Source: Candidatus Aldehydirespiratoraceae bacterium (lineage in GTDB: Bacteria; Actinomycetota; Acidimicrobiia; Acidimicrobiales; Aldehydirespiratoraceae). Taken from it: a stretch of DNA of 64,000 bases. The position numbers and the translations under genes were made by a program. Below the pieces are notes generated by a model. That model had not been told where the DNA came from. It saw only the letters and a list, made by a program, of their open reading frames with translations, and ran no database searches. The stretch lies in the NCBI GenBank assembly GCA_965198315.1, contig OZ240616.1, forward strand, positions 1,159,096-1,223,095, written 5' to 3'. How positions within the stretch are numbered: position 1 is the stretch's first letter; every line of letters begins with the position of its first letter. Shown here one piece after another: positions 1 to 64,000 of the stretch.

Positions 1-1290
1 AGAGAAGTTGGCCTCGCCGAGGCAATAGAGTCCCGGCACGGTGGTCATCAAGTTGTAGTCCACCCAGAGTCCGCCCATCGTGTAGTGGGTGGCCGGGTAG
101 ATGCGCATGGGCAACGTGTATGGGTCTTCGCCGGTGATGCGTTCATACATGTCGAAGAGGTTGCCGTATCGTTCCCGCACTGCTTCAACCCCGTCACGGG
201 CGATCGGGGCAGCGAAGTCGAGGTAGACCCCGTTCTTGAGGGGGCCGACGCCGCGGCCTCCGTCGACCACAGTCTTGGCGTTGCGGCTTGCCACATCGCG
301 GGGCACCAGGTTGCCGAACGACGGGTACTTCTCTTCCAGGTAGTAGTAGCGCTCCTGTTCAGGGATCTCAGCAGCGGAGCGGGAGTCGTCGATTTGGCGT
401 GGTACCCAGATGCGTCCGTCGTTACGCAACGACTCCGACATCAAGGTGAGCTTTGACTGGAACTCGTCGCTGACCGGGATGCAGGTCGGATGGATCTGCG
501 TGTAGCAGGGGTTGGCGAACAGCGCACCTTTGCGATGGGCCCGCCATGCCGCGGTCACGTTGCAGGCCATGGCGTTGGTCGACAGGTAGTAGACGTTGCC
601 GTAGCCACCTGTGGCCAGCACGACTGCATGGGCACTGTGGGCGTGGACCTCGCCGGTGAGCATGTCGCGGGTGATGATGCCGCATGCCTCTCCGTCTTTG
701 ACCACGACGTCGAGCATGTCGGAACGGTTGTAGAGGGTGACCTTGCCGGCTCTGATTTGAGCAGCCAGGGCTTGGTAGGCGCCGAGCAGCAGTTGCTGAC
801 CGGTTTGGCCTCGGGCATAGAACGTGCGGCTGACTTGAGCACCTCCGAACGAACGGTTGGCGAGCAGGCCGCCGTATTCTCGGGCGAAGGGCACTCCTTG
901 AGCAGCGCACTGGTCGATGATGTTGACCGAGACTTGCGCCAAGCGGTAGACGTTGGCTTCCCGCGATCGGTAGTCGCCGCCTTTGACGGTGTCATAGAAG
1001 AGGCGGTACACCGAGTCGCCGTCGTTGCGGTAGTTCTTGGCTGCGTTGATGCCGCCTTGAGCGGCGATCGAGTGGGCCCGCCGCGGCGAGTCGTGAAACG
1101 TGAATGCCTTGACGTTGTAACCGAGCTCGGCGAGCGAGGCTGCTGCAGACGCGCCGGCTAACCCGGTGCCAACGACGATGATGTCGAACTTGCGTTTGTT
1201 GGCCGGGTTGACCAGCTTCACCGAGAACTTGTGATTGTCCCACTTCTCGGCAATTGGTCCGTCGGGGACTTTGGCATCAAGTACAACCAT
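1..1290 (-). CDS. sdhA: succinate dehydrogenase/fumarate reductase flavoprotein subunit, N-terminal part (gene runs off the left window edge)
   Basis: Minus-strand frame is open from ATG 1290..1288 to position 1, so it is absent from the ORF track. My translation: [50 protein letters not shown] (FAD GxGxxG), then ...[29 protein letters not shown]...[14 protein letters not shown]...[12 protein letters not shown]. Start overlaps the sdhC stop (TGATG). Confidence 0.9.
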
Positions 1291-2426
1291 CAGGAGCCTT
1301 CTCTGCTTTCGCCGGGCGTGGCCGGAGCCGCGGTTGTGTCATCCGGTTCGGTGTCGGGCGTGGCCGGAGCCGCGCTCTGCTGGTTGCCGGGCGTGGCCGG
1401 AGCCGCGGTGGCGGTGTTGTCTGGGGTCGGAGCCGGCGCTGCGTTGTTGTTGTTGTCGGGCGTGGCCGGAGCCGCGGAACCGCGTGCTGTGTTGTCGCCG
1501 GGCGTGGCTGGAGCCGCGCTCTGCTGGTTGCCGGGCGTGGCCGGAGCCGCGGTGGCGGTGTTGTCTGGGGTCGGAGCCGGCGCCGCGGTGTTGTCGCCGG
1601 GCGTGGCCGGAGCCGCGGGGTTGTGAGATTCGGTGTTGAACTCTCCGACGGGTACCGAACGGTTGTCTTCGTTGATCAAACCCGCTTGAACGGCAATTGG
1701 GAAACTCAGGTTTCCGATCAGGATCACCGCGGCGAGGCCCCCGGCTATACCACGGCGCAGATCGTTGAACTTCGGGTTGTTGAGTCCCAGGCTCTGAAAC
1801 ATCGACCAGGTGCCGTGGAATATGTGGATCGCCAACGCAATATTGGCCACGATGTAGATGATCGCCACCGGTAGCGAACTCATCGACTCAGTCACGTTGT
1901 GGTAGATGTCGCCGCGCACGTACTCATCGCCGAGCCACCAGCCCCAAGTCAGGTCTGCGAGGTGAAACAGCAGGTAGAGCAGCACGATTGGGCCGGTCCA
2001 ACGCATCGTGCGGCTGGCGAAATCAGCGGCGATGTAGTTGCGTTTGCCAGCGTAGGCGTCATCTGCTTTGAGGCTCATGCGGCTGAGCGAGTAGGCGCTG
2101 TGGATGTGGATGGCGAACATGGCCATGAGTCCGAGGCGCATCAGCCACAACAGGAATGTGCGAGGTGCCAGATGACCGCCGAGATCACGCAGAGCTTCAC
2201 CGTATTCGTGCACCTGTACAGGGCCTTCGTAGAGGTGAAGGTTGCCGATCATGTGGACCACCACGAAACCGAGCAGACCAATGCCCGAGATCGCCATGGC
2301 GTACTTCTTGCCGATCGCAGACTGGTAGAGGCTCAGTGGCCACGGAAGCTGCCTCGGTCGCCGATGGACGGGGAGAACCTCGTGCCGCCGCTCGGAGTCA
2401 TGTTGTGGCGTGGTGGTCTGCGCCAT
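1290..2426 (-). CDS. sdhC: succinate dehydrogenase/fumarate reductase cytochrome b membrane anchor (five-helix type) with ~125-aa Pro/Ala/Thr-rich C-terminal extension
   Basis: ORF 1290..2474; I prefer ATG 2426 ([10 protein letters not shown]). Multi-TM core with His-bearing helices ([43 protein letters not shown]). Directly upstream of and 1-nt overlapping sdhA. Tail is [10 protein letters not shown]... repeats. Confidence 0.85.
1314..1617. repeat. coding tandem repeat: 19-nt core GGGCGTGGCCGGAGCCGCG x7, including a 144-bp duplication
   Basis: Core found at 1314, 1356, 1389, 1458, 1500 (1 mismatch), 1533 and 1599. The ~85-nt block starting at 1356 recurs at 1500 (offset 144 = 48 codons). 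On the minus strand it encodes the AAPATP repeats of the SdhC tail. Confidence 0.85.
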
Positions 2427-2593
2427 GAATGTTGCTTTCTGGTCGCTTAGCTTGCGAGAACGGTACCTCTCCAACCGCCCCCTGGCTACGGAGAATCCCC
2501 TGGCTTCGGAGAGCCCTTACTCCTGAGAGCCCTTACATCAGAGAGTCTGCCGACAGCTAGCGGGATACGCCAAGTGCGGGAATCTGAGCAGGT

Positions 2594-3355
2594 TCAGCTT
2601 GAGAGCACCGCGGTGACGGGCCAGTGGTCAGACCCATGACCTGCTTGGCGCACTATCTCGACCGAGTGGACCCGCCAGTGCTCCGATACGAAGATGTGGT
2701 CGATCTGGGAAGTGTGCGAGTTTCGTCCAAACCCGTGCGAGGTGGGTCCGGTCTCGGGGTTGAGCACCGGTCGCAGACCCAGCGCCAGCAGCGGCTCGAC
2801 CGGAGACTCGTCGAGGGTGCAATTGAGATCGCCCATCACGATCGCCGGCTGCCCGCGGTAGTCGGTTTGGAGCCAGCGGGCCAACTGCTCTGAGGCTTCG
2901 AGTTGTCGTTTCTCAGACCGTTCGTCGAGGTGGGTGTTGGCGAATACGAAGGGGTCACCGCCTGCGCCCAGCCGGATCTGGACCAGAGTGGCCAAGCGGG
3001 GAAACCGGGCACCGGGGAGTCGGGTGCCCGGTTGAGTAGGGGTGCCGCCGTACCAACGGGTGGTTGCGGCGGTGATCTCCAGGGCGTTGTGTCGAACCCA
3101 GACAGGGCAACTCTCGCCGCCACCCCGGCGGTTCCGACCCTGGCCCCGGTAATCCCAATCGTCTTTGAAAATGTTGGCGCTCAGCCATTGGTTCTGAGCG
3201 CGGTACACCTCCTGCAACCCCCAGATGTCGGCGTCGACTCCCTTCACCGCCTCCCCGAGTCGGTTGCGGCGCCGCCACCACCACGAACTCCGGTCCAGCG
3301 CTCGGATATTGCGGATGTTGTAGGTGGCTACCCGGATCTTGGCTGCGTCAGACAT
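2594..3355 (-). CDS. endonuclease/exonuclease/phosphatase (EEP) family protein
   Basis: ORF track 253 aa. Motifs VATYNIRN, IWGLQEV, NTHLD and C-terminal GSDHWPV are typical of the EEP fold. 8-nt overlap with the upstream gene. Confidence 0.8.
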   Translation of the reverse strand: MSDAAKIRVATYNIRNIRALDRSSWWWRRRNRLGEAVKGVDADIWGLQEVYRAQNQWLSANIFKDDWDYRGQGRNRRGGGESCPVWVRHNALEITAATTRWYGGTPTQPGTRLPGARFPRLATLVQIRLGAGGDPFVFANTHLDERSEKRQLEASEQLARWLQTDYRGQPAIVMGDLNCTLDESPVEPLLALGLRPVLNPETGPTSHGFGRNSHTSQIDHIFVSEHWRVHSVEIVRQAGHGSDHWPVTAVLSS

Positions 3356-4235
3356 GGTCGCGGCCGAAGACGGCGCTCAGGCCGCGACCTCGCTCGACGT
3401 GGGGCGGGTCCTCTCCTCGCAGCCACAACCGGCGAATGAACAGCTTCCAGCACACGATCACGAACAAGGTGAACAGCACACCGCCGATCCCGGTACGCAG
3501 CAGCACTTCGCCGACTCCGGCATCGGACAGGTCATTGCCCACCACCCACGAGGGACCACCCCAGGAGAGATCGAGCGGAGCATCGGCTTGCGAGCTGCGA
3601 GCGTGGATGAACCAGGCAACCAACCGGCCGAGACCGTAGAACATGAAGCCCCAGTACAGCAATAAGAGTCCCCCTTCGTTGATCCGCAGACGCCTGTGCA
3701 GCCAACCCCAGACTTTCGGATCGGCGGGGATCACGACGTCGCGGAAGTAGGAAGGTGCCAGGGCGCGGCGGGCGAAGAGCAGCACCATCAGCAGCCAGAA
3801 CAAGTCCCACACGCCGCCGAGGCTGGAGTAGTAGGCGGCGGCGTCTCCGTGCGCCCCTTCGACGGCAGCATGCTTCCACATGTTGATGGAGACTGGTTCG
3901 AGGGAGAACGGGAAGAACACCATGGTTCCCGCAGAGTCGCCGAAGTCGGTCACCACATGAGCCCAGTCGCCGATCAGCACACCGACCGCCCAACTGCGAC
4001 TACGGGTGACGGCGAGGATCAGAACCGCAAAAAACAGACCGAAGATGAGCGAGTGAGTGAATCCCACGCCGGGCCAACCCCGATGGAACTGAGCCGGATC
4101 GTCGGCAGAATAAACGAAGCCCTTGGTGAACAGGTCCGAGAGCTGTGTGCCGAGAACCACGCCGAGGAAAGAGGCCTTGACTCCAACGTGGCGCTGGATG
4201 AAGTAGTTCTCGAACTCATGCGCGGCCCAGCTCAC
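3348..4235 (-). CDS. membrane-bound metal-dependent hydrolase-like protein (YdjM/DUF457-like, family call tentative)
   Basis: ORF 3348..4388. GTG 4235 overlaps the stop of the upstream small ORF (GTGA), which suggests the real start. Several TM helices. GFTHSLIFG and DWAHVVTDFGD resemble DUF457 His/Asp motifs. Confidence 0.5.
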   Translation of the reverse strand: MSWAAHEFENYFIQRHVGVKASFLGVVLGTQLSDLFTKGFVYSADDPAQFHRGWPGVGFTHSLIFGLFFAVLILAVTRSRSWAVGVLIGDWAHVVTDFGDSAGTMVFFPFSLEPVSINMWKHAAVEGAHGDAAAYYSSLGGVWDLFWLLMVLLFARRALAPSYFRDVVIPADPKVWGWLHRRLRINEGGLLLLYWGFMFYGLGRLVAWFIHARSSQADAPLDLSWGGPSWVVGNDLSDAGVGEVLLRTGIGGVLFTLFVIVCWKLFIRRLWLRGEDPPHVERGRGLSAVFGRDHV

Positions 4236-4498
4236 CGATCGACCACCCGGCGGCGCAGGACACGAATCGCAGTCGGCACCAAATACAGTGTCCCGAACAA
4301 CCAGAGCGGACCGACTATCCAGTTCAGCACCGGGCTTTTGAAGATCACTCCTGCCACGATGTACAACACCAGAGAGGCAGCTACCCATCCATATGCAGGC
4401 GCATGCTCGGCAGACCGAATCTCGTCCACCGGCTCACGGTAACACCTGAGGGAGACCCTGGGCTTTCGATCCCGTGCAGTAGGAGATTCATGGCACAT
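4232..4498 (-). CDS. small two-TM membrane protein (hypothetical)
   Basis: ORF track 88 aa. Two hydrophobic helices (WVAASLVLYIVAGVIF, IVGPLWLFGTLYLVP). Stop is coupled to the next gene. Start uncertain. Confidence 0.45.
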   Translation of the reverse strand: MCHESPTARDRKPRVSLRCYREPVDEIRSAEHAPAYGWVAASLVLYIVAGVIFKSPVLNWIVGPLWLFGTLYLVPTAIRVLRRRVVDR

Positions 4499-4685
4499 AG
4501 CAGGGCTGGTAGATCGGCGATTGCCTAGCCAGTGAATGCTCAGGAGCGCAGATGCGCCGTAGGCTGGGTCACAATCCGCTCGTTCGATTCGGGGAGCATG
4601 ACATCGATGATCGCCGGTCTTGATGGATTGTCTCGGGTTTGAGATAGTGTGACGGTATATCCCCCCAGTCGCTTCGGTGGCTGGG

Positions 4686-4711
4686 CGAAGGCCCGCCTCG
4701 GCGGGCCTTCG
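4686..4711. terminator. GC-rich hairpin (11-bp stem, 4-nt loop) immediately downstream of the NYN gene; T-run follows on the plus strand
   Basis: CGAAGGCCCGC-CTCG-GCGGGCCTTCG followed by AGGTTTT on the plus strand. Lies 6 nt past the stop of the minus-strand gene 4717..5385. Confidence 0.55.
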
Positions 4712-4716
4712 AGGTT

Positions 4717-5385
4717 TTACCAGTCCTTAGGCTTGTGAATCGGTCCGTTGGGACCATCCACGACGACCGGCAACAGCGTCTCTTGGAGCAACTGGCGTGG
4801 GACCTGCTTATAGAAGGAGCAGTTGAGGCTCAGGAGCTTGCGCGATCGCGTCTTGCGCGCCTGAGGGTTGATGATCCCCACCTTGACTCCGAGTTCTGAT
4901 TGCGTGATCTGGATGGCTTGGGCCAGATCTGAGTCGTTGCTGATCACGATGGCTGTGTCGCAATGGCGTTTGAACGCGTCGAACAGCAGGTACGTGGCTA
5001 GGTTGACATCCGAACCTTTTTCCTCGGTCCTGAGCACCTCGACTGTCCGCGACTCTCCGGGTCGCCGGTTTGCACGCTGCATTCGAACAGGTTTGGTTAG
5101 GAAGTGCCCGTAGTGGATCTCTACGAGGGGCAATGTGGCGAGAGCCTGCAGGTATGCGTCTTGGCGGTTGGCTTGTTGAGGATCATCTGGGCGGGCGCTG
5201 ATCCGTGCCGTGAAGTACCGAATCTTCAAGATCTGATCGCGTGGGAACAAACGTTGGCATAGAGCTTCGAGATTGAGCCATTTGTTGCGCGTTCCCTTGA
5301 CGACACCGTAGTAGAAGTTGAACCCATCGATGTAGACGATCGTCTGCGGTCGATTCGTGCTCGTGTCCAAGGAATGAACCGTCAT
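4717..5385 (-). CDS. NYN (LabA-like, PIN-fold) domain protein, putative RNase
   Basis: ORF track 222 aa. IVYIDGFNFYYG, EEKGSDVNLA and AIVISNDSDLAQAI match the NYN acidic-residue motifs. Composition is visibly less GC-rich than the flanks. Confidence 0.75.
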   Translation of the reverse strand: MTVHSLDTSTNRPQTIVYIDGFNFYYGVVKGTRNKWLNLEALCQRLFPRDQILKIRYFTARISARPDDPQQANRQDAYLQALATLPLVEIHYGHFLTKPVRMQRANRRPGESRTVEVLRTEEKGSDVNLATYLLFDAFKRHCDTAIVISNDSDLAQAIQITQSELGVKVGIINPQARKTRSRKLLSLNCSFYKQVPRQLLQETLLPVVVDGPNGPIHKPKDW

Positions 5386-5549
5386 CGTCTGAGGCTAACG
5401 TTCTCATGGCCCACCGGTGGAAACCGCTTGAGGGGGACCGGGTTGGCCCTCATAGGTGGTCGTTCACTACGGTCGCGAGAACGCGCATCATCCAGAACAG
5501 GTGGCCTAGCGCGGCTGCTCTCTAGCGGAGAACGTTCCGTTCGACTGGC

Positions 5550-6563
5550 TTATGACCGAGAGGCCAGACTGGCGACAACGGGGGAGAACGAGGTGATGGT
5601 TTCGGCTAGGCCCTCCGCGGCGGTGCGGCGGGCAGTGGCCGCAAGGTTGAGGCTGACGCTGGTGAAACCCATGTCGAGCACAGCTTCAAGCTGCTGCGCG
5701 CACTCGTCGGGAGTGCCGACGATGGTGAAAGCCTCCACCAGACGGTTGTCGATGAGCTCGTCGAGGGCAGCGTCGTCGGTTCGGTTGTGGTCGAAGTACC
5801 AACCCTGGCTGCGCTCCAGAGCAGCCTCGACAGCGGTCATGCGATCGGGGTCCACGTCCAGTTCAGCGGGGCGAATCAGGGTGAGGTAGTGAGCGACATA
5901 GCGTTTGACGCTGCGTCTGGCCAGATCGCCGTCAACAGAGCAGCACAGGGTCAGGCGGGGGGCCACCTCCAAGTCCTCGAGCGTGCGCCCCACACGTCCA
6001 GCCCCCTCGGCCAGCCAAGATCGGTATTGCGTGGCCAGACCCGCGGAGAGATAACGCCCCCCGACCAAGGCGATGTCGGCCACTTCTCCGGCCAAGCGCA
6101 TCACTTGAGGGCTGCGCGTGCCGATGGAGATCGGTATCGGATGCGTTGGCGGACGGATCAGGCGCTCACCGCCCACTTCCCCGCCGTCCAACAACGTGCG
6201 GATCTCGGTCACGGCTCGGCGTAGCGCGGCAACCGGCTTCGGGTAGTCGATCCCCAATGGCTCCAAACCGGCCCCCACACCCAGCCCGCAGAACGCCCGA
6301 CCGCCAGCAAGGTCGTCGAGCGTTGCGAGCGCTCCGGCCAACACGACTGGGTGACGTGTGTAGGGGTTGGTGACCATGGCCCCCACCGCGATGCGGCGGG
6401 TGGCCTGAGCGCAGAGCGCTTGGACCATGAACGAGTCGGGCCAGAACACCACATCGGAGATACCCAGCCTGGCGAAACCGGCTTCTTCGGCGAGTTGAGC
6501 CAACCGCACCGCAGCCGCGGTGTCCATCCCTGGGCTGATCTCTGCTTCGAGGACGACGCTCAT
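5550..6563 (-). CDS. LLM-class (luciferase-like) flavin/F420-dependent oxidoreductase
   Basis: ORF track 337 aa. GFARLGISDVV, NPYTRHPVVLA, GRAFCGLGVGAG and VGTPDECAQQL are typical of luciferase-like monooxygenase family proteins. Confidence 0.75.
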   Translation of the reverse strand: MSVVLEAEISPGMDTAAAVRLAQLAEEAGFARLGISDVVFWPDSFMVQALCAQATRRIAVGAMVTNPYTRHPVVLAGALATLDDLAGGRAFCGLGVGAGLEPLGIDYPKPVAALRRAVTEIRTLLDGGEVGGERLIRPPTHPIPISIGTRSPQVMRLAGEVADIALVGGRYLSAGLATQYRSWLAEGAGRVGRTLEDLEVAPRLTLCCSVDGDLARRSVKRYVAHYLTLIRPAELDVDPDRMTAVEAALERSQGWYFDHNRTDDAALDELIDNRLVEAFTIVGTPDECAQQLEAVLDMGFTSVSLNLAATARRTAAEGLAETITSFSPVVASLASRS

Positions 6564-6602
6564 GATCGCTTGCCTAACCGATTTGATTACCGAACCGGAA
6601 AT

Positions 6603-8735
6603 TCAAACAGCCAGGTTGTGAACCGGGCTTCGGTAGTCGTTGGTGACACTCAACTGATCTGCAGTCAACTTGAGACTGACAACGAGTTCGTTCGCGACCC
6701 CTGGCACGATGGCCTTGACCCTGCCGATAAGCGAACAGTCGTCAGCAGGGATCGTCCCTCCCCAACTCTGCTCAGAAACGATCGCCGAGCCGCCACCAGT
6801 GATATTGGCCCGCACCGTCGCCCGCACCTGCGCCTCGGCGATAGGAGCGCGCTCGTCAGACACAACATGCACAGCCAAGTTGACCTCCTCCCCCGGCGAC
6901 AGCAGAGCGGGCAGAGGGTCTGCCACGACGATGACTGGGCGACAGGCATCGACAAGGGCCTGCCAGCCTGGCTTGGCCCGCCGCCGGCGGTCGAGAACAC
7001 CGAAACCCCCCGCGCTGGTGGCATCAGCCAAGTAGAACAGTGAGAACCCACCGGTCGGGTGGTATTTCAACCGGCGCAACAATTCGATTGAGGTCTTGAC
7101 GACTTCGGCTTGAGCGAGACCGGTGCGCGCAGCCCAGTCCGCGCCGTCACGTCCACGTTCAGGCGCTACCAGGTGCAACAGCGACTCGCTGCGGGCACCG
7201 ATCGACGCCGCGATCTGCTCCCAGTCAAGCGAAGGCCACTTAGAGTCATGGGGATCGGAATCTTGGAGATGCGGGTTTTGGGGTTCAACAGTGGCGGCTC
7301 CAAATGCGGTTACGAACCTGGCCATCCGTGGGATCCGGGCCGCGGCGGCGGCGAGATCAGATGCTCTGCCGTGGTGCCAGCCGAACCAGAGATTGCTGGT
7401 AGTGCCGTCGAAGTCGGGAAAGGTCGGCGGCACCGCGGTGTGCGCCACCACCGGACGGGAACCATCGGTGCGAGTGAGCACTCGGCGCACCGAACGGTCC
7501 AGCACGGTGCGGTTCCATGAGGGCGTCTGCTGGCCCAACAAAGGAGGTGTCGGCGCAGGTGTGTCCGGCTTCTTGAACGGTTCGTCATGGGCGCACCAAA
7601 CGGCCACCGATGGGTGGTGACCCAATAGATCAACCGCCTCTCGGGCCTGACGTGTTGCCTGGCCGCGAACGCCACGCGCCATCTGGCCTCTGAGAGGCAA
7701 GTCCTGCCACAGCAGCATGCCAATCTCGTCGGCGGTCTCGTATACCTCAGGACGGGCGATGTGGGTGATCACACGAATCATGTCGAGACCAGCACGTTTG
7801 GCTGCAAGCACGTCGTCGGCCACTTCCACGGCGCTGGCGTCGCCGGGACGAGCTGACGTCGGAAGCATGCCGATGCCCTTGACGAAGAGTCGTTCGCCAT
7901 TGACACGCAGAACCCAGTTGCGCATACGCACCGAACGAAAACCGACACGGGTCTCATGTGAATCGGAGACCTCACCGTCGACGACCACCTCGCAGCGCAG
8001 GTCATGCAGAGGCTGGTTGCCCAGCGAGTGCGGCCACCACAAGTCCGGTTCGGGCACATCGACTCTCCACTCGACCCGATTCTCACCGGCTGCGGCGGGA
8101 TGCTCCAGTTCGTGCTCTTGGCCGCAGACTGTGGTTCGCAACACGACCGGTCCAGCGACGGGGGAATCAAACACGCAGCGCATGGCGAGGGTTGCGCTGG
8201 TTTTGTCGGCGTCCAGGCATACCGTGCGGGAGAAGAGGATCGCCGTGGGGCCGGTTTCACGAATACGGACGGGCCGCCAGATGCCACCGGGGTTCTCTCC
8301 CGCGGTCCCCGAGAGTTCTGGGTCGGTGAGGGCGCCCATCAGGGATGTACGTGCAGCCGTGCCCTTGTGGGGAGCACATGTCACATCGACAGCCAGCAGG
8401 TGATCGGTGCGGTCCTCGAGGTGTCGGGTGATGTCGAAACCGTGTGAGATGAAGTAACCGTCGGTGGTGCCCACGTAGCGACCGTTGAGCCACACATCGC
8501 CTTGCTGACAGACACCGTCGAGCCACAGCCAACAGCGACGTTCAACCTCTGGTGCGTCAAGGCTGAAGCGGGTTCGATGCAGCACCGAGTGGGCCTCAGC
8601 AAACTCTGGACGGCTCGACCAATGGCCTGGAACTGTTATCTCTGACCAGGCACGATCATCGAGCTCTGGTTGATGAAACGTCCGACGCATCTCGTCGTTG
8701 GCGGTGGTGGCACGCCACAGGCCGGTCAGTTCCAT
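6603..8735 (-). CDS. glycoside hydrolase family 2 protein (beta-mannosidase/galactosidase-like)
   Basis: ORF 6603..8870. ATG 8735 (MELTGLWRA) avoids overlap with the divergent gene at 8819. GDVWLNGRYVG sugar-binding region; HHPSVAVWCAHDEP resembles the GH2 NHPS..W..NE acid/base region. Confidence 0.75.
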   Translation of the reverse strand: MELTGLWRATTANDEMRRTFHQPELDDRAWSEITVPGHWSSRPEFAEAHSVLHRTRFSLDAPEVERRCWLWLDGVCQQGDVWLNGRYVGTTDGYFISHGFDITRHLEDRTDHLLAVDVTCAPHKGTAARTSLMGALTDPELSGTAGENPGGIWRPVRIRETGPTAILFSRTVCLDADKTSATLAMRCVFDSPVAGPVVLRTTVCGQEHELEHPAAAGENRVEWRVDVPEPDLWWPHSLGNQPLHDLRCEVVVDGEVSDSHETRVGFRSVRMRNWVLRVNGERLFVKGIGMLPTSARPGDASAVEVADDVLAAKRAGLDMIRVITHIARPEVYETADEIGMLLWQDLPLRGQMARGVRGQATRQAREAVDLLGHHPSVAVWCAHDEPFKKPDTPAPTPPLLGQQTPSWNRTVLDRSVRRVLTRTDGSRPVVAHTAVPPTFPDFDGTTSNLWFGWHHGRASDLAAAAARIPRMARFVTAFGAATVEPQNPHLQDSDPHDSKWPSLDWEQIAASIGARSESLLHLVAPERGRDGADWAARTGLAQAEVVKTSIELLRRLKYHPTGGFSLFYLADATSAGGFGVLDRRRRAKPGWQALVDACRPVIVVADPLPALLSPGEEVNLAVHVVSDERAPIAEAQVRATVRANITGGGSAIVSEQSWGGTIPADDCSLIGRVKAIVPGVANELVVSLKLTADQLSVTNDYRSPVHNLAV

Positions 8736-8818
8736 CTTGTCGAGCGTACCGTTGCGCCTTCCGAGGGTCTGCTTGCGCGACTGTTTGTCTGGCTCACCGC
8801 CCGTGTATTGTCCCCGGC

Positions 8819-10231
8819 ATGTCGAGACCAGAGACCATAGGGGCGCTTCGTAAGAGCGGGTGGGAGTCAATTCCTGTCCGTCAAGAACTACGGAACAACA
8901 CCATCGAGCGCATACGCAGCGCCGAGCCGCTGTTCAACGAGGTGATCGGTTATGACAACACTGTCAACCCCCAGCTCGAAAATGCCTTGATCGCTGGTCA
9001 TGACATCATCTTTTTAGGTGAACGGGGGCAGGCCAAGACCCGCATGATTCGCGATCTCACCAACCTGCTCGATGAATGGATGCCGATTGTTGCGGGTTCG
9101 GAAATCAACGATGACCCCTACAAGCCGATCTCCCGCTACGCCCGCGACCTGATCGCAGAGCACGGCGACGACACACCGATTTCATGGGTGCACCGCGATG
9201 ATCGCTTGGGTGAGAAGCTGGCCACCCCAGACACTTCGATCGCTGATCTGATCGGCGAGGTCGACCCCATCCGGGTGGCGGAAGGCCGCTATCTCTCCGA
9301 TGAACTCACAATCCACTACGGCCTGGTGCCGCGCACCAACCGTGGCATCTTCGCTATGAACGAACTGCCCGACCTGGCGGAGCGCATTCAAGTCGGTTTG
9401 CTCAACGTGTTGGAAGAACGTGACGTGCAGATCCGCGGTCACAAGGTAAGGCTGCCGCTCGATGTCGTGCTGGTGGCGTCAGCCAATCCAGAGGATTACA
9501 CCAATCGGGGTCGGATCATCACCCCGCTCAAAGACCGTTTCGGCTCACAGATTCGCACCCATTATCCCCTCGATGTTGTCACTGAGATGGCGATTGTTGA
9601 ACAGGAGGCCGATGTCGCCTTCGCCGATGGGATTGAGGTCTCGGTCCCGTCGTATATGAGTGAGATCGTGGCGACCCTTACTCACACGGCTCGAGCCAGC
9701 CAGCACATCTCGCAACGTTCGGGTGTGTCGGTTCGTCTGTCGATTGCCAACGAGGAAATCATGGTCGCCAACGCGGTGAGACGCACCCTGCGTGCAGGCG
9801 GCAGCCATGTCGTGCCGCGAATCGTCGATCTTGAAGCGCTCCCCGCGTCGACTTCGGGAAAAGTCGAGATGGAAACTCTCGATGAGGGACGCGATGGCGA
9901 GATCCTCAACAATCTGGTGCGCTCCGCGGTGCTCACGGTGTTCAAACAGCGAGTGCCGCCAGACACGCATCTCGCGGTGGTCGAGGCGTTTGAGGGCGAC
10001 CTTGTCGTCGACACCGGTGAAGATGTCACCGACGAGGCGTACGCGGCGATGCTTGAACAGATTCCGGCTTTTATTCCTCCGGTACAGGCGCTGTTGTCTG
10101 ACGAAGATCAAGCTGAATCGCCGGCTTTGGTGGCCAGCGCGACCGAGTTGATTCTCGAAGGTCTCCACCTCATGAAACGTCTCAACAAGGACGGAGGGGG
10201 CACCAAGTCCCAGTTCCGCGGACGCAACTGA
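8819..10231 (+). CDS. ChlI/MoxR-like AAA+ ATPase (actinobacterial 'possible magnesium chelatase' type)
   Basis: ORF track 470 aa. Walker A FLGERGQAKT, Walker B region GIFAMNELPD, ASANPEDY..GRIITPLKDRF. Family normally partners with a VWA protein (see 15065..17104). Confidence 0.8.
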   Translation: MSRPETIGALRKSGWESIPVRQELRNNTIERIRSAEPLFNEVIGYDNTVNPQLENALIAGHDIIFLGERGQAKTRMIRDLTNLLDEWMPIVAGSEINDDPYKPISRYARDLIAEHGDDTPISWVHRDDRLGEKLATPDTSIADLIGEVDPIRVAEGRYLSDELTIHYGLVPRTNRGIFAMNELPDLAERIQVGLLNVLEERDVQIRGHKVRLPLDVVLVASANPEDYTNRGRIITPLKDRFGSQIRTHYPLDVVTEMAIVEQEADVAFADGIEVSVPSYMSEIVATLTHTARASQHISQRSGVSVRLSIANEEIMVANAVRRTLRAGGSHVVPRIVDLEALPASTSGKVEMETLDEGRDGEILNNLVRSAVLTVFKQRVPPDTHLAVVEAFEGDLVVDTGEDVTDEAYAAMLEQIPAFIPPVQALLSDEDQAESPALVASATELILEGLHLMKRLNKDGGGTKSQFRGRN

Positions 10232-10296
10232 GTACAGCGCTGTTGTCGTTGCGCTTACAGGGGCGTGAATCTATCATGGTCAGCTAGGCTACAAAA

Positions 10297-10548
10297 ATGG
10301 CGCTTTCCCAGACTACTACGTTGCGAGTCCCCACCGAGTTGAGGGACGAGATATCCCGGTTGGCCAAACAGCGAGGCACAACGATGACCGAGGTCGTGGC
10401 CGCCGCGGTGCATCGGCTCGGTCGTGAACAGTGGTGGATGTTGGTTCGCGGCGCGCTCGACGGGTTGAGCGATGCCGAAGCGGCGTCGTATCAGGTCGAG
10501 AGCGGGAGACTGGACGCAGCAGCCGCGGACGGCCTCGATGACCGTTGA
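10297..10548 (+). CDS. type II antitoxin, ribbon-helix-helix (MazE/CopG-like)
   Basis: 83 aa. N-terminal TLRVPTELRDEISRLAKQRG is RHH-like. 11-nt overlap with the downstream PemK/MazF-like ORF. Confidence 0.7.
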   Translation: MALSQTTTLRVPTELRDEISRLAKQRGTTMTEVVAAAVHRLGREQWWMLVRGALDGLSDAEAASYQVESGRLDAAAADGLDDR

Positions 10549-10894
10549 GGAGGGGTTGCACCGTGGCGACGTGTGGCTTGTTGATTTCGGAGCCGAACCG
10601 GAGGATCCCGAACAGGCTTTCCTGCGACCGGCGGTCATCGTGTCCGATGATCGGTTGCACCATCCGAACCTGAGGATGGTCGTCGTGGTCCGGGGAACAT
10701 CCACCATTCATCGGATCCCATTGCATGTAGTGCTCCCGCCCGACGGCAACAATGGCCTGTCCACCGACACGGCGTTTCAGGTCGAGCAGGTGCGAGCTGT
10801 AGCCACCGGGCGCCTTGTCGAGAGGCTTGGACGACTCGATTCGCTGGGTTGCCACTCCATCGACGAGATACTGCGCAACGCACTCGGTCTCTAG
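10538..10894 (+). CDS. mazF: type II toxin, MazF/PemK family endoribonuclease
   Basis: ORF 10472..10894. ATG 10538 (MTVEEGLHRGDVWLVDFG...RPAVIVSDD) gives a ~118-aa protein with the typical PemK N-terminal motif. Confidence 0.75.
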   Translation: MTVEEGLHRGDVWLVDFGAEPEDPEQAFLRPAVIVSDDRLHHPNLRMVVVVRGTSTIHRIPLHVVLPPDGNNGLSTDTAFQVEQVRAVATGRLVERLGRLDSLGCHSIDEILRNALGL

Positions 10895-10999
10895 GCCTCC
10901 CCGCCGGTCGCTGCCAACCTGCGAGGTTCGTCCCGCTCGCGTAGAAGGTCCAGCCCGCGCACGTTCCAAGACTCCGAGGTTCAGCTAGGGTGTTGCGGC

Positions 11000-11692
11000 G
11001 TGGGTTCTGCTGTGAGCGATGACGAAGCGCCTGCGGGGTTGGTACAGCGGGCCGATGGAATACTGGCTTGCTGGTGGGGTGAAGGACACGACGACTACGC
11101 GGCGTATCACGACCGGGAGTGGGGCGTGCCGGTCCTCGATGATGTGCGGCTGTACGAGAAGATGTGTCTGGAAGGCTTCCAGTCGGGTCTTTCGTGGTTG
11201 ACGATTCTCCGCAAGCGGGAGAACTTCCGCGCGGCTTTCTGCGGCTTCGACTTCGAACACGTGGCGCGTTTCGGTACCGATGATGTGGAACGACTGCTCG
11301 GCGATGCCGGCATCGTTCGGCACCGGGGCAAGATCGAAGCGACGATCAACAACGCCCGCGCGGCCATCGGCACGGTGGAGGCGTACGGCTCGCTGGCCAC
11401 GTTCTTCTGGAGCTTCGAGCCCGAACCTGCGGCCCGGCCGGCGCGGATAGATCATGCGGTGTTGGCAGACATGGCGACCACGGCCGAGTCGACGGCGATG
11501 AGCAGGGCGCTCAAGAAGCTGGGCTGGCGCTTTGTCGGACCCACAACCTGCTACGCCCTGATGCAGGCGGCAGGCATTGTCAACGATCATCTTGACGGCT
11601 GTCATCGCCGCCGGGAGATCGAAGAAATGCGGTCGCTAGTCGAGCGCGGCGACTCGGTTCAAGGGCACGACTTGGGACACAGCCGTGGGTAG
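11000..11692 (+). CDS. tag: DNA-3-methyladenine glycosylase I
   Basis: ORF track 230 aa. YHDREWGVP, LYEKMCLEGFQSGLSWLTILRKRENFR, GIVRHRGKI and CYALMQAAGIVNDHL are Tag hallmarks. ~30-aa C-terminal extension overlaps the convergent remnant. Confidence 0.85.
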   Translation: MGSAVSDDEAPAGLVQRADGILACWWGEGHDDYAAYHDREWGVPVLDDVRLYEKMCLEGFQSGLSWLTILRKRENFRAAFCGFDFEHVARFGTDDVERLLGDAGIVRHRGKIEATINNARAAIGTVEAYGSLATFFWSFEPEPAARPARIDHAVLADMATTAESTAMSRALKKLGWRFVGPTTCYALMQAAGIVNDHLDGCHRRREIEEMRSLVERGDSVQGHDLGHSRG

Positions 11693-12110
11693 GGGAGCGT
11701 TGGAGCGGAACCAGCGAAGGCTCAGCGATCCCTTGGGATGCCCAGCGGTGTCGAGCCAGTTGGGGACGCCGGGGTCCTGGTGTGCGACTACAACACGCAC
11801 CGATCCGTCTTGGCGTCGCACCGCAGTCTCGTTGTTGATGACCGTCGGGCGGGTCAGCCAGTCGACGGTCTCTCCCCAGTGGGTGATCAGCACGACCCCC
11901 CAGTAGTCGGCGCCGGCCGAAGGGTCGAAGTCGATCACCAGTGCCTCGTCGGAACCCAGTTGCCAGTCGCCTGAGAAGTAACGCACGAATTCCCTCGGCT
12001 CGGACGTTGCGATGATCGGGCACACCGGGCGCGAGCACCATTTCTCCGGCGTCGGCCATGGCCTCACAGAATTCGCGCCAAGCGGCTACCGATGGATCTT
12101 TGTTGGTCAC
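11636..12110 (-). pseudogene. remnant of a DUF1214-type gene (N-terminal ~40 codons fused out of frame to the C-terminal ~120 codons)
   Basis: Frame A (GTG 12110) reads MTNKDPSVAAWREFCEAMADAGEMVLAPGVPDH..RAEG, then turns into Arg-rich nonsense. Frame B reads EFVRYFSGDWQLGSDEALVIDFDPSAGADYWGVVLITHW...DPGVPNWLDTAGHPKGSLSLRWF to the stop at 11636. Total length is far too short for the family (call from memory). Confidence 0.45.
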
Positions 12111-13474
12111 TTCACACCCCTGGGCTCGGCGGCAAATGTTTGGATCTGGTGATGGTGGGTCATTGCAGAGTCCGGTGGTCCCAAAAGCATGTGGGCGCGC
12201 AGGTTGCGGCGATGAAACAACCTCACTAACGCCTCGTCGTGGACTCTGGTGTCGGCGTTGGCGAGCACGAAGCGTTCGAGTTCGGCCTCACCTTCTCTCC
12301 AATCGGCGGGTTTGTGTCCGACGAGGCGGTGTATGTCGTCGAGGTTGGCTTGCTCGGTGGCGTCGCCGATCTCGTCGATGCGCGAGAGGTGACGCGCCAG
12401 CCGGAAAGCAGTGCGAATTCGGTGACGCTGCACCTCATCATCAATCTGTTGCGAGCGCAGCATGCCCACGAGGTGTTGATGGCCTGCGGACGCCTGGGAG
12501 CCTGCAGGCTCCGGCATCTCAACTTGAGGCAACTCGATCTCAAGCATCTCGGCGAGTGCCTCGGTGGCGAAGAGGTTGGTCTCGTAACACCATTGCAGGT
12601 TGGTCATGAGATCCGAGTTGGTGGGTGGTTCTTTGATAGCGGCACTGAACGCCAGTTGGTTGGTAAGCGTGAAGACGAAATGGTGGTGCTGGATGGCTTC
12701 AATATCGATTGGTTCGCCCCGCAACTCCTCGTAGCGGGCATACAGCGCAGCCATGTCGCCGTAGCCGACGATCGTGTCGCGCATCCTCCAAGCGGCGAGG
12801 TCCATCATGGGGTCGCCAATGTGCCCGAGTTCAAGGTCGAGCAGGGCCACGATCTTGCCGTCCGCATGATGAAACTGACCCGAGTCCCACACGACGGGGG
12901 CTTCACGTCCTTTGGAGTCGGGCGGGTTGCGGCGGAGCCAACCGAGACAGAACTCCAGAAAGGGATCTGGGTGCATCTTCTGGGATCTGTAGACCTCTTC
13001 GTAGCGGGCTAAGCCAACAATCCCTGACGCCGAAGGGTGGTGTGCTCGGGTGATTCCGGCGGCGGCGAACGGTTCTGGATCGAGCGCGTGGAGTCGGGCG
13101 AGATGGCCGAGGTAGTCGTCGACTGCTGCTGCTCGTTCGTCGTCGGGGGTATCACCGAAGTGTTCCTGGCCCCTCACCCGGTCCATTACGTAGGCATACG
13201 GGGTATCGATCATTCCGTGGACCGCGGCGACGGGAATGCCGCGCTCCTGCAGCAATGACTGGAAACGCATTTCGTGTTCGAGCGGGAAGATCAAGGCCAT
13301 GTCGGACCGCTCAGCCCGTACGCACAGTTCCAGGGTCTTGCCATCACGCTCCAGGTCGGCAAACCACACCGGCCGCCAGCGAGGCTGCTGCTTGATGTCT
13401 ACAACTCTGCCGCCCAGTTCACGCTCGAGCCATGCGGTTATCTGCCCAGTGTGTTCAGGCGCGGCAACATACAT
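12107..13474 (-). CDS. phosphotransferase family protein (APH/kinase fold)
   Basis: ORF track 455 aa. VVWDSGQFHHADGKIVALLDLELGHIGDPMMDLA is a Brenner/DxE-type kinase motif. Stop overlaps the GTG of the downstream remnant (GTGA). Confidence 0.75.
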   Translation of the reverse strand: MYVAAPEHTGQITAWLERELGGRVVDIKQQPRWRPVWFADLERDGKTLELCVRAERSDMALIFPLEHEMRFQSLLQERGIPVAAVHGMIDTPYAYVMDRVRGQEHFGDTPDDERAAAVDDYLGHLARLHALDPEPFAAAGITRAHHPSASGIVGLARYEEVYRSQKMHPDPFLEFCLGWLRRNPPDSKGREAPVVWDSGQFHHADGKIVALLDLELGHIGDPMMDLAAWRMRDTIVGYGDMAALYARYEELRGEPIDIEAIQHHHFVFTLTNQLAFSAAIKEPPTNSDLMTNLQWCYETNLFATEALAEMLEIELPQVEMPEPAGSQASAGHQHLVGMLRSQQIDDEVQRHRIRTAFRLARHLSRIDEIGDATEQANLDDIHRLVGHKPADWREGEAELERFVLANADTRVHDEALVRLFHRRNLRAHMLLGPPDSAMTHHHQIQTFAAEPRGVK

Positions 13475-13497
13475 CGCTCAGACGCTACATGAGTCGC

Positions 13498-14337
13498 CTA
13501 GCGGGTGGTGAAGACGCCGGCGTCGAAGACCACTCGGTCGCCGACCCGGGTCTGGAACAGGGTCCGACCGTTCACATCCCACATGTGGACATCGAGACGC
13601 TCCCCGGGTATGACCGGAGACTTGAAGCGCCCACCCATCGATCCGAAGCGGCTGGTGTCACCTCCGCAGCGTCCTTGCAGCAATGCTCGACCGGTGAAAC
13701 CGAAGGTGCAGAGTCCGTGCAGGATCGGCTTGTCAAAACCCGCCATTGCCGCGAAGGACGGATCGCTGTGAAGCGGGTTGCGATCGCCGTTGAGGCGATA
13801 CAACAGGGCTTGATCGGTGCGGGTGTCGTAACCGACCACGGTGTCGGCATCGCGTTCGGGCAACGCCCAGTCGCTGGCCGGACCTCGATCACCGCCCCAG
13901 CCGCCCTCACCAGAGATGAACAACCCCGACCGGCTGGTCCACAGTGGCGTCCCGGAGGTGTCGGTAACGGTGGTTTCGAGGCGTACCAGAGCAGCTTTGC
14001 CCTTGTCGTAGATGGCTGCCACCTTGCCGGTGCCGATGGCCGAGCCTTCTGCCCCCAGGGTCTGGTGCAGCTCGATCTCCTGTTCACCATGCAGCAGTGC
14101 CGCGAGGTTGTAGTCACCGAATTTGGGCATCTTGCCGGCGCCCATGACCACGACCTGGGTGGGAAACGCGGTTTGTGGCGTGTCCTTGGTGTTCTCGGTG
14201 GTGAACTCCAACTCAAAGCCGGTCGGGTCGGTCATGCCCGCGCCGACCCCGAGGGCGTAGAGCAGGCTGTCGCTTGAAGACCAGGTGAGGCCTGCTGGTT
14301 CGCTGGTGTTGCCGACGGCTTCTGGGTCGATGGGCAT
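13498..14337 (-). CDS. MaoC-like (R)-specific enoyl-CoA hydratase, double hot-dog
   Basis: ORF track 279 aa. YRLNGDRNPLHSDPSFAAMAGFDKPILHGLCTFG is the MaoC dehydratase motif. Confidence 0.8.
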   Translation of the reverse strand: MPIDPEAVGNTSEPAGLTWSSSDSLLYALGVGAGMTDPTGFELEFTTENTKDTPQTAFPTQVVVMGAGKMPKFGDYNLAALLHGEQEIELHQTLGAEGSAIGTGKVAAIYDKGKAALVRLETTVTDTSGTPLWTSRSGLFISGEGGWGGDRGPASDWALPERDADTVVGYDTRTDQALLYRLNGDRNPLHSDPSFAAMAGFDKPILHGLCTFGFTGRALLQGRCGGDTSRFGSMGGRFKSPVIPGERLDVHMWDVNGRTLFQTRVGDRVVFDAGVFTTR

Positions 14338-14360
14338 TGCTGTTTCTCCTGTTGGGGGGA

Positions 14361-14975
14361 TTATTCAATGGGCGCTTGAAGCGTTGCCATTGCAATGGTT
14401 GTTAGTCGGTTTTGGGTCCGCTGATCGACTCGAGCGTTGGTAGCTACCGATGTGATCATGCCGATAGTTGCTGTGACCAGCAGGTTGGCTTGTTCGCCGG
14501 TCAGCTCCGGCCGGACCGAAACCAGCACGGCAGTCCAGTCGTTGATCCAGGCTCGTAGTCGTTTCGACATGGGGGAGCGGCGCTGTGCCGAGAGGTGGCG
14601 GGCTTCGCTGGTCCACACTGCGATGAGCGCCGAACGACGCAAGGCGGTGCGTACGTAGGCGCTGACATAGCGCTCAAGCAACGGTTCATCGGCGGAAACT
14701 TGCGTGGCCTGGATTGCTTCGTGAACTTCGTCCGCAGCGAGGATCATGGCCTCAATCAGGATCTCTTCCTTGGATGAGAAATGGCGGTAAATGGCGGGTC
14801 CGCTCACATCAACCGCACTACCGATGTCATCGACGCTGGTTGTCGGATAGCCCCTTTCATGAAAGAGCTTTATCGCCGCCTCGAGTATCAGCGCCCTGCG
14901 GTTGGGAGGTCGACGGTTCGGTTCGTCGGCAGGCGTTGGCGATTCTTCTGTTTCAGCGACAGTTCCCTCACTCAT
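14361..14975 (-). CDS. TetR/AcrR family transcriptional regulator
   Basis: ORF track 204 aa. N-terminal HTH ILEAAIKLFHERGYPTTSVDDIGSAVDVSGPAIYRHFSSKEEIL. Confidence 0.85.
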   Translation of the reverse strand: MSEGTVAETEESPTPADEPNRRPPNRRALILEAAIKLFHERGYPTTSVDDIGSAVDVSGPAIYRHFSSKEEILIEAMILAADEVHEAIQATQVSADEPLLERYVSAYVRTALRRSALIAVWTSEARHLSAQRRSPMSKRLRAWINDWTAVLVSVRPELTGEQANLLVTATIGMITSVATNARVDQRTQNRLTTIAMATLQAPIE

Positions 14976-14994
14976 TGTTAGCCAACGTTAACAA
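14975..14994. promoter_or_regulatory. candidate TetR operator palindrome
   Basis: TTGTTA-GCCAACGT-TAACAA with a central AACGTT. It abuts the TetR start codon, in the 89-bp divergent region shared with the VWA gene. Confidence 0.3.
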
Positions 14995-15064
14995 GATCAC
15001 CACACGTAGCGAACAGGGAGCGGCGTCTAGGTGTCGGGGTAGTGAGACGGGTTAGGGTTTCGCC

Positions 15065-17104
15065 ATGGTTCTCCGTCGGCGCCGTCGCCGCAATCGTCGC
15101 AAGCCACCGCACTTCCGCTACTCGGCATGGGACGGCACACAAAGCGGGTTCGATGTTGACGCGGATCGCCTCTTTGACGAGTTGGCAGACGACTTGCTGT
15201 ATCACGGCGATGTCAACAATGCACTGCGCCGGATCATGCAGGGCGGAATGACGGATCGCGACGGACGCCACCTGAAAGGAATTCGCGAGATGCTTGATCG
15301 TCTCCGCGAAAGGCGCCGTGAAATCCTTGATCAGCACGACCTCGGTGGCGTCTTCGATGAGATTTCCGACGCGCTCAACGATGTGGTCGACACCGAGCGC
15401 AGAGCTTTGCAAGACATGGTTGACAACGCGAGCGAGTCGGGTGACGAAAGGCGTTCAGAGCTCGCCAGCGACTCGGCAACGATGAAGAACATGGAGCTAG
15501 ACATGCTTCCGCCGGACCTCGCGGGCAAGGTCAAAGGCCTTCAGGGCTATGAGTTTGAAAGCCAGCGGGCGCAGCAACAATTCGAGGAACTCATGGACCG
15601 GTTGCGTGAACAACTCATGCAACAACAACTTGATCAGATGGCCGAGGGTGTCAACGACATGACCCCGCAGGACATGGCTCGCTTAAAGGACATGTTGGCC
15701 GAACTCAACCACATGCTCGAACAGCGGGCCAATGGCGAGGTTCCTGATTTCGATGGCTTCATGGAGCGCTACGGCGATTTCTTCCCGGAAAATCCGAGAA
15801 CGCTCGACGAGTTGCTCGAAGTGATGGCACAGCGGATGGCCCAGGCTCAGCAGATGTTGAATTCGATGACGCCCGAACAACGAGCGCAGCTTCAGGCGCT
15901 GAGCGATCAGCTGATGGAGGACATGGATCTGCGCTGGCAGATGGACCAGCTCGCTGGCAACCTCCGTGAGCAATTCCCGCAAATGGGATGGAGCCAGTCT
16001 TACGACTTTGAGGGCCAAGACCCGCTCGATATGTCGTCAGCGATGGACATGATGGGTGAACTCGGCGACATCGATCAGCTCGACAATCTCTTGCGGGGAG
16101 CCAACAATCCTGGAGCTTTGGCCGAGGTCGACATCGACCGTGCTCGAGACCTACTCGGCGATGAATCAGCAGAGAGCCTCGAAAGGCTGGCGGAATTGGC
16201 CCGAATGTTGGAAGAGGCTGGTCTCATCGAAAATTCTGAGGGTCGCTACGAACTCACGCCTCGAGCCATACGCAAGATCGGCAACGGTGCCCTCGAAGAG
16301 ATTTTCAAGCGCATGTCGGACGACATGATGGGTCAACATTCGCTGTCCGAGGCGGGCCTGGGTCACGAACGAGAGTACGAAACGAAGCCCTATGAATACG
16401 GCGACGCCTTCAATCTCGATATACCGCAGACGCTGCGCAACGCCATTTCTCGCACCGGTGGCGGTGTCCCGGTCCGCCTTCACCCCGACGACTTTGAGAT
16501 CGAACGGACCGAACAGCAGGTCCGATCAGCAACGGTGTTGATGCTTGATGTGTCGATGTCAATGGCGATGCGGGACAATTTCTTGCCGGCCAAGAAGGTG
16601 ACCATGGCACTGCACTCGCTGATCTCGGGTCAGTACCCTCGTGATTTTCTTGGCATGGTGTCTTTTTCGGAGGTGGCCCGAGAGTTCAATGCCACCACGT
16701 TGCCGCGGCTGTCGTGGGACTACGTGTACGGCACCAACATGCAGCACAGCTTTCAGCTGGCGCGCAAGATGCTGGCGCGACAGACGGGGACCAAGCAGAT
16801 CATCATGATCACCGATGGCGAACCGACGGCACACATCACCAAGTCCGGTCAGCCGTACTTCAATTATCCGCCGTCACGTACAACGGTCGATTTGACGCTT
16901 GCTGAAGTGGTGAAGTGCACCCGCGAGGACATCCGTATCAATACCTTCGTGCTGGATGTCACTCCGTATTTGCGGGGTTTCGTATCTGAGATTTCTCGGT
17001 TGAACGGTGGCCGCGCCTTCTTTACGACCAACCAAGATCTCGGCAACTACGTGCTTCACGATTTCGTCGATAATCGACGCAGCATCGTCCGCTCAAGACG
17101 CTGA
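15065..17104 (+). CDS. VWA domain-containing protein (partner of the ChlI-like AAA+ ATPase)
   Basis: ORF track 679 aa. Long acidic/helical middle. C-terminal MIDAS VLMLDVSMSM ... IIMITDGEPTAH. N-terminal PPHFRYSAWDG is typical of this family. Confidence 0.8.
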   Translation: MVLRRRRRRNRRKPPHFRYSAWDGTQSGFDVDADRLFDELADDLLYHGDVNNALRRIMQGGMTDRDGRHLKGIREMLDRLRERRREILDQHDLGGVFDEISDALNDVVDTERRALQDMVDNASESGDERRSELASDSATMKNMELDMLPPDLAGKVKGLQGYEFESQRAQQQFEELMDRLREQLMQQQLDQMAEGVNDMTPQDMARLKDMLAELNHMLEQRANGEVPDFDGFMERYGDFFPENPRTLDELLEVMAQRMAQAQQMLNSMTPEQRAQLQALSDQLMEDMDLRWQMDQLAGNLREQFPQMGWSQSYDFEGQDPLDMSSAMDMMGELGDIDQLDNLLRGANNPGALAEVDIDRARDLLGDESAESLERLAELARMLEEAGLIENSEGRYELTPRAIRKIGNGALEEIFKRMSDDMMGQHSLSEAGLGHEREYETKPYEYGDAFNLDIPQTLRNAISRTGGGVPVRLHPDDFEIERTEQQVRSATVLMLDVSMSMAMRDNFLPAKKVTMALHSLISGQYPRDFLGMVSFSEVAREFNATTLPRLSWDYVYGTNMQHSFQLARKMLARQTGTKQIIMITDGEPTAHITKSGQPYFNYPPSRTTVDLTLAEVVKCTREDIRINTFVLDVTPYLRGFVSEISRLNGGRAFFTTNQDLGNYVLHDFVDNRRSIVRSRR

Positions 17105-17281
17105 ACGGCTGTTGTAAGCGCCTGTGATGGGGGCTAGACCCCTGATTTCTCGCGCGAATCGAAGAAATTCGACTGGAAATGTCGCACACGGGCTTTACAA
17201 TTCGAAATCACAGTGTTGTAATTCCACTAGTGCGACTAGCGGACTGAATCTAACACAGGTTTATGCGCCACGGAGGGACCC

Positions 17282-17557
17282 ATGGCCGTTATCGAGATAG
17301 AACGTGAAGAGATGGTCTGGCAGAACTATGCCAACTGTCTTGGTGTCGACCCCGACCTGTTTTTCCCTGAGCGCGGAGCCTCAACACGCGAGGCCAAAGA
17401 GGTGTGCCGTGGTTGCGTGGTGCAAGACGAATGCCTTGAATTCGCGCTCAGCAATGGCGAGAAGTTCGGTATCTGGGGCGGTAAGAGCGAACGTGAGCGT
17501 CGCCGAGTACGTCGCCAGCGAGCGCTGGCACGCGCCGCCGCTGCCGGACAGGCTTAG
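17282..17557 (+). CDS. WhiB family transcriptional regulator
   Basis: ORF track 91 aa. Cys pattern C..(x23)..CRGCVVQDEC, followed by the GIWGG turn and a basic tail. Confidence 0.9.
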   Translation: MAVIEIEREEMVWQNYANCLGVDPDLFFPERGASTREAKEVCRGCVVQDECLEFALSNGEKFGIWGGKSERERRRVRRQRALARAAAAGQA

Positions 17558-17659
17558 TTCAGCTTGCAAGGCGCGCTGGCCAGCTTGGAACGCGTTGGCC
17601 CGTTGGAAGAAAATGGCCAGGCTCGGGCGTATCCAAGCAGTCTCAGCTAAGCTGGCCTC

Positions 17660-17842
17660 ATGTACGGTTTGATTTCCACCCCGTCCCCTTCTGAGTTGAT
17701 CATCGTTCTCGTCATCGTCTTGATCGTGTTTGGTGGCGCCAAACTCCCGAAGCTGGCGCGCTCGCTTGGACAGGCACAAAAAGAGTTCAAGTCAGGGTTG
17801 ACAGAGGGCGCAGACGACGAGGAGTCCACTCCCTCAAAGTGA
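17660..17842 (+). CDS. tatA: twin-arginine translocase subunit TatA/E
   Basis: 60 aa. SELIIVLVIVLIVFGGAKLPKLARSLGQAQKEFK is the canonical TatA TM plus amphipathic helix. Confidence 0.9.
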   Translation: MYGLISTPSPSELIIVLVIVLIVFGGAKLPKLARSLGQAQKEFKSGLTEGADDEESTPSK

Positions 17843-17919
17843 TCGCCTCGAAGTGATCGCGCGTAAAGCGGTCCTCTTGCTCCGATAAACTCAGGCCGCG
17901 CTGATTTGCGCGCACTGCT

Positions 17920-18240
17920 GTGAATACAGCACGGATCGAAGTTGTAGGAGCTGTGATGACCGATACCGCAGAAGCCGAATATGACGAGTCGCCAGTAGGC
18001 CAAGCGATGATCGTCTACCTCGGACCCACCGCTCCACACTGGGACATCCGCCCAGTATTTGGAGAACGCGAGCTGATGGACGGTTTCCGTGACCGAGTGA
18101 ACGCCCGGTTGCTGCTGCTTCCGCCGCACGATCCGCAGTTCCGACGAAATCGCGAACGGGTCAACCGTGACGGAGAACGCGAGCGCATTGTCGTTGAATG
18201 GGACCTTGGTTACCCGGAAGACGATGCGGTGAGGGCGTGA
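17920..18240 (+). CDS. hypothetical protein
   Basis: ORF track 106 aa (alternative start MTDTAEAEY). Fills the gap between tatA and the ROK kinase. The competing minus-strand ORF overlaps tatA and looks like a shadow. No recognisable motif. Confidence 0.4.
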   Translation: MNTARIEVVGAVMTDTAEAEYDESPVGQAMIVYLGPTAPHWDIRPVFGERELMDGFRDRVNARLLLLPPHDPQFRRNRERVNRDGERERIVVEWDLGYPEDDAVRA

Positions 18241-18269
18241 GCCCACAGCAAGGTTCGAGGGAGCAGTAG

Positions 18270-19217
18270 ATGGCGTCGATCGGCATTGATCTCGGAGGTA
18301 CCAAGATCTTGGCGGTGCTCGCCAAGAATGGCGAGGTACTCGACAAACACAAGCTACCTACGCCGAGTAGGGAGGGGCCTGAGGCCATTCTCGATGCGAT
18401 GATCGTTGCTGCCCGCGAAGTCGATCCCGATGGCATCGCTTCGGGGATAGGTGTAGGGGTACCCGGTCCGGTGGTACCGGGTAGCGGGGTGCTTCCGCTC
18501 GCCTGCAATCTCTTCGGCTGGACTTCCCCTGTTGATGTAGCTGGCGAACTGTCCGCTCGATTCGACCAACGACCGGTTTTCGTCGACAACGATTGCAACG
18601 TGGCGACACTCGCCGAACACCAGTTGGGGGCGGGCCGAGGTGTAGACAACCTTGTCGGCGTGTTCATGGGCACCGGTGTTGGAGCGGGGCTGATTCTCGA
18701 CGGACGGTTGCGTCGAGGACCGCGTGGAATAGCAGGCGAAATCGGCCACACATTCGTCGATTTCTTGGCGGAGGACCGCGCAGAAGCAGACAATGAGTGC
18801 TTAGGGGAGCTTGAGGACTATGCCGGACGCTCTGCACTCGAGCGCCGCGCCCGAACTCTTGGTGCGCAAGGCGAGTCGTCGGCTCTGATTACGCTTGCCG
18901 GTGAGGGTCCCATGAAATCCAAACTTTGGAAACGCGCCCTTGACGAAGGCGATCAACTGGCGTTTCGTCTAATCGACCAAGCCGCCGAAGCACTGTCTGC
19001 AGCGTTGGCTTCAGTCATCAACTTGATCGATATTGAGCTGGTCGTACTCGGTGGTGGGATGGCCGAGAGACTTGGGTCGACGTTCCGAAATGATGTTGCC
19101 GCAAGGCTTGGGACACGTGTCTTCGCCGGGAGCGTGGCGCCGATCCGGGCTGCGTCCACTGGTGACTCCAGTGGAGCGTTGGGCGCGGCCCTACTCGTTG
19201 AGGAGGGTCAGATGTGA
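18270..19217 (+). CDS. ROK family glucokinase (possibly polyphosphate/ATP-dependent)
   Basis: ORF track 315 aa. IGIDLGGTKI, VDNDCNVATLAE, GTGVGAGLILDG, GEIGH. Stop overlaps the ppk1 start. Confidence 0.8.
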   Translation: MASIGIDLGGTKILAVLAKNGEVLDKHKLPTPSREGPEAILDAMIVAAREVDPDGIASGIGVGVPGPVVPGSGVLPLACNLFGWTSPVDVAGELSARFDQRPVFVDNDCNVATLAEHQLGAGRGVDNLVGVFMGTGVGAGLILDGRLRRGPRGIAGEIGHTFVDFLAEDRAEADNECLGELEDYAGRSALERRARTLGAQGESSALITLAGEGPMKSKLWKRALDEGDQLAFRLIDQAAEALSAALASVINLIDIELVVLGGGMAERLGSTFRNDVAARLGTRVFAGSVAPIRAASTGDSSGALGAALLVEEGQM

Positions 19218-21322
19218 GTGTTCGGGTTGGTGGCTGGGACGTTAACGACACCGCTGTGCTGAACCGCGAGCTGAGTTGGCTGGCGTTCAACGGCAGGGTC
19301 CTGGAACTTGCCGCCGACTTGAGAGTTCCGCTCCTGGAGCGGGTTCGCTACTTGTCGATTTATGCTAGCAACCTCGACGAGTTTTTTCAAGTGCGGGTGT
19401 CTGGGCTTCATGATCAGATCGCCGCGGGAATCTCCACAGTAGGTCCCGACGGCCGCACTCCTCGCAAGCAGATTGAAGACATCCGTTCGGTGGTGCTTGA
19501 ACTTGGTGCACGTCAGGAAAAGATCTTTGCCACTCAGATTCTGCCCGCTCTGAACGAGATGAATATCGAACTGCTTGAGTTCGATGATCTGACCAGCGAC
19601 GAGCGAGACATGATCGCCGAGAGGTTTCGCAGCCGCATCTTCCCGATACTCACACCGTTGGCGGTCGATCCCGGTCACCCATTCCCTTACATCTCGGATC
19701 TGTCGCTCAATCTTGCTGTTGTTGTCCGCAACCCAGCGGATCGTGAGAAACGTTTCGCGCGTGTCAAAGTCCCAAACACTCTCGAGCGGTGGATTTCGCT
19801 TGGCCAAGGCCTTCGCTTTGTCTCGCTTGAATCGGTCCTCGCCGCGCACCTCGACCAGTTGTTCCCGGGAATGGACATTGTTGAATCGGCGCCGTTTCGT
19901 GTCACCCGCAACGCCGACCTGACTCTCGGAGAAGAAGCCGAAGACCTGCTCGCGGCAGTTGAGATCGAATTGCGGCGCCGCCGCTTCGGACGCGCTGTTC
20001 GCCTTGAAGTTGCGTCATCGATGTCGCAGCAAACCCTGGAATTGTTGATCCGGGAGCTTGATCTCGAACCGGTTGATGTCTACTCGAGTTCAGTTCCTTT
20101 GGACGCGACGTCGCTGAACGCCGTGGCCGACATCGACCTTGGCCGCCAGAAGTGGCAGCATTGGCGCGGGATCACCGAGCCGGGACTCAAGTCTGAGAAC
20201 GAGCCGAGCAACTTGTTTGATGTGCTGGCCCTTCGAGATGTCCTGCTCCACCATCCGTATTCGTCGTTCAGCAGATCGGTGGTCCAGTTTGTTCGTCAAG
20301 CCAGCCGTGACAAATCGGTCCTCGCCATCAAACTCACGCTCTATCGCACATCCGGCGACAGCCCGATCATCGATGCGCTGATTGATGCGGCCGAGCGCGG
20401 CAAACAGGTGGCGGTGTTGATCGAAGTCAAAGCGAGATTCGACGAAGAGGCCAATATCGGTTGGGCTCGGCGACTCGAACAAGCGGGGGTGCATGTGGCT
20501 TACGGCATCGTGGGCCTCAAGATTCACTCGAAAATCGCCATGGTTGTGCGCGAAGAGACCGACGGCATCCGTCGCTACTGCCACATTGGCACCGGCAACT
20601 ACAACCACCGCACCGCTCGTCTCTATGAAGATTTTGGTGTGTTGACAGCCGATCCTGTGGTGGGTGATGACTTAGCTGATCTGTTCAATTACCTCACCGG
20701 CTACAGCCGAGCTCGCGACTATGAGCGCATTTTGGTGGCTCCCGAGATGCTGCGCTCACGCCTCTACGAGTTGATCGACGCTGAAATCGCCAGCGACCAA
20801 GGCCGGATGATTCTCAAGATGAACAGCCTTGTCGACACCGAGATGGTCGAAAAGCTCTACGAAGCTTCCAACGCTGGAGTTGAAATTGATTTGATTGTGC
20901 GGGGCGTTTGCTGTTTGCGTCCGGGTCTGGCGGGCTTGTCGGAGAACATTCGCGTGCGCTCGATAGTGGGTCGGTACCTCGAGCACTCGCGGATCTTTCA
21001 CTTCGCCAATGGGGGAGGTGCTAATGGGGGAGGTGCTAATGGTGGAGGTGCTAACGGCGGTGGCAAACCGCAGAGCCGTACCTACATCGGCAGCGCCGAT
21101 CTCATGCGTCGGAACCTTGATCGACGGGTCGAAGTGCTCCTCGAAATGAGCAATCCGGATCTAGAGAATCGGCTCCTTGAGGTGCTGGACGCGAACCTGG
21201 CGGATGATTGTCTGTCGTGGACACTTGATGGGTCCGGTGTCTGGACACGCCAGAACGGTACTGTCGGTGTTGATGTCCACGAAACGCTCCAAGAGCTTGC
21301 GAGGGTCCGGGCCCGTGGGTGA
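19214..21322 (+). CDS. ppk: polyphosphate kinase 1
   Basis: ORF track 702 aa. NRELSWLAFNGRVLELA, DEFFQVRV, GLKIHSKIAMVVRE, RYLEHSRIFHF, GSADLMRRNLDRRVE. Confidence 0.92.
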   Translation: MSVRVGGWDVNDTAVLNRELSWLAFNGRVLELAADLRVPLLERVRYLSIYASNLDEFFQVRVSGLHDQIAAGISTVGPDGRTPRKQIEDIRSVVLELGARQEKIFATQILPALNEMNIELLEFDDLTSDERDMIAERFRSRIFPILTPLAVDPGHPFPYISDLSLNLAVVVRNPADREKRFARVKVPNTLERWISLGQGLRFVSLESVLAAHLDQLFPGMDIVESAPFRVTRNADLTLGEEAEDLLAAVEIELRRRRFGRAVRLEVASSMSQQTLELLIRELDLEPVDVYSSSVPLDATSLNAVADIDLGRQKWQHWRGITEPGLKSENEPSNLFDVLALRDVLLHHPYSSFSRSVVQFVRQASRDKSVLAIKLTLYRTSGDSPIIDALIDAAERGKQVAVLIEVKARFDEEANIGWARRLEQAGVHVAYGIVGLKIHSKIAMVVREETDGIRRYCHIGTGNYNHRTARLYEDFGVLTADPVVGDDLADLFNYLTGYSRARDYERILVAPEMLRSRLYELIDAEIASDQGRMILKMNSLVDTEMVEKLYEASNAGVEIDLIVRGVCCLRPGLAGLSENIRVRSIVGRYLEHSRIFHFANGGGANGGGANGGGANGGGKPQSRTYIGSADLMRRNLDRRVEVLLEMSNPDLENRLLEVLDANLADDCLSWTLDGSGVWTRQNGTVGVDVHETLQELARVRARG
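21005..21064 (+). repeat. 15-bp in-frame tandem repeat x4 inside ppk1 (encodes ANGGG x4)
   Basis: GCCAATGGGGGAGGT / GCTAATGGGGGAGGT / GCTAATGGTGGAGGT / GCTAACGGCGGTGGC. Confidence 0.9.
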
Positions 21323-21770
21323 TCTCTACGACCGGCTTTCGCGCAAGTTCCCCAAAATCGAGGTATGGGCAGCTGGAGGTGTGGTGCTTCGCGATCACCG
21401 TGGCATCACAGAGGTTCTGTTGATCCATCGGCCCGTTCACTGCGACTGGTCGTTTCCCAAGGGCAAACTCGACCCGGGTGAGACTCTGGGCAAGGCCGCC
21501 TGGCGCGAAGTACACGAGGAGACGGGATTCAAGTGTAAGCGCCTTGAGCGCTTGCCACTGATTCGGTATCGAGACGCTCGTGGCCGTCGCAAAGCAGTCG
21601 TGTATTGGACCATGCAGGTGCTCGACGGGCAATTCGAGCCGAATTCTGAGGTGGATGCCATGGGTTGGTTCGATTTGGTGTCAGCACAGCGGGTTTTGAC
21701 ATACGAACACGATGTTTTGCTGCTTGATTCCGTGACAGGGGTCGTTCCTTCGCTCAGAATGCTTGCGTGA
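21315..21770 (+). CDS. NUDIX hydrolase (MutT1-like position downstream of ppk1)
   Basis: ORF 21177..21770. GTG 21315 overlaps the ppk1 stop by 8 nt. Nudix box GKLDPGETLGKAAWREVHEETG. Confidence 0.8.
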   Translation: MGDLYDRLSRKFPKIEVWAAGGVVLRDHRGITEVLLIHRPVHCDWSFPKGKLDPGETLGKAAWREVHEETGFKCKRLERLPLIRYRDARGRRKAVVYWTMQVLDGQFEPNSEVDAMGWFDLVSAQRVLTYEHDVLLLDSVTGVVPSLRMLA

Positions 21771-23341
21771 ACACTGACGACAAGCGACCGTTTGCTCCCT
21801 TTGGTTCAAGGTCGCGCGAGTCGAGGTCGCGCGGTGCTGAAAAAGCGATAGTCACGCCGTTCATGCGGTTGGCGCGTTTGCATGCGATGAGCGCCGCTGC
21901 TGACGGGGCTATCGCGGCTGCTCTAGCAGGTTCAATCTTCTTCGCTATCAGTCCAGAAGAGTCACGGGGACGAGTGGCGTTGGCGTTGTTGTTGACGATG
22001 GCTCCGTTTGCTGTAGTTACGCCTCTGATCGGTCCAGCCATCGACCGCATACATGGCGGTCGTCGCATGATGATCATTGTCACGACGATAGGTCGGGCGT
22101 TGCTCGCACTGTTGATGATCCAGCATGTCGGCACGCTGCTGTTGTTTCCAGAGATTTTTGGCGTCCTTGTGCTGCAGAAGAGTTATTCGGTTGCCAAGAG
22201 TGCAGTTGTTCCCCGTTTGGTGACCTCTGATGAAGATCTGGTTGGAGCCAACAGTCGATTGGCGCTGATCAGCGCAATATCGGGTCCGATGGGTGCCGGT
22301 TTGGCGGGACTCTTCAGCATTTTTGGTGGCCCGGCTGCATCTGCAGCGGTGGGTCTCGTGGGTTTTGTGCTGGCCACGTTGCTGGCCCTGGGAATCCCGT
22401 CGATTGTCGTTGCCGCGGTCCCGCCTGAGCAGTTGGAACGGGCGGAACTCAGGGACAGAAAGATCCTTCTAGCTGCGACTTCGATGATGATCGTTAGAGG
22501 CATTGTCGGGTTTGTGACGATGCTTTTGATGTTCGAATTGAGGGGTGGCAAGGATGGTCTTGATGTGAGTACAGAAGGCGCCGCGTTGGGTGGTGCCACG
22601 GCGACGGTGCGAGACATTGACATAACCGGCGATCCCCGAGCGCCCGTGTGGCATTTCGGGATTGTGGGGTTGTTTGCTGTGCTTGGGACTCTCGGTGGTG
22701 TGCGTTTCGCTCCAACGTTGCGTCGGCGTTTGACTGAAGAACAAATCCTGCTTGGGGCGATTACTGTGCTTGTGGCTGGAGCGGGTTTTGCTGCGCTGTC
22801 CGGGGGCCTGTTCGGCACGGTCATCTTTGCGTGCACGGTCACGGCTGCGGCCGGCACCGGAAAGCTTGCTTTTGATGCGTTGGTCCAACGGGACGCGCCG
22901 GTCGCCAACTATGGGCGTTCCTTCGCTCGATTTGAAGCGCGCTTTCAGCTTGCGTTCGCGACAGGGGCCATGGTGCCGGTGGTCATTCGGTTGAGCGTTC
23001 CTGTTGGAGCGGGTTTGGTTGGTGCGGTAGGCGGAGTTGCCTTGCTGGTCTATGTGTTCGGCAATCCCGGACGCCTGTTCAAACTTCGACGGGCCTCAAC
23101 AAAAAAGCGTCCATCCGCTGACCGGAAAGCCGGGCGAGCTGACAGTGACGTGGAGTTTGACGAGGAGATCCGTGCATCTCAACCAGCGCCTCCAGCAGGG
23201 ACAAGCGACTATGCCAGACCGAAGACATGGGACGAGAACACGCCTTATGTTTCGTCGATAGATGGTGTCGAAGTTGACCCAATTCCGTCCGACGGTTCGC
23301 CCGGTGAGCAAAACGAACTAGACGACACACCGCCCCGTTAG
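21767..23341 (+). CDS. MFS-type transporter
   Basis: ORF track 524 aa. ~12 hydrophobic segments, GPAIDRIHGGRRMM loop motif, hydrophilic C-terminal tail. GTGA overlap with the Nudix stop. Confidence 0.7.
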   Translation: MNTDDKRPFAPFGSRSRESRSRGAEKAIVTPFMRLARLHAMSAAADGAIAAALAGSIFFAISPEESRGRVALALLLTMAPFAVVTPLIGPAIDRIHGGRRMMIIVTTIGRALLALLMIQHVGTLLLFPEIFGVLVLQKSYSVAKSAVVPRLVTSDEDLVGANSRLALISAISGPMGAGLAGLFSIFGGPAASAAVGLVGFVLATLLALGIPSIVVAAVPPEQLERAELRDRKILLAATSMMIVRGIVGFVTMLLMFELRGGKDGLDVSTEGAALGGATATVRDIDITGDPRAPVWHFGIVGLFAVLGTLGGVRFAPTLRRRLTEEQILLGAITVLVAGAGFAALSGGLFGTVIFACTVTAAAGTGKLAFDALVQRDAPVANYGRSFARFEARFQLAFATGAMVPVVIRLSVPVGAGLVGAVGGVALLVYVFGNPGRLFKLRRASTKKRPSADRKAGRADSDVEFDEEIRASQPAPPAGTSDYARPKTWDENTPYVSSIDGVEVDPIPSDGSPGEQNELDDTPPR

Positions 23342-23355
23342 CCCGACAGGGTTCG

Positions 23356-24540
23356 TTAGCTGGACGGCAGATCGATCCTGGCCAACCACAATCCCGGCGC
23401 ATCAACTTCCGATGGCGTGGGGAGATGGGTGGGGTCGTCGAAGAGACGGTTGAGTCCGGTAGTCCCGGCCCGCTCAATGACGCCCTCGACGAATGCTGTG
23501 CCGCGATCGTATTGGTTCTGATCAAGTTCCAGGCCGAGGATGCGCTCAACCAGCCGGTCAGAAGCGTCGGCTTGAGTCCTGCGTCGGCGGAGTGCTTCGG
23601 TGACCATGTCGTAAGACCCGATGATGCTCCCCCCAGTCTGATCCATCACATAGTCGACGTATCCGGTGATGGCCGCGACCAGCGCGGTGATCTCAGGTTC
23701 GAGCGCCGCTTGCGCTGGGGAACGGACCGCGCCGAAAATCATCTCGGGATCGCTGAGCGTCTTGTTCAACTCTGCGAAAGCCTCTGGACCTGCGCTCAGG
23801 TCGAAGTTGCCGAGGCGGTCGCTCAGCGCCTCGGGATCGCGCTCAAAAGCACTGGCATGGCGTTGCAGCAAATCACTCAAGCGCTCGTTCACATGGGGAA
23901 CTCCCAGCACAGCCCGGTGAGCTGTCTCGTGGAGGCACACCCAGAGCCGGAGATCGTCGGGGTCGAGAGACCATTCCTGCCCGAATCGGTCAACGTTTGG
24001 AAGCAGAATCAGTAACGGAGCGTTCGTTGGGCGCGGGAGCGGTAGTTGAAAGCCTCCGAAAGCAATCCGCGCCAGTTCACCAACCATCGAACCGGTCGTC
24101 ATAGTAAGCAACATCGATTCGAGCATCTGAGAAAGTCCCGCCATCATCTGGCGCATCGGGTCGTTTTCAGAGAGGTCGTCGGGTGTTGGCAAACCTGTCG
24201 ATATCGATGAGGCGATTGCTCCCAGCAATGGTCGATAGTGCTCGATCGTGCTGTCGACCCACTGCGTGCGGTTGACGACGTCAACTCTCAAGGCTGCGCC
24301 GCGAGCCACCACTAGTTGTGTCTCCGACTGGACCTGCAACTCAGCTACGCGCACCAACTCCTCGATCGTGATCCGATCGCGGGGATCGATATTGGGTTCG
24401 GACTCTCCACCGGTGGCGATTGTGCGGGCGAGATCACGCGCTGAGTTGGGTGAAGAGCCGCTTGCACCGGACAGCATCTTCATGATCTCACCAAGAAACG
24501 CGCCGAGCGATTCGCCGTCAGGTGGCAGATCGTCGCTCAT
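23356..24540 (-). CDS. zinc-dependent metalloprotease (HExxH)
   Basis: ORF 23356..24738. ATG 24540 (MSDDLPPDGESLGAFLGEI) is preferred. The HExxH motif is HETAH, within WVCLHETAHRAV. Resembles the actinobacterial DUF2342/zinc metalloprotease family. Confidence 0.7.
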   Translation of the reverse strand: MSDDLPPDGESLGAFLGEIMKMLSGASGSSPNSARDLARTIATGGESEPNIDPRDRITIEELVRVAELQVQSETQLVVARGAALRVDVVNRTQWVDSTIEHYRPLLGAIASSISTGLPTPDDLSENDPMRQMMAGLSQMLESMLLTMTTGSMVGELARIAFGGFQLPLPRPTNAPLLILLPNVDRFGQEWSLDPDDLRLWVCLHETAHRAVLGVPHVNERLSDLLQRHASAFERDPEALSDRLGNFDLSAGPEAFAELNKTLSDPEMIFGAVRSPAQAALEPEITALVAAITGYVDYVMDQTGGSIIGSYDMVTEALRRRRTQADASDRLVERILGLELDQNQYDRGTAFVEGVIERAGTTGLNRLFDDPTHLPTPSEVDAPGLWLARIDLPSS

Positions 24541-24595
24541 GCGGGCATCGTAGATGCGTGACGGTGTTGATCCTCCCTTATTGGTGTGGCTGCTG

Positions 24596-25654
24596 ATGAA
24601 CAAAATCGTTGTCACGGGCGCGGCTGGAGACGTTGGGGCGCGGGTCGTAGCGAAACTAACCAGCGCGCAGCCGCGCTTTGACGTGCTGGCGGTTGACCAA
24701 ACGGCACTGCCCTCGCTGCCACCGGGAGTCGAGACCAAGCGGGTTGATCTGGAGTTCGCAGACCTCAGATCCTTATTTTGTGATGCCGATACGGTCGTGC
24801 ATCTAAGTTCTCGGGGTACTCCGGGTAAAACAGATCCGAAATCTGATGAGTTGGACTTGCTGATAGCCGAGCGGATCCTGGACGCAGCCGCGGATTGCCG
24901 GGTCGGTCAGCTCGTGCTTCTGTCAACGGCGCTGGTCTATGGCGCTCGTACCGCCAACCCGATTCCTTTGACCGAGGACGCTCCAGTACGCCCCAACTCC
25001 GACTTCTCGTGGGCTGTAGCGCGAGCGGAGATCGAAAAGATGACAGCTGAATGGAAGACAGCTCATCGGTGCACAGCGGTTTCGGTTCTGCGTCCAACAG
25101 CAATCGTTACCGACGACGATTTGGGGCAATTGGCCCGGGTGCTTCATAGTGCTCGACTTGGAGTTGCTGCCGATGGCGACCCACCCGTGCAGTACCTCCA
25201 CATTGATGACCTGGTCAGTGCGGTAATAGCCGCGGTTGTGTGTCGTGCTGACGGCCCGTTGAATGTTGCACCCGATGGTTGGATTCCACCTGACTCGCTC
25301 CGTGATCTCGAAGGACCCAAACCGAGACTGCGTGTCCCGTTGTGGATGGCTCGAGGTCTTGCCGCTGTCCGGTGGCAGGCGGGACTGGCTCCTATTCCGC
25401 CAGGTGTCGTGCCCTACACGTCGCATTCTTGGGTGATCGCCAGTGATCGCCTTCGAGCGCTCGGTTGGGAGCCGGCCTACTCAAATGAGGAAGCATGGGT
25501 TGTTTCGCACAATCCGGGTCCACTCGATTGGGTCCCGGCGCGTCGACGTCAAGAGTTGGCCTTGGCGGTCGCGGCGTTGGGAGTACTGGGAGGACTCGGG
25601 GTTTTGGTGTGGTTGTTGCGGCGGGTAAGCAGAGCCCGCCGCGCCGGATCGTGA
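24596..25654 (+). CDS. NAD-dependent epimerase/dehydratase family (extended SDR) protein with C-terminal TM segment
   Basis: ORF 24554..25654. ATG 24596 gives MNKIVVTGAAGDVGARVV (Rossmann GxxGxxG). Confidence 0.7.
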   Translation: MNKIVVTGAAGDVGARVVAKLTSAQPRFDVLAVDQTALPSLPPGVETKRVDLEFADLRSLFCDADTVVHLSSRGTPGKTDPKSDELDLLIAERILDAAADCRVGQLVLLSTALVYGARTANPIPLTEDAPVRPNSDFSWAVARAEIEKMTAEWKTAHRCTAVSVLRPTAIVTDDDLGQLARVLHSARLGVAADGDPPVQYLHIDDLVSAVIAAVVCRADGPLNVAPDGWIPPDSLRDLEGPKPRLRVPLWMARGLAAVRWQAGLAPIPPGVVPYTSHSWVIASDRLRALGWEPAYSNEEAWVVSHNPGPLDWVPARRRQELALAVAALGVLGGLGVLVWLLRRVSRARRAGS

Positions 25655-25686
25655 CGGACCCAGGGTTGGAGCCGTACCATTACAGA

Positions 25687-26169
25687 ATGCCGGCTCATGG
25701 AATGCTCGCTCCGCCAACCGACTCCGCTACTTGGCTGGGGTTGACCGACCAAACGCTTCCGGTGGGTCGAGCCGTCGATTGGGCGGTACTTCCCAGTTGC
25801 GGTGCAGTTGTCTTGTTCAGTGGAACAGCTAGAGATCACGCTGAGGGGCGAGAATGCGTTGAACGGCTCGAATACGAAGCTTATGATCGCTATGTTGTTC
25901 CGAAACTAGAAGAGATAGCTGGGCAAATGCGTCAGCGATGGTCCGCTCTGGGGAGGATTGTGCTCTTGCATCGAGTGGGCGTGGTGAAGCTGGGTGAGTC
26001 GTCGGTTGTGGTGGTGGCCTCGTCCCCTCACCGACCCGAGGCGTTTGCTGCGGCCCGCTATGGAATCGACGCCCTCAAAGCAACCGTGCCGATTTGGAAG
26101 AGGGAGATTTGGGCTGACGGTGAGTCTTGGGGACTTGAAGCGCAACATTTGACAAAGCTCGACTCATGA
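25687..26169 (+). CDS. moaE: molybdopterin synthase catalytic subunit
   Basis: ORF 25495..26169. Start is ATG 25687, or GTG 25651 (GTGA-coupled to the upstream stop). GAVVLFSGTARD, LEYEAY, ATVPIWKRE are MoaE motifs. Confidence 0.8.
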   Translation: MPAHGMLAPPTDSATWLGLTDQTLPVGRAVDWAVLPSCGAVVLFSGTARDHAEGRECVERLEYEAYDRYVVPKLEEIAGQMRQRWSALGRIVLLHRVGVVKLGESSVVVVASSPHRPEAFAAARYGIDALKATVPIWKREIWADGESWGLEAQHLTKLDS

Positions 26170-26387
26170 GTAGCGCAGTCGGTTTTCTCGTGGTGGCTCT
26201 TGCGATCGCGATCCTAGGTTCACTGATTCTGTGGTTGTGGCATCGTGCCAGGACGACGGCCCCGCCTACTTTCGGGGAGCATTTGAGAGCGCTCGCTCCG
26301 CGTAATAGCTCAGCAACGGTTGAACAACCAACCGGGATCGTCCCATTTGATCCCGATTCTGGCGAGGAGTTGAGTTCTGGCACGTGA
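26166..26387 (+). CDS. small single-TM protein (hypothetical)
   Basis: 73 aa. ATGA overlap with the moaE stop. N-terminal TM AVGFLVVALAIAILGSLILWLW. Confidence 0.45.
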   Translation: MSSAVGFLVVALAIAILGSLILWLWHRARTTAPPTFGEHLRALAPRNSSATVEQPTGIVPFDPDSGEELSSGT

Positions 26388-27399
26388 CTTAGCGATCGAC
26401 TTGGGCACCGCGAACACGCTGGTGTACGCCCGAGGGGAGGGCATCGTCTTGAACGAGCCGTCTGTGATCGCGGTGAATAGTCGCACCAAGAAGGTGCTCG
26501 CTACTGGCCGCGAGGCGTGGCAGATGATCGGGCGGACACCGAGCCATATCGTGGCGGTACGCCCTCTTCGTCAAGGCGCGATCACCGATTTCGATGTTAC
26601 GCAGCGGATGATCCGTCTTCTCTTGCAGCGCGTGGGGGTAAGCCGCCTCAATCGCCCCCGCGTGGTGATTTGCGTGCCTTCTGCGATCACCGCTGTCGAA
26701 CGACGGGCCGTAACCGATGCTGCCAGAGGAGCGGGAGCCGCTGATGCGCAACTCATTGAACAACCGGTCGCGGCTGCAATCGGTGCCGACCTTCCGATCA
26801 ATGAACCGATTGGCAACATGGTCGTTGACATCGGTGGTGGAACCACAGAAACTGCCCTGCTGTCTCTTGGCGGAGTAGTTGCGCTTGAAGCGGTGCGGGT
26901 TGGCTCGTTCGACATCGACAGCGCGGTGCAGGCATATGTCCGCCGCCAGTATGGAATTGCGATCGGAGAGCGTACCGCGGAAGACATCAAGATTGTCTTG
27001 GGTTCGGCTGCTCCAACCGAAAACGAAGTCAACGCGGAGGTGCGCGGTCGCGAAATGATGAGCGGGTTGCCGAAGACCATCGTTTTGACGCCAATGGAGA
27101 TCCGCAGGGCGATAGAGGAGCCGGTCGCGGCGATGGTCGATTCGGTGCTCTCCTGTCTTGCTCAGGCACCGCCTGAGCTCGCTCAGGACCTCATTGTGCA
27201 GGGTATTCACCTGGTGGGTGGCGGTGGAATGTTGAGGGGCATGGATCAGAGGCTGTCGCGCGAGACGAATGTTCGGGTGCAGTTGGTGCATTCCCCGCTT
27301 GAAGCCGTCGCCTTTGGCGCGGGTCGGGTGATTGAGCACTACGAGTCGGTTCAGGTGATGTTCATGAAGGCTGGCAGCGCTGACGGGCGAGATCGCTGA
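26377..27399 (+). CDS. mreB: rod shape-determining actin homologue MreB
   Basis: Track ORF starts at TTG 26401, inside the conserved IDLGTANT phosphate-1 motif. The frame is open only from 26374. CTG 26377 lies 7 nt after GAGGAG (26364-26369). The rest is canonical MreB (AVRPLRQGAITDF, VVDIGGGTTE, GGGGMLRG). Confidence 0.85.
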   Translation: MARDLAIDLGTANTLVYARGEGIVLNEPSVIAVNSRTKKVLATGREAWQMIGRTPSHIVAVRPLRQGAITDFDVTQRMIRLLLQRVGVSRLNRPRVVICVPSAITAVERRAVTDAARGAGAADAQLIEQPVAAAIGADLPINEPIGNMVVDIGGGTTETALLSLGGVVALEAVRVGSFDIDSAVQAYVRRQYGIAIGERTAEDIKIVLGSAAPTENEVNAEVRGREMMSGLPKTIVLTPMEIRRAIEEPVAAMVDSVLSCLAQAPPELAQDLIVQGIHLVGGGGMLRGMDQRLSRETNVRVQLVHSPLEAVAFGAGRVIEHYESVQVMFMKAGSADGRDR

Positions 27400-27432
27400 G
27401 GACATCGGTCCTCTTTCGTCGTTCCTCTTTCG

Positions 27433-28041
27433 TCAGTCCTCTTCGACGGGTCCCAGCAGTTCTTCGACTGCGTCGCGGACTTGGCGGTCGCGGTCTTTTC
27501 GTGCTCGTTGGTAGACATCTGCGACTTCGGGACCTTCAAACGCGGCCAGCGCGATGACGGCCCTGCGTCGAACCGCCACTTTGTCCTGGGTCGCATCAAG
27601 GATCGCGGGCAGGCCTCGATCATCTCCGATAGCGCCGAGCGCGGCAACGGCGCTCTCCCGAGCAAGCGGATCGTGGTGATTGCGAGCGACTTGCGACAGC
27701 TGATGGATAATCGTTTCGCTGGCTGTCTCACGTTCCCCGAGCGCCCACGCGGCGGTTTCCACAACCGTCGAATCTCCGTCGTTCAGTAGGTGCACAAGCA
27801 TTGGTTGTGCATGGTTGGCTGCTATTTCGATCGCCGCAATGCGAACCGTTGGTTCGGTGTCGTTGAGGGCCGTAGTGAGCTGCTCTTCGGTCGTGACTTC
27901 GAGCCTCGCGAGAGAGCGGAGCGCGGCGATACGTACCTTCGGGTCGGGATCGATTTGAGCTGCCTCGGCGGTGCCGATGTCGCCGCGATATCCGGCCAAC
28001 GCCGCAGTTTGTCGTCGTTGCGCAGCGTTGGACCCACCCAT
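27433..28041 (-). CDS. HEAT-repeat protein
   Basis: ORF track 202 aa. Repeated DPKVRIAALRSL / EPTVRIAAIEIA / DPLARESAVAALGAIGD / KVAVRRRAVIAL units. Confidence 0.7.
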   Translation of the reverse strand: MGGSNAAQRRQTAALAGYRGDIGTAEAAQIDPDPKVRIAALRSLARLEVTTEEQLTTALNDTEPTVRIAAIEIAANHAQPMLVHLLNDGDSTVVETAAWALGERETASETIIHQLSQVARNHHDPLARESAVAALGAIGDDRGLPAILDATQDKVAVRRRAVIALAAFEGPEVADVYQRARKDRDRQVRDAVEELLGPVEED

Positions 28042-28046
28042 GATGG

Positions 28047-28481
28047 TCAGGAGATCGCGTTCTCCAACAATAACGCGAGCCCAACAACGATGACGCCAAT
28101 CACAACGGCCACAGCGATACCCAAACCTACGACGATCGCGGCTAGCACTATCAGCGAACGCAGACGTTGCCAGAGTCGAACATATGCCTTGGGTCCGACA
28201 ACGGGACGTTCCACCGTTCGCCGCAAGATTCCCACGGCTCGCAGTGAGCTCACGATCAGGTCGGATGGCTGGTTGTGACGGGGTCCTGACTGTTCATCAC
28301 CACGGTCTGAAGTGGCCAACCAGACGGCGAGCCGGATGGATTCCAGTTGGGTCGGGCGCTGCGCACTGTCATAGTTGGTTGTGGCTTTGGCAGGCTGAAG
28401 TCTCAATTGTGGTCGCGCAGCGCGGCCAACAAGATCTACCGTCGCTAGGACGAACACAAACACGATGAATGAGGTGAGCAC
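28047..28481 (-). CDS. membrane protein (hypothetical)
   Basis: ORF track 144 aa. N- and C-terminal TM helices. 5-nt gap to the HEAT gene. Start overlaps the divergent gene, so one of the two starts is probably shorter. Confidence 0.45.
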   Translation of the reverse strand: MLTSFIVFVFVLATVDLVGRAARPQLRLQPAKATTNYDSAQRPTQLESIRLAVWLATSDRGDEQSGPRHNQPSDLIVSSLRAVGILRRTVERPVVGPKAYVRLWQRLRSLIVLAAIVVGLGIAVAVVIGVIVVGLALLLENAIS

Positions 28482-29637
28482 GTCCGTTCCAATGCTACAG
28501 GACGACCTGGAAGGCTCGACGCCGGGTCACGATGTGGCGGTGCCTGCACGCCGGCAACGGCGCCGCTCCTGGTTGAAACGGGGTTTGTGGGGATTGCTGA
28601 CGGCGATCGTGCTCTTTGGAGCGTCTTTGGTCGTTTCGGCTCAAACACTGGGGCGGGTCATTCCGGGCCAGGCGCTCGTTGACAGGGGAGCGGCAGTTAC
28701 GAGGCCCGGGTCGGCACGACCCGTCAGCGACCGAGTGGAGATCGCGGGGCACCGTGTGTTCCGGCCCGAAGGCGAGTTTCTTTTAACCACCGTTGCGGTT
28801 GATTTGGATGTTTCGGTGTTCGAGTGGATTGAGTCTGAGATCAATGACGACTTTGAGTTGCAACCGTTGGAACACATTCTGGGCGACCGAACTCCGCAAG
28901 AGAATCGGACCCGCAACCTCGAAATGATGAGCCGCTCCAAAGACGATGCGATTATTGCTGCTTTGGAGCATCTAGGGGTGCCAGTCAACGAAACCGGCGT
29001 GGGGTTCAACGTCATTGTCAGTGGTGGCCCGGTTGATGGCCTGCTGACGGTCGGTGATGTCATCGTTGCGGTTGATGGTGTCGAGATTGATTCGCTGCAA
29101 TCACTGCGTGATGAACTGACCAACAAGATTCCCGGGGAGACCGGCATTGTGACCGTGGAGAACAGCGACACGGTTGAAATACGAGATGTCTCGATTGTCT
29201 GGGGTGAACACCCCGAGGGGTTCGAGGGCGCTTATATAGGTATTGGCGAGATTGTCCCGCGGATTGAAGATCTGTCGATGGCGATTGATGTGAGTATTGA
29301 CACTGGTTCAACCGGTGGACCGTCAGCCGGACTCGCTTTCACGCTTGCCATCATCGACTCGTTGACCGAGGGTGAACTCACCGGGAACCAGCGAATCGCG
29401 GTCACGGGCCAGATCTTTGTGGGAGGTGCAGTTGGCAATGTTGGGGGTGTTGGTCAAAAAGCTGTGGCGGCACGCTCCGCTGGGGCAGTTGCCTTCATTG
29501 TCCCCGAAGGCTTGCTTGAAGATGCACAAGCCCAAGCTGGTGATATGAGAGTCTTCGGGGTGTCGACTCTTGACGAGGCGATAGAGGCACTTGCCGAACT
29601 GGGCGGCGACACCAACGACCTCCACCTTGACTTGTAG
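28465..29637 (+). CDS. PDZ domain-containing Lon-like (S16) serine protease
   Basis: ORF track 390 aa. N-terminal TM, PDZ (GDVIVAVDGVEIDS), Lon proteolytic domain GGPSAGLAFTLAIIDSL ... GGVGQKAVAA. Confidence 0.8.
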   Translation: MNEVSTSVPMLQDDLEGSTPGHDVAVPARRQRRRSWLKRGLWGLLTAIVLFGASLVVSAQTLGRVIPGQALVDRGAAVTRPGSARPVSDRVEIAGHRVFRPEGEFLLTTVAVDLDVSVFEWIESEINDDFELQPLEHILGDRTPQENRTRNLEMMSRSKDDAIIAALEHLGVPVNETGVGFNVIVSGGPVDGLLTVGDVIVAVDGVEIDSLQSLRDELTNKIPGETGIVTVENSDTVEIRDVSIVWGEHPEGFEGAYIGIGEIVPRIEDLSMAIDVSIDTGSTGGPSAGLAFTLAIIDSLTEGELTGNQRIAVTGQIFVGGAVGNVGGVGQKAVAARSAGAVAFIVPEGLLEDAQAQAGDMRVFGVSTLDEAIEALAELGGDTNDLHLDL

Positions 29638-29718
29638 AAATGGCTCACTAAGAACCGGGTTGGTTGAGAACTGATCGTTGGGGTATTCCCCATTGGTGCT
29701 AGCCCGGCTCCTACGATA

Positions 29719-31566
29719 TTGGGCGTGACCGAGACGCCGGACGCCGAGCCTGAGAGCGCGCCCCTGACCAGCGATTCGCTCAGCGATGAGGCGATCGACC
29801 CGGGTGACCTTGAGTTGAGGTCTTTTTCGATCACGAGGCGGGGGTTCGACCCCACCGAGGTGCGTTCCCAGCTTCAAGCAGCGGCATCAGAGATCCGTCG
29901 ACTACAACGTCTCGGCAACGAATTGAGTGGGAGGCTGACCGAATCCCAACAGGCCGGTCGGGGCGATACGGATGCACGACGGGCCACCGAGATGCTCGGA
30001 GTCGAAGTGAGCAGCGTGCTTGAGGCAGCTCACAACGCAGCAGCAAGTCGGATTGAGAGAGCTGAAAGCGAAGCTGAGGCGATGAGCCACGAGGCGCGTT
30101 CTGCTGTTGAATCTGTGCTTGCAGACGCCACCGCCCAATCCACTGAGCTAGTAGCGTCGGCGCGGCTTGAAGCTGAGGAAATCGTTGAAGAAAGTCGCAA
30201 TCATGGCCGTGAGATGGTCAATGAGGCCCAGATGGTAAGAGAGCGCATGTTGCGCGATCTTGCCCGAAAGCGACAGACCGGCCGTACCCAGATCGAGCAA
30301 CTTCGAGCCGGGCGGGATCGGCTACTCGATGCTTTGACCACGGTTCAAACCAGTCTCGATACAGCTATCGAAGATTTGGTGACTTCTGTGCCAGAGGCCC
30401 GCACGGCCGCGAATCGCGCCGGCCTGCGGATTTCTTCAGAACCTACGCCCACTGCCGATGATCTTGAGGCTGAAATCGAAGCGGGCAGGTTGGTGGGGCA
30501 TCCATTGGTCGCCGATTCCCCGCTCCCCGGGCCGATCAGTGACACCTTCACGACCGGTGAAATGGAGGCTCTGGACCATCTAGATGCTCTCAGTGTCAAC
30601 ACCGAGGAATCCGAGGCTGAGGAATCCGGGGCTGACGAATCCGCTGAGTTGTCACAACCCGAAGCGGAACCCGACCCGCAACCCGAACATGAACCCCGCT
30701 CAGAAGTCGAAGCAGAGGCCGAAGCCGAAATAGAAGCAGAAGTCGAAGCAGAGGTCGAAGCAGAGGCCGAATCCGAATCTGTTTCCGAGACCGATAGCGA
30801 CGAGCTTCCCCGAAACGCCAGAGACATTTTTTCCCGTCTACGCTCTTCGCGAGCAGCAACCGAGTCGGAGTCTGCCCCCGAGCAGGTCGCAGAGCCTCCC
30901 CAGAGTTCGAAGTCCGAGGCCGCCGGAGATCCTGAGCCCAGCGCCGACGCAATGGCTGATTCAAACGGTGCCGTTCGCAAACGCGCGGCCGACGCGGCGG
31001 CAAAAGCCATGAAGAAGGTCCTGGTTGAAGAGCAGGGTTCGTTGCTTGACGGAATCCGGTGCAGCGGAGCGGCTGCAATGACTAGTTTCGACGAAGAAGC
31101 AAGCCACAATGCTTCATACGATGAAGCCGCTATTCCAGCCCTCCGAGAACAGTGCGTCTCGCTTGGAGGCCCTACGGAACTCGACCTGACACCGGCGCTG
31201 GCCAACATTCATGTGATCGCACTTGAGCCTGTACGACGACGGCTGGCGGACATCGCTGAGCAGTTCGACGGCGAAGAAGAACTCTCCGACGCGGTTCGAG
31301 CGCTGTATCGCGAGGCCCGTTCTCGGCACCTGAATGATGCCGCCTCCGCGGCCTCGGTCGCAGTCGATGGCCTCGTCAAGATCGACAAGGCCCACCAGGA
31401 CAAGGCTGATCGAACCGTGCGCTGGGTGGTGAACGTTGACGGTTCCTGCGGTGCGGATTGTGCAGACAATGCCTTGGCCGGCGAGGTGGTCGCCGGCGAC
31501 AAGTTTCCGACCGGTGACCGATTTCCGCCGGCACATCCCATGTGCACCTGCCAACTCGAGGTCTAG
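29719..31566 (+). CDS. DivIVA-domain / coiled-coil / acidic-repeat protein with C-terminal Mu-F-like motif
   Basis: ORF track 615 aa. N-terminal LRSFSITRRGFDPTEVRSQL (DivIVA motif). Long helical region. EAEAEAEIEAEVEAEVEAEAESES low-complexity stretch. C-terminal VRWVVNVDGSCGADCADNALAGEVVAGDKFPTGDRFPPAHPMCTCQL. Confidence 0.7.
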   Translation: MGVTETPDAEPESAPLTSDSLSDEAIDPGDLELRSFSITRRGFDPTEVRSQLQAAASEIRRLQRLGNELSGRLTESQQAGRGDTDARRATEMLGVEVSSVLEAAHNAAASRIERAESEAEAMSHEARSAVESVLADATAQSTELVASARLEAEEIVEESRNHGREMVNEAQMVRERMLRDLARKRQTGRTQIEQLRAGRDRLLDALTTVQTSLDTAIEDLVTSVPEARTAANRAGLRISSEPTPTADDLEAEIEAGRLVGHPLVADSPLPGPISDTFTTGEMEALDHLDALSVNTEESEAEESGADESAELSQPEAEPDPQPEHEPRSEVEAEAEAEIEAEVEAEVEAEAESESVSETDSDELPRNARDIFSRLRSSRAATESESAPEQVAEPPQSSKSEAAGDPEPSADAMADSNGAVRKRAADAAAKAMKKVLVEEQGSLLDGIRCSGAAAMTSFDEEASHNASYDEAAIPALREQCVSLGGPTELDLTPALANIHVIALEPVRRRLADIAEQFDGEEELSDAVRALYREARSRHLNDAASAASVAVDGLVKIDKAHQDKADRTVRWVVNVDGSCGADCADNALAGEVVAGDKFPTGDRFPPAHPMCTCQLEV

Positions 31567-31691
31567 GAACTGATCGGGTAGGCCGTCGGCTGATTGGGTC
31601 ACTGGTTCGGTAGCTGGTTCATCAGCTGAATTACTGTCTGATTCAACTGATCAGGTTCGGCTCAGGTTTCGGGACGCTAGCCTCAGGTCCG

Positions 31692-34600
31692 ATGGCTGAC
31701 GTTGAGGACATAATTAACCCAAGGGCTGGACGGTTTCGTCGCAAAGGACGGTTTATCGCCCTAGGAGTCGTGTTTGCTTTGCTGTTCGGGCTCTTGTCGC
31801 TGCGCGGAGTCGCCAGTTTCTACACCGATTACCTGTGGTTCGATGCGCTCAACCGTGCCTCAGTCTGGCGCCAGGTGCTTGCTGCCAAGGTCATTCTGAC
31901 GCTGATATTCGGCGCGGTCTTCTTCGCGCTGATGTGGCTGAACCTCTTCATCTCCGATCGCAGCGCGCCCACGCACAGACCTCCGGGGCCTGAAGAGGAG
32001 TTGATCTCCCGGTACCACGCCGCGGTCGGGGGGCGTTACTTCTTGTTGCGCACGGCCCTTTCGTTCTTCTTTGCGCTGCTCGCCGCGGCGGGAGTGCCGA
32101 GCCAGTGGGAAGAATGGCTGCTTTTTGTAAACCGCAAGGAGTTCGGGATTTCCGATCCTCAGTTCGGTGCCGACATCGGATTTTATGTCTTCCAACTCCC
32201 GTTCTTGAGCTATGTGGTCGGCTGGGCCTTCGCGGCTTTCGTGATCATGTTGATCGTCACCGCGATCTCGCATTACCTGAACGGATCGGTTCGTATCAGT
32301 GTGATCGGCGGCGAACGAGCCAAACCGATCGTGAAAGTGCATCTCTCAGCGATTTTGGCGGTCCTGGCCGTCATCAAAGCACTGGACTACTGGCTGGCCC
32401 GATATGAGTTGACGACATCTACTCGCGGTGTCCTCGATGGAGCGTTCTACACCGATGTCAATGCGCAGGTTCCAGCGTTGTACTTGCTGATTGCTATCTC
32501 GTTGTGTGCAGTCGTCTTGTTGGTTGTCAACTTGTGGCGACGGGGCTGGACTCTTCCGGTACTTGCTGTTGGGCTCTGGGCGTTTGTGGCGATTGTGGTG
32601 GGTGGTATCTACCCGGCGTTTGTGCAGAGGTTTCAGGTTGACCCCAACGAGACCGTCCGCGAAGCAGATTTTGCCGCTCGCAACATCGAAGCCACCCGCA
32701 ATGCTTTCGGCCTTGAGGACATGGCCGTCAACCCGTTTGACTATTCCGAGGCTCTTACCGCAGATCAGATCCGCGCCAACGCGGTGACGGTCCAGAACGC
32801 CCGAGTGCTTGATCCGGTCACGGTTCATCCCACCTTTGAGCGCTTCCAGGCTGAACGCGGCTTCTATCGCTTCCTAGGTGAAGATGCGGTGCCAGGGAGC
32901 GGTGCAATTGAGCCGACGCTCGACACCGACCGCTACATAGTCGACGGTGAATTACGCCAGGTGATCTTGGGTGCGCGCGAGTTGGCGGGAGAAGACACGG
33001 CCAACTGGGAGCGCCGACATGTCCGTGTAACCCACGGATACGGCTTGGCGATGGCAAGCGCCAACGCAACAACCGACGAGGGTCGGCCAGATTTCTTGGT
33101 GTCCACGATCACCAACGATGTTGACGACTCCATCGAACTGGATTTTGGGGTTCCGCAGATCTATCACGGTGAGGACATGGGCGGGTACTCCCTGGTAGGT
33201 ACAACGGTTGATGAGGTCGATTTTGTCGCCAACGACGGTGGCGATGTGCTCGGAAACTATGAAGGTTCGGCGGGTGTCAATCTGGGTGGGATTGTTCGTC
33301 AGCTGGCGTTTTCGTTGCGCTTCGGTCAGATCGAGCCGCTGATATCCAACTTCATTGACAGCGACACCCGAGTGATCTACGTGCGTGACGTGCGTGACCG
33401 GGTAGAGAAGCTTGCACCCTTCTTGGAGTACGACAGCGATGTATACCCGGTGATTATCAACGACCGCATCCACTACGTGATCGACGCTTACACCACAACC
33501 GACAGATACCCGTACTCGCAACGTTCCGAGAACGACAGGCTCCTGAGGGGTGGCTTGGCTGGTCCGCGGTTCAACTATGTGCGCAACTCGGTCAAGGCGG
33601 TGGTTGACTCGTACGACGGTGATGTGGCGTTTTACGTGATGCCGATCGAGGATCCGATCATTGAGGCTTGGCGATCGGCCTTCCCGAGCTTGTTCAGCGA
33701 CTTCTCGGAAATGCCCGATGAGTTGAAGGAACATCTGCGGTACCCGCAAGACCTGTTCCGGGTTCAGACCAACATGTACTCAACTTACCAGATCGAGAAT
33801 CCTGTGAGTTTGCTCGTCGGTACCGAACTCTGGGCGGTGGCTCAGGATCCGGGCCGCTCGGTTGAGGCTGGTGGGACGGTAGAGTCCTCAACTGACGAGC
33901 AGGGGATCATCAGCTTTCGTGAACAGCGGGTCAGTCCCTACTACACATTGTTGCAGTTGCCGGGCGAGGAGGATCCGTCCTTCGTCACACTCCGATCGTT
34001 CGTTCCGTTCGACGAAAACGATGACCGCAAAGAACTCGAAGCTTTCATGGTGGGAGAGACGCGCCCCGACGGATCTTCTCGTCTTGTCACCTACGAACTG
34101 ACCAGTTCAACCGCGCCGGGTCCGGTTTTGGTGGCTTCAGGTATTGCTCAGACTCAGGAGATCACGACCCAGCTCACTTTGTTGGATCAGGCTGGTTCAC
34201 AAGTTGATTTCAGCGATCTCGTAATGTTGCCGATCGACAACTCGATTCTGTGGGTGCGTTCGTTGTACGTGTCGGCGGAAGGCACGAGTGTGCCGAACCT
34301 GGAGTTTGTGATCGCCGCGATCGTTGGTGAGACCCAGCAGATCGGCATTGGCCGCAATCTCAACGAGGCCTTGCAACAGCTGTTCCCAGGGGAGGACTTC
34401 TCCGATGTCGTCGGTGTGGCTCTGGGCGACGTGAACGGCGCAGATGTCCCAGACAGCGATAGTGCTGAGGACGGGCCACAGACATCGGATCCCGACGACA
34501 CCCCAGCCCCGGATGACACGCCTGCTCCCGACGACACGCCTTCTCCCGGTGATGAACTCCCCGACAACCTCGTGGACTTGCTCACCGAGTTGGATCGTCA

Positions 34601-34721
34601 GTTCCGCTTGTCACAGGAGGCGTTGGCCGCCGATCCTCCGCAACGCAGCGCCTGGGCCGCAGCCCAAGACCGCATCGACGAACTTTTAGCGCAGTTCCGC
34701 GAACTCGCTGACGGCGGTTAG
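31692..34721 (+). CDS. UPF0182 family large membrane protein
   Basis: ORF track 1009 aa. N-terminal FYTDYLWFDALNR and multi-TM region typical of UPF0182. C-terminal DDTPAP x3 repeat (34494-34550). Confidence 0.85.
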   Translation: MADVEDIINPRAGRFRRKGRFIALGVVFALLFGLLSLRGVASFYTDYLWFDALNRASVWRQVLAAKVILTLIFGAVFFALMWLNLFISDRSAPTHRPPGPEEELISRYHAAVGGRYFLLRTALSFFFALLAAAGVPSQWEEWLLFVNRKEFGISDPQFGADIGFYVFQLPFLSYVVGWAFAAFVIMLIVTAISHYLNGSVRISVIGGERAKPIVKVHLSAILAVLAVIKALDYWLARYELTTSTRGVLDGAFYTDVNAQVPALYLLIAISLCAVVLLVVNLWRRGWTLPVLAVGLWAFVAIVVGGIYPAFVQRFQVDPNETVREADFAARNIEATRNAFGLEDMAVNPFDYSEALTADQIRANAVTVQNARVLDPVTVHPTFERFQAERGFYRFLGEDAVPGSGAIEPTLDTDRYIVDGELRQVILGARELAGEDTANWERRHVRVTHGYGLAMASANATTDEGRPDFLVSTITNDVDDSIELDFGVPQIYHGEDMGGYSLVGTTVDEVDFVANDGGDVLGNYEGSAGVNLGGIVRQLAFSLRFGQIEPLISNFIDSDTRVIYVRDVRDRVEKLAPFLEYDSDVYPVIINDRIHYVIDAYTTTDRYPYSQRSENDRLLRGGLAGPRFNYVRNSVKAVVDSYDGDVAFYVMPIEDPIIEAWRSAFPSLFSDFSEMPDELKEHLRYPQDLFRVQTNMYSTYQIENPVSLLVGTELWAVAQDPGRSVEAGGTVESSTDEQGIISFREQRVSPYYTLLQLPGEEDPSFVTLRSFVPFDENDDRKELEAFMVGETRPDGSSRLVTYELTSSTAPGPVLVASGIAQTQEITTQLTLLDQAGSQVDFSDLVMLPIDNSILWVRSLYVSAEGTSVPNLEFVIAAIVGETQQIGIGRNLNEALQQLFPGEDFSDVVGVALGDVNGADVPDSDSAEDGPQTSDPDDTPAPDDTPAPDDTPSPGDELPDNLVDLLTELDRQFRLSQEALAADPPQRSAWAAAQDRIDELLAQFRELADGG

Positions 34722-34732
34722 GCTGACCGCGT

Positions 34733-35401
34733 TCAGGAAGTGCTCACCAGGATTCGGGCGGAGGCGAATCCGCCTACGACTACGGGGGTTCCGCCGATGA
34801 CGACTGTGGAAGTCCCGTCGGGAGATTTGGCGCTTACCTGACCGGTTGATCCAGGGACGATCGACGATTGTTCGAGGAAGTCGAGCATTCCTTCGGTGAA
34901 CTCAAGTTCTTCGGTGATGCGCCGGATGGTCAGGTTCTGGCCGATTTTGATGGTGTCGAGTGCGACAAGATCTGGTGTTTCGTAGTCCGAACCTGGAATG
35001 GGATTGCCGTGTGGGCAGGTGGTTGGTTCGTGGAGCAGCGTCATCATGGCTTTTTCGACGGTGGGAGAGATGATGTGCTCCCATTTCCCTGCTTCTTGAT
35101 GGGCCTGAGCCCAGTTCAGGCCGAGCACATCAGTCAGGAAGCGCTCGGCGAGACGATGCCGACGCACAACCGTTTCGGCAAGGTGCATTCCCTGTGGGGT
35201 GAGGGTGATCTGGTCGCCGATCTGGATCAAGCCTTCGGCTTCCATGCGCTTGACCATCTCAGACACCGAAGGGCGCGACACCTCGAGACGGTCTGCGATC
35301 CGAGCTTGGATGACATCCAGATCGTCTTCGTCAAGTTCGTAGATCGTCTCGCAGTATTCCTCGAACGCGGGGTGCCACTCCGGAGACTCGTAGTCGTCCA
35401 T
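34733..35401 (-). CDS. DtxR/IdeR/MntR family metal-dependent transcriptional regulator
   Basis: ORF track 222 aa. ARIADRLEVSRPSVSEMVKRMEAEGLI HTH, RRHRLAERFL, metal-site residues WEHIISP...CPHGNPIP, SH3/FeoA-like C-terminus. Confidence 0.85.
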   Translation of the reverse strand: MDDYESPEWHPAFEEYCETIYELDEDDLDVIQARIADRLEVSRPSVSEMVKRMEAEGLIQIGDQITLTPQGMHLAETVVRRHRLAERFLTDVLGLNWAQAHQEAGKWEHIISPTVEKAMMTLLHEPTTCPHGNPIPGSDYETPDLVALDTIKIGQNLTIRRITEELEFTEGMLDFLEQSSIVPGSTGQVSAKSPDGTSTVVIGGTPVVVGGFASARILVSTS

Positions 35402-35509
35402 ACTTCGCAGTCTAGAACATCAGAACCCCCCTGTTTCCATGACGATTCGGTGTCGATGACTGGTTCCGGTAGAGACTACAAGGCGGCTTGGGCTGGCTAG
35501 CGTGCGGGG

Positions 35510-35700
35510 ATGGTCGATCCCCTGCAACCTTTCTCGGAGCCGGTCCGGGACTGGTTCGAGGCGACCTTTGCTGAACCCACGCCCGCACAGCTACAGGGTT
35601 GGCCGGTGATCGCTGCGGGAGACCACACGCTGATCCTCGCCCCCACCGGAACCGGCAAGACCCGATCCGCATTCTTGGTAGGGATTGACCGTTCCAAGGC
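35510..35700 (+). pseudogene. lhr: 5' fragment (~62 codons) of ATP-dependent helicase Lhr
   Basis: FSEPVRDWFEATFAEPTPAQLQGWPVIAAGDHTLILAPTGTGKTRSAFLVGIDR is the Lhr N-terminus with Walker A. Homology stops near 35697. The rest of the ~1500-aa gene is absent from the window. Confidence 0.7.
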
Positions 35701-35726
35701 ACGGGTTGACGGGTTGGCCGAGGTTG

Positions 35727-37238
35727 TCAGCCAACTCCAGGGTGCGCCGACCGCCGCCTCAGTGCTGGAGTCGGTTCACCGAACAACCCTGTCTCGCCGC
35801 TGGTCGGCTGGGTCGGGGATGTTCGGGCTGTCTTGCTCGGTCGGGGATGTTCGGTCTTGCCCGCTCGGGGATCGTCTGGACTGCGCTTGCTGCGCCGGTT
35901 TCGGTTGGGGTTTGGGGTTGCCGGGTTGACTGCGGCTGCTGTGTCGGGTGGGATGCCCGGTCTCGGTTGGGGTTGCCGGGTTGACCTCGGCTGCTGTCCG
36001 GTCTCCGGTTGCCCGGTCCCGGTTGGGGTTGCCGGGTTGACTGCGGCTGCCGGGTCGGTTGGGTTGGGGGGTTTGAGGTGGTATTTGCCGGTGTCGGGGT
36101 CTCGGTGGATTTGCCAGTGGTGGTCGTGGATTTTGTGGTGGCAGTCATCACAGACCAACACGAGGTTGTCGAGGTCGGTGGGTCCGTTCTTTGACCACCA
36201 GATGATGTGATGAGCTCGGCACCACAGCGGGTTGGCGCCACAGCCGACACAGTGTTGGTCTCGTGCGATCAACGCGACCCGTTGAGCTTCACTAGCGGTG
36301 CGTTGTTTACGCCCCAGCCACATGTCTTGGGCTTTGGTGTCAAAGATCGAAGGCAACAGGTTGGCTTCGAGTGCCAGGCGATGCAGCTCAACGACAGGTA
36401 TTGGTGAACCATCGGCCAATCGGGGATTGTCGAGTTGTTGTTTGATCACATCGAAATCGGCGATCACCAACAGATCAGTGCCCGCAGTCTTGCCGTCACC
36501 TGCGGGTTGACAGATCAGCTCGGCCAACGCGTCAGCCATCCGCTGCTGGGGTGTGGGTCGCTTGTTGGGGTCTTCGCGGTGCCACAGTTGGCGTTCTTTG
36601 GCGGTCAACGCGGTGGCGATGCGCGCCCCGGTGATCTGGTCAAACTCACCGCTCAGCACGAACATGCCCGACTCAGGTGATTCGAAGATACGGGCTTTGC
36701 GGTTGTTGCGTTGACGATCCAACAACGATTGTCCATCGTCGTCAGCCACGTCTTGTTGATGCCGTTTCACAGTCTTAGCGAATTCATCGAAAGGCTCGGT
36801 GTTGGCTGCCTCTACCAGCAGCGCTTCATCAATAGTGCTCTCACCAGACGCACGGGCGATCAACCGGGCATGTCCTTGGGGGATCTCCCCAGACTCCAAC
36901 GCCTCACTCGTCGCCGGCAGTTCCGCCAACCGAGCCGCTGTTTCGACATCACGTTTGGCTTCGCGCTTCGATGCCTTCAGTTCGTCACGAACCAGACGCT
37001 GCGCATCGCCTTTGCTGTGACGACGGCTCAGCTCGGCCAACGCCCTAGATTTCATCGCCGCCAAACGGGACTCGGCACGACCCAACACCCCCAGTCGTGA
37101 CCGCAGAGCCTCATCAGACAACCCCACCTCGTCAACGCGCCCGACACACACCGACCCGGCAGTGCCGCAACCGACACCGACAGCGGGGTCCAACAGACCA
37201 GAGGCGGGAGCTGATTCCATGAACACAACCTTAGACAC
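35727..37238 (-). CDS. HNH endonuclease, DUF222 (13E12-repeat-like) family
   Basis: ORF track 503 aa. DUF222-type N-terminal region. HNH core HCVGCGANPLWCRAHHIIWWSKNGPTDLDNLVLVCDDCHHKIH. The last ~118 codons run through DNA-level tandem repeats and may not be genuine coding sequence. Confidence 0.8.
   Translation of the reverse strand: MSKVVFMESAPASGLLDPAVGVGCGTAGSVCVGRVDEVGLSDEALRSRLGVLGRAESRLAAMKSRALAELSRRHSKGDAQRLVRDELKASKREAKRDVETAARLAELPATSEALESGEIPQGHARLIARASGESTIDEALLVEAANTEPFDEFAKTVKRHQQDVADDDGQSLLDRQRNNRKARIFESPESGMFVLSGEFDQITGARIATALTAKERQLWHREDPNKRPTPQQRMADALAELICQPAGDGKTAGTDLLVIADFDVIKQQLDNPRLADGSPIPVVELHRLALEANLLPSIFDTKAQDMWLGRKQRTASEAQRVALIARDQHCVGCGANPLWCRAHHIIWWSKNGPTDLDNLVLVCDDCHHKIHDHHWQIHRDPDTGKYHLKPPNPTDPAAAVNPATPTGTGQPETGQQPRSTRQPQPRPGIPPDTAAAVNPATPNPNRNRRSKRSPDDPRAGKTEHPRPSKTARTSPTQPTSGETGLFGEPTPALRRRSAHPGVG
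35806..36075. repeat. two adjacent tandem-repeat families (24-28-bp unit x3; 55-56-bp unit x3), G/T-rich on the plus strand
   Basis: TCGGGGAT(G/C)(T)TCGG at 35813, 35841 and 35865. GGGGTTGCCGGGTTGAC at 35914, 35969 and 36025 (spacing 55 and 56 nt, not multiples of 3). Confidence 0.85.
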
Positions 37239-37373
37239 AGGGTGTGACAGTGACCCCTGTAATATAGTGAAACGCTAGAAAAAACTTTAAAATCCTTAGC
37301 CAGTGGTACCGGTGGGTCGCCCGCTCATCATTGTCGAGATCGTCGATTACCACTAGGAAGGAGATTCAGCGCC

Positions 37374-37622
37374 ATGACCACGACTTACACTCCCGCTGAG
37401 GTGTTCCCGCCGGGCGAGTACCTCCGCGATGAACTCGACGAGCGCGGATGGACTGTCACAGAGTTCGCGGGAATTATCGACCGTCCGCCACAGGCAGTGT
37501 CGGAGATTCTGAGTGGGAAGAAGGCGATCACCGCCGAGACAGCCTGCGCTTTTTCTGAATCGCTCGGCACCACTCCGGAGCTCTGGCTCAACCTTCAGAG
37601 CGCATATCGTCTCCACCGATAG
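37374..37622 (+). CDS. higA: HigA-family XRE antitoxin-like HTH protein (orphan; no HigB present)
   Basis: 82 aa. PPGEYLRDELDERGWTVTEFAGIIDRPPQAVSEILSGKKAITAETACAFSESLGTTPELWLNLQ matches the HigA antidote pattern. GGAAGGAG SD sits ~10 nt upstream. Confidence 0.75.
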   Translation: MTTTYTPAEVFPPGEYLRDELDERGWTVTEFAGIIDRPPQAVSEILSGKKAITAETACAFSESLGTTPELWLNLQSAYRLHR

Positions 37623-37931
37623 CGAGAAGCAATCACTCGGGACCATCCAAGCCCGGTGGCCCGCCGAGCGCGACTCCGCGCTACATGAGGTGCATCCAAG
37701 TGTTGTCGTTGGACGCGTTCGGAACGGCACCCGGAATTGGAGTCGTTACCGCAATCTGATCCCAAAGGCTCGGTCCAACTTCAAGACGCAGGACTGCCCT
37801 CATGACCGCAACCACCGAATCCGGCGAGCGTTCAGTGATCTGGGCCAAGGAGACTCAGAGCTTGCGTAGTGAGAGTGTTATCAATATATTTCATGTTGTG
37901 TAATGTCATACGCTTGTGCAAGGGTGTCGAC

Positions 37932-38459
37932 ATGTGTATTAGATGCCAGGGATACAACGAAGAGCAGGTCGGGCGGATGCATGATCTGATGATCGATGTG
38001 CATGGGTTTGTGATGACCCAGGTGCGAGGACACGGCCAGGACGCCTGGACGTACACGATGGGACTCAGGGAGGGGTTGGACCATCCCGATCTGCTGGTCG
38101 TGCAGTTGATGCCGGATGTACAAGCCGAGTTGGCGTCGAAGTTGGGGCAGATGGTGGTGGACGACGGACGGCTCGACCCCGAGGTCTTGGCGGTGTCCGA
38201 CATCGAACTCGTGCCAGTGGATCCGATGCATTTCCGAGATGGACTGGTTGCTGAGTGGGTCAACCGCTACCGCAGGTTCCCCGAGGAGGGAGATTTCCTG
38301 CAGGTCATGATGGGTTCAAGCATGCTGTGCGAATGCTGCCAGCACAAGATGCAGCGTCTCGATGATCCGGCGCCGTTGCGACTGCATCACCAGAACAGAC
38401 AACAACGCCGAGCCGCGCAGCGGCACCGCCCGAAGCCACCAAACAGTCGTCGGAAGTGA
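37932..38459 (+). CDS. DUF4262 domain protein
   Basis: ORF 37869..38459. ATG 37932 (MCIRCQGYNEE). HGFVMTQV..WTYTMGL..DHPDLLV pattern typical of DUF4262 (from memory). AT-rich upstream region. Confidence 0.6.
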   Translation: MCIRCQGYNEEQVGRMHDLMIDVHGFVMTQVRGHGQDAWTYTMGLREGLDHPDLLVVQLMPDVQAELASKLGQMVVDDGRLDPEVLAVSDIELVPVDPMHFRDGLVAEWVNRYRRFPEEGDFLQVMMGSSMLCECCQHKMQRLDDPAPLRLHHQNRQQRRAAQRHRPKPPNSRRK

Positions 38460-38525
38460 ACGACCACATCCAGAAGCACTCGGGCGTAACAGCAACCCTG
38501 AACGGAGACCCGTTACGGTTGGGAT

Positions 38526-38867
38526 ATGAGTCTTGCTGTTGAACCAACCGATCTAGCGGGTGTCGCGCAGCAGCATGGACCGGCGGCTTATGTGCTGACC
38601 ACCGGCGCGGACAAAAGGCCGCGGGTGATACATGTTGCGGTTGATGTCGCTGATGACGGCACTATCTCTGCGGTTGTCGGTAGGAGCGCGGCATCCAATG
38701 CGATCGACCGCCCCAACGTGTGCGTGTTGTGGCCGCCTGCTGCTGACGGGTTCAGCCTGATCGCCGACGGCACCGCAATCGTCAAAGGCGAACCCGGCCC
38801 CGGCACACCCATAACCATCACCGTGACTTCCGCCGTCAGACACCGACCTGCCCGCGGCCAGAACTAA
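38526..38867 (+). CDS. pyridoxamine 5'-phosphate oxidase-like (split-barrel) family protein, tentative
   Basis: ORF track 113 aa. PAAYVLTTGADKRPRVIHV...VCVLWPP...SLIADGTA resembles small PNPOx/F420-binding split-barrel proteins. Confidence 0.45.
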   Translation: MSLAVEPTDLAGVAQQHGPAAYVLTTGADKRPRVIHVAVDVADDGTISAVVGRSAASNAIDRPNVCVLWPPAADGFSLIADGTAIVKGEPGPGTPITITVTSAVRHRPARGQN

Positions 38868-39041
38868 CGAATACCCGCCCGGGGAGGTGCTGAGGGCACC
38901 ATCGGGCGGCGGGGAGTAGCTGACCGGGCGCTGTCGGCCACAATTGTGCCACACCGGAGCGCCAAGTCAACGCCCTCACCAACGAATTCGGTGTGTCGGT
39001 GGCCGACAAACCTTCTCGTACCTTCACGAGATGGCGAACCG

Positions 39042-40577
39042 TCAGGGACCGCAGACGCGCTGTCCGGTGAGGGGTGCTGGTTCACCTCCGTTGAGGTGCC
39101 GCAGAGCCAGGGCCGGGAGGCCGAGCGTGTCGGCCAGCGACGACCACGATGATCCAACCGAGACGTCCACGCACGTGACCGAATCCACGGCTCGCACCGC
39201 GGCCTCGCCCACAGTGAGCGCCGAGTTGACATGAGCCGTGATCGCCTCAACGAGCGCTATTCCCGCCGACTCATTTGGGTTCTGGTCGGTCATCACGGTC
39301 ATGGCGTAGGCCCCGCCGTGACCATCGCGCACAACGCCCGTCGTTCCCACTCGCCATCCGGCGCCGCGCAACGGGTAGAAGCCGTTCTTGAGGGCCGCCT
39401 CGTAGCCGTCGGGCAAGCCGGCCGTCACCCCCCAACTCTGGGCTGCGCTCACGCCCGACATCGTGTCCCATGCGGTGGCCACCGACTCAGCGTCCAGTGG
39501 ACCTCCACCCATAAGTAGCTTCTCGACCAGCACAGTTCGGTCCTCGGCTGTGCTGACCGTGGCGCCGTACCGCGCCGTGTGGCTCGTGCCGGCTATTCCG
39601 AACCGCGCATTGAGCGCTTCCATCCCGGCGGCCCCACCAATAGCGATGTACAACCGGGATGTGGGCGGGCTGTTGTGGCTGTAGTGCATCATCAACTTGA
39701 TGTCTGCGACTTCAGATGCACTGAGCGGGCGGCTCTCTTCCTGGGCTGCCAGCAGAACTCCGGCCAATACCTGCGCCTTGACCACGCTCGCGGTGGTGAT
39801 CGCCAGGTCCGGGTTGAGGTGATACCAGCACCCGCTACGAAGATCGTGCACCGCGGCGGTGAAGCGCGCACCATGGTGTGCTTCGCCGATTTCGGCGACG
39901 AAACCTCCGTCGAACAGGTCGCTGCACTGCCCGCCGGAGGCTTCGCAGTTCGCAGACGAGTCGTCGGGTTCGCCAGCAGCACTCCGGGGGGAGCCGAGCC
40001 AGCGCCAGACGAACGTGAGAAGTTCAGCCCAAGTGACCGGGGCGTCAGGATCGAAAATGGTGGTCGAGCGCCCTGTGGTAATCCGCTCGGCTGCCATCCA
40101 TCCCACAGGGGCGATCTCCCAGTCCCGTTTGACGTCGACAAAGCGGCTTGGCCGACCGTCGGGTCGCCCCGATGCGCGCCACAAGAACGCGGCCACCTGC
40201 GCCCTGGTCGTCGGGGCGTCGGGGCTGAACGTCGTCGGCGAGGTTCCTTGGGTGACTCCGTTGTTGGCGGCCCACGCCACGGGCACCTGTAACTCTCGAG
40301 CCTTGACGTCGAGAAAGGGATGGCGGTACCGGGCCTCCGGCTCATCAAGCGCTTTGTGTATGACCGTGATGACCTCTCCCCGTGACGTGGTAACGCCCAG
40401 TGTCACACAACCTTCCACCACCCCGGCGCCTTGCGCCCAAGCCACCGCATCGCGGTAGTACGGCACAGAGTCGGAGTCGCTTTGGCCCGCCGAAACAACC
40501 GACGCGGCAACCGCTGAGCAGACAGCCACAGTCACGAAAATCATCGTGAACAGCGCGATGGCAGCCCGGAGCCTCAT
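39042..40577 (-). CDS. secreted protein: signal peptide + three SLH-like repeats + class A beta-lactamase-like serine hydrolase domain
   Basis: ORF track 511 aa. N-terminal signal MRLRAAIALFTMIFVTVAVCSAVAA. Repeats: F(L/V)DVK...W(A/M)A..G(V/I)T.G.S..TF.PDAP.T(R/W)A. SxxK (SVVK), SHN and KNG motifs in the C-terminal half. Confidence 0.65.
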   Translation of the reverse strand: MRLRAAIALFTMIFVTVAVCSAVAASVVSAGQSDSDSVPYYRDAVAWAQGAGVVEGCVTLGVTTSRGEVITVIHKALDEPEARYRHPFLDVKARELQVPVAWAANNGVTQGTSPTTFSPDAPTTRAQVAAFLWRASGRPDGRPSRFVDVKRDWEIAPVGWMAAERITTGRSTTIFDPDAPVTWAELLTFVWRWLGSPRSAAGEPDDSSANCEASGGQCSDLFDGGFVAEIGEAHHGARFTAAVHDLRSGCWYHLNPDLAITTASVVKAQVLAGVLLAAQEESRPLSASEVADIKLMMHYSHNSPPTSRLYIAIGGAAGMEALNARFGIAGTSHTARYGATVSTAEDRTVLVEKLLMGGGPLDAESVATAWDTMSGVSAAQSWGVTAGLPDGYEAALKNGFYPLRGAGWRVGTTGVVRDGHGGAYAMTVMTDQNPNESAGIALVEAITAHVNSALTVGEAAVRAVDSVTCVDVSVGSSWSSLADTLGLPALALRHLNGGEPAPLTGQRVCGP

Positions 40578-40637
40578 GGTCGCCGAGCCTAAGCGGTGTG
40601 TTGCGCGCAGGGCATCTGGGCCGGTCAGGAGACCTAG

Positions 40638-41196
40638 GCTGATGGCTTGTCTGTTCTGCTGGCCGGTATGGCATCGGCTCTGTTGGTGACTTCTTCGCTG
40701 GTGTCGGTGGCCGTCGAACGGGCCACGCGGGTGCGGCGATAGCGATTGCCTGGGTGGCTTCGCTCGTCGGCGGAATTGTGGCTGGTGTCTATGTGCTGAT
40801 CTTTCAGCCGAAAGCAGTCAGTGTTGACGACCTGCTCTGGACGCTCGCCGCGATCCTGTTCTTGACGCGGGTGCCATGCCAGCCTTCTTGGTTCAAGCTG
40901 GTGCAGTGCTATTGATCCCACTTGTCGCCAGGACGTTCAGACCCATGGCACCTCTGCGAGCCGATGTTGTCCGTTTCGGTTTGCTGGTCGGATTTGTTGA
41001 TGCGGGTGCAATCATCGGCAGTGTGATTGCATATCAACGCGGCAACGTAGCGGTGGTTGCGGCGATCATTGGTTTCGCGCCAGTGGTGACGGTCTCTTTG
41101 GCGTGGCGCGTGTTCGGCGAGAAGGTCTGGCGTTGGCAGTGGGTCGGCGCCGGGTTGGCCACCGTCTCAATCTTGTTGTTCGCCGCTGCGGTGTGA
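40638..41196 (+). pseudogene. EamA/DMT-family transporter gene, 5'-truncated and frameshifted
   Basis: Three successive frames carry TM-like sequence. Frame 1: LSVLLAGMASALLVTSSLVSVAVERATRV (stop TAG 40740). Frame 2: AIAIAWVASLVGGIVAGVYVLIFQP...LWTLAAILFLTR. Frame 3: track ORF 40876..41196, ending in an EamA-like C-terminus GFAPVVTVSLAWRVFGEKVWRWQWVGAGLATVSILL. Confidence 0.5.
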
Positions 41197-41278
41197 CCAG
41201 CGCGCTTACTGTTATCTTTGGCCGAGCGCTTCGTCCCCCACCGCTGTCTCGCCTTGATCTAGCCGTTAGGGAATTCAA

Positions 41279-42502
41279 ATGACTCCAGCTCTGCTCCACC
41301 CGTTTGCCTCTCCGGCCAAGGCAGCAGGCGACTACCTGTCGCTTGTGCGTGGAGAGGGCAGTCGCGTCTTCGATGCCAGCGGCAAGTCCTATATTGATGG
41401 CCTCGCCAACCTTTGGTTGTGTCAGGTGGGTCACGCACGCCGTGAGATTATTGATGCAGTGACCGCTCAGATGAGCGAGCTTGAGTGCTACAACACCTTC
41501 AACCCCTTCACGAATCCGGCTGCTGATGCTGCCGCAGAATCGGTCAGGGCGCGCTCGCCACACCCCGATGGCCGTGTGTTCTTCGGGCTGGGCGGGTCCG
41601 ATGCAGTGGACACAGCCCTCAAATTGGCGCGCATGACGATGCAGCGCCGAGGCGATGCCGAACGCCAGGTCATTATCCGCCGTGAGGGCGGGTATCACGG
41701 AACCAATATGGGAGGCACGAGCGCTCAGGGCATCGCTTTGAATCGTCAAGGATGGGGTGATCTGGTACCCCACTTTGTTGAAGTCCCCCGCGACGACATC
41801 GAGGCTATGGCCCGAGCCTTCTCGGATCACGGCGAGCGTATTGCTGCGGTGATAACTGAGCCGGTGCAGGGCGCTGGAGGGGTGTGGCCACCCCCCGATG
41901 GGTATCTACCAGCGTTGCGGAGACTTTGTGACCTTCACGGTTCACTGCTGATTTTCGATGAGGTCATTTGCGGATTCGGCCGAACGGGAGAGTGGTTCGG
42001 CGCGCAGCGGTTCGGTGTCGTGCCCGACATGATGACCTTCGCCAAGGGGGTGACTTCGGGCTATCAGCCGTTGTCGGGTGTGATCGTGTCTCGTGCGTTG
42101 TGCGCGGAGATGGAAGATCCGGACTTCATTCTGCGCACCGGGTACACGTATTCGGGTCATCCGGCGTCGTGCGCGGCTGCTGTCGCCAACATTGATCTGA
42201 TCGACAGCGAAGGTCTTCTGGGAAGGGCAACCGATATCGGCGCCCAGCTCGAGACGGGTCTGAGAGCCCTCGCCGACGACGGCACAATCGAGAGTTGCCG
42301 CGGTATCGGGGCGGTGTGGGCGGCCGAACTCGGCTACGACACAATGGCCGTCTGGAATGCGCTGCTGGACCGCGGGGTGATCGTGCGGTCCATGGGTACT
42401 GCGCTGGGGATATGCCCGCCTCTCGTCGTCTCGACAGCTGAGGTTGACACCATCCTCGACGCCATCAGCGACGCTGTTGGGGCTACCCCCAGACCCGACT
42501 AG
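41279..42502 (+). CDS. class III (omega) aminotransferase, PLP-dependent
   Basis: ORF track 407 aa. GGSDAVDTALKLAR, FDEVICGFGRTGEWFG, TFAKGVTSGYQPLSG (PLP Lys). Confidence 0.85.
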   Translation: MTPALLHPFASPAKAAGDYLSLVRGEGSRVFDASGKSYIDGLANLWLCQVGHARREIIDAVTAQMSELECYNTFNPFTNPAADAAAESVRARSPHPDGRVFFGLGGSDAVDTALKLARMTMQRRGDAERQVIIRREGGYHGTNMGGTSAQGIALNRQGWGDLVPHFVEVPRDDIEAMARAFSDHGERIAAVITEPVQGAGGVWPPPDGYLPALRRLCDLHGSLLIFDEVICGFGRTGEWFGAQRFGVVPDMMTFAKGVTSGYQPLSGVIVSRALCAEMEDPDFILRTGYTYSGHPASCAAAVANIDLIDSEGLLGRATDIGAQLETGLRALADDGTIESCRGIGAVWAAELGYDTMAVWNALLDRGVIVRSMGTALGICPPLVVSTAEVDTILDAISDAVGATPRPD

Positions 42503-43818
42503 CCCGACCTCTTAGCGGCGAACTCGAAAACTATGTTGTTTTTGCTGGTCTCAATGTCGGTGTGGTCGAGGTGATGGATGACCGTGACTTTTTGCACGCC
42601 GCAGTCTCCGAAAGCGTCGCAACTGATCGTGCCGATGGTGCCCTGGTAGCCGCTCACGGCGTTGAGATGATTCCGAATGGAGGCCCGGTCGATCACCAGT
42701 TCGCCGTCGACGACCTCTGAGGCTGCTCGGATTGCTTCGAGGAGCAGCGTCGTAGCGTCATAGGCATGGGCCCAGTAGGCACCGCTCGGCGACTCCCCGT
42801 AGCTGTCTTGGTAGACCTGAAGGATCTCAGCGGCGGTTTTCCCGGTGCTTTCGTTGGCTTCGTTGCCGAATCTGGTGTCTGGACCAGAGATGTAGATGCC
42901 TTCGGATTGCGGTAGTGACATGAAACCGTCGATGAGCAACGCCGCGTCGGTCAGCAGTACCGCGTTCTCAAGGCCCGATACTCGTGGTGCTTGATCCGCG
43001 ATGAAGTCTCCGGCGGGCTGAAATATCGGGAAGAACAGTGCTTCCGGGTTGCCTGCCGCAATCTCGGTGAGTATCGGCACCATGTCGGTGTCTTCTTTGT
43101 TGACGGCGCTAACAGCTGTGACCGATCCGCCGAGGTTCACATAGCTGTCGGCAAAGGCCTGCGCTATCGATTGAGTGTAAGGATCGCCGTCGTGAACTGC
43201 CGCGGCCGTCGTTAACCCGAGCTGGTCGTACACCATACGGGCCATGGCTTCTCCCACATAGAGGCCGTTGTTTGAGGTGCGGTAGTAGCCGGGGCTGTGA
43301 TTCGGACCGGCGTTGCCGGCTAGATCCGAAGTGAGCAACGGGGACGTGTTCGACGGGGCGATCATCGTCATGCCCGCGTTGGTGATCAGCGGTGTTGCGG
43401 CGGTCGCTGCAACTGAACAGCTGGTGCCAATCACCCCGACAACGTCTTGGTCCGCGACGATGGTCTGAGCGGCGGCCTGTCCGCCGTCGCTGGAGCAGAA
43501 TTCGTCGAGTCCGGCTCCGAGGTTCACATCGAAGCCGTGTATTGGGCCGAAGTCGGCTATTGCCAACTCGACACCGCGTTGGTTGGGGATGCCCAGGTAG
43601 GCGACATCGCCAGTGATGGAGTTGAGCGAGCGAATCTGGATGGCGTCATCGGATGTCACGATCACGGTTCCGAGTGAGTCGTCGCCGGTGGTCGGTGCAC
43701 TGCTGGAACTGTCGTCTCCACAGGCCGACAAGGTTGCTAAAGAGGCTGCCAGAATCGTGTATCGAAGGATTCGTGCAACCGTTCTGGCGGTCATCTTTTT
43801 CGTCAGGATCTTGTCCAT
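42499..43818 (-). CDS. ABC transporter substrate-binding lipoprotein (type 1 PBP, LivJ/branched-chain amino acid-like), orphan
   Basis: ORF track 439 aa. Lipobox LATLSAC. IGTSCS.. and other PBP1 features. No adjacent permease or ATPase genes. Confidence 0.7.
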   Translation of the reverse strand: MDKILTKKMTARTVARILRYTILAASLATLSACGDDSSSSAPTTGDDSLGTVIVTSDDAIQIRSLNSITGDVAYLGIPNQRGVELAIADFGPIHGFDVNLGAGLDEFCSSDGGQAAAQTIVADQDVVGVIGTSCSVAATAATPLITNAGMTMIAPSNTSPLLTSDLAGNAGPNHSPGYYRTSNNGLYVGEAMARMVYDQLGLTTAAAVHDGDPYTQSIAQAFADSYVNLGGSVTAVSAVNKEDTDMVPILTEIAAGNPEALFFPIFQPAGDFIADQAPRVSGLENAVLLTDAALLIDGFMSLPQSEGIYISGPDTRFGNEANESTGKTAAEILQVYQDSYGESPSGAYWAHAYDATTLLLEAIRAASEVVDGELVIDRASIRNHLNAVSGYQGTIGTISCDAFGDCGVQKVTVIHHLDHTDIETSKNNIVFEFAAKRSG

Positions 43819-43906
43819 TGGAGCAGTATTACCGATCCCACGAACTTCTGTTGGGAGGGACCGCGGGCTAAAGCGCGTTTAGGCGTGCTGAGGTGTCTAT
43901 TGTTGG

Positions 43907-45358
43907 ATGATGAACGACGAGGTGTTTGCCGGGCACGAAGCCCTCACCTTCGATGACCTGTTGGTCGTGCCTGGTTGGAGCGAAGTGCTTCCAGCCGATG
44001 TTGGTCTGTCCACGGTGCTGGCTGGGATTGAACTGCGAGTGCCGCTCATGTCCGCGGCGATGGACACAGTCACTGAGGCCCCCCTTGCAATCGCAATCGC
44101 GCGGGCCGGTGGAATTGGTGTGCTGCATCGAAACCTCACTGCCGCGGAGCAAGCCAACCAGGTCGAACGGGTGAAATTGGCCCAGGCCGGAATGATCGCG
44201 TCACCCGTCAGCCTTTCGCCTGAGGCCACGCTGAACGATGCCGAGGAGTTGATGGCGCGCCACAAGATCAGTGGAGTGCCGATATGCGAATCGGGCGGAC
44301 GCTTGGTCGGCATCTTGACCAACCGCGACGTCCGTTTCTGCACCGCAGACGAGTATTCGAAACCGGTCACCGACTTCATGACATCCGAACCGCTGGTGAC
44401 CGCCCCTGTCGGAACCGACCTGGACGAAGCAGTGGCGATCCTGCACCGCCACCGGATCGAGAAACTCCCCTTGGTTGACGACGACGGGATCCTTGGTGGC
44501 TTGATCACCGTTAAAGACATCGCCAAACGAATCGAGTATCCCGACAGCACTCTCGACGACGCGCGGCGGCTCAGGGTCGCCGCGGCGATCGGGGTCAATG
44601 ACACCGCCGAGAGGGCTGCGGCTCTGGTCGCTGCCGGCGTAGACATGCTGGTCGTCGATACTGCTCATGGGCACACCGCAGGAGTCGTCAACGCGGTGCG
44701 CACGATCAAAGCGAGCTGGCCTGAGGTGGTAGTAGTGGGCGGAAACGTTGTCACCGCTAGAGGAGTGGAGGTGTTGGTGTCTGCTGGTGTCGATGTCATC
44801 AAGGTTGGTGTCGGAGCGGGCAGCATCTGCACGACTCGGGTCGTCTCCGGTGCGGGTATGCCGCAGATGACTGCTATTCACGATTGTGTTCAGGTTGCCC
44901 GCGAGCTTTCGGTTCCCCTCATCGCTGACGGTGGAGTTGTTGCTTCGGGCGACATTGTCAAGGCCTTTGTTGCCGGTGCCGACTGCGTCATGCTCGGTAA
45001 CCTGCTGGCTGGAGTGGACGAGGCGCCAGGAGAGCTTGAACTCGTTGAGGGTGCGATGTGGAAGACGTATCGCGGTATGGGTTCGGCGGGTGCCATGCGC
45101 GGACGTGCCAGCGACCGTTACGGGAGCGGGCAAGGCGCGGGAAAGCATGTGGCGGAGGGAGTTGAAGCCCGTGTGCGTTACGCCGGGCCGCTCTCAGAGC
45201 TTGTCGGTCAGCTCACCGGTGGCTTGCGCTCCGGTATGGGTTACGCGGGCGCTGCCAACCTCGCTGACCTGCAACATCGCACACGCCTCGTGCGGATCAC
45301 CGGCGCCGGTCTGCGTGAGAGCCACCCCCACGACGTCGACATCCTCCGCGACGACTGA
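43907..45358 (+). CDS. guaB: IMP dehydrogenase
   Basis: ORF track 483 aa. [20 protein letters not shown] pair, [11 protein letters not shown] catalytic loop, GMGS..AM. Confidence 0.92.
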
Positions 45359-45395
45359 TCCAAGTACCGGCTTCCAAGGCCCGGCTTCAGCTTGG

Positions 45396-48300
45396 TCAGC
45401 CTCGGGCGATGGCGTCCAAGATGTTGAGACGGGCGGCGCGGCGGGCCGGGACGATCGCCGCGGCGATACCCGCGATGGCGGCCGCGACCAGGTACAACAG
45501 CAGGTTCGTCACAGGGATATCGAGCGCGCGGATGAAATCGTCGGGCATGACCGAGACCGCGGCGCTGCCGAAAGCCGTTCCCAACAGGATGCCGAGCACG
45601 CCTCCGAACCCGGCGATTATCGCACCTTCGAAGAGCACCATCCGCAGCATCTGCTGGGTGGTCATACCGACGGCGCGTACAAGACCGAGTTCGCGGGTCC
45701 GTTCAAACACCGACAGAGCCAGGGTGATGGCGATTCCAAGCAGGGCGATCACGACCGAAACGCCCACCAGCACATTGATCACGATCAGGGCCTGATCGAT
45801 CTGGCTGGCCTGGCGATCCTGGAACTCGTCTCGGGTTTCGACGTTGAGCGTCGGATAGTCGTCGGTGAAGGTCCCCAACGCGGCGCGGGCCTGCTCTTCG
45901 TCGACTCCGTCGCTGATGTTGACGGAAATGAACTGGTCCTGGCTGGAGGGGAACTGATCGGCCCACATCTCCAAGGAGATGACCCGGTTTCCGTAGATGC
46001 TTGAATCGGTGAAGATCCCCGCCACGGTCACGGTCTCAAGGCTCAGGTCCGGGAACTCGATGTCGAACCTGGAACCGATGTCGAAGTCGTTGTCGTCGGC
46101 CATGTCCTCGTGGATCCAGATTGCGTTGCGATCGAGCAGCGACTCGTCGAGAGCAACGAAATCAGGATCGATGTGGCTGATCGAGGTGGCCATGTCGGTG
46201 GCCGAAGAGTCCCGTACGTCGTCGTCAAAGACAGTCCGGTATGCCTCGAACGCGAACCGGTACCGTACCACCGTGTCGACCTCGTCGAGTTGTTCGAGGT
46301 CATCGGCCAGCTTGGGGCTGAAAGATGAATCCGGACTGCCCCCGCCGCCACTCGGTGAGACGAACCAGTCGGAGGTGACCGACTCTTCGAGTACGTTGGC
46401 GAAGGTGGCTTTGAAGGAGGCCGCCACGACAGCAGCCGTGCTGACCAGAGCCAATCCGATCATCAGGGCCGCAGCTGCCGAAGCACTGCGCCTCGGGTTG
46501 CGGCCGGCATTCTCGCGGGCCATGCGGGCATTCGACTTGAGCGTGCGGGGCAGCCAACGGCGCAGCCAGACGACTACGGCCAACACCGCAGCCCCTATCG
46601 GGATAGAGACTACTGAAGCCCAGTCTGCGGTCAGGATCGCAACCAGACCGGTCAACACCATCACCGCGCCGATCGCTCCCACGAAGAACAGAACGACACC
46701 TGCTGCCACCCAACGGAGCTTCCAGCCCATGATGAACGCCGCGTCTACTCCTCGCACACCCACGATCACGACCAGCAGGGCCAACGGAATCAACGCCAGC
46801 GACCCGAGCAACCCGACGATTCCAGCACCGTCGAAATCACTCACCAGATCGATGAGCGAGAGGATCACCAAATACAGCGCGAGCAACGTGGCCCCGACCC
46901 CGGCCAGAGCAGTCAAGACGCCGGTGATCCCCAACAGGATCGCCAACGGCCAGCGCCCGATGTAGTTGCTCAGAGGGCGGGCCAGAATTGGGCTGATGCT
47001 GTTGACACCCAAGAAGATTGTGAGCGCGGCAAGACCCACCAGCGACAGAACGGCGACGATCCCCAAGTCGAGCAGAAGCGCAAGCATCATCATCACCAGG
47101 CCGAACCCGAGCGTTGCGTAGCGTCCCAGTGTCGGTGCCAGGCGTCGGACACCGAAGGCGTTGCCTACCGCTGCGACCGCGCCCAAGCCGAGGATGAGCT
47201 CCCAGTCGCTCAATTCGATGTCGATGACCATATCGATCCACGAACTGATGGTCTGCGGATTGGTGATAGTGACGATCGCAACGATCCACGAGGTCATGGT
47301 CACCAACCCGCCGATCACTAGGTGCGCCTCGGGGAGGTGACGAGACAAACGGGCGTCTTCACGAAGTGCTGCCATCGGGCTGATCCGACGGGCCCGCAAC
47401 GCCGGAGCGATTGCGCTCGCCATGGTCACACCGATCCCTACGGCGATGCCCCACACGAACGTTGATGGTTCGAGTAGAAGTTCATTACCGCTGGGACCGA
47501 AGTCGAATTGAGCCAGCAGCCAGCGCAGTCCCACACCGAAACCGATCCCCAGTCCTGTGCCGACCACGGTCGCGAAGATGCCAACCAGCAGGGCCTCACC
47601 CAGCAAGGCCACGGTGACCTGTGTCCCGCTTGCTCCGATAGCGCGCAACAGACCGAGTTCTCGGATTCGCTGACCGATCAGGATCGTGAAGACGTTGAAG
47701 ATCACAAAGGCCGAAACCGCCAAGATGATGAAGGCGAATACCAACATGAATGTTTGGAAGAAGCCGATGAACTCTTCGAACTCTTCGGTCTGTTCCTCAA
47801 CGAGTTGTTCACCGGTGACGAGTTCGACCCCAGCGGGTAGAGCGGCAGCTACCGAATCGGCTATCGCTTCTGAGTCTGCGCCGCGAGTCTCGAAGGTGAT
47901 CTGGTCATAGCCGGTTCCGAGGTTGATGACCTCGCGGGCGGTGGCTGTTTCGTAAGCGACGAGTTTCGCCCCGACGAGCGCGTTCTCGTCCGGTGACGCA
48001 TAGAAGAAAGTGCCTACCAGCTTGAAGTCCCCGGGTCCGGCCGGGTTGATGATGGTGTAGGTCTCGCCTACAACAAAGTTGCCGGCTTCGAATGCGTCGG
48101 TGTCGAGGGTGAACTCGCCGGGGCCTTGCGGGGGACGCCCCTGCTGGATGTACAACAGCGGGATGGAACTCTGATCGGGCCAATTGACACCGAGATTGGG
48201 CGCTGCGTTTGGTGTCTGGGCCTCACTGTCGCCGTCGATCGGTACAGAACCAAATTTGAATATCTGCGGTTGCACGCCGACAACGCCGTCGATGTCGTTG

Positions 48301-48551
48301 AGCAAGTCAACGATGTCGTCGTCGAGTGACGCACCGACGAGTTCCCGTTCGCCGAAATCGACTTCGGAGCGGACTGCGTACTCGGTGTTACCGTCGATGT
48401 CTTCGGCGATACTTCCAAAAGTTGCGCGCAACCCGTCGGTGAACACGAACACGCCGACGGTGAACATCACCCCGAGCGTCACCGCGGAACAGGTGAGCAG
48501 GAAGCGGAAGGGCTTGCCTGAGATGTTGCGTCGGATCAGCTTGAAGATCAT
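45396..48551 (-). CDS. FtsX/MacB-type ABC transporter permease, double FtsX domain, 1051 aa
   Basis: ORF track. N-terminal FRFLLTCSAVTLGVMF TM plus large extracytoplasmic domain. Two FtsX 4-TM modules (RIRELGLLRAIGAS, RTRELGLVRAVGMT) separated by extra TM helices and a second periplasmic domain. Confidence 0.85.
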   Translation of the reverse strand: MIFKLIRRNISGKPFRFLLTCSAVTLGVMFTVGVFVFTDGLRATFGSIAEDIDGNTEYAVRSEVDFGERELVGASLDDDIVDLLNDIDGVVGVQPQIFKFGSVPIDGDSEAQTPNAAPNLGVNWPDQSSIPLLYIQQGRPPQGPGEFTLDTDAFEAGNFVVGETYTIINPAGPGDFKLVGTFFYASPDENALVGAKLVAYETATAREVINLGTGYDQITFETRGADSEAIADSVAAALPAGVELVTGEQLVEEQTEEFEEFIGFFQTFMLVFAFIILAVSAFVIFNVFTILIGQRIRELGLLRAIGASGTQVTVALLGEALLVGIFATVVGTGLGIGFGVGLRWLLAQFDFGPSGNELLLEPSTFVWGIAVGIGVTMASAIAPALRARRISPMAALREDARLSRHLPEAHLVIGGLVTMTSWIVAIVTITNPQTISSWIDMVIDIELSDWELILGLGAVAAVGNAFGVRRLAPTLGRYATLGFGLVMMMLALLLDLGIVAVLSLVGLAALTIFLGVNSISPILARPLSNYIGRWPLAILLGITGVLTALAGVGATLLALYLVILSLIDLVSDFDGAGIVGLLGSLALIPLALLVVIVGVRGVDAAFIMGWKLRWVAAGVVLFFVGAIGAVMVLTGLVAILTADWASVVSIPIGAAVLAVVVWLRRWLPRTLKSNARMARENAGRNPRRSASAAAALMIGLALVSTAAVVAASFKATFANVLEESVTSDWFVSPSGGGGSPDSSFSPKLADDLEQLDEVDTVVRYRFAFEAYRTVFDDDVRDSSATDMATSISHIDPDFVALDESLLDRNAIWIHEDMADDNDFDIGSRFDIEFPDLSLETVTVAGIFTDSSIYGNRVISLEMWADQFPSSQDQFISVNISDGVDEEQARAALGTFTDDYPTLNVETRDEFQDRQASQIDQALIVINVLVGVSVVIALLGIAITLALSVFERTRELGLVRAVGMTTQQMLRMVLFEGAIIAGFGGVLGILLGTAFGSAAVSVMPDDFIRALDIPVTNLLLYLVAAAIAGIAAAIVPARRAARLNILDAIARG

Positions 48552-49294
48552 CAGTGAAGCTGCTTCATCTGGTCTAGAACCAGCTCGGCGGTCGGGTCGA
48601 GAAGTTCGTCGACGACCTTGCCGTCGGCCAGGAAGATCACCCGGTCTGCGAAGGCGGCGGCCAACGGATCGTGGGTGACCATGACAATGGTCTGGCCCAG
48701 ATTGTCGACTGCATCCCGCATGAACTGCAGAATCTCGTTTCCGGATGTGGAGTCCAGGTTGCCGGTGGGTTCGTCCGCGAAAATAATCTCGGGGCGGCTG
48801 GCCAGGGCGCGGCTCACTGCCACTCGCTGCTGCTGTCCACCGGACAGTTCGCTCGGAAGATGGCTCATCCGGTCGGCCAAGCCAACGGTGTTTATGACAT
48901 GGTCAAGCCATGCCTCGTCGGGGTCGCTCCCAGCGAGGTCCATGGGCAGAGTGATGTTCTCGAGCGCGGAGAGGGTCGGCACAAGATTGAAGGCTTGAAA
49001 AACGAACCCGACTTTGTCGCGGCGCAGCAGGGTCAGATCCCGTTCGCTCAAAGTCGACAGGTCGGTAGCGCCGATGTAGACCTGCCCACCGCTCAGCGTG
49101 TCGAGCCCCGCGAGGCAGTGCATGAGCGTGGATTTGCCCGAACCCGACGGGCCCATGATGGCGGTGAAGCGGCCCTGCTCGAAGTAGGCGTCGATGCCAT
49201 CGAGGGCTCGAACTTCGGTGTCGCCTTCGCCATAGATCTTGGTGGCTTCAACGGCGAGGGCCGCGGTGTTGACAGAATCGGGTGCATCGCTCAT
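48551..49294 (-). CDS. ABC transporter ATP-binding protein (MacB/LolD-like)
   Basis: 247 aa. [36 protein letters not shown]. 1-nt overlap with the permease start. Confidence 0.9.
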
Positions 49295-49456
49295 GAAAGC
49301 TCCGGTTCACTAGGGAGAGGATTCGCAAAGCTCCAAACGAGGCTATCGCTGCGCGTACTCCGAACTACTTGAGTTTGTGCGAGTTTCGGCGCGGAACGTG
49401 ACAGAGTGGTGCGATTCTGTGGGACTGGAATTGGATTGGACAATGAAGGAGCCGAA

Positions 49457-51067
49457 ATGCGCCCGGTGAAGATCGCCACATGGTCAGAGGTACCCGATCG
49501 CGAACCGGTTGGGGCGCTTGTCGACGGGGTCGACCTGGTTGTCGTTCGCTTCGACGACAACCACTCGGTGCTGTACGGGCGTTGCCTGCACCGCGGTGCG
49601 CTGATGGCTGACGGTCGAGTCAGCGGAGACAACCTCATCTGCGGACTCCACGGTTGGGACTATGTCTTTCATACCGGCGTGTCGAGCTACGACAATGCCG
49701 AGCGGCTCGCCAAGTTCGCGTCGTGGGTGGAGGGCGATGATCTGCTCGTTGATCTCGACGAGATCCAGGCGTGGACCAAGGAACATCCTCAACCCTTCGA
49801 CCGGGACGCCTACCAGGGCGCATTTCAAGATCCGCACGGAGACCCGGCCGAGCCACATGTCGGGTTGATAAGACGATTGGCCAACGAGGGGTTGGACTAT
49901 CTCGGTCACCACGGACCGGTCGTCTCGATGGGTGTCGAGCGGAACCTGCTGCCGAAATGGGACGACATCCAGTTCGTGACGGCGCAGTTGGCGCGCAAAC
50001 CCCAGCTCGACCATGTGGAGGTGGGCACCGAGGTGGTCATCGGTCCCAACGCCGCTGAACCGCTGCGCCTCGACATCCCGATGTTCGTAAGCGACATGAG
50101 CTTCGGGGCGCTCTCGGAGGAAGCGAAGGTGGCGCTCGCCCGTGGCGCAGAGATGGCAGGAACCGGGATCTGTTCGGGAGAGGGCGGGATGCTGCCCACC
50201 GAGAAGGCAGAGAATTCACGGTATTTCTACGAGCTGGCGAGCGGAAAGTTCGGTTGGTCGATCGACAAGGTCGCCGACGTGCAGGCCTTTCACTTCAAAC
50301 TCGGCCAGGGGGCCAAGACCGGGACCGGAGGACATCTGCCGGGCATCAAAGTCCAGGGCAAGATCGCCGAGGTGCGGGGCCTGGTGCCAGGCACCGACGC
50401 GATCTCCCCGTCCACGTTCGTCGAGTTCGACTGCGAAGACGACTACCGGCGCTTCGCCGACCAGGTCAGGGAGGTCTCCGGCGGCGTGCCGATCGGGGTG
50501 AAGATGTCGGCTCAACACATCGAGGACGACATCGACGCAGCGCTGCGGATCGGAGTCGACTACATAATCCTCGATGGCCGCGGCGGGGGCACCGGTGCTG
50601 CACCCGTGGTCTTCCGCGACCATATTTCGGTGCCGACGATCCCGGCGCTGGCACGGGCACGGCGCCACCTCGACTCCCGTGGTCGGCGCGACGTCACCCT
50701 GGTCGTCACCGGTGGGCTCAGAACCCACACAGACTTCGCCAAGGCTCTTGCGCTCGGCGCTGACGCGGTGGCAGTGTCGAACTCGGCCATGCAGGCGATC
50801 GGCTGTATCGGTATGCGTGCCTGCTCCACCAACAACTGCCCGGTGGGGATAGCCACCCAGAAACCGGAACTGCGGGCGCGCCTGCCAGTTCAGGAAGCAG
50901 CGCTTCGGCTTGAACGGTTCTTTGCTGCCAGCACCGAACTGATGGGTGTCCTGGCACGGGCCTGCGGGCACACCCATCTGCGCGAGTTCTGCACCGACGA
51001 TCTCACAACCTTCGACTCGAACATGGCCCAACTCACCGGAATCGCTTACGGAGGAGTAGCAAAGTGA
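49457..51067 (+). CDS. Rieske [2Fe-2S] domain fused to glutamate-synthase-related FMN/Fe-S domain protein
   Basis: ORF 49406..51067. ATG 49457 follows AAGGAG. Rieske C43-L-H45...C62-G-L-H65. GltS FMN-domain motifs FKLGQGAKTGTGGHLPG, ILDGRGGGTGAAP, CSTNNCPVGIATQ. Confidence 0.8.
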   Translation: MRPVKIATWSEVPDREPVGALVDGVDLVVVRFDDNHSVLYGRCLHRGALMADGRVSGDNLICGLHGWDYVFHTGVSSYDNAERLAKFASWVEGDDLLVDLDEIQAWTKEHPQPFDRDAYQGAFQDPHGDPAEPHVGLIRRLANEGLDYLGHHGPVVSMGVERNLLPKWDDIQFVTAQLARKPQLDHVEVGTEVVIGPNAAEPLRLDIPMFVSDMSFGALSEEAKVALARGAEMAGTGICSGEGGMLPTEKAENSRYFYELASGKFGWSIDKVADVQAFHFKLGQGAKTGTGGHLPGIKVQGKIAEVRGLVPGTDAISPSTFVEFDCEDDYRRFADQVREVSGGVPIGVKMSAQHIEDDIDAALRIGVDYIILDGRGGGTGAAPVVFRDHISVPTIPALARARRHLDSRGRRDVTLVVTGGLRTHTDFAKALALGADAVAVSNSAMQAIGCIGMRACSTNNCPVGIATQKPELRARLPVQEAALRLERFFAASTELMGVLARACGHTHLREFCTDDLTTFDSNMAQLTGIAYGGVAK

Positions 51068-53088
51068 ACGACCCGATCGCCGAGCAGCCATCTGTCTCCG
51101 AACCGGCACTGCCTGAAGAGGAGTACTCCTGGCATCGCCTCCTGGGCCTTGACGAATTACCGCAAGGCCGAGTCTCAACTGTCACCATCGACCATGAGAG
51201 CCTCTGCGTGACCCACACGTCCGAGGGCGGCTACGGCTGTCTGGCCAATGCCTGCCCGCATCAGGCCGGCCCGCTCGGCGAAGGGTCCATCGAGGGCGGA
51301 TGGCTCCGCTGTCCTTGGCACGGCTACGATTATTCGCCCAAGAACGGAATACCGCCGGGGTCCTTCTCTGACGCACCACCAGCCTTTCGGACTGAGGTTC
51401 GCGACGACGGGGTGTATGTCGCCCTGCCCCATCAGATGGCGCGGCCCCGAACCGTTTCTGACGTGATGGTCGAAACGATGGTCAACTGGGGCGTGACCCA
51501 TGTCTTCGGCATGGTCGGACACTCCAATCTCGGTTTCGCGGATGCTCTGCGCGCGGCTGAGGAACGTGGCGATCTTTCCTTCATCGGTATCCGTCATGAG
51601 GGTGCTGCCTCATTCGCGGCTACTGCCTACGGCAAGCTCACCGGCAAGCTTGCCGGTTGTTTCGCGATCGCGGGTCCAGGCTCGACGAACCTCATGACCG
51701 GGCTCTACGACGCCAAGACGGACCGCGCCCCGGTGCTCGCGGTCTGCGGTCAGGTTCCCAGCAAAGTCCGTGGTCGCGGCGCTTTTCAAGACACCGACCT
51801 CTCCGCCGCGTTCGCCGATGTAGCCCGCTACTCCCAGACAGTGCAGGCCACATCCGACCACGGTGAGCTGATGACTCTGGCGTGCAAGACGGCGTTGGTG
51901 GAGCGTGACGTGGCTCATCTGGTGCTGCCCGACGAAGTCCAGGTGCTTGCGGCCGGCGACAACGCCCGCGTGGGTTCCCCCAAGGGTCGCAGCGGAGATC
52001 GCCAGATCGGGCCTCCCGCAGAGTCGCTGAGCGCTGCGATCGAGGCGATTTCGGCTGCTGATCGGCCCCTGGTCATCATCGGCAACGGTGCCCGCGCCGG
52101 AATCATCGACATCGTCGCCTTCGCTGAGGCCATTGATGCACCGGTCGCCACCACCTTCAAAGCGAAGGGTCTGATCTCAGATCAGCATCGCTTGGCGGCG
52201 GGAGTGCTGGGTCGCTCCGGCACTCCTGTGGCGAGCTGGTTCATGAACGAGTCCGACATGATCGTGGCGTTCGGGGTGTCGTTCGCGAATCACACCGGAA
52301 TCGCCGATTACAAGCCGATCGTGCAGGTTGATTTCGATCCGATGGCTCTTGGCCGTTTCCATCCTGTCGCGGTTCCTGTTCAGGGCCATGTCGGGGTTGT
52401 CGCCAAAGCGCTGCTTGAGGGGCTTGAAGGGCTTGCCGGTGAAGGGGTGACCCGCCGTGGCGCCGCTGATGAAATTGCGCAGCGTTGGGCCATCTGGCGC
52501 AGCGAGAAAGCCAGCCGACGCCAGGACGATCATGGTGCAGGGATCAACGCCGCGGCTCTGTTCGATGCGCTCAGTGCTTGTGTCCCGGCGAACGCCATCA
52601 TGCCGGTCGATGTCGGCAACAACACCTACTCCTTCGGCCGCTACTTCGAAGTGCAGCAACAGACCGTGTTGATGTCGGGTTACCTCGGGTCGATCGGCTT
52701 CTCGTTGCCGGCCGCGATGGGCTGCTGGGCTGCCACGCAGAGCCAACCGGAGTACGCTGACCGCCCGGTCGTGTCTGTTTCTGGCGACGGAGGTTTCGGT
52801 CAGTACGCCATGGAGATGACCACTGCCGTCAAGTACGGCATGAACATCACCCACGTGCTGATGAACAACAGCGAGTTGGGCAAGATCTCCAAAGAACAGC
52901 GAGCGGCCGACTTCGACGTCTGGCAGACATCCCTGCACAACCCGGAGTTCGCCGCCTTTGCTGAACTGTGTGGAGCCAAGGGTATTCGTGCCACCGAGAT
53001 CGAGCAGTTGCCCTTCGCGATAGCTGAAGCCATCGCTCACCGGGGCCCCGCCCTAGTCGAAGTCATCACCGACGCGCTGCTTGTCTGA
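51064..53088 (+). CDS. Rieske [2Fe-2S] domain fused to thiamine-diphosphate enzyme (POX/ALS-like)
   Basis: ORF track 674 aa. GTGA overlap with the upstream stop. Rieske C64-P-H66...C83-P-W-H86. TPP N-terminal domain VFGMVGHSNLGF, IRHEGAA. TPP-binding GDGGFGQYAMEMTTAVKYGMNITHVLMNN. Confidence 0.8.
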   Translation: MNDPIAEQPSVSEPALPEEEYSWHRLLGLDELPQGRVSTVTIDHESLCVTHTSEGGYGCLANACPHQAGPLGEGSIEGGWLRCPWHGYDYSPKNGIPPGSFSDAPPAFRTEVRDDGVYVALPHQMARPRTVSDVMVETMVNWGVTHVFGMVGHSNLGFADALRAAEERGDLSFIGIRHEGAASFAATAYGKLTGKLAGCFAIAGPGSTNLMTGLYDAKTDRAPVLAVCGQVPSKVRGRGAFQDTDLSAAFADVARYSQTVQATSDHGELMTLACKTALVERDVAHLVLPDEVQVLAAGDNARVGSPKGRSGDRQIGPPAESLSAAIEAISAADRPLVIIGNGARAGIIDIVAFAEAIDAPVATTFKAKGLISDQHRLAAGVLGRSGTPVASWFMNESDMIVAFGVSFANHTGIADYKPIVQVDFDPMALGRFHPVAVPVQGHVGVVAKALLEGLEGLAGEGVTRRGAADEIAQRWAIWRSEKASRRQDDHGAGINAAALFDALSACVPANAIMPVDVGNNTYSFGRYFEVQQQTVLMSGYLGSIGFSLPAAMGCWAATQSQPEYADRPVVSVSGDGGFGQYAMEMTTAVKYGMNITHVLMNNSELGKISKEQRAADFDVWQTSLHNPEFAAFAELCGAKGIRATEIEQLPFAIAEAIAHRGPALVEVITDALLV

Positions 53089-53133
53089 ACGCCTCGGTGG
53101 TCTGCTGTCGAATCCAGTTATAGTGCGGCCTCA

Positions 53134-54063
53134 ATGAGCATCATCACGACGAGCGGCCTGACGATGCAGTTCGGGGCACAGCGTGCCCTCGACTCGCTCG
53201 ATGTTGATGTACAGAGCGGCGTGACCGGCCTAGTGGGCGCCAACGGCGCAGGCAAGACCACACTGATGAGCCTGGTGCTGGGTCTGCGGGTGCCGACCGC
53301 AGGGCAGGCATGGGTGCTCGGGCACGATCCGCAGACCAACGGTGCGCAACTGCGTGCGCAGATCGGTTACGGGCCGGAGCGCAACGTCGTGCCCGAGGAC
53401 ATGCCCGCCTCGGACTTTGTGAAGCACATGGCTGAAGTACGAGGGATGCCCCGCAGCGAAGCCAGAGGCCGCGCCTCAGACGCCCTGTGGCTCGTCGGTC
53501 TGGGAGAGGAGCGCGCCCGGGCGCTGGGAACCATGTCCACCGGTCAACGCCAGCGGGTGAAGCTCGCCCAGGCCATCGCCTCGGATCCCGCTCTGCTGCT
53601 GTTGGACGAACCGACCGACGGCCTGGACCCGGTACAGCGCGATGAGATGCTCACACTGATCCGCCAGGTCAGCCGTGAATACGGAATCGATGTGGTGCTC
53701 TCATCGCACCTGCTCGAAGAGGTCGAACGGATCTGTGACCACATCGTGGCCCTCGACGCCGGCCAACTGGTCGCTCAGGGGCGGCTCACCGATCTCATCG
53801 GGGACGAACTGGGCGTGGTGGTCGAACTCGCAGAGATCGCAGACCAGCCCCATGCTTTCGACGACGTCGTGAACCAACTGTCGCAGTCCGGCCTCGAGGT
53901 CCGCCACGGCGAGGTGGAATCCCGCATGGAAGTAATCGGACCCGACGCTGATCTGGTCGCGGACCTGGTGCGTGACGCGGTCGCCGATGCAAACGCCAGA
54001 GTCGTCCGCATTGAACGTCGCCGGCGCCGCCTCGAAGACCTCTTCTCGTTGGGGACGTCATGA
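53134..54063 (+). CDS. ABC transporter ATP-binding protein (ABC-2 exporter type)
   Basis: 309 aa. GANGAGKTT, MSTGQRQRVKLAQA, LLLDEPTDGLD. Confidence 0.88.
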   Translation: MSIITTSGLTMQFGAQRALDSLDVDVQSGVTGLVGANGAGKTTLMSLVLGLRVPTAGQAWVLGHDPQTNGAQLRAQIGYGPERNVVPEDMPASDFVKHMAEVRGMPRSEARGRASDALWLVGLGEERARALGTMSTGQRQRVKLAQAIASDPALLLLDEPTDGLDPVQRDEMLTLIRQVSREYGIDVVLSSHLLEEVERICDHIVALDAGQLVAQGRLTDLIGDELGVVVELAEIADQPHAFDDVVNQLSQSGLEVRHGEVESRMEVIGPDADLVADLVRDAVADANARVVRIERRRRRLEDLFSLGTS

Positions 54064-54956
54064 ACGGCAACGCAAAGTCGAGTTCGGACGGCACCGAGAT
54101 CTACGACCGGGGCTACCGCAAGTACGAGGGTGCCCGATCCGGTGTGGCCGGGGCAGTCCGTTCGTTGACTTGGCAGACGATTCGCAGCATCTTGGGCTTG
54201 GGTCGCCCCGCCCGTCACAAGGTCTTCCCGGTGATCATGGTGGTGATTGCGGTTGTGCCGGCTGTGGTCTTCGTGGGCTTCGCCGTACTGGCCCGTGATC
54301 TGGGACCGCCAGCCAACTATTCGGATCTGTTCGCTTACTCGGTTACTGCGATTCTGGTATTTACGGCGATGGTGGCTCCCGAGGCTCTGGTTCGCGACCG
54401 CCGCGACGGCATGTTCTCGTTGTACCTGTCGACACCACTGACTCGGGGTTCGTATGTGGGTGCCAAGGTCTTGGCTGTGCTGGCAGTGATGATGATCATC
54501 GCGCTCGGGCCGGTGCTGGTCGCCTTGCTGGGATACACAGTGGTGGGTCTCGGACCCGATGGAGCTGTGGAATGGTTCGGAGTATTCTTGAAATTGACTG
54601 CGGGCAGCTTGGTGATATCGGTTATCATGGCGGCGGTTTCAATGGCGGGTTCCAGCGTCACCGATCGCCGGGCTTTCGCGAGTGCCACAGTTGTTCTGGT
54701 GCTCTTGGGCGGGGCGATCGTCAGTGACGTCCTTGTAAACACAGCAGAGTACTCAGACGCATACGGACTTCTTGATCCTCTGGGCACGGCGGGTCATATG
54801 GCGACTCGGATCCTCGGGGAAACCCTCCCGGAAGGCCAGTCGGCGTCGGGGTTGTCGGAGGTTGACACGGGAGTGTTGGCTCTCGGTGCTGCGGCTTGGT
54901 TCGCTGCCGGTGCTGGCATTGTGGGCTACAAGTACCGAAACCTCGAGGCGACCTGA
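54060..54956 (+). CDS. ABC-2 type permease
   Basis: 298 aa. Six hydrophobic segments. ATGA overlap with the upstream ATPase. Confidence 0.7.
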   Translation: MNGNAKSSSDGTEIYDRGYRKYEGARSGVAGAVRSLTWQTIRSILGLGRPARHKVFPVIMVVIAVVPAVVFVGFAVLARDLGPPANYSDLFAYSVTAILVFTAMVAPEALVRDRRDGMFSLYLSTPLTRGSYVGAKVLAVLAVMMIIALGPVLVALLGYTVVGLGPDGAVEWFGVFLKLTAGSLVISVIMAAVSMAGSSVTDRRAFASATVVLVLLGGAIVSDVLVNTAEYSDAYGLLDPLGTAGHMATRILGETLPEGQSASGLSEVDTGVLALGAAAWFAAGAGIVGYKYRNLEAT

Positions 54957-55939
54957 TGGCTGTTTCTGAGTCTTCACCGGCCCCGCCTCCGGCCCCACCG
55001 CCGCCACCAAATCCGGCGACGGCGAGGCCGATCGTCGACGTGCAGAACGTCACCAAGGCATTCGGTGACGTGGTCGCCGTTTCCGACGTCAGTTTCACGG
55101 TGGGACCGGGTGTGACCTCTCTGCTCGGACCGAACGGAGCTGGCAAGTCAACGCTGTTTCGCATCCTGTGCGGCCTCACGCCTCCGTCGCGGGGCACCGT
55201 GAGGGTGCTCGGTGAGAATGCTCGCGAACATCGCAACGTGCGCGGCCGCATTGGACTCGCACCGCAACAAGATGCTCTTTGGGACCGTTTCTCGGCCTTT
55301 GAGTTCGTAGAACTAGCAGGCAAGACCCACGGAGTTCCCGACCCATCGGGCCAAACCCTCCAGAGTTTGGCATATGTCGATCTGGATCCCGAAGACCCCA
55401 AACGGATAGGTGCCTACTCCAAGGGGATGAGGCAGCGAGTGAAGCTGGCCGCAGCGCTGGTCAACGACCCGGACCTGTTGATCCTCGATGAACCGCTCAC
55501 TGGCCTTGATCCGGTTCAGCGCAACCGCATGATCAGCCTTTTTCATGACCTCGGCAACAGCGGCAAGTGCCTGCTGGTTTCGAGCCATGTGCTCGACGAG
55601 GTCGCACGGATCGGTTCCAGAGTGCTTGTGATCGCGCAGGGGCGACTGGTTGCGTCCGGGGACTACCGGCGTCTGCGGGAACTGATGGACGACCGCCCCC
55701 ATCGCATCAGGGTGCAGTCGGACGACTCTCGCAGGCTCGCCTCCGAGCTCATCGGACGCGGCCTGGTCGACGGGGCCTCTGTGCGGGAGAACACCGTGCT
55801 GATCGACACGCTCGACGTAGACCAGTTCGGTCGGAACATCGCTGCGATGTCGGCTGAACTCGGAATCCGACTCCGAGAGTTGGTCCCTACAGACGACGAC
55901 CTCGAATCCGTCTTCAGGTACCTGGTCGAGCGGCGATGA
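54956..55939 (+). CDS. ABC transporter ATP-binding protein with Pro-rich N-terminus
   Basis: ORF 54896..55939. ATG 54956 overlaps the upstream stop (TGATG). SPAPPPAPPPPPNP leader. GPNGAGKST, YSKGMRQRVKLAAA, LILDEPLTGLD. Confidence 0.85.
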   Translation: MAVSESSPAPPPAPPPPPNPATARPIVDVQNVTKAFGDVVAVSDVSFTVGPGVTSLLGPNGAGKSTLFRILCGLTPPSRGTVRVLGENAREHRNVRGRIGLAPQQDALWDRFSAFEFVELAGKTHGVPDPSGQTLQSLAYVDLDPEDPKRIGAYSKGMRQRVKLAAALVNDPDLLILDEPLTGLDPVQRNRMISLFHDLGNSGKCLLVSSHVLDEVARIGSRVLVIAQGRLVASGDYRRLRELMDDRPHRIRVQSDDSRRLASELIGRGLVDGASVRENTVLIDTLDVDQFGRNIAAMSAELGIRLRELVPTDDDLESVFRYLVERR

Positions 55940-56685
55940 ACAGCTACGTCTCTGCTCCGCGGGCCGTCGTGATCACGCATCGTCTGCTTGTCCGTCAGTT
56001 GCTCTCGAAGGGACGAGTCGTGGCCCTTCTCGGCGTCGGGGTCATCATCTCGTTGGTTGTGGCGCTGGTCTCACGCACCGTCGGCGACGACGAGCTGGCC
56101 TACGAAGCTCTCGAACTCGGCACCGCGTTGATGGCCAATCTGGGCTTCACGATTGTGGTTCCGATCGTGGCTCTGGTGTTCGCGGCAGCGGCATTCGGCG
56201 ACCTCAAAGAGGACGGCACACTGGTTTATTTGTGGTTGCGTCCGATGGACCGTTGGCCGATAGTCGTCGGAGCCTGGCTCGCCTCGGTCACCGTCAGCCT
56301 GCCTTTGACTCTCGTTCCCTTGACGGTGGCGGCCTTCATCGCCAATGTCGGGTCTGATTTGGTATGGGCCACGGTTTTGGCCTGTGTGGTGGGCAACCTC
56401 GCCTACTCCGCGGTGTTCATGCTGCTTGGCCTGCTGATCAAGAACTCCGTCGTGTGGGGTATCGGGTACATCCTCATATGGGAGGGCTTGGTGGCGGGAC
56501 TCGGCAGTGTGGGCGAGAGGCTCGCCATCCGCGGTTACACCCGGTCGATCATGGCCGAGCAGACAGGCGTCGACCTGTATCTCGGCAACCTTTCGTCGAC
56601 TACCGCTGTTGTTGTGCTGACACTCGCGGTGCTCGTTGCGTTTGTGCTGTCCAGCCTGCGTTTGCGGACAATGGACGTCGCCTAA
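55936..56685 (+). CDS. ABC-2 type permease
   Basis: 249 aa multi-TM protein. ATGA overlap with the upstream ATPase. Confidence 0.7.
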   Translation: MNSYVSAPRAVVITHRLLVRQLLSKGRVVALLGVGVIISLVVALVSRTVGDDELAYEALELGTALMANLGFTIVVPIVALVFAAAAFGDLKEDGTLVYLWLRPMDRWPIVVGAWLASVTVSLPLTLVPLTVAAFIANVGSDLVWATVLACVVGNLAYSAVFMLLGLLIKNSVVWGIGYILIWEGLVAGLGSVGERLAIRGYTRSIMAEQTGVDLYLGNLSSTTAVVVLTLAVLVAFVLSSLRLRTMDVA

Positions 56686-56690
56686 CCCCC

Positions 56691-56739
56691 GTTCTGGCGG
56701 TGTCATGCGTCGGAAACCGACCCATTGCACCGCCAGAAC
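56691..56739. terminator. perfect 12-bp inverted repeat with 25-nt loop between convergent genes
   Basis: GTTCTGGCGGTG (56691-56702) ... CACCGCCAGAAC (56728-56739). Lies between the permease stop (56685) and the echA stop (56755). Confidence 0.5.
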
Positions 56740-56754
56740 GCAACCGGTGGGCGC

Positions 56755-57537
56755 TCAGCGGCCGGTGAACTCAGCTTTGCCGGGACCGTTCTGCAAGAAG
56801 CTCTGCACGCCAATGACGCAGTCTTCGGTGTCGAAGCAGTCGGCGAACAGTTCCGACTCGATCTTGACCGCTTCGTCGAGGGGAAGGTGGTAACCGCTCA
56901 GTACAGCAGCCTTGGCCTGTCGCAGTGACGCTGGACCGGCGGCATAGCCCTGGGCCATCTTGATCGCCTCTGCTTGTACAACGTCTGGTTCGAAGATCGC
57001 CGAGATCAGATTGCAGGCCAGGGCCTCTTCGGCGCCGATCGCACGGCCCGAATACACCAGATCCTTGGCCTTGGTGACGCCGGCCAACCGGGCCAGCCGT
57101 TGGGTGGCCCCACCGCCTGGGATGATCCCTAGCAGAACTTCGGGGTTCCCGAGTTGGGCGTTGCTGGCGGCCACCCGAAAGTCGGTTGCGAGGGCGAGTT
57201 CGAGTCCGCCGCCGAGTGCGAAGCCGTTGATCGCGCTGACGGTGATCTGCGGGAGTCCTTCGATGGCCAGTGCGGTGGCGTTGAACTGTTGGGAGAAGGC
57301 GAGTGCGTCGTCGCGGTCAAAGGTTGGGAACCGTTCTATGTCGGCACCCGCCGCGAAATGGCGGGGTCCACCGGTCAACACCGCCGCCCGAATCTCGCTG
57401 TCGTCGGACAGGGTGTTGCAGATGGCACTGAGTTCGTCGAGCATCGCTTCGTTGACGGCGTTCACTTTTCCACGGTCGAGGCGGATTATGGCGACCCCGG
57501 TCTCGGTGTCGCGTTCGAGTTGGACTACTGAAGACAT
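56755..57537 (-). CDS. enoyl-CoA hydratase/isomerase (crotonase) family protein
   Basis: ORF track 260 aa. KVNAVNEAML, FAAGADI, INGFALGGGLELALATD. Confidence 0.88.
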   Translation of the reverse strand: MSSVVQLERDTETGVAIIRLDRGKVNAVNEAMLDELSAICNTLSDDSEIRAAVLTGGPRHFAAGADIERFPTFDRDDALAFSQQFNATALAIEGLPQITVSAINGFALGGGLELALATDFRVAASNAQLGNPEVLLGIIPGGGATQRLARLAGVTKAKDLVYSGRAIGAEEALACNLISAIFEPDVVQAEAIKMAQGYAAGPASLRQAKAAVLSGYHLPLDEAVKIESELFADCFDTEDCVIGVQSFLQNGPGKAEFTGR

Positions 57538-57649
57538 AAACCGAAACGTTATCCGCCGATCCAGAATTCAGAGGAACGATGGGGCGTTTCGGGCGCGAAG
57601 CTGCAAGACTCCTAGCCCTGAGCTAATCGATCAGCCGCTGGGGGAATCA

Positions 57650-58666
57650 ATGTCGACGGTAACCGTGCTCATGCCGCACGAATCGATTGAAGTAGAGGGA
57701 CAATGTGTCGATGATTTGGTGCTCGTTGACCGATCATCGCTAACCGAAGTTCTCGGCTGGGAGCTGAAACCTCAAGGTCTGTGTCGAGAAAGCGAGTGCA
57801 TTCCGGTCACCGAGAGCGACCTGCTACACGCTGACTGCGTTGATCTTAGCGCCGCTGCGTCAGCCGTCGGCGTCACTTCCATGCTTGCAGACGACACCGA
57901 TCTTGTCGCTTTGAGCGTGCCGTCCCGGGCCCGCAGCGACGCGCTCACCCGACGTCGTGCCCCCAATTTTGTGCTGCCTGACCTCGACGGGGAGGATCAC
58001 TCCTTGGAGCAGTTTGAAGGCCGGAAACGGCTGTTGGTGGCTTTCGCAAGTTGGTGAGGTTGCGGATATGAACTGCCCGGGTGGCAGGCACTCAACGATG
58101 AACTGAGCGACAGTAATTTCACGGTGATCGGGGTTGCGCTCGACGAGTCAGCCGACCATGTTCGACCCTTAACCGAGGGTATTTCGTTTCCCGTGCTGCT
58201 CGATCGAGACCACGTCCTCGCCGAGCTCTACGCCGTCAGCAATGTGCCCACGGTGATTTGGATCGATGAAGACGGTGCGATTGCCCGTCCCAACTCAGCC
58301 GAGGTTGGCACCGACATGTTCCTCAAATTCACGGGTGTGCGCCCTGAACAGCACATGGACCAGGTACGGGAGTGGGTGCAGTCTGGAACGCTTCCCGCAG
58401 ACGCAGCCACGGAGATTCCTGATCTCAACGCTGAGGAGATCGAGGCTCGCCTGGCTTTTAGGATTGCTGTTCATCTGCGTCGTTTGGGTGAACCGTCAGC
58501 GGCCGATTGGTTCGCGACGGCCGTCGAACTCGCCCCTTTGGATTTCACAGTGCGCCGGGCGGCCATGCCTCTGCAAGACCTCAATCCCTTCGGGGAGCAG
58601 TTCTTCGAGTTTTTCGCTGAGTGGAACGACGCCGGCCGCCCCTACCACGGCATCCCCCGCAGCTAA
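57650..58666 (+). CDS. TlpA/ResA-like thioredoxin-fold protein with in-frame TGA (58055-58057) at the active-site Cys position; candidate selenoprotein (alternatively a nonsense pseudogene)
   Basis: ATG 57650 follows GGGGGAA. Track ORFs 56960..58057 and 58124..58666 share one frame, with 22 sense codons between the TGA and GTG 58124. Read-through junction: [28 protein letters not shown]...[11 protein letters not shown]...NVPTVIWIDEDG. Confidence 0.6.
58073..58087 (+). promoter_or_regulatory. SECIS-like hairpin downstream of the in-frame TGA
   Basis: CTGCC-CGGGT-GGCAG. The stem starts 15 nt after the TGA. The loop (20 nt after the TGA) contains GGU. A possible 2-bp extension (G70-C89, T69-A90) lies across an internal loop. 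Confidence 0.3.
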
Positions 58667-58677
58667 CGACATCTCCG

Positions 58678-58724
58678 AAATCTGCGCGTTCAGCTACAAG
58701 ATATGTGACTAGACGCGCAGATTT
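58678..58724. terminator. perfect 12-bp inverted repeat with 23-nt loop between convergent genes
   Basis: AAATCTGCGCGT (58678-58689) ... ACGCGCAGATTT (58713-58724). Lies between the redoxin stop (58666) and the thiolase stop (58738). Confidence 0.5.
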
Positions 58725-58737
58725 GCCGAGAACCGCG

Positions 58738-60252
58738 CTAGAGGCTGAAGGTTCCAGAGGTGACTTCGATTGGCTGACCGACGCATTCGACCTCCGTGCA
58801 GGCGCGCATGAGACTTGGGTCGGTGCTTGTGGCCCAGGTCCGGGTGCCGTTGGCGAAGCGAACCAGGCCGATGGCTCGCAGTGGGCCTTGGCGGTCGTAG
58901 GTGACTGTCACTCCGTCGAGTGTTGCCACGCCGCTTGTGTCCGGGTCGGCGGCTTGCCGGATAGGCGCATTGTGTTCGATGGTCTTGGTTTGGTGGGGTT
59001 GGTCTGGTGGCGTCGTCGAGTAGGTGGCGAGCGCGTGTTTGGATACGTGGCCTCCGTTTCCCTGAACAAAGCCCACAGATCCGGGCTCAGCGCGGAGTCG
59101 ACGGACCATGCCGATGACGCTCTCACCTGCGGCGAAGTTGAGCGGAGCGCCCGCAAAGGCCAGCCCTCCGGTCACCGTGAGCGCGCGATCAGTGCTGATT
59201 CCCAGAACTTCAGTGGTGAGCGCCACCATCGAGGGGAAGCACGAGTAGAGGTCAAGGTGCTCAACCTCGTCGAGGTCGCCGATCGTCGTCTGTAGCGCTT
59301 CCCCCGCGGCAGCAAGGCCCGGGGCGGTAGGTACTTCATATCGGCCGATAAGGCTGGCGGTGTCGCTCGATAGCACACACTGCTGCGGGTACACCCGTTG
59401 ATCGATGCTGACGCCCAGCCGGTCTGCGGCTTCGACGCTGGCGATCACGATGGCGCCGCCGTGATCGACGTTGTTGTTGGCGCACATCGCCTTCGTGTAA
59501 GGCCAGCTCACGAAGCGGTTGTTGTTGCTGGCCCCGCGAATCTGCGCCGCGGTCATGCCTTGGCGATCAGCTGCGTATGGATTGTCGACGGCGGTTGCCG
59601 CGTAACCGGCCCAGAGCGAAGCAGATCGCTCTCTGGACTCTTGGAGGGTCTCGCCTCGACGGTGGCGCAGGGCGCTGTCAAAGACCGCGTAACTGTTGCG
59701 GGGCATCTCTGCGCCCCTTTCGATGGCGGCGGCGTCGCCCATGTCGAGCGGAGGCCCAAAGTTCTCCACCGTGCTCGTGTCGGTTTCTTCACGGCGTGCA
59801 ATTTTGATCCCGAGCTTCCTTTGCGCCCGTCGCGACAGGTTGTTCTCCCCGCAGGTCATCACTGCGATTTCAATTTCTCCAGCGCAAATCCGATCGGCTA
59901 GCGCGCCAAGCAGATGAATCGGCATCTGCCCACCGAACGAAGAATGAATGGTTCGTGAAAGTGTGATCCCACACTCGTGCGCGACCAAAGCAGCCGGGTC
60001 TCGGTGGCGCCACAATCCGCCGACCACAGCCATCGTGTCGACCGCTGAGCGCCAATCGCCGGTCCCACAGTCAGCCAAAGCAATCTCAACAGCTTCTGCC
60101 ATCAACGTCACCGAGTCTGCCGCTTCGGCGATCTCATTGTCGGCGGCAAGAAATCGGGCTATCTGTCCAACCCCAACAATGACAGGCGTACGAGGGTCTA
60201 CTTTCACACGGCAATTATTACCAGCACCCGGCTCGGAGATAGCGTTGGGCAT
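58738..60252 (-). CDS. thiolase-like (SCP-x/acetyl-CoA acetyltransferase family) protein with C-terminal extension
   Basis: ORF 58738..60537. Plausible starts are ATG 60252 (MPNAISEP) or GTG 60207 (VKVDPRTPVIVGVGQ). Thiolase-like core (VIVGVGQIA, AVMTCGENN, LDLYSCFP, GGLAFAGAP). Confidence 0.75.
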   Translation of the reverse strand: MPNAISEPGAGNNCRVKVDPRTPVIVGVGQIARFLAADNEIAEAADSVTLMAEAVEIALADCGTGDWRSAVDTMAVVGGLWRHRDPAALVAHECGITLSRTIHSSFGGQMPIHLLGALADRICAGEIEIAVMTCGENNLSRRAQRKLGIKIARREETDTSTVENFGPPLDMGDAAAIERGAEMPRNSYAVFDSALRHRRGETLQESRERSASLWAGYAATAVDNPYAADRQGMTAAQIRGASNNNRFVSWPYTKAMCANNNVDHGGAIVIASVEAADRLGVSIDQRVYPQQCVLSSDTASLIGRYEVPTAPGLAAAGEALQTTIGDLDEVEHLDLYSCFPSMVALTTEVLGISTDRALTVTGGLAFAGAPLNFAAGESVIGMVRRLRAEPGSVGFVQGNGGHVSKHALATYSTTPPDQPHQTKTIEHNAPIRQAADPDTSGVATLDGVTVTYDRQGPLRAIGLVRFANGTRTWATSTDPSLMRACTEVECVGQPIEVTSGTFSL

Positions 60253-61054
60253 GGCTGTTAACCCACAGAGTATTCTGTTGACTGATCGAGTGGCGGTGGT
60301 GACTGGTGCCGGACAAGGCATCGGAGAAGCCACGGCGCTGGCGCTGGCACGCTTTGGCGCCGATGTTGCTGTCTGCGACATGCACGGCGACAGGTTGCCG
60401 TCGGTGAAGGCCGCTATTGAACAAACGGGTCGACGCTGCCACGCGACCGAACTCGACGTACGTGACGCCGACGGTGTTGACCGATGGCTCGGCAATGTCG
60501 TCGAAGAACTCGGCTTAATCGATGTGTTGGTCAACAACGCCGGGGGAGGGTTTCATTCGCTGTATTCGGGGGTGTCGCCCAAAGGTGAAGGTGTGTTGAT
60601 AGCGGAGAACTTCTCTACTGTCAGCAACTGTGTGCGCTACGGAGTTGATCGCATGAACGATGGCGCTTCGATAATCAACGTGACCTCCGTCGAGGCATAT
60701 CACGCCGCTCCTGGTTTCGCGGTCTATGCGGCGATGAAGGCTGCTGTAGAGCAGTTCACTCAGTCGCTCGCCCTCGAATTGGGTGGCCGCGGCATTCGGG
60801 TCAACTGCATCGCGCCAGACATGACCCCGACTCCTGGCGACCGGAGTCTGTCTGAGGCTAGTAGCGCCAAGATCGACGGAATGGCACCGACTCCGCTGCG
60901 TCGCATGGGATCGACCGACGAGAACGCCGCGGTGGTTGTCTTCCTGGCTTCCGACATGGCGAGTTTCGTTACGGGATCGTCGATTCCTGTAGATGGCGGC
61001 ACTATCGCTGCGGCCGCCTGGAAAGTTAGGGACAATGGCACCTTCGCCATGTGA
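60251..61054 (+). CDS. SDR family oxidoreductase (FabG-like)
   Basis: ORF 59948..61054. ATG 60251 gives MAVNPQSILLTDRVAVVTGAGQGIG. NNAGG. YAAMKAAV (YxxxK). Confidence 0.85.
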   Translation: MAVNPQSILLTDRVAVVTGAGQGIGEATALALARFGADVAVCDMHGDRLPSVKAAIEQTGRRCHATELDVRDADGVDRWLGNVVEELGLIDVLVNNAGGGFHSLYSGVSPKGEGVLIAENFSTVSNCVRYGVDRMNDGASIINVTSVEAYHAAPGFAVYAAMKAAVEQFTQSLALELGGRGIRVNCIAPDMTPTPGDRSLSEASSAKIDGMAPTPLRRMGSTDENAAVVVFLASDMASFVTGSSIPVDGGTIAAAAWKVRDNGTFAM

Positions 61055-61102
61055 ACGAGCGCTGCAGAGCATCGGCGGTAGTGGATCAGCAGGAGGCTGG
61101 AA

Positions 61103-62062
61103 ATGACTGAAACGGATCGGTATCGAGACCAAGATGTGACCTACGCCGGGCGACCCGGCGAGAACATGGTCATCAGATCGGCGAATCCGACCAACTATTT
61201 CCAGGCAGTCACCGCCCCCGAATCCTGCGAACCGATCGACATCGACGCGAAGCTCTTCCTGCCCTCACAGCAGAGTCCGTCGCCTGCGGTAATCCTCGCG
61301 CCGGGCAGCCTTGGAGTCGGCGAGAACATAGAAGCTCATGCTGCCGCGCTCCTCGACGAGGGTTTCGCGGTGTGTGTGATCGATCCGTTCGCCGCGCGGA
61401 CAGTTTCATCGACGGTTGCCAACCAGACTCAGTTCAGTTTCGCGGCGAGCGCGTTCGATGTGGTCGCAACTCTCGTTGCGTTGCAGCAGCGTTCAGAGAT
61501 CGACCCTGCCCGAATTGCCGCGCAAGGGCACAGCAGGGGTGGTGCCGCGGTGCTGATCGCGGCGTGTCGCCAATTTGCTGATGCGGTGGGTTCCCCTGAT
61601 GCCTCCTTTGCGGCGGTCTATGCCGTCTACCCCTGGTGCGGCCATCAGTTCCGCGAACCGCGGGTAGGGGCGACGCGGGTGCGGGCAATTGCTGCAGATC
61701 AAGATGAGTGGTGCTCGGTGCAGGAGATTCAGGGACAGATCAACGCCATGCGGATGGGTGGCGCGGACGCCGAGGTTCGTGTCGTGGTAGGGGCCCATCA
61801 CAGCTTCGACCGAGTTGAGGCACCCAATGTCATTGCTGAGGCACGCGTCGCCCGAAGCGCTCCCACCGTCATGCTCGACAACGACGGTGCGATGTTCGAC
61901 CCGCGAACCGGCCAAGCGGACCCGTCGCTCGTTGACTTCGATCTGTTCGTGTTCGCGCTGAAACAGGGGTTCGGGACCAGCGGCGCCACCATCGGCAGCC
62001 TCGAGGGTCAACCTGAACTGTTCACCGCGGACATGCTCGAGTTCCACCGACAACTTCTCTGA
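61103..62062 (+). CDS. dienelactone hydrolase-like alpha/beta hydrolase
   Basis: ORF track 319 aa. AQGHSRGG nucleophile elbow and later conserved D/H. DLH-like layout. Confidence 0.65.
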   Translation: MTETDRYRDQDVTYAGRPGENMVIRSANPTNYFQAVTAPESCEPIDIDAKLFLPSQQSPSPAVILAPGSLGVGENIEAHAAALLDEGFAVCVIDPFAARTVSSTVANQTQFSFAASAFDVVATLVALQQRSEIDPARIAAQGHSRGGAAVLIAACRQFADAVGSPDASFAAVYAVYPWCGHQFREPRVGATRVRAIAADQDEWCSVQEIQGQINAMRMGGADAEVRVVVGAHHSFDRVEAPNVIAEARVARSAPTVMLDNDGAMFDPRTGQADPSLVDFDLFVFALKQGFGTSGATIGSLEGQPELFTADMLEFHRQLL

Positions 62063-62076
62063 GCGCAGGACTCAGG

Positions 62077-62901
62077 TCAGCGCACCGCGGCGAGGATTTC
62101 AGTGGCGGCGCGTCGGGGGTCCTCGAGGGGACCGAAGTGGGTGTTGTCGGGCCAGACCACGCTGCGAGCGTTGGGCAACTGATCGGTTATCTGCTCAGCG
62201 ACGCTCGAGGGGGGACCCCCGTCTTGAGAGGTGGCGACCGTGAACGGCGCGGCCACTGATCGGAGTTGCTCGAACAGTTCAAGGTCGACCCCTTCGAAGA
62301 GGCGCGCCTCGGTTTCTCCGGAGGTCTTCAGGGTTATACCGGTGTCGGTCTGAAAGAAGCCATCGGCCACGTAGTCTCTGATGACGTTGCGGCTGACCAG
62401 CGCAAATGGTGCCGCTTGTGTGTACCGCTCGATGGCTTCGTCGAACGAATCGAAATCGTGTCGACGAAGGCGTGCAGACTCGGCGAGTCTGTTGCCGCGG
62501 TCAGCCGCGGTTACCGCGCTCGGCGGAAAAATCACCGGTTCGAACACCCAGGCCGCCGAGACCAGACCAGGATGCAACAGGGCGGTTTTGGCGGCCACTG
62601 CACCGCCCATTGAATGCCCGGCAACCGCCCAAGAATCAACGCCGAGATATTCGCTGACCGCCAGAACATCGTCGGCCATTGAAGCCCAGCCGAGGTCCGT
62701 GTCAACCGGTGTGATCGAGTCGCCGTGTCCCCGCAGATCCGGTGCCCAGATATGGAAGTGATCTTGGAGCTGCTCGGCTATGGCGCGGTAGCAACGGCCG
62801 TGGAAACCAGTTGCGTGCAATATCAGCAACGGTGGGCCGTTGCCTCCGAGGTCGTGCAGCGCAACGCCGACACCGTCGCTGGAATCGATCAGGGCTGTCA
62901 C
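62077..62901 (-). CDS. alpha/beta hydrolase
   Basis: ORF track 274 aa. LLILHATGFHG, VAGHSMGGAVA (GxSxG). Confidence 0.8.
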   Translation of the reverse strand: MTALIDSSDGVGVALHDLGGNGPPLLILHATGFHGRCYRAIAEQLQDHFHIWAPDLRGHGDSITPVDTDLGWASMADDVLAVSEYLGVDSWAVAGHSMGGAVAAKTALLHPGLVSAAWVFEPVIFPPSAVTAADRGNRLAESARLRRHDFDSFDEAIERYTQAAPFALVSRNVIRDYVADGFFQTDTGITLKTSGETEARLFEGVDLELFEQLRSVAAPFTVATSQDGGPPSSVAEQITDQLPNARSVVWPDNTHFGPLEDPRRAATEILAAVR

Positions 62902-62907
62902 GGTGGT

Positions 62908-63426
62908 TCAGTCGGTGCCTTCTGGCAGCAGATAGAAACCGTCGTCGTCAGCGGCGATGTCGAGCACGGCCAAGAAACGCCCGTTGCCGACTGTCATGGC
63001 GCACAGAGCCGTCAACTCGATTACTTCCACATCAGAGAAATGGGTGCGAACCTCGGCCATGAACTCGTCGTCGATCGAGTGATGGTTTCTGGCGAAGCGA
63101 TCAGCGAACTCACCGGCGAGGCGTTCACGTTCGGTCAAGCCCTCGATTGCGGGCGCTGTGCCGATCGAGCAGGTCATGACCTCTTGCACTGCGTCCTCGT
63201 CGAGACCCTGCGCGGCGGCTTTCGGTGAGCGGGTGTTGAGGCACACTCCGCAGCCGTTGGCGACCGCAACTCGGAGACGGGCGATCTCCCGCAGCCGAGC
63301 GGGCAGCGAAGTCTTCTCATACACCGCGTTGGCGAACACCCACATGCCTTTGGCCACGTCGGGCTGCATCATCAGCAACCGTTCCCGCTCGAGCCCTTCG
63401 CCGTCTACTACATCAATTCTTGCCAT
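62908..63426 (-). CDS. carboxymuconolactone decarboxylase (AhpD-like) family protein
   Basis: ORF track 172 aa. VAVANGCGVCLNT CxxC-containing CMD motif. Confidence 0.75.
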   Translation of the reverse strand: MARIDVVDGEGLERERLLMMQPDVAKGMWVFANAVYEKTSLPARLREIARLRVAVANGCGVCLNTRSPKAAAQGLDEDAVQEVMTCSIGTAPAIEGLTERERLAGEFADRFARNHHSIDDEFMAEVRTHFSDVEVIELTALCAMTVGNGRFLAVLDIAADDDGFYLLPEGTD

Positions 63427-63456
63427 TGTTCGATCCTAGAAGCGTCGCAGCGTGAC

Positions 63457-63903
63457 TTACGTCAGCACGTTCGGGCGGGGGAGGCCTTGGGCTTCGCACA
63501 TTGCCATGTAGGCGGCGTGAATACCTTCGGCGTCTGTGATCGACTCGACGTTGCCGTCGGCGTCGAGGTTGAGGTTGGAGCCGTAGATCTGGAACCACAC
63601 GTCGGTGAGTTCGGTGTTGTCGTCAGGCACCGTGAGGGTGTGCTCCGAACCGGCCGGTTCGTAGAGGAACGAGCCGGCACGGTTGATGTAGTCATATTCG
63701 GCGTACCTCCAGGCTCCGGTCAAGGTATAGCCGTACACCTGACCGGTGTGGCGGTGTTTTTGGACCACAACACCGGGCGCGAAACGGTTACGCACGATCC
63801 AGAGACCGGCCTCGATATCAGCTTGCACCAACTTGAGTTCAACACCTGTACCGGTATCGACCCAGGGGATCTCTTCTTCGCCGAGGTGGAATGCTTCTGT
63901 CAT
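63457..63903 (-). CDS. cupin-fold protein, 2,4'-dihydroxyacetophenone dioxygenase-like
   Basis: ORF track 148 aa. VQKHRHTGQVYGYTLTGAWRY...YEPAGSEHTL cupin His motifs. Confidence 0.65.
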   Translation of the reverse strand: MTEAFHLGEEEIPWVDTGTGVELKLVQADIEAGLWIVRNRFAPGVVVQKHRHTGQVYGYTLTGAWRYAEYDYINRAGSFLYEPAGSEHTLTVPDDNTELTDVWFQIYGSNLNLDADGNVESITDAEGIHAAYMAMCEAQGLPRPNVLT

Positions 63904-64000
63904 GGCGCGCCAGCGTAGATCGCCGGTCGTCGGTTGGCGAAACGCGTCAGCCTGAGAGGCCCAGGAGACGCGACGCGGAAGCTAGTTGTCTTCCGCTCTT

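Follow-up and report, generated by a model that had tools for sequence, protein, structure and literature searches.

The alpha subunit of glutamate synthase (GltS) and ferredoxin-dependent GltS (Fd-GltS), represented by structures 7MFM, 1EA0/2VDC and 1LLW/1OFD, share an FMN TIM barrel with QGAK, GGxLPG and GGTGA(A/S)P motifs and a CX5CX4CPVG(I/V)ATQ segment. The barrel is accompanied by Ntn-amidotransferase, central, and GXGXG domains, and in Fd-GltS the electrons of the [3Fe-4S]/FMN pair are handled by a [2Fe-2S] carrier. The reduced FMN of GltS reacts poorly with oxygen (PMC8097209). Another FMN-barrel family includes flavocytochrome b2 (1FCB), where an N-terminal one-electron carrier, haem b5, is tethered to the barrel; this enzyme carries out alpha-hydroxy-acid chemistry and has no [3Fe-4S] cluster. 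A stand-alone PF01645 domain is in use in archaeal GltS and in N-methylglutamate synthase (MgsC).

Among thiamine diphosphate (ThDP) enzymes, the pyruvate:quinone oxidoreductases PoxB of E. coli (3EY9/3EYA) and PQO of C. glutamicum (9EV3-6), and the POX of L. plantarum (1POX, 4FEE) share a three-domain ThDP fold with a catalytic Glu, a GDGG...NN ThDP-Mg motif, and a middle FAD-type domain, to which PoxB and PQO add a C-terminal membrane-binding peptide. Soluble Rieske ferredoxins (T4moC 1VM9, CarAc 1VCK, BphF 1FQT, TodB 3DQY) are free proteins of about 100 residues with CxH...CxxH ligand boxes that shuttle single electrons, and in oxygenase systems they pass these to another Rieske centre. High-potential Rieske proteins of the bc1/b6f type have an extra Cys in each box (C-T-H-L-G-C / C-P-C-H-G-S pattern), and the two form a disulfide. 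In arsenite oxidase, electrons flow out from a [3Fe-4S] cluster to a Rieske centre.

The window analysed here, a 64,000-nucleotide stretch of contig OZ240616.1 from a Candidatus Aldehydirespiratoraceae bacterium, encodes 2 enzymes in which a Rieske domain is fused to cores of the GltS and PoxB/POX types. Both ORFs were found where the first-pass annotation of this DNA had placed them. The features of the locus, in window positions, are as follows.

49295..49456, no strand assigned: intergenic region between a divergent MacB-type ATPase gene and gene 1
49457..51067, + strand: gene 1, Rieske-GltS-like iron-sulfur flavoenzyme, 536 aa (ORF and translation; Pfam Rieske and Glu_synthase; orthologues)
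49457..49786, + strand: gene 1 Rieske [2Fe-2S] domain, residues 1-110 (ligands C43, H45, C62, H65; Pfam match)
49802..49933, + strand: gene 1 tether, residues 116-159, predicted flexible (AF2 pLDDT <50, with confident domains on either side)
50018..50968, + strand: gene 1 GltS-type FMN "synthase" barrel, residues 188-504 (Pfam, phmmer, Foldseek)
50804..50839, + strand: C450-x5-C456-x4-C461, GltS-type putative [3Fe-4S] ligand motif (alignment with the CxxxxxCxxxxCPVG segment of solved GltS chains)
51050..51067, + strand: coupling signal, RBS GGAGGAG at 51050-51056 plus GTGA start/stop overlap at 51064-51067 (direct sequence reading)
51064..53088, + strand: gene 2, Rieske-PoxB/POX-like ThDP enzyme, 674 aa (ORF; Pfam; NCBIfam)
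51127..51429, + strand: gene 2 Rieske [2Fe-2S] domain, residues 22-122 (ligands C64, H66, C83, H86; Pfam match)
51451..53064, + strand: gene 2 ThDP core, with PYR 130-246, middle FAD-type 323-450, and PP 516-667 (Pfam, phmmer, Foldseek)
53134..56685, + strand: four ABC-2 genes in the order ATPase, permease, ATPase, permease (Pfam)

Gene 1 starts at an ATG (49457) preceded by GAAGGAG, and gene 2 at a GTG (51064) that overlaps the gene 1 stop codon, as the first-pass annotation had read it. An identical 4-nt overlap occurs at locus L013 of a genome from a different family (G026; ORFs 4690-6366 and 6363-8363). The pair in that genome is followed immediately by an ECF sigma factor gene. The four ABC-2 genes begin 46 nt after gene 2 on the same strand, so the earlier statement that no transporter is co-encoded was wrong. 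No terminator-like site lies between gene 2 and the ABC-2 genes, which are probably part of one transcript with genes 1 and 2. The intergenic region 49295..49456 is likely to hold the promoter and 5' leader of this transcription unit, because deletion variants described below keep at least part of it, joined to the next surviving gene; the promoter itself is presumptive, and a consensus scan found no sigma-70-like promoter.

In gene 1, Pfam places a Rieske domain at residues 4-75 (E 4e-12) and Glu_synthase (PF01645) at residues 188-504 (E 6e-91), and orthologues with 63-97% identity are found in many phyla. The complete Rieske motif (C43-x-H45 ... C62-x-x-H65) is present as claimed, and its ligands do not vary in 27 orthologues or in a second set of 24. 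The best solved matches of this domain are the Rieske domain of NdmA and the soluble ferredoxins T4moC, BphF, and TodB, and its AF2 model has block-mean pLDDT values mostly of 78-95, with 61-72 near the ligand loops. The barrel, which shares with GltS the QGAK, GGxLPG, and GGTGA(A/S)P motifs and the CX5CX4CPVG(I/V)ATQ segment, matches 7MFM, 1EA0, and 1LLW in phmmer searches, and Foldseek aligns the gene 1 model with 7MFM and 1OFD (TMq 0.55), with flavocytochrome b2 as one of its neighbours. All three GltS-type motifs named in the first-pass annotation, GQGAKTGTGGHLPG, DGRGGGTGAAP, and CSTNNCPVGIATQ, were found in gene 1. The last is part of the C450-x5-C456-x4-C461 motif, whose cysteines are invariant across orthologues and which we take, from general knowledge of GltS, to be the [3Fe-4S] ligands. 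Unlike GltS, gene 1 lacks the amidotransferase, central, and GXGXG domains: the Pfam scan returned neither PF00310, the N-terminal Ntn (class II) glutamine amidotransferase domain, nor GXGXG, and Glu_syn_central reached only 18.1 bits, below its 22.8-bit cut-off, in a match that overlaps the barrel. Its carrier, a Rieske domain fused through a flexible tether, would bring or take the electrons of the [3Fe-4S]/FMN pair. Two GltS stretches are also altered, GGQLPG to GGHLPG and SPPPHHDIYS to SPSTFVEFDC.

The N-terminal domain of this core varies among its relatives. In the nearest of them, with 59-66% identity over residues ~120-534, the position of the Rieske domain is taken by two CDGSH domains or by Fer4_19 with CDGSH; remoter ones, at 38-44% identity, have either rubredoxin with CCG or a combination of CDGSH, Fer4_19, and Rieske. 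The N-terminal domain is therefore an exchangeable electron carrier, comparable to ferredoxin for Fd-GltS, and the comparison marks the gene 1 Rieske domain as a swappable electron port, which is among the results new here. No ThDP enzyme was found beside the three CDGSH versions inspected, and wherever a gene 1 core was seen paired with a Rieske-ThDP enzyme in the loci examined, it was the Rieske version.

Gene 2 was described in the first-pass annotation as a complete Rieske motif (C64-P-H66 ... C83-P-W-H86) fused to a three-domain ThDP enzyme with a GDG...NN motif, and both parts hold. Pfam assigns residues 22-95 to Rieske (E 1e-13), and its TPP_enzyme_N, M, and C models match with E values of 1e-28 to 1e-33. 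The Rieske ligands, like the catalytic E179, the GDGG at 574-577 (G574-D575-G576-G577), and N602, are invariant in 12 orthologues and again in a set of 30. The Rieske domain matches T4moC and CarAc over their full length, and in the AF2 model (pTM 0.83) it is confidently placed, joined to the PYR domain by no more than a short linker. The core is matched in phmmer by PoxB (3EYA/3EY9, 198 bits), POX (1POX, 195 bits), and PQO (9EV3-6) and in Foldseek by 4FEE and 3EYA (TMt 0.90), with TMt of 0.80-0.91 over the matches. Among NCBIfam models, pyruvate oxidase PRK08611 scores highest, yet its 374 bits fall short of the cut-off of 742, and gene 2 stays under every NCBIfam equivalog cut-off. The fold of the middle domain is present, and gene 2 probably binds FAD.

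Several differences set gene 2 apart from PoxB, PQO, and POX. Only gene 2 has the N-terminal Rieske domain, and the C-terminal membrane-binding peptide of PoxB has no counterpart in it, since the alignment stops at residue 527 of 572 in PoxB and 669 of 674 in gene 2. PoxB F465 aligns with Lys607, which is invariant in 30 orthologues; we take F465, like LpPOX F479, to be the aromatic residue between ThDP and FAD. These differences suggest that the electron acceptor of gene 2 is probably a protein-bound cluster, and not quinone or O2. Given Lys607 in place of F465 and GGHLPG in place of GGQLPG, the chemistry of both cores may depart from that of the textbook enzymes.

Sequence identity between the two Rieske domains is only 24%. 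The ligand boxes of gene 1 are CLHRGA / CGLHGW, and those of gene 2 are CPHQAG / CPWHGY. Like the soluble ferredoxins, neither gene has the second Cys of bc1-type boxes, and both domains, with full-length matches to the ferredoxins, resemble the soluble low-potential type represented by T4moC, CarAc, BphF, and TodB, with which they would be expected to share one-electron shuttling, including from Rieske to Rieske. They differ from these free ferredoxins in being fused to dehydrogenase/reductase cores, with no oxygenase partner encoded nearby. The heads also differ in their predicted attachment, tethered in gene 1 and docked in gene 2. That both enzymes carry true Rieske fusions is borne out by the Pfam matches and by the invariance of the ligands in orthologues from many phyla.

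The fusions had been thought unusual, but both prove to be widespread families: in a sample of 251 Acidimicrobiia genomes, gene 1 occurs in 33 and gene 2 in 53, and 185,579 species genomes contain at least 574 gene 2-related loci. Widespread as they are, our literature search found no paper on either fusion and no functional assignment. Both genes occur together in 25 of the 251 genomes against ~7 expected, or ~3.5 times chance by an expectation that ignores shared ancestry, and they are adjacent in 14 of these 25. Conservation as neighbours reaches far outside Actinomycetota: the genes adjoin in 35 of 80 loci, covering at least 7 phyla and three gene arrangements. The pair is real and old, is present in many phyla, and is apparently unstudied. 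The "dedicated two-step module" of the first-pass annotation thus stands in so far as the genes co-occur and repeatedly adjoin, but not as an obligate unit, since 28 of 53 gene 2 carriers lack gene 1, 8 of 33 gene 1 carriers lack gene 2, and gene 1 can be lost with gene 2 kept. Along the gene 2 tree, adjacency was gained or lost at least 18 times. A DUF5996 or DUF5996-like gene is a recurrent third neighbour, which in 23 of the 80 loci adjoins one or other gene of the pair, and no candidate acceptor (cytochrome, reductase, or oxygenase) is conserved beside the pair across these loci.

Separability is also seen within the genus, where sister genomes record at least three, and probably five, independent deletions. 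Gene 1 is lost with gene 2 intact in G005, G008, and G009, and both genes are lost in G004, G007, and G010. In the variants with mapped breakpoints (G009, G005, G007, and G010), at least 49234-49361 is retained and joined just 5' of the start codon of the next surviving gene. Where gene 2 persists without gene 1 in this genus, its dN/dS of 0.06-0.09 indicates purifying selection; this deletion series and the selection on gene 2 alone are new here. New as well is the persistence of the ABC-2 genes without either gene, since genomes without gene 1, or without the whole pair, retain the set at 57-90% identity. Because it outlasts loss of the pair, the ABC-2 set does not depend on either gene for its function, and among 80 loci it lies beside gene 2 only in close Acidimicrobiales relatives.

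These results bear on what the pair could be doing. The six co-oriented genes might act as one unit for producing or modifying a compound and then exporting it, as the single strand, the 46-nt gap free of a terminator-like site, and the deletions that leave the upstream region joined directly to the following gene, suggesting a single transcript, would allow. With the ABC-2 set intact after either kind of deletion and missing beside the pair beyond close relatives, such a functional export unit is largely refuted and highly improbable. The idea that gene 1 supplies one subunit of either N-methylglutamate synthase or a split glutamate synthase is extremely improbable. It could draw on the JGI name of one homologue, "methylamine-glutamate N-methyltransferase subunit C", but the host genome's single class II amidotransferase domain (PF00310) sits within a separate canonical gltB (C1:2.51 Mb), no GXGXG or amidotransferase gene adjoins gene 1 here or in 80 related loci, the MgsA (amidotransferase-like) and MgsB (GXGXG) partners are likewise absent from this locus and from the recurrent neighbours in those 80, and gene 1 reaches only 143 bits with the NCBIfam GltB model NF008730, whose cut-off is 1047. 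A further possibility is that the two are independent enzymes, neighbours through shared regulation (iron, redox, or stress) or history, with no electron exchange or common pathway. The many partnerless genes, the repeated changes in adjacency, the indifference of gene 2 to loss of gene 1, the ECF sigma factor gene after the pair in G026, and the low identity of the two Rieske domains all speak for this, but adjacency across phyla and arrangements, with 4-nt overlaps in distant families, is hard to explain unless the genes are functionally linked, and the excess co-occurrence and the restriction of pairing, in the loci examined, to Rieske-bearing gene 1 cores, with the three inspected CDGSH versions unpaired, make independence quite unlikely.

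The stronger competitor is sequential catabolism, in which gene 1 would oxidise an amino acid or amine (e.g., glutamate) to a 2-oxo acid that gene 2 then oxidatively decarboxylates, both Rieske domains exporting electrons to a common third acceptor. This amino/imino acid oxidation followed by oxidative decarboxylation is the chemistry proposed in the first-pass annotation and is one of two live readings, although we consider it doubtful. Known relatives of both cores can run oxidatively, the gene 1 layout of tethered N-terminal carrier and FMN barrel is that of flavocytochrome b2, arsenite oxidase offers a precedent for outflow from [3Fe-4S] to Rieske, gene 2 on its own could still serve for 2-oxo acids of other origin, fitting the gene-2-only genomes, and the DUF5996 neighbour could belong to an acceptor system. 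Set against this, no acceptor candidate is conserved beside the pair, both proteins are cytoplasmic without a membrane anchor, no shared substrate chain was identified, and GltS-type barrels are known as reductive aminating enzymes, with an FMN that in GltS, once reduced, reacts poorly with oxygen.

The reading we tentatively prefer, while holding that as a whole it may well be wrong, is that genes 1 and 2 form a conserved yet separable pair of cytoplasmic iron-sulfur flavoenzymes whose fused Rieske domains would act as one-electron ports rather than oxygenase parts. Gene 2 would most likely oxidise and decarboxylate a 2-oxo acid and load the electrons onto its own Rieske cluster. Gene 1 is a GltS FMN/[3Fe-4S] "synthase" barrel with its Rieske domain on the ~45-residue flexible tether, for which flavocytochrome b2 serves as a working analogy. 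With both genes present, the two proteins would make contact and electrons would pass from the Rieske cluster of gene 2 to that of gene 1, then to [3Fe-4S] and bound FMN, driving a GltS-like reductive step on a 2-oxoglutarate-like substrate and free ammonia or an amine. Where gene 1 is absent, gene 2 would pass its electrons to other acceptors. The asymmetry of the pair is what one would expect of a donor serving several clients: gene 2 is commoner alone, and in this genus gene 1 goes first while gene 2 stays under purifying selection. Retention of the GltS FMN-site motifs and CX5CX4C in the gene 1 core also counts for this arrangement, as do the ferredoxin-like character of both Rieske domains, the exchangeable carriers on the gene 1 core, the unpaired CDGSH versions, the excess co-occurrence and repeated adjacency, the missing membrane peptide of gene 2, and the predicted tethered and docked heads. 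Against it, by analogy with arsenite oxidase ([3Fe-4S] to Rieske) or flavocytochrome b2 (FMN to carrier), outflow would be equally compatible with the architecture; partnerless carriers imply that neither gene needs the other; and with a canonical gltB present, the need for an extra glutamate synthase is not obvious. If the preferred reading is true, the pair would constitute an amino-acid synthase powered by a 2-oxo acid, without NAD(P)H or ferredoxin.

The locus carries the two genes in overlap and is followed on the same strand by a set of transporter genes, in a window with a G+C content of about 60%:

49457-51067, + strand: gene 1, 536 amino acids, with an ATG start behind GAAGGAG
51064-53088, + strand: gene 2, 674 amino acids, with a GTG start overlapping the TGA of gene 1 (GTGA) and GGAGGAG 8 nt upstream
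53134-56685, same strand as gene 2: four ABC-2 transporter genes, starting 46 nt past gene 2

Pfam models place a Rieske domain at residues 4-75 of gene 1 (E 4e-12), ahead of a Glu_synthase domain at 188-504 (E 6e-91), and a second Rieske domain at residues 22-95 of gene 2 (E 1e-13), followed by TPP_enzyme_N, M, and C. The open reading frames and these matches confirm the two Rieske-bearing fusions, their overlap, and all of the motifs quoted in the first-pass annotation. Its statement that no transporter is co-encoded was wrong in view of the four ABC-2 genes, and no terminator-like site was found between them and gene 2. In a genome from a different family (G026), a gene for an ECF-type sigma factor lies directly 3' of gene 2 (L013:8412-9074).

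The core of gene 1 is recognizably that of glutamate synthase (GltS). Solved structures of the GltS FMN 'synthase' domain align with residues 212-499 (7MFM at 141 bits, 1EA0/2VDC at 119, and 1LLW/1OFD at 114), and a motif-level comparison finds QGAK, GGxLPG, and GGTGAAP retained, with the Gln of the GltS GGxLPG motif replaced by His. The cysteines C450-x5-C456-x4-C461 fall in the segment that holds the [3Fe-4S] ligands in GltS. Unlike GltS, gene 1 lacks the amidotransferase, central, and GXGXG domains, and it reaches 143 bits with the NCBIfam GltB model, whose cut-off is 1047. An AlphaFold2 model (pLDDT 75.5, pTM 0.65) is confident for the Rieske head and the barrel, while residues 116-159 fall below a pLDDT of 50; the loops with low confidence are those of the cofactor sites. 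Foldseek searches with this model return GltS structures at the top (TMq 0.55), then alpha-hydroxy-acid FMN enzymes, flavocytochrome b2 among them. A role for gene 1 as a GOGAT replacement was rejected, since the same genome carries a canonical gltB with an amidotransferase domain, a 1573-codon frame with the genome's only PF00310 match, and 2 additional stand-alone GltS-barrel paralogues (C1:604923-606086 and C1:4141143-4142357), which share 43% and 39% identity with gene 1, lack a Rieske domain, and are conserved in most of the genus. The absence of partner subunits likewise led us to reject a split GltS or an MgsC subunit. At 2 other loci (L042:4359-5953 and L058:4393-5995), gene 1 matches as 2 pieces in different reading frames, explained by either a pseudogene with a frameshift or an indel error in the long-read MAG assemblies.

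Gene 2 residues 129-669 align with Escherichia coli PoxB (3EYA/3EY9, 198 bits), Lactobacillus plantarum POX (195-196 bits), and Corynebacterium glutamicum PQO, and its model (pLDDT 88.2, pTM 0.83) superposes on the PoxB, POX, and PQO structures with TMt values of 0.80-0.91. The alignment to PoxB runs only as far as residue 527 of its 572, and with gene 2 terminating 5 residues beyond that point, nothing in gene 2 corresponds to the PoxB membrane peptide. PoxB F465, an aromatic position between ThDP and FAD in POX/PoxB, corresponds to Lys607 (window 52882-52884), which is invariant in the family and lies inside an invariant LGKISKEQ. As judged from the alignment, this Phe-to-Lys change hints at another route for the electrons or at altered chemistry. 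Gene 2 falls below all NCBIfam equivalog cut-offs, the best score being 374 bits versus 742.

Ligand conservation in orthologues, whose absence the first-pass annotation had named as refuting its view, was complete: the Rieske ligands of gene 1 are invariant in 2 sets of 27 and 24 orthologues, and those of gene 2 in 2 sets of 12 and 30, drawn from several phyla. T4moC and CarAc, which are soluble Rieske ferredoxins from oxygenase systems, align along their entire length with the gene 2 domain, whereas the gene 1 domain is best matched by the Rieske region of NdmA, then by T4moC, BphF, and TodB. The additional Cys pair found in bc1-type centres is missing from both. Recent copying of one Rieske domain onto both genes was rejected because the two are only 24% identical. 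We infer that these domains serve as one-electron ports.

The N-terminal domain of gene 1 appears to be a replaceable carrier that serves the [3Fe-4S]/FMN core with electrons, since relatives of the same core bear different N-terminal modules. At 50% clustering the gene 1 orthologues fall into a single cluster, and the next-nearest proteins are 59-66% identical over residues ~120-534 and have different N-termini. Examples of the modules are the following (loci L115-L118 belong to the same series):

P0244 and P0245: two CDGSH [2Fe-2S] domains, 62-66% identity to gene 1
P0246: Fer4_19 and CDGSH, 59% identity
P0261: CDGSH, Fer4_19, and Rieske, 38% identity
P0273: CCG and rubredoxin, 44% identity
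P0299: GXGXG and 4Fe-4S dicluster, 41% identity

The CDGSH form is itself widespread, with occurrences in Nitrosococcus, Methylotuvimicrobium, Alkalilimnicola, and Nitrospira among others. No ThDP enzyme was found beside it in the 3 loci inspected, and among the loci examined only the Rieske version of the core adjoined a Rieske-ThDP enzyme.

The frequency of each fusion had also been put forward as a check, and both proved abundant, with at least 120 clusters each at 70% or greater identity among metagenome proteins and generic source annotations ('glutamate synthase-related protein', 'thiamine pyrophosphate-binding protein', and 'pyruvate oxidase'). A scan of one genome per species returned at least 574 loci with gene 2 relatives, the best 80 of which (58-94% identity, all spanning the Rieske part) were taken further. 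By label these 80 belong to Actinomycetota, Pseudomonadota (alpha and gamma), Myxococcota, Acidobacteriota, Gemmatimonadota, Cyanobacteriota, Planctomycetota, Deinococcota, and Rhodothermota, with the caveat that taxon labels of MAG contigs may carry binning errors. In the gene 2 tree Actinomycetota stand apart from the other phyla, and the 11 label changes against a minimum of 8 suggest an old family with mainly vertical inheritance. Neither this split nor the small number of label changes supports recent horizontal spread as the source of the 60-70% cross-phylum identity. Loci L037, L039, and L052, labelled Gammaproteobacteria, Acidobacteria, and Bifidobacteriaceae, nest in Acidimicrobiia clades of the tree, as a result of either gene transfer or misbinning.

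A full-length gene 1 orthologue (58-97% identity) adjoins gene 2 in at least 35 of the best 80 loci, a lower bound because several contigs end near gene 2. It lies upstream on the same strand in 26 of these, downstream in 7, and divergently in 2, and the adjacency state changes at least 18 times on the gene 2 tree. Across 251 evenly sampled Acidimicrobiia genomes, orthologues of gene 1 occur in 33 and those of gene 2 in 53; both occur in 25, versus about 7 expected under independence (raw counts that ignore shared ancestry), and in 14 of the 25 they are adjacent. The first-pass idea of a dedicated pair is thus borne out as an association that extends to adjacency across phyla, but not as an exclusive one, each gene also being found alone (gene 1 in 8 genomes and gene 2 in 28). 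Among 5 genomes checked that have gene 2 and no neighbouring gene 1, 2 have gene 1 at a distance of 45-50 kb and 3 have none.

In 23 of the 80 loci (e.g., L044:7963-8970, L046:4043-5017, and L094:9260-10120), a third recurrent gene directly neighbours gene 2 or gene 1. It encodes DUF5996 (PF19459) in 8 of them, and in the other 15 an unannotated family of 240-335 amino acids that has a C-terminal motif in common with DUF5996 (pairwise E 7e-5). Gene 1 is absent in 12 of the 23, so this gene tracks gene 2. Apart from DUF5996 and the DUF5996-like gene, no partner recurs in the 80 loci. The copy in the window's own genome (C1:3581528-3582418, L098) is 2.4 Mb away with uninformative neighbours. The contexts of gene 1 in genomes that have gene 1 only are heterogeneous. 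A zinc-type alcohol dehydrogenase gene lies directly beside gene 1 in 2 genomes from which a gene 2 orthologue is absent (L012:7309-8417 in G021, where it is split into 2 ORFs, and L112:4398-5636 in G044).

The genus of the window offers a closer view of how separable the two genes are. The frame running from the macB ATPase through the four ABC-2 genes to echA is kept in 18 of 18 genomes, and both genes are present within it in 12. The other 6 genomes (loci L009, L010, L011, L107, L108, and L109) have lost sequence within the region 49362-53118, in window coordinates:

G009: about 49430-51048 missing, gene 1 gone
G005: about 49491-51048 missing, gene 1 gone
G008: gene 1 gone
G007: two deletions, 49418-51010 and 51166-53059, both genes gone
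G010: a single deletion, 49362-53118, both genes gone
G004: both genes gone, leaving a gene 2 fragment (51904-52256, 70% identity) and the gene 2 end

In G009 and G005 the last ~15 nt of gene 1 survive, holding the gene 2 ribosome binding site, and the remnant in G007 consists of the final 57 nt of gene 1 followed by the initial 102 nt of gene 2. The differing breakpoints indicate at least 3, and probably 5, independent losses. None of the 18 genomes has gene 1 without gene 2. Where gene 2 is intact, its pairwise dN/dS is 0.06-0.09, with the same value in the presence and absence of gene 1. In all four deletions with mapped breakpoints (G009, G005, G007, and G010), the intergenic region upstream is retained and joined immediately ahead of the next start codon, which fits a single predicted promoter for all 6 genes. 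The ABC-2 genes are retained where the pair is lost and adjoin it only in close relatives, and so are not functionally dependent on it; the deletion series rejects a functional link of the pair to either the ABC-2 exporter or the divergent MacB pair.

The evidence here establishes 2 real, conserved fusions that are associated statistically and positionally across phyla, that are separable, and whose carriers are modular. To account for them, we favour a reading in which gene 2 and gene 1 would act as electron donor and acceptor. Gene 2 would oxidise a 2-oxo acid and reduce its own Rieske centre, which would in turn reduce the tethered Rieske head of gene 1; from there electrons would pass through the [3Fe-4S] cluster to FMN for a GltS-like reductive step. 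Oxygenase systems follow a logic of reductase, Rieske ferredoxin, and Rieske acceptor, and ferredoxin-type GltS depends on ferredoxin; the proposed route would mirror both. This reading would also account for the wider distribution and greater persistence of gene 2, as a donor with other possible clients, relative to gene 1. A fuller version of this wiring, which we put forward tentatively and consider rather doubtful as a whole, has gene 2 as a 2-oxo-acid-powered 'reductase plus Rieske ferredoxin' passing electrons from Rieske to Rieske into a minimal GltS barrel, so as to form an amino-acid synthase dependent on ammonia or an amine and independent of both NAD(P)H and free ferredoxin, with gene 2 serving other Rieske-type clients where gene 1 is absent.

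The main rival to this donor-to-acceptor reading is the sequential oxidative route of the first-pass annotation, in which the FMN enzyme and then the ThDP enzyme would act on the substrate and share a third electron acceptor. The layout of gene 1 resembles that of flavocytochrome b2, and arsenite oxidase provides a precedent for outflow from a [3Fe-4S] cluster to a Rieske centre, both of which lend this route plausibility. A purely regulatory neighbourhood is less likely, as the genes are adjacent in 3 arrangements across phyla.

Both fusions are real, widespread, and uncharacterised; our literature searches found no publication on either of them and nothing relevant on DUF5996 or the name of the host family. 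New here are the class-wide two-by-two table of gene 1 and gene 2 occurrence, the carrier-swap series on the gene 1 core, and the deletion series with its evidence for ABC-2 independence and for selection on gene 2 that does not change when gene 1 is missing; this series supplies natural single and double 'knock-outs' for comparison. Both textbook cores are classified by their electron partners, which are NADPH or ferredoxin in GltS and quinone or O2 in PoxB/POX, whereas both enzymes described here have a built-in Rieske carrier. The CDGSH, rubredoxin, and 4Fe-4S variants mark the gene 1 core as a general chassis for interchangeable carriers. The co-occurring genes span many phyla, including sponge and bivalve symbionts, cyanobacteria, and myxobacteria. 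If the 2 enzymes do exchange electrons, they would represent a new acceptor class for the PoxB family and an undescribed link between the oxidation of 2-oxo acids and either nitrogen assimilation or the turnover of amino acids.

Follow-up and report, generated by a model that had tools for sequence, protein, structure and literature searches.

A candidate selenoprotein gene for a TlpA/ResA-like redoxin with a U-G-C motif in Candidatus Aldehydirespiratoraceae

In a 64,000-nucleotide stretch of DNA from a Candidatus Aldehydirespiratoraceae bacterium, the whole of which is referred to here as the window, two open reading frames (56960..58057 and 58124..58666) follow one another in the same frame. 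The first ends in a TGA codon, and the 22 codons between this TGA and the GTG at 58124 include no stop. Both frames and the stop-free interval were described in the original prediction, and we found them as described. Is this TGA the end of a protein, or a codon for selenocysteine (Sec) within one longer redoxin gene, as had been proposed?

Reading frame and conservation across the UGA codon

The features on which the reading of this locus depends are as follows.

57650..58666, + strand: complete candidate selenoprotein gene, with one UGA (Sec136), a TAA stop at 58664-58666 and collinear full-length homologues
57640..57645, + strand: Shine-Dalgarno-like GGGGGA, 4 nt 5' of ATG 57650, read off the sequence and of putative function
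58055..58057, + strand: UGA codon, candidate Sec (U136), with TGA in 96/136 and a Cys codon in 40/136 genes; matches the first Cys of WCxxC in ResA/TlpA by alignment
58061..58063, + strand: Cys138 (TGC), an invariant Cys in all homologues, two residues past the Sec/Cys column and probably the resolving Cys

Positions 57650-58666 translate on the forward strand as a single frame of 338 codons with one internal stop, the TGA at 58055-58057. ATG 57650 had been suggested as the true start, and this choice agrees with the GGGGGA ahead of it and with relatives that open with the identical peptide MSTVTVL.... The portion of the first open reading frame lying 5' of this ATG overlaps a gene that runs the other way, for enoyl-CoA hydratase (56755-57537, Pfam ECH_1 at syntenic loci), again as proposed. 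Likewise, GTG 58124 is sited within a beta-strand, judging from the AlphaFold2 (AF2) model of a homologue, and lacks a Shine-Dalgarno-like sequence. A promoter and terminator scan gave nothing informative. When the window was scanned for in-frame TGA codons with coding potential on both sides, no other convincing Sec case was found.

The homologue set draws on 52 species-representative genomes, from Acidimicrobiia, Dehalococcoidia and other groups, together with 80 metagenome contigs; protein identity to the window protein in the genome scan ranged from 99% down to about 40%. Among 136 homologous genes, the column of the TGA holds TGA in 96, TGC in 35 and TGT in five, and thus only Cys codons or TGA. 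In ResA/TlpA this column corresponds to the nucleophilic Cys, the N-terminal one of the motif, consistent with the earlier placement of the TGA at the attacking-Cys site. Conservation runs unbroken across the TGA, and the 22 codons that a stop at the TGA would leave untranslated are likewise conserved as protein. Both flanks are under purifying selection, dN/dS being 0.09-0.44 on the 5' side of the TGA and 0.04-0.22 on its 3' side, with dS extending up to saturation. Signs of pseudogene decay, extra stops or frameshifts, are absent from the relatives with the sole exception of a contig assembled from long reads at 6x (L002). The start codons picked by gene callers for the downstream fragment are differing, non-homologous codons among relatives. 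Within the window, UGA terminates 26 of the 43 tallied open reading frames of at least 150 aa and is therefore not reassigned. Every refuting check named in the original prediction that was run favours selenocysteine, which UGA 58055 almost certainly encodes.

A candidate SECIS hairpin in the UGA-containing genes

A hairpin that might direct Sec insertion had been pointed out, CTGCC-CGGGT-GGCAG at 58073-58087, starting 15 nt past the TGA, and it is present at these positions.

58073..58087, + strand: candidate bacterial SECIS core, with a 5-bp stem (58073-58077/58083-58087) and a 5-nt loop CGGGU (58078-58082); encodes L-P-G-W-Q

Taken by itself, this hairpin is not beyond chance. Its stability shows no excess over shuffled sequence (z = 0.49), and 29 of 100 shuffles yield a match within two mismatches. 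RNAalifold recovers the exact stem from the alignment, yet all five stem pairs are invariant and so offer no compensatory covariation, which counts against Sec decoding. Given a lone folding test without signal and the lack of covariation, the evidence for the hairpin lies in the contrast between Sec and Cys genes at synonymous sites. The peptide L-P-x-W-Q, which is conserved in the Cys forms too, fixes much of the stem, and the RNA-level signal is thus confined to a few synonymous positions.

At these positions the two groups of genes differ clearly. The 15-nt hairpin (+19 to +33) occurs in 96/96 TGA genes, as CTGCCCGGGTGGCAG in 80 and as CTGCCGGTCTGGCAG in 16. The LPGWQ peptide is encoded by 38 of the 40 Cys genes, and the same stretch exists there in 19 nucleotide versions, two genes matching the Sec form. 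The stem is intact in all 96 Sec genes vs 16/40 Cys genes, of which only two have a Sec-type loop. Codons +6, +9 and +10 of the Sec forms have a third-position entropy of 0; in the Cys forms the values are 1.39, 1.24 and 1.71 at +6, +7 and +8. Synonymous sites within the hairpin are without variation in TGA genes only, while in the codons that flank the hairpin in these same Sec genes third positions vary freely. Such invariance confined to TGA-bearing genes shows constraint at the RNA level, as would be expected of the proposed element, and the hairpin is highly non-random once homologous sequences are compared. The window contains only one occurrence of the SECIS 15-mer.

We also compared the hairpin with a published model of bacterial SECIS elements (bSECIS; PMC13188914, Fig. 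2 legend). The model has an apical loop 3-9 nt long on an upper stem of 4-16 bp, places this loop 16-37 nt from the UGA and sets a minimum free energy of at most -7.5 kcal/mol. The first or second nucleotide of the loop, or both, should be G, and the next is usually G or U. The 5-nt loop and 5-bp stem are within these ranges, and both loop versions, C-G-G-G-U in the window and G-G-U-C-U, follow the rule for G positions. The spacing had been estimated at about 20 nt; we measured 20 nt (58055-58057 to 58078), inside the range of the model. Folding energies are borderline relative to -7.5 kcal/mol: the 15-mer alone has -6.0, short flanks bring it to -7.6, the alignment consensus gives -7.5, and a 61-nt stretch gives -13.1. 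Compared with the E. coli fdhF-type SECIS and the bSECIS consensus, only the 5-bp stem is conserved here; the lower stem and bulged U are not. The loop of fdhF is GGUC, which the GGUCU variant resembles.

Domain architecture and relation to known families

The translated product can be divided into three domains. For structural comparisons, the AF2 model of a Cys homologue with 53% identity, predicted with high confidence, stood in for the window protein.

57650..57946, + strand: N-terminal beta-rich domain, residues 1 to about 99, with Cys45 (57782-57784) and Cys50 (57797-57799) in the motif G-L-C-R-x-x-x-C
57947..58324, + strand: TlpA/ResA-like thioredoxin-fold domain, residues about 100-225, with the cis-Pro motif N-V-P-T (Pro200, 58247-58249)
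58325..58663, + strand: C-terminal all-helical domain, residues about 226-338, with conserved T-V-R-R-A-A-M-P-L...D-P-F-G...E-W...G-x-P-Y-H-G

The central domain has a thioredoxin fold with the insertion typical of TlpA. It matches Pfam AhpC-TSA (PF00578) at 62.2 bits against a cutoff of 26, and Redoxin at 51 bits; PDB profile matches to ResA/TlpA have E values of 1e-17 to 1e-13, and Foldseek aligns the model to ResA with probability 1.0, target TM 0.75 and rmsd 1.7-1.9. The N-V-P-T motif is conserved among homologues. The TlpA/ResA layout that had been predicted thus stands for the fold and the cis-Pro; the CxxC part does not, as the motif is C-x-C (U-G-C) with one residue deleted. In the N-terminal domain, modelled at pLDDT 90.7, all of 41 sequences share G43, L44, C45 and C50. 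Neither this domain nor the C-terminal one belongs to a Pfam family, and a Foldseek search of the N-terminal domain against the PDB gave insignificant matches (best E 0.34, to usher N-domains and 2Fe-2S ferredoxin-like folds). The C-terminal domain is helical at 226-332 in the homologue model and is partly covered by the NCBIfam model NF041054. The existence of two extra domains had been foreseen and is borne out by this model, although the C-terminal one is about 113 aa long and not ~150 aa. A simple hydropathy test shows no hydrophobic segment in the protein, whose N-terminus is MSTVTVLMPHESIEVEGQ, and the highest 19-residue Kyte-Doolittle mean is 1.22, in agreement with the predicted lack of a membrane segment.

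ResA, TlpA, StoA and CcmG (PDB 1st9, 1su9, 1jfu, 3kcm) share this fold (Foldseek probability 1.0, target TM about 0.75), including a W-C...C...P active-site region and the cis-Pro loop. However, these are single-domain, membrane-anchored or secreted proteins with two Cys in CxxC, while the window protein has no hydrophobic segment, two added domains and Sec in place of the first Cys. In HMM alignments to 3kcm and 4nmu, the W-[C/U]-G-C of the window family differs from W-C-x-x-C by a one-residue deletion. A peroxiredoxin (AhpC/TSA) was considered as well. The context L-L-V-A-F-A-S-W-U lacks a Pro at -7 as well as a Thr/Ser at -3, and this reading was rejected because the PxxxTxxC motif is absent; PrxQ/BCP models score far under their cutoffs.

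The gene belongs to an already catalogued family. A UGC-containing TlpA-like or Prx-like (UGC) selenoprotein family has been catalogued since 2008, and the window protein has what defines it, a pfam00578/TlpA-like domain with Sec in U-G-C. Compared by described motif, domain and counts only, the published family (exemplar MDE0950781.1) and the present one have in common an AhpC-TSA/TlpA-like thioredoxin fold, a single Sec in U-G-C, Cys homologues and an origin in environmental bacteria; the close relatives of the window gene in GenBank carry no selenoprotein annotation. The original prediction also mentioned a family named after a WAxxUGC motif. This family is real: it is NF041054, "ResA-like WAxxUGC motif-containing protein", and is the best match. 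A full-text literature search for "WAxxUGC" returned no paper. NF041054 (an equivalog model of 354 positions) is the top-scoring family, with E 7e-57, similar length and a shared A-x-x-U-G-C core, and the alignment takes in the N-terminal domain and thioredoxin fold, at profile positions 8-204, and one further stretch. The score of 193.4 bits (U entered as C) is nevertheless under the cutoff of 300 bits, and the first W of W-A-x-x-U-G-C is F in the F-A-S-W-U-G-C of the window protein; in other clades the motif is W-A/S-S-W-U-G-C. Seven relatives from other clades also score under 300 (212-275 bits), so the seed clade of NF041054 is a different branch.

Decoding of the UGA and significance of the family

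Following the established bacterial pathway, a ribosome arriving at the UGA would encounter the hairpin at 58073-58087 bound to SelB carrying Sec-tRNA(Sec). SelB would then deliver selenocysteine, and termination by release factor 2 would thereby be replaced. In the finished protein Sec136 would substitute for the attacking Cys of the thioredoxin-fold active site and form with Cys138 a U-G-C centre of the CxC type, one residue shorter than CxxC. This centre may cycle between a selenol/thiol and a selenenylsulfide while reducing a disulfide or other oxidised substrate, and the invariant Cys45/Cys50 pair may provide a further redox centre or serve as an internal relay.

Neither the 64-kb window nor 682 kb of related loci showed any of the genes for this pathway (selA, selB, selD, tRNA-Sec), which counts against the proposal. 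For the window, this result comes from ARAGORN and Rfam, searches for three sequence motifs, and Pfam scans that covered ten open reading frames. At gathering threshold Rfam gave zero matches in the whole window, to tRNA-Sec or to any other family, and ARAGORN found no tRNA-Sec in the window and the first 57 loci. Motifs of SelD, SelA and SelB were not found in six frames of 138 sequences (682 kb), and sel genes were absent from the Pfam scans of ten larger window open reading frames. Sec machinery has been reported in Actinomarinales, another order of the same class (bioRxiv 10.64898/2026.04.03.716425). SelA and SelB co-occur in the majority of the sponge-symbiont bins of one study (PMC5649159), in a bin set that includes Acidimicrobiia, the statement not being specific to them.

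How far do other explanations account for these observations? One is that the UGA is read through by a near-cognate tRNA inserting Trp, Cys or Gly, with the hairpin as a generic stimulator, or that UGA is reassigned. That no sel genes were seen in the window and the related loci would fit this, as would a hairpin that is short and gives no covariation. But UGA ends most of the larger open reading frames tallied in the window, the column alternates with Cys codons only, which is the classic Sec/Cys pattern, the loop G, stem length and spacing are of the bacterial SECIS type, and the UGC/TlpA-like family is already classed among selenoproteins. We consider such readthrough very unlikely. It is also highly improbable that the TGA is a true stop, either in a pseudogene or between a 135-aa N-terminal protein and a product of about 180 aa starting at GTG 58124, even though this matches the gene callers and GenBank annotation (e.g. 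MDE0699586.1, 197 aa). A stop would have had to persist in 96 independent sequences, at identities as low as about 40% and with dS at saturation, while dN/dS stayed well below 1 on either side of it and the 22 intervening codons remained conserved as protein. Such a split cuts the thioredoxin fold at its active site, and it relies on a GTG inside a beta-strand without a Shine-Dalgarno-like sequence and on restart codons that relatives do not conserve. Partial termination at a Sec UGA is normal, and a 135-aa by-product probably exists.

An error of sequencing or assembly that turned TGC or TGT into this TGA has a negligible probability. Nothing specific favours it apart from the frameshift errors that contig L002 has elsewhere, and it is refuted by the comparative data, in which the same TGA recurs in 96 sequences from independent projects and technologies. 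We conclude that the locus is very probably a single gene whose 338-residue product is a soluble cytoplasmic redoxin of three domains, with UGA 58055 decoded as Sec.

A bolder interpretation is that the product, instead of being a TlpA-type disulfide reductase, is a distinct selenoenzyme of the cytoplasm. The features of the product are an N-domain without a PDB fold match that carries the invariant CxxxxC, the native U-G-C centre and the helical C-domain. On this view the 15-nt SECIS, invariant from Actinomycetota to Chloroflexota and embedded in the conserved LPGWQ, would be a SelB-binding element of unusually minimal size that is used across phyla. We regard this interpretation as doubtful. 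As Cys forms keep LPGWQ, the Sec form could be ancestral.

The finding adds no new kind of system. It does show that public annotation splits or truncates this gene in the Aldehydirespiratoraceae/Acidimicrobiales lineage; GenBank lists close relatives as fragments of 197 aa named "TlpA disulfide reductase family protein", whose start is a CTG within the SECIS. As the gene also scores under the NCBIfam cutoff, its Sec status is missed. The two exact 15-mers are a simple diagnostic for recovering family members, and the family, with its native U-G-C centre, offers a clean natural Sec/Cys pair in which to study selenenylsulfide chemistry of the CxC type. Selenocysteine in this redoxin would imply selenium use by widespread marine and sponge-associated Acidimicrobiia.

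Reading frame and conservation of the TGA codon

The ORFs 56960..58057 and 58124..58666 share a common reading frame, and translation of 57650-58666 yields 338 sense codons, a single internal TGA (58055-58057) and a TAA at the end, in agreement with the original prediction of one frame interrupted by a TGA. On the opposite strand, an enoyl-CoA hydratase gene (56755-57537; Pfam ECH_1 as scored in syntenic loci) overlaps the first ORF along its long stretch upstream of ATG 57650. This overlap and the N-terminal peptide MSTVTVL..., common to all close relatives, bear out the proposed start at ATG 57650, with the upstream part antisense to echA. Two short elements of the locus, the second found where it had been predicted, are:

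57640-57645, + strand: GGGGGA, preceding ATG 57650
58073-58087, + strand: hairpin CTGCC-CGGGT-GGCAG, read from the sequence

The gene stands alone, with the enoyl-CoA hydratase gene diverging from it on one side and a thiolase-like gene converging on it on the other, so that its neighbours offer no hint of the substrate. For the thiolase-like (TLP1_add_C) protein, the mechanical ORF of 599 aa at 58738-60537 (-) exceeds the 497-aa gene call in the syntenic locus L001 by ~100 codons; it probably runs too far, over the start of a short-chain dehydrogenase gene that synteny places at ~60.3-61.1 kb (+).

A protein search returned many full-length homologues (~345 aa, at most 55% identity) with W-C-G-C at the junction, while every relative at 66-99% identity was represented only by a C-terminal piece (187-197 aa). 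In the DNA retrieved for five of these, the in-frame TGA is present and the upstream part intact. Codon 136, the column proposed for comparison among orthologues, reads TGA in 96, TGC in 35 and TGT in 5 of 136 motif-containing genes, drawn from the window, five fragment loci, 52 species-representative genome loci (one genome scan) and 80 metagenome contig loci (one contig scan). TGA forms occur in Acidimicrobiia, Dehalococcoidia and other MAGs; the proteins of those from the genome scan are between 99% and ~40% identical to that of the window.

Conservation also continues across the TGA, the other comparison suggested by the original prediction. Pairing the window gene with each of ten relatives that carry TGA gives dN/dS of 0.09-0.44 for the part upstream of the codon and 0.04-0.22 for the part downstream, with dS up to saturation, indicating purifying selection through the junction. 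Neither a pseudogene nor a sequencing error can give a conserved TGA column with low dN/dS on both sides. TGA is also the commonest ordinary stop in the window, where it ends 26 of the 43 ORFs tallied (each at least 150 aa), so UGA has not been reassigned genome-wide. Another reading takes the TGA as a true stop, with a downstream restart and two separate proteins. This would sever the thioredoxin fold at its active site and requires a restart, yet none is conserved, gene callers picking CTG, ATG or TTG at differing places.

Several of the homologous loci have features of their own. Two Dehalococcoidia MAG loci, L051 (TGA at 3331 and 4477) and L055 (TGA at 2203 and 3400), each carry two tandem paralogues of the window gene, with an in-frame TGA and a GGUCU-loop hairpin in both copies. 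L047 (CAMBEL010000076.1) comes from a MAG labelled 'Bifidobacterium breve' and has an Acidimicrobiia-type copy of the gene, with TGA; this contig is probably mis-binned or wrongly labelled. L002, a contig from long reads at 6x coverage, shares 92% identity with the window; its copy of the gene (9111-10172) is frameshifted close to the 3' end and its enoyl-CoA hydratase gene (8216-8997) is split, both likely through assembly errors rather than biology.

The hairpin downstream of the TGA

The published model of bacterial SECIS elements allows loops of 3-9 nt, stems of 4-16 bp and a UGA-to-loop distance of 16-37 nt, asks for a G at one of the two leading loop positions with G or U after it, and sets an energy limit of -7.5 kcal/mol (PMC13188914). 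Folded and scored against this model, the predicted SECIS-like hairpin agrees with it in loop, stem, G position and spacing (20 nt), and its free energy of -6.0 to -7.6 kcal/mol is borderline. By itself the hairpin does not stand out, with a z-score of 0.49 against dinucleotide shuffles.

Positions +19 to +33 are one of two 15-mers in all 96 TGA (Sec) genes, CTGCCCGGGTGGCAG in 80 and CTGCCGGTCTGGCAG in 16. The 40 genes with TGC or TGT (Cys genes) encode the peptide LPGWQ in 38 cases but use 19 nucleotide versions of this stretch; only two of the 40 genes are identical to the Sec version and only 16 retain the stem. Third-position entropy in Sec genes is zero at the hairpin Leu, Trp and Gln codons, the Pro and Gly/Val codons are limited to two coupled states, and the flanking codons vary freely (0.8-1.9 bits). 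The corresponding values in Cys genes are 1.39 bits for Leu, 1.24 for Pro and 1.71 for Gly. RNAalifold (84 sequences) recovered exactly a 5-bp stem and a 5-nt loop with nothing further conserved, and found no covariation in the stem because every pair is invariant. Judged from this comparison of sequences, the hairpin is a selected RNA element, constrained only when UGA is present. Two Cys-form (TGC) genes, L082 (1906) and L087 (1912), carry the exact first 15-mer and may be recent Sec-to-Cys conversions.

Fold and active site

Pfam matches to the window protein (AhpC-TSA and Redoxin) are confined to residues 102-212, and the family profile matches ResA, TlpA, StoA and related thioredoxin-fold structures in the PDB (E 1e-17 to 1e-11). 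The profile alignment sets W-C-G-.-C-R-Y-D-L-P opposite W-C-P-p-C-R-E-E-I-P, the family being without one CxxC residue. The TGA therefore falls at the N-terminal nucleophilic Cys, the attacking position originally predicted, and the centre is U-G-C. The motif PxxxTxxC is absent, and a peroxiredoxin was rejected. A confident AlphaFold2 model (pLDDT 95.4, pTM 0.92) of P0004, a 53%-identical Cys homologue, has three packed domains and contains both of the extra domains expected around the redoxin:

residues ~1-100: N-terminal beta-rich domain
residues ~100-225: thioredoxin fold
residues ~226-335: C-terminal helical domain

Foldseek matched the central domain alone, to ResA (probability 1.0, target TM ~0.75). 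For the N-terminal domain, a model built on the window's own sequence (pLDDT 90.7) had no significant fold match in the PDB (best E 0.34); the domain's motif G-L-C-R-x-x-x-C, with Cys45 and Cys50, is invariant. No hydrophobic segment was found in the window protein, so that, as anticipated and unlike TlpA/ResA, a cytoplasmic location is most likely.

Probable selenocysteine decoding and family membership

The conserved in-frame TGA is a real finding, and its interpretation as a selenocysteine codon is supported by conservation of the UGA where the catalytic Cys belongs, UGA-dependent hairpin constraint, purifying selection through the junction and a ResA-like fold. By analogy with the established bacterial pathway, the hairpin would bind SelB·GTP·Sec-tRNA(Sec), and this complex would decode UGA in competition with RF2. 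Sec136 would then attack the substrate and Cys138 would resolve the intermediate as a selenenylsulfide, while the Cys45/Cys50 pair may relay electrons. A shortened product of 135 aa is likely to arise as well, as Sec insertion never reaches full efficiency.

No tRNA-Sec or sel genes were found in 682 kb of related loci or in the 64-kb window, the latter searched with ARAGORN, Rfam and three motifs and, for ten of its ORFs, with Pfam. ARAGORN also called an 89-nt tRNA-Thr(GGT) at 37121-37209 (-), inside a DUF222/HNH endonuclease ORF (35727-37238, -); this stretch has no Rfam tRNA match at the gathering threshold, and the call is probably a false positive. Elsewhere, the last ~110 residues of ORF 1290-2474 (-) form a repetitive tail rich in Pro, Thr and Ala (1293-1622, -), and a short tandem pentapeptide repeat, (GGGAN)x3 then GGG (21011-21055, +), lies within ORF 19214-21322, which we take, reading by eye, to be polyphosphate-kinase-like.

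The window has 60.7% G+C. Over 7 kb its DNA matches OZ240617.1 at 96.6% identity; this record is the 3.75-Mb chromosome of a MAG named 'Candidatus Aldehydirespiratoraceae bacterium' (Acidimicrobiales). This family, earlier given the placeholder name UBA11606, includes sponge symbionts and free-living marine lineages (PMC11706023). Two studies lend indirect support to Sec machinery in such organisms. All complete genomes of Actinomarinales, also of the class Acidimicrobiia, encode selA, selC, selD and a divergent selB (bioRxiv 10.64898/2026.04.03.716425). In a study of sponge symbionts, most bins have SelA together with SelB; Acidimicrobiia are among the bins of that study, though its statement is not specific to them (PMC5649159).

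The 'WAxxUGC' family named in the original prediction exists as NCBIfam NF041054 ('ResA-like WAxxUGC motif-containing protein', 354 positions). It is the best family match of the window protein, which however reaches 193 bits where the cutoff is 300. Scores of seven relatives in other clades lie at 212-275 bits, and the clade of NF041054 itself is therefore a different branch. The motif of the window protein is F-A-S-W-U-G-C, whereas other clades have W-A/S-S-W-U-G-C. The term 'WAxxUGC' occurred in no paper of the literature searched. The family is listed twice in published work, once as 'Prx-like (UGC-containing)' (pfam00578, motif UGC), with 46 Sec sequences in Global Ocean Sampling data (PMC2398784). 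GenBank entries for close relatives are only 197-aa 'TlpA disulfide reductase family protein' fragments, such as MDE0699586.1 and MXW60651.1, which cluster together with MYA74808.1, MXW76100.1 and others. In the one locus examined, the called start of MDE0699586.1 (L001 10001-10594) is the CTG that opens the SECIS hairpin, and the 136 aa before it are annotated on their own, as a hypothetical ORF. The window gene is a new member, at present mis-annotated, of a selenoprotein family already known, to which this analysis adds an exact two-variant 15-nt SECIS with Sec-specific synonymous constraint, the CxC-type nature of the centre and a three-domain model.
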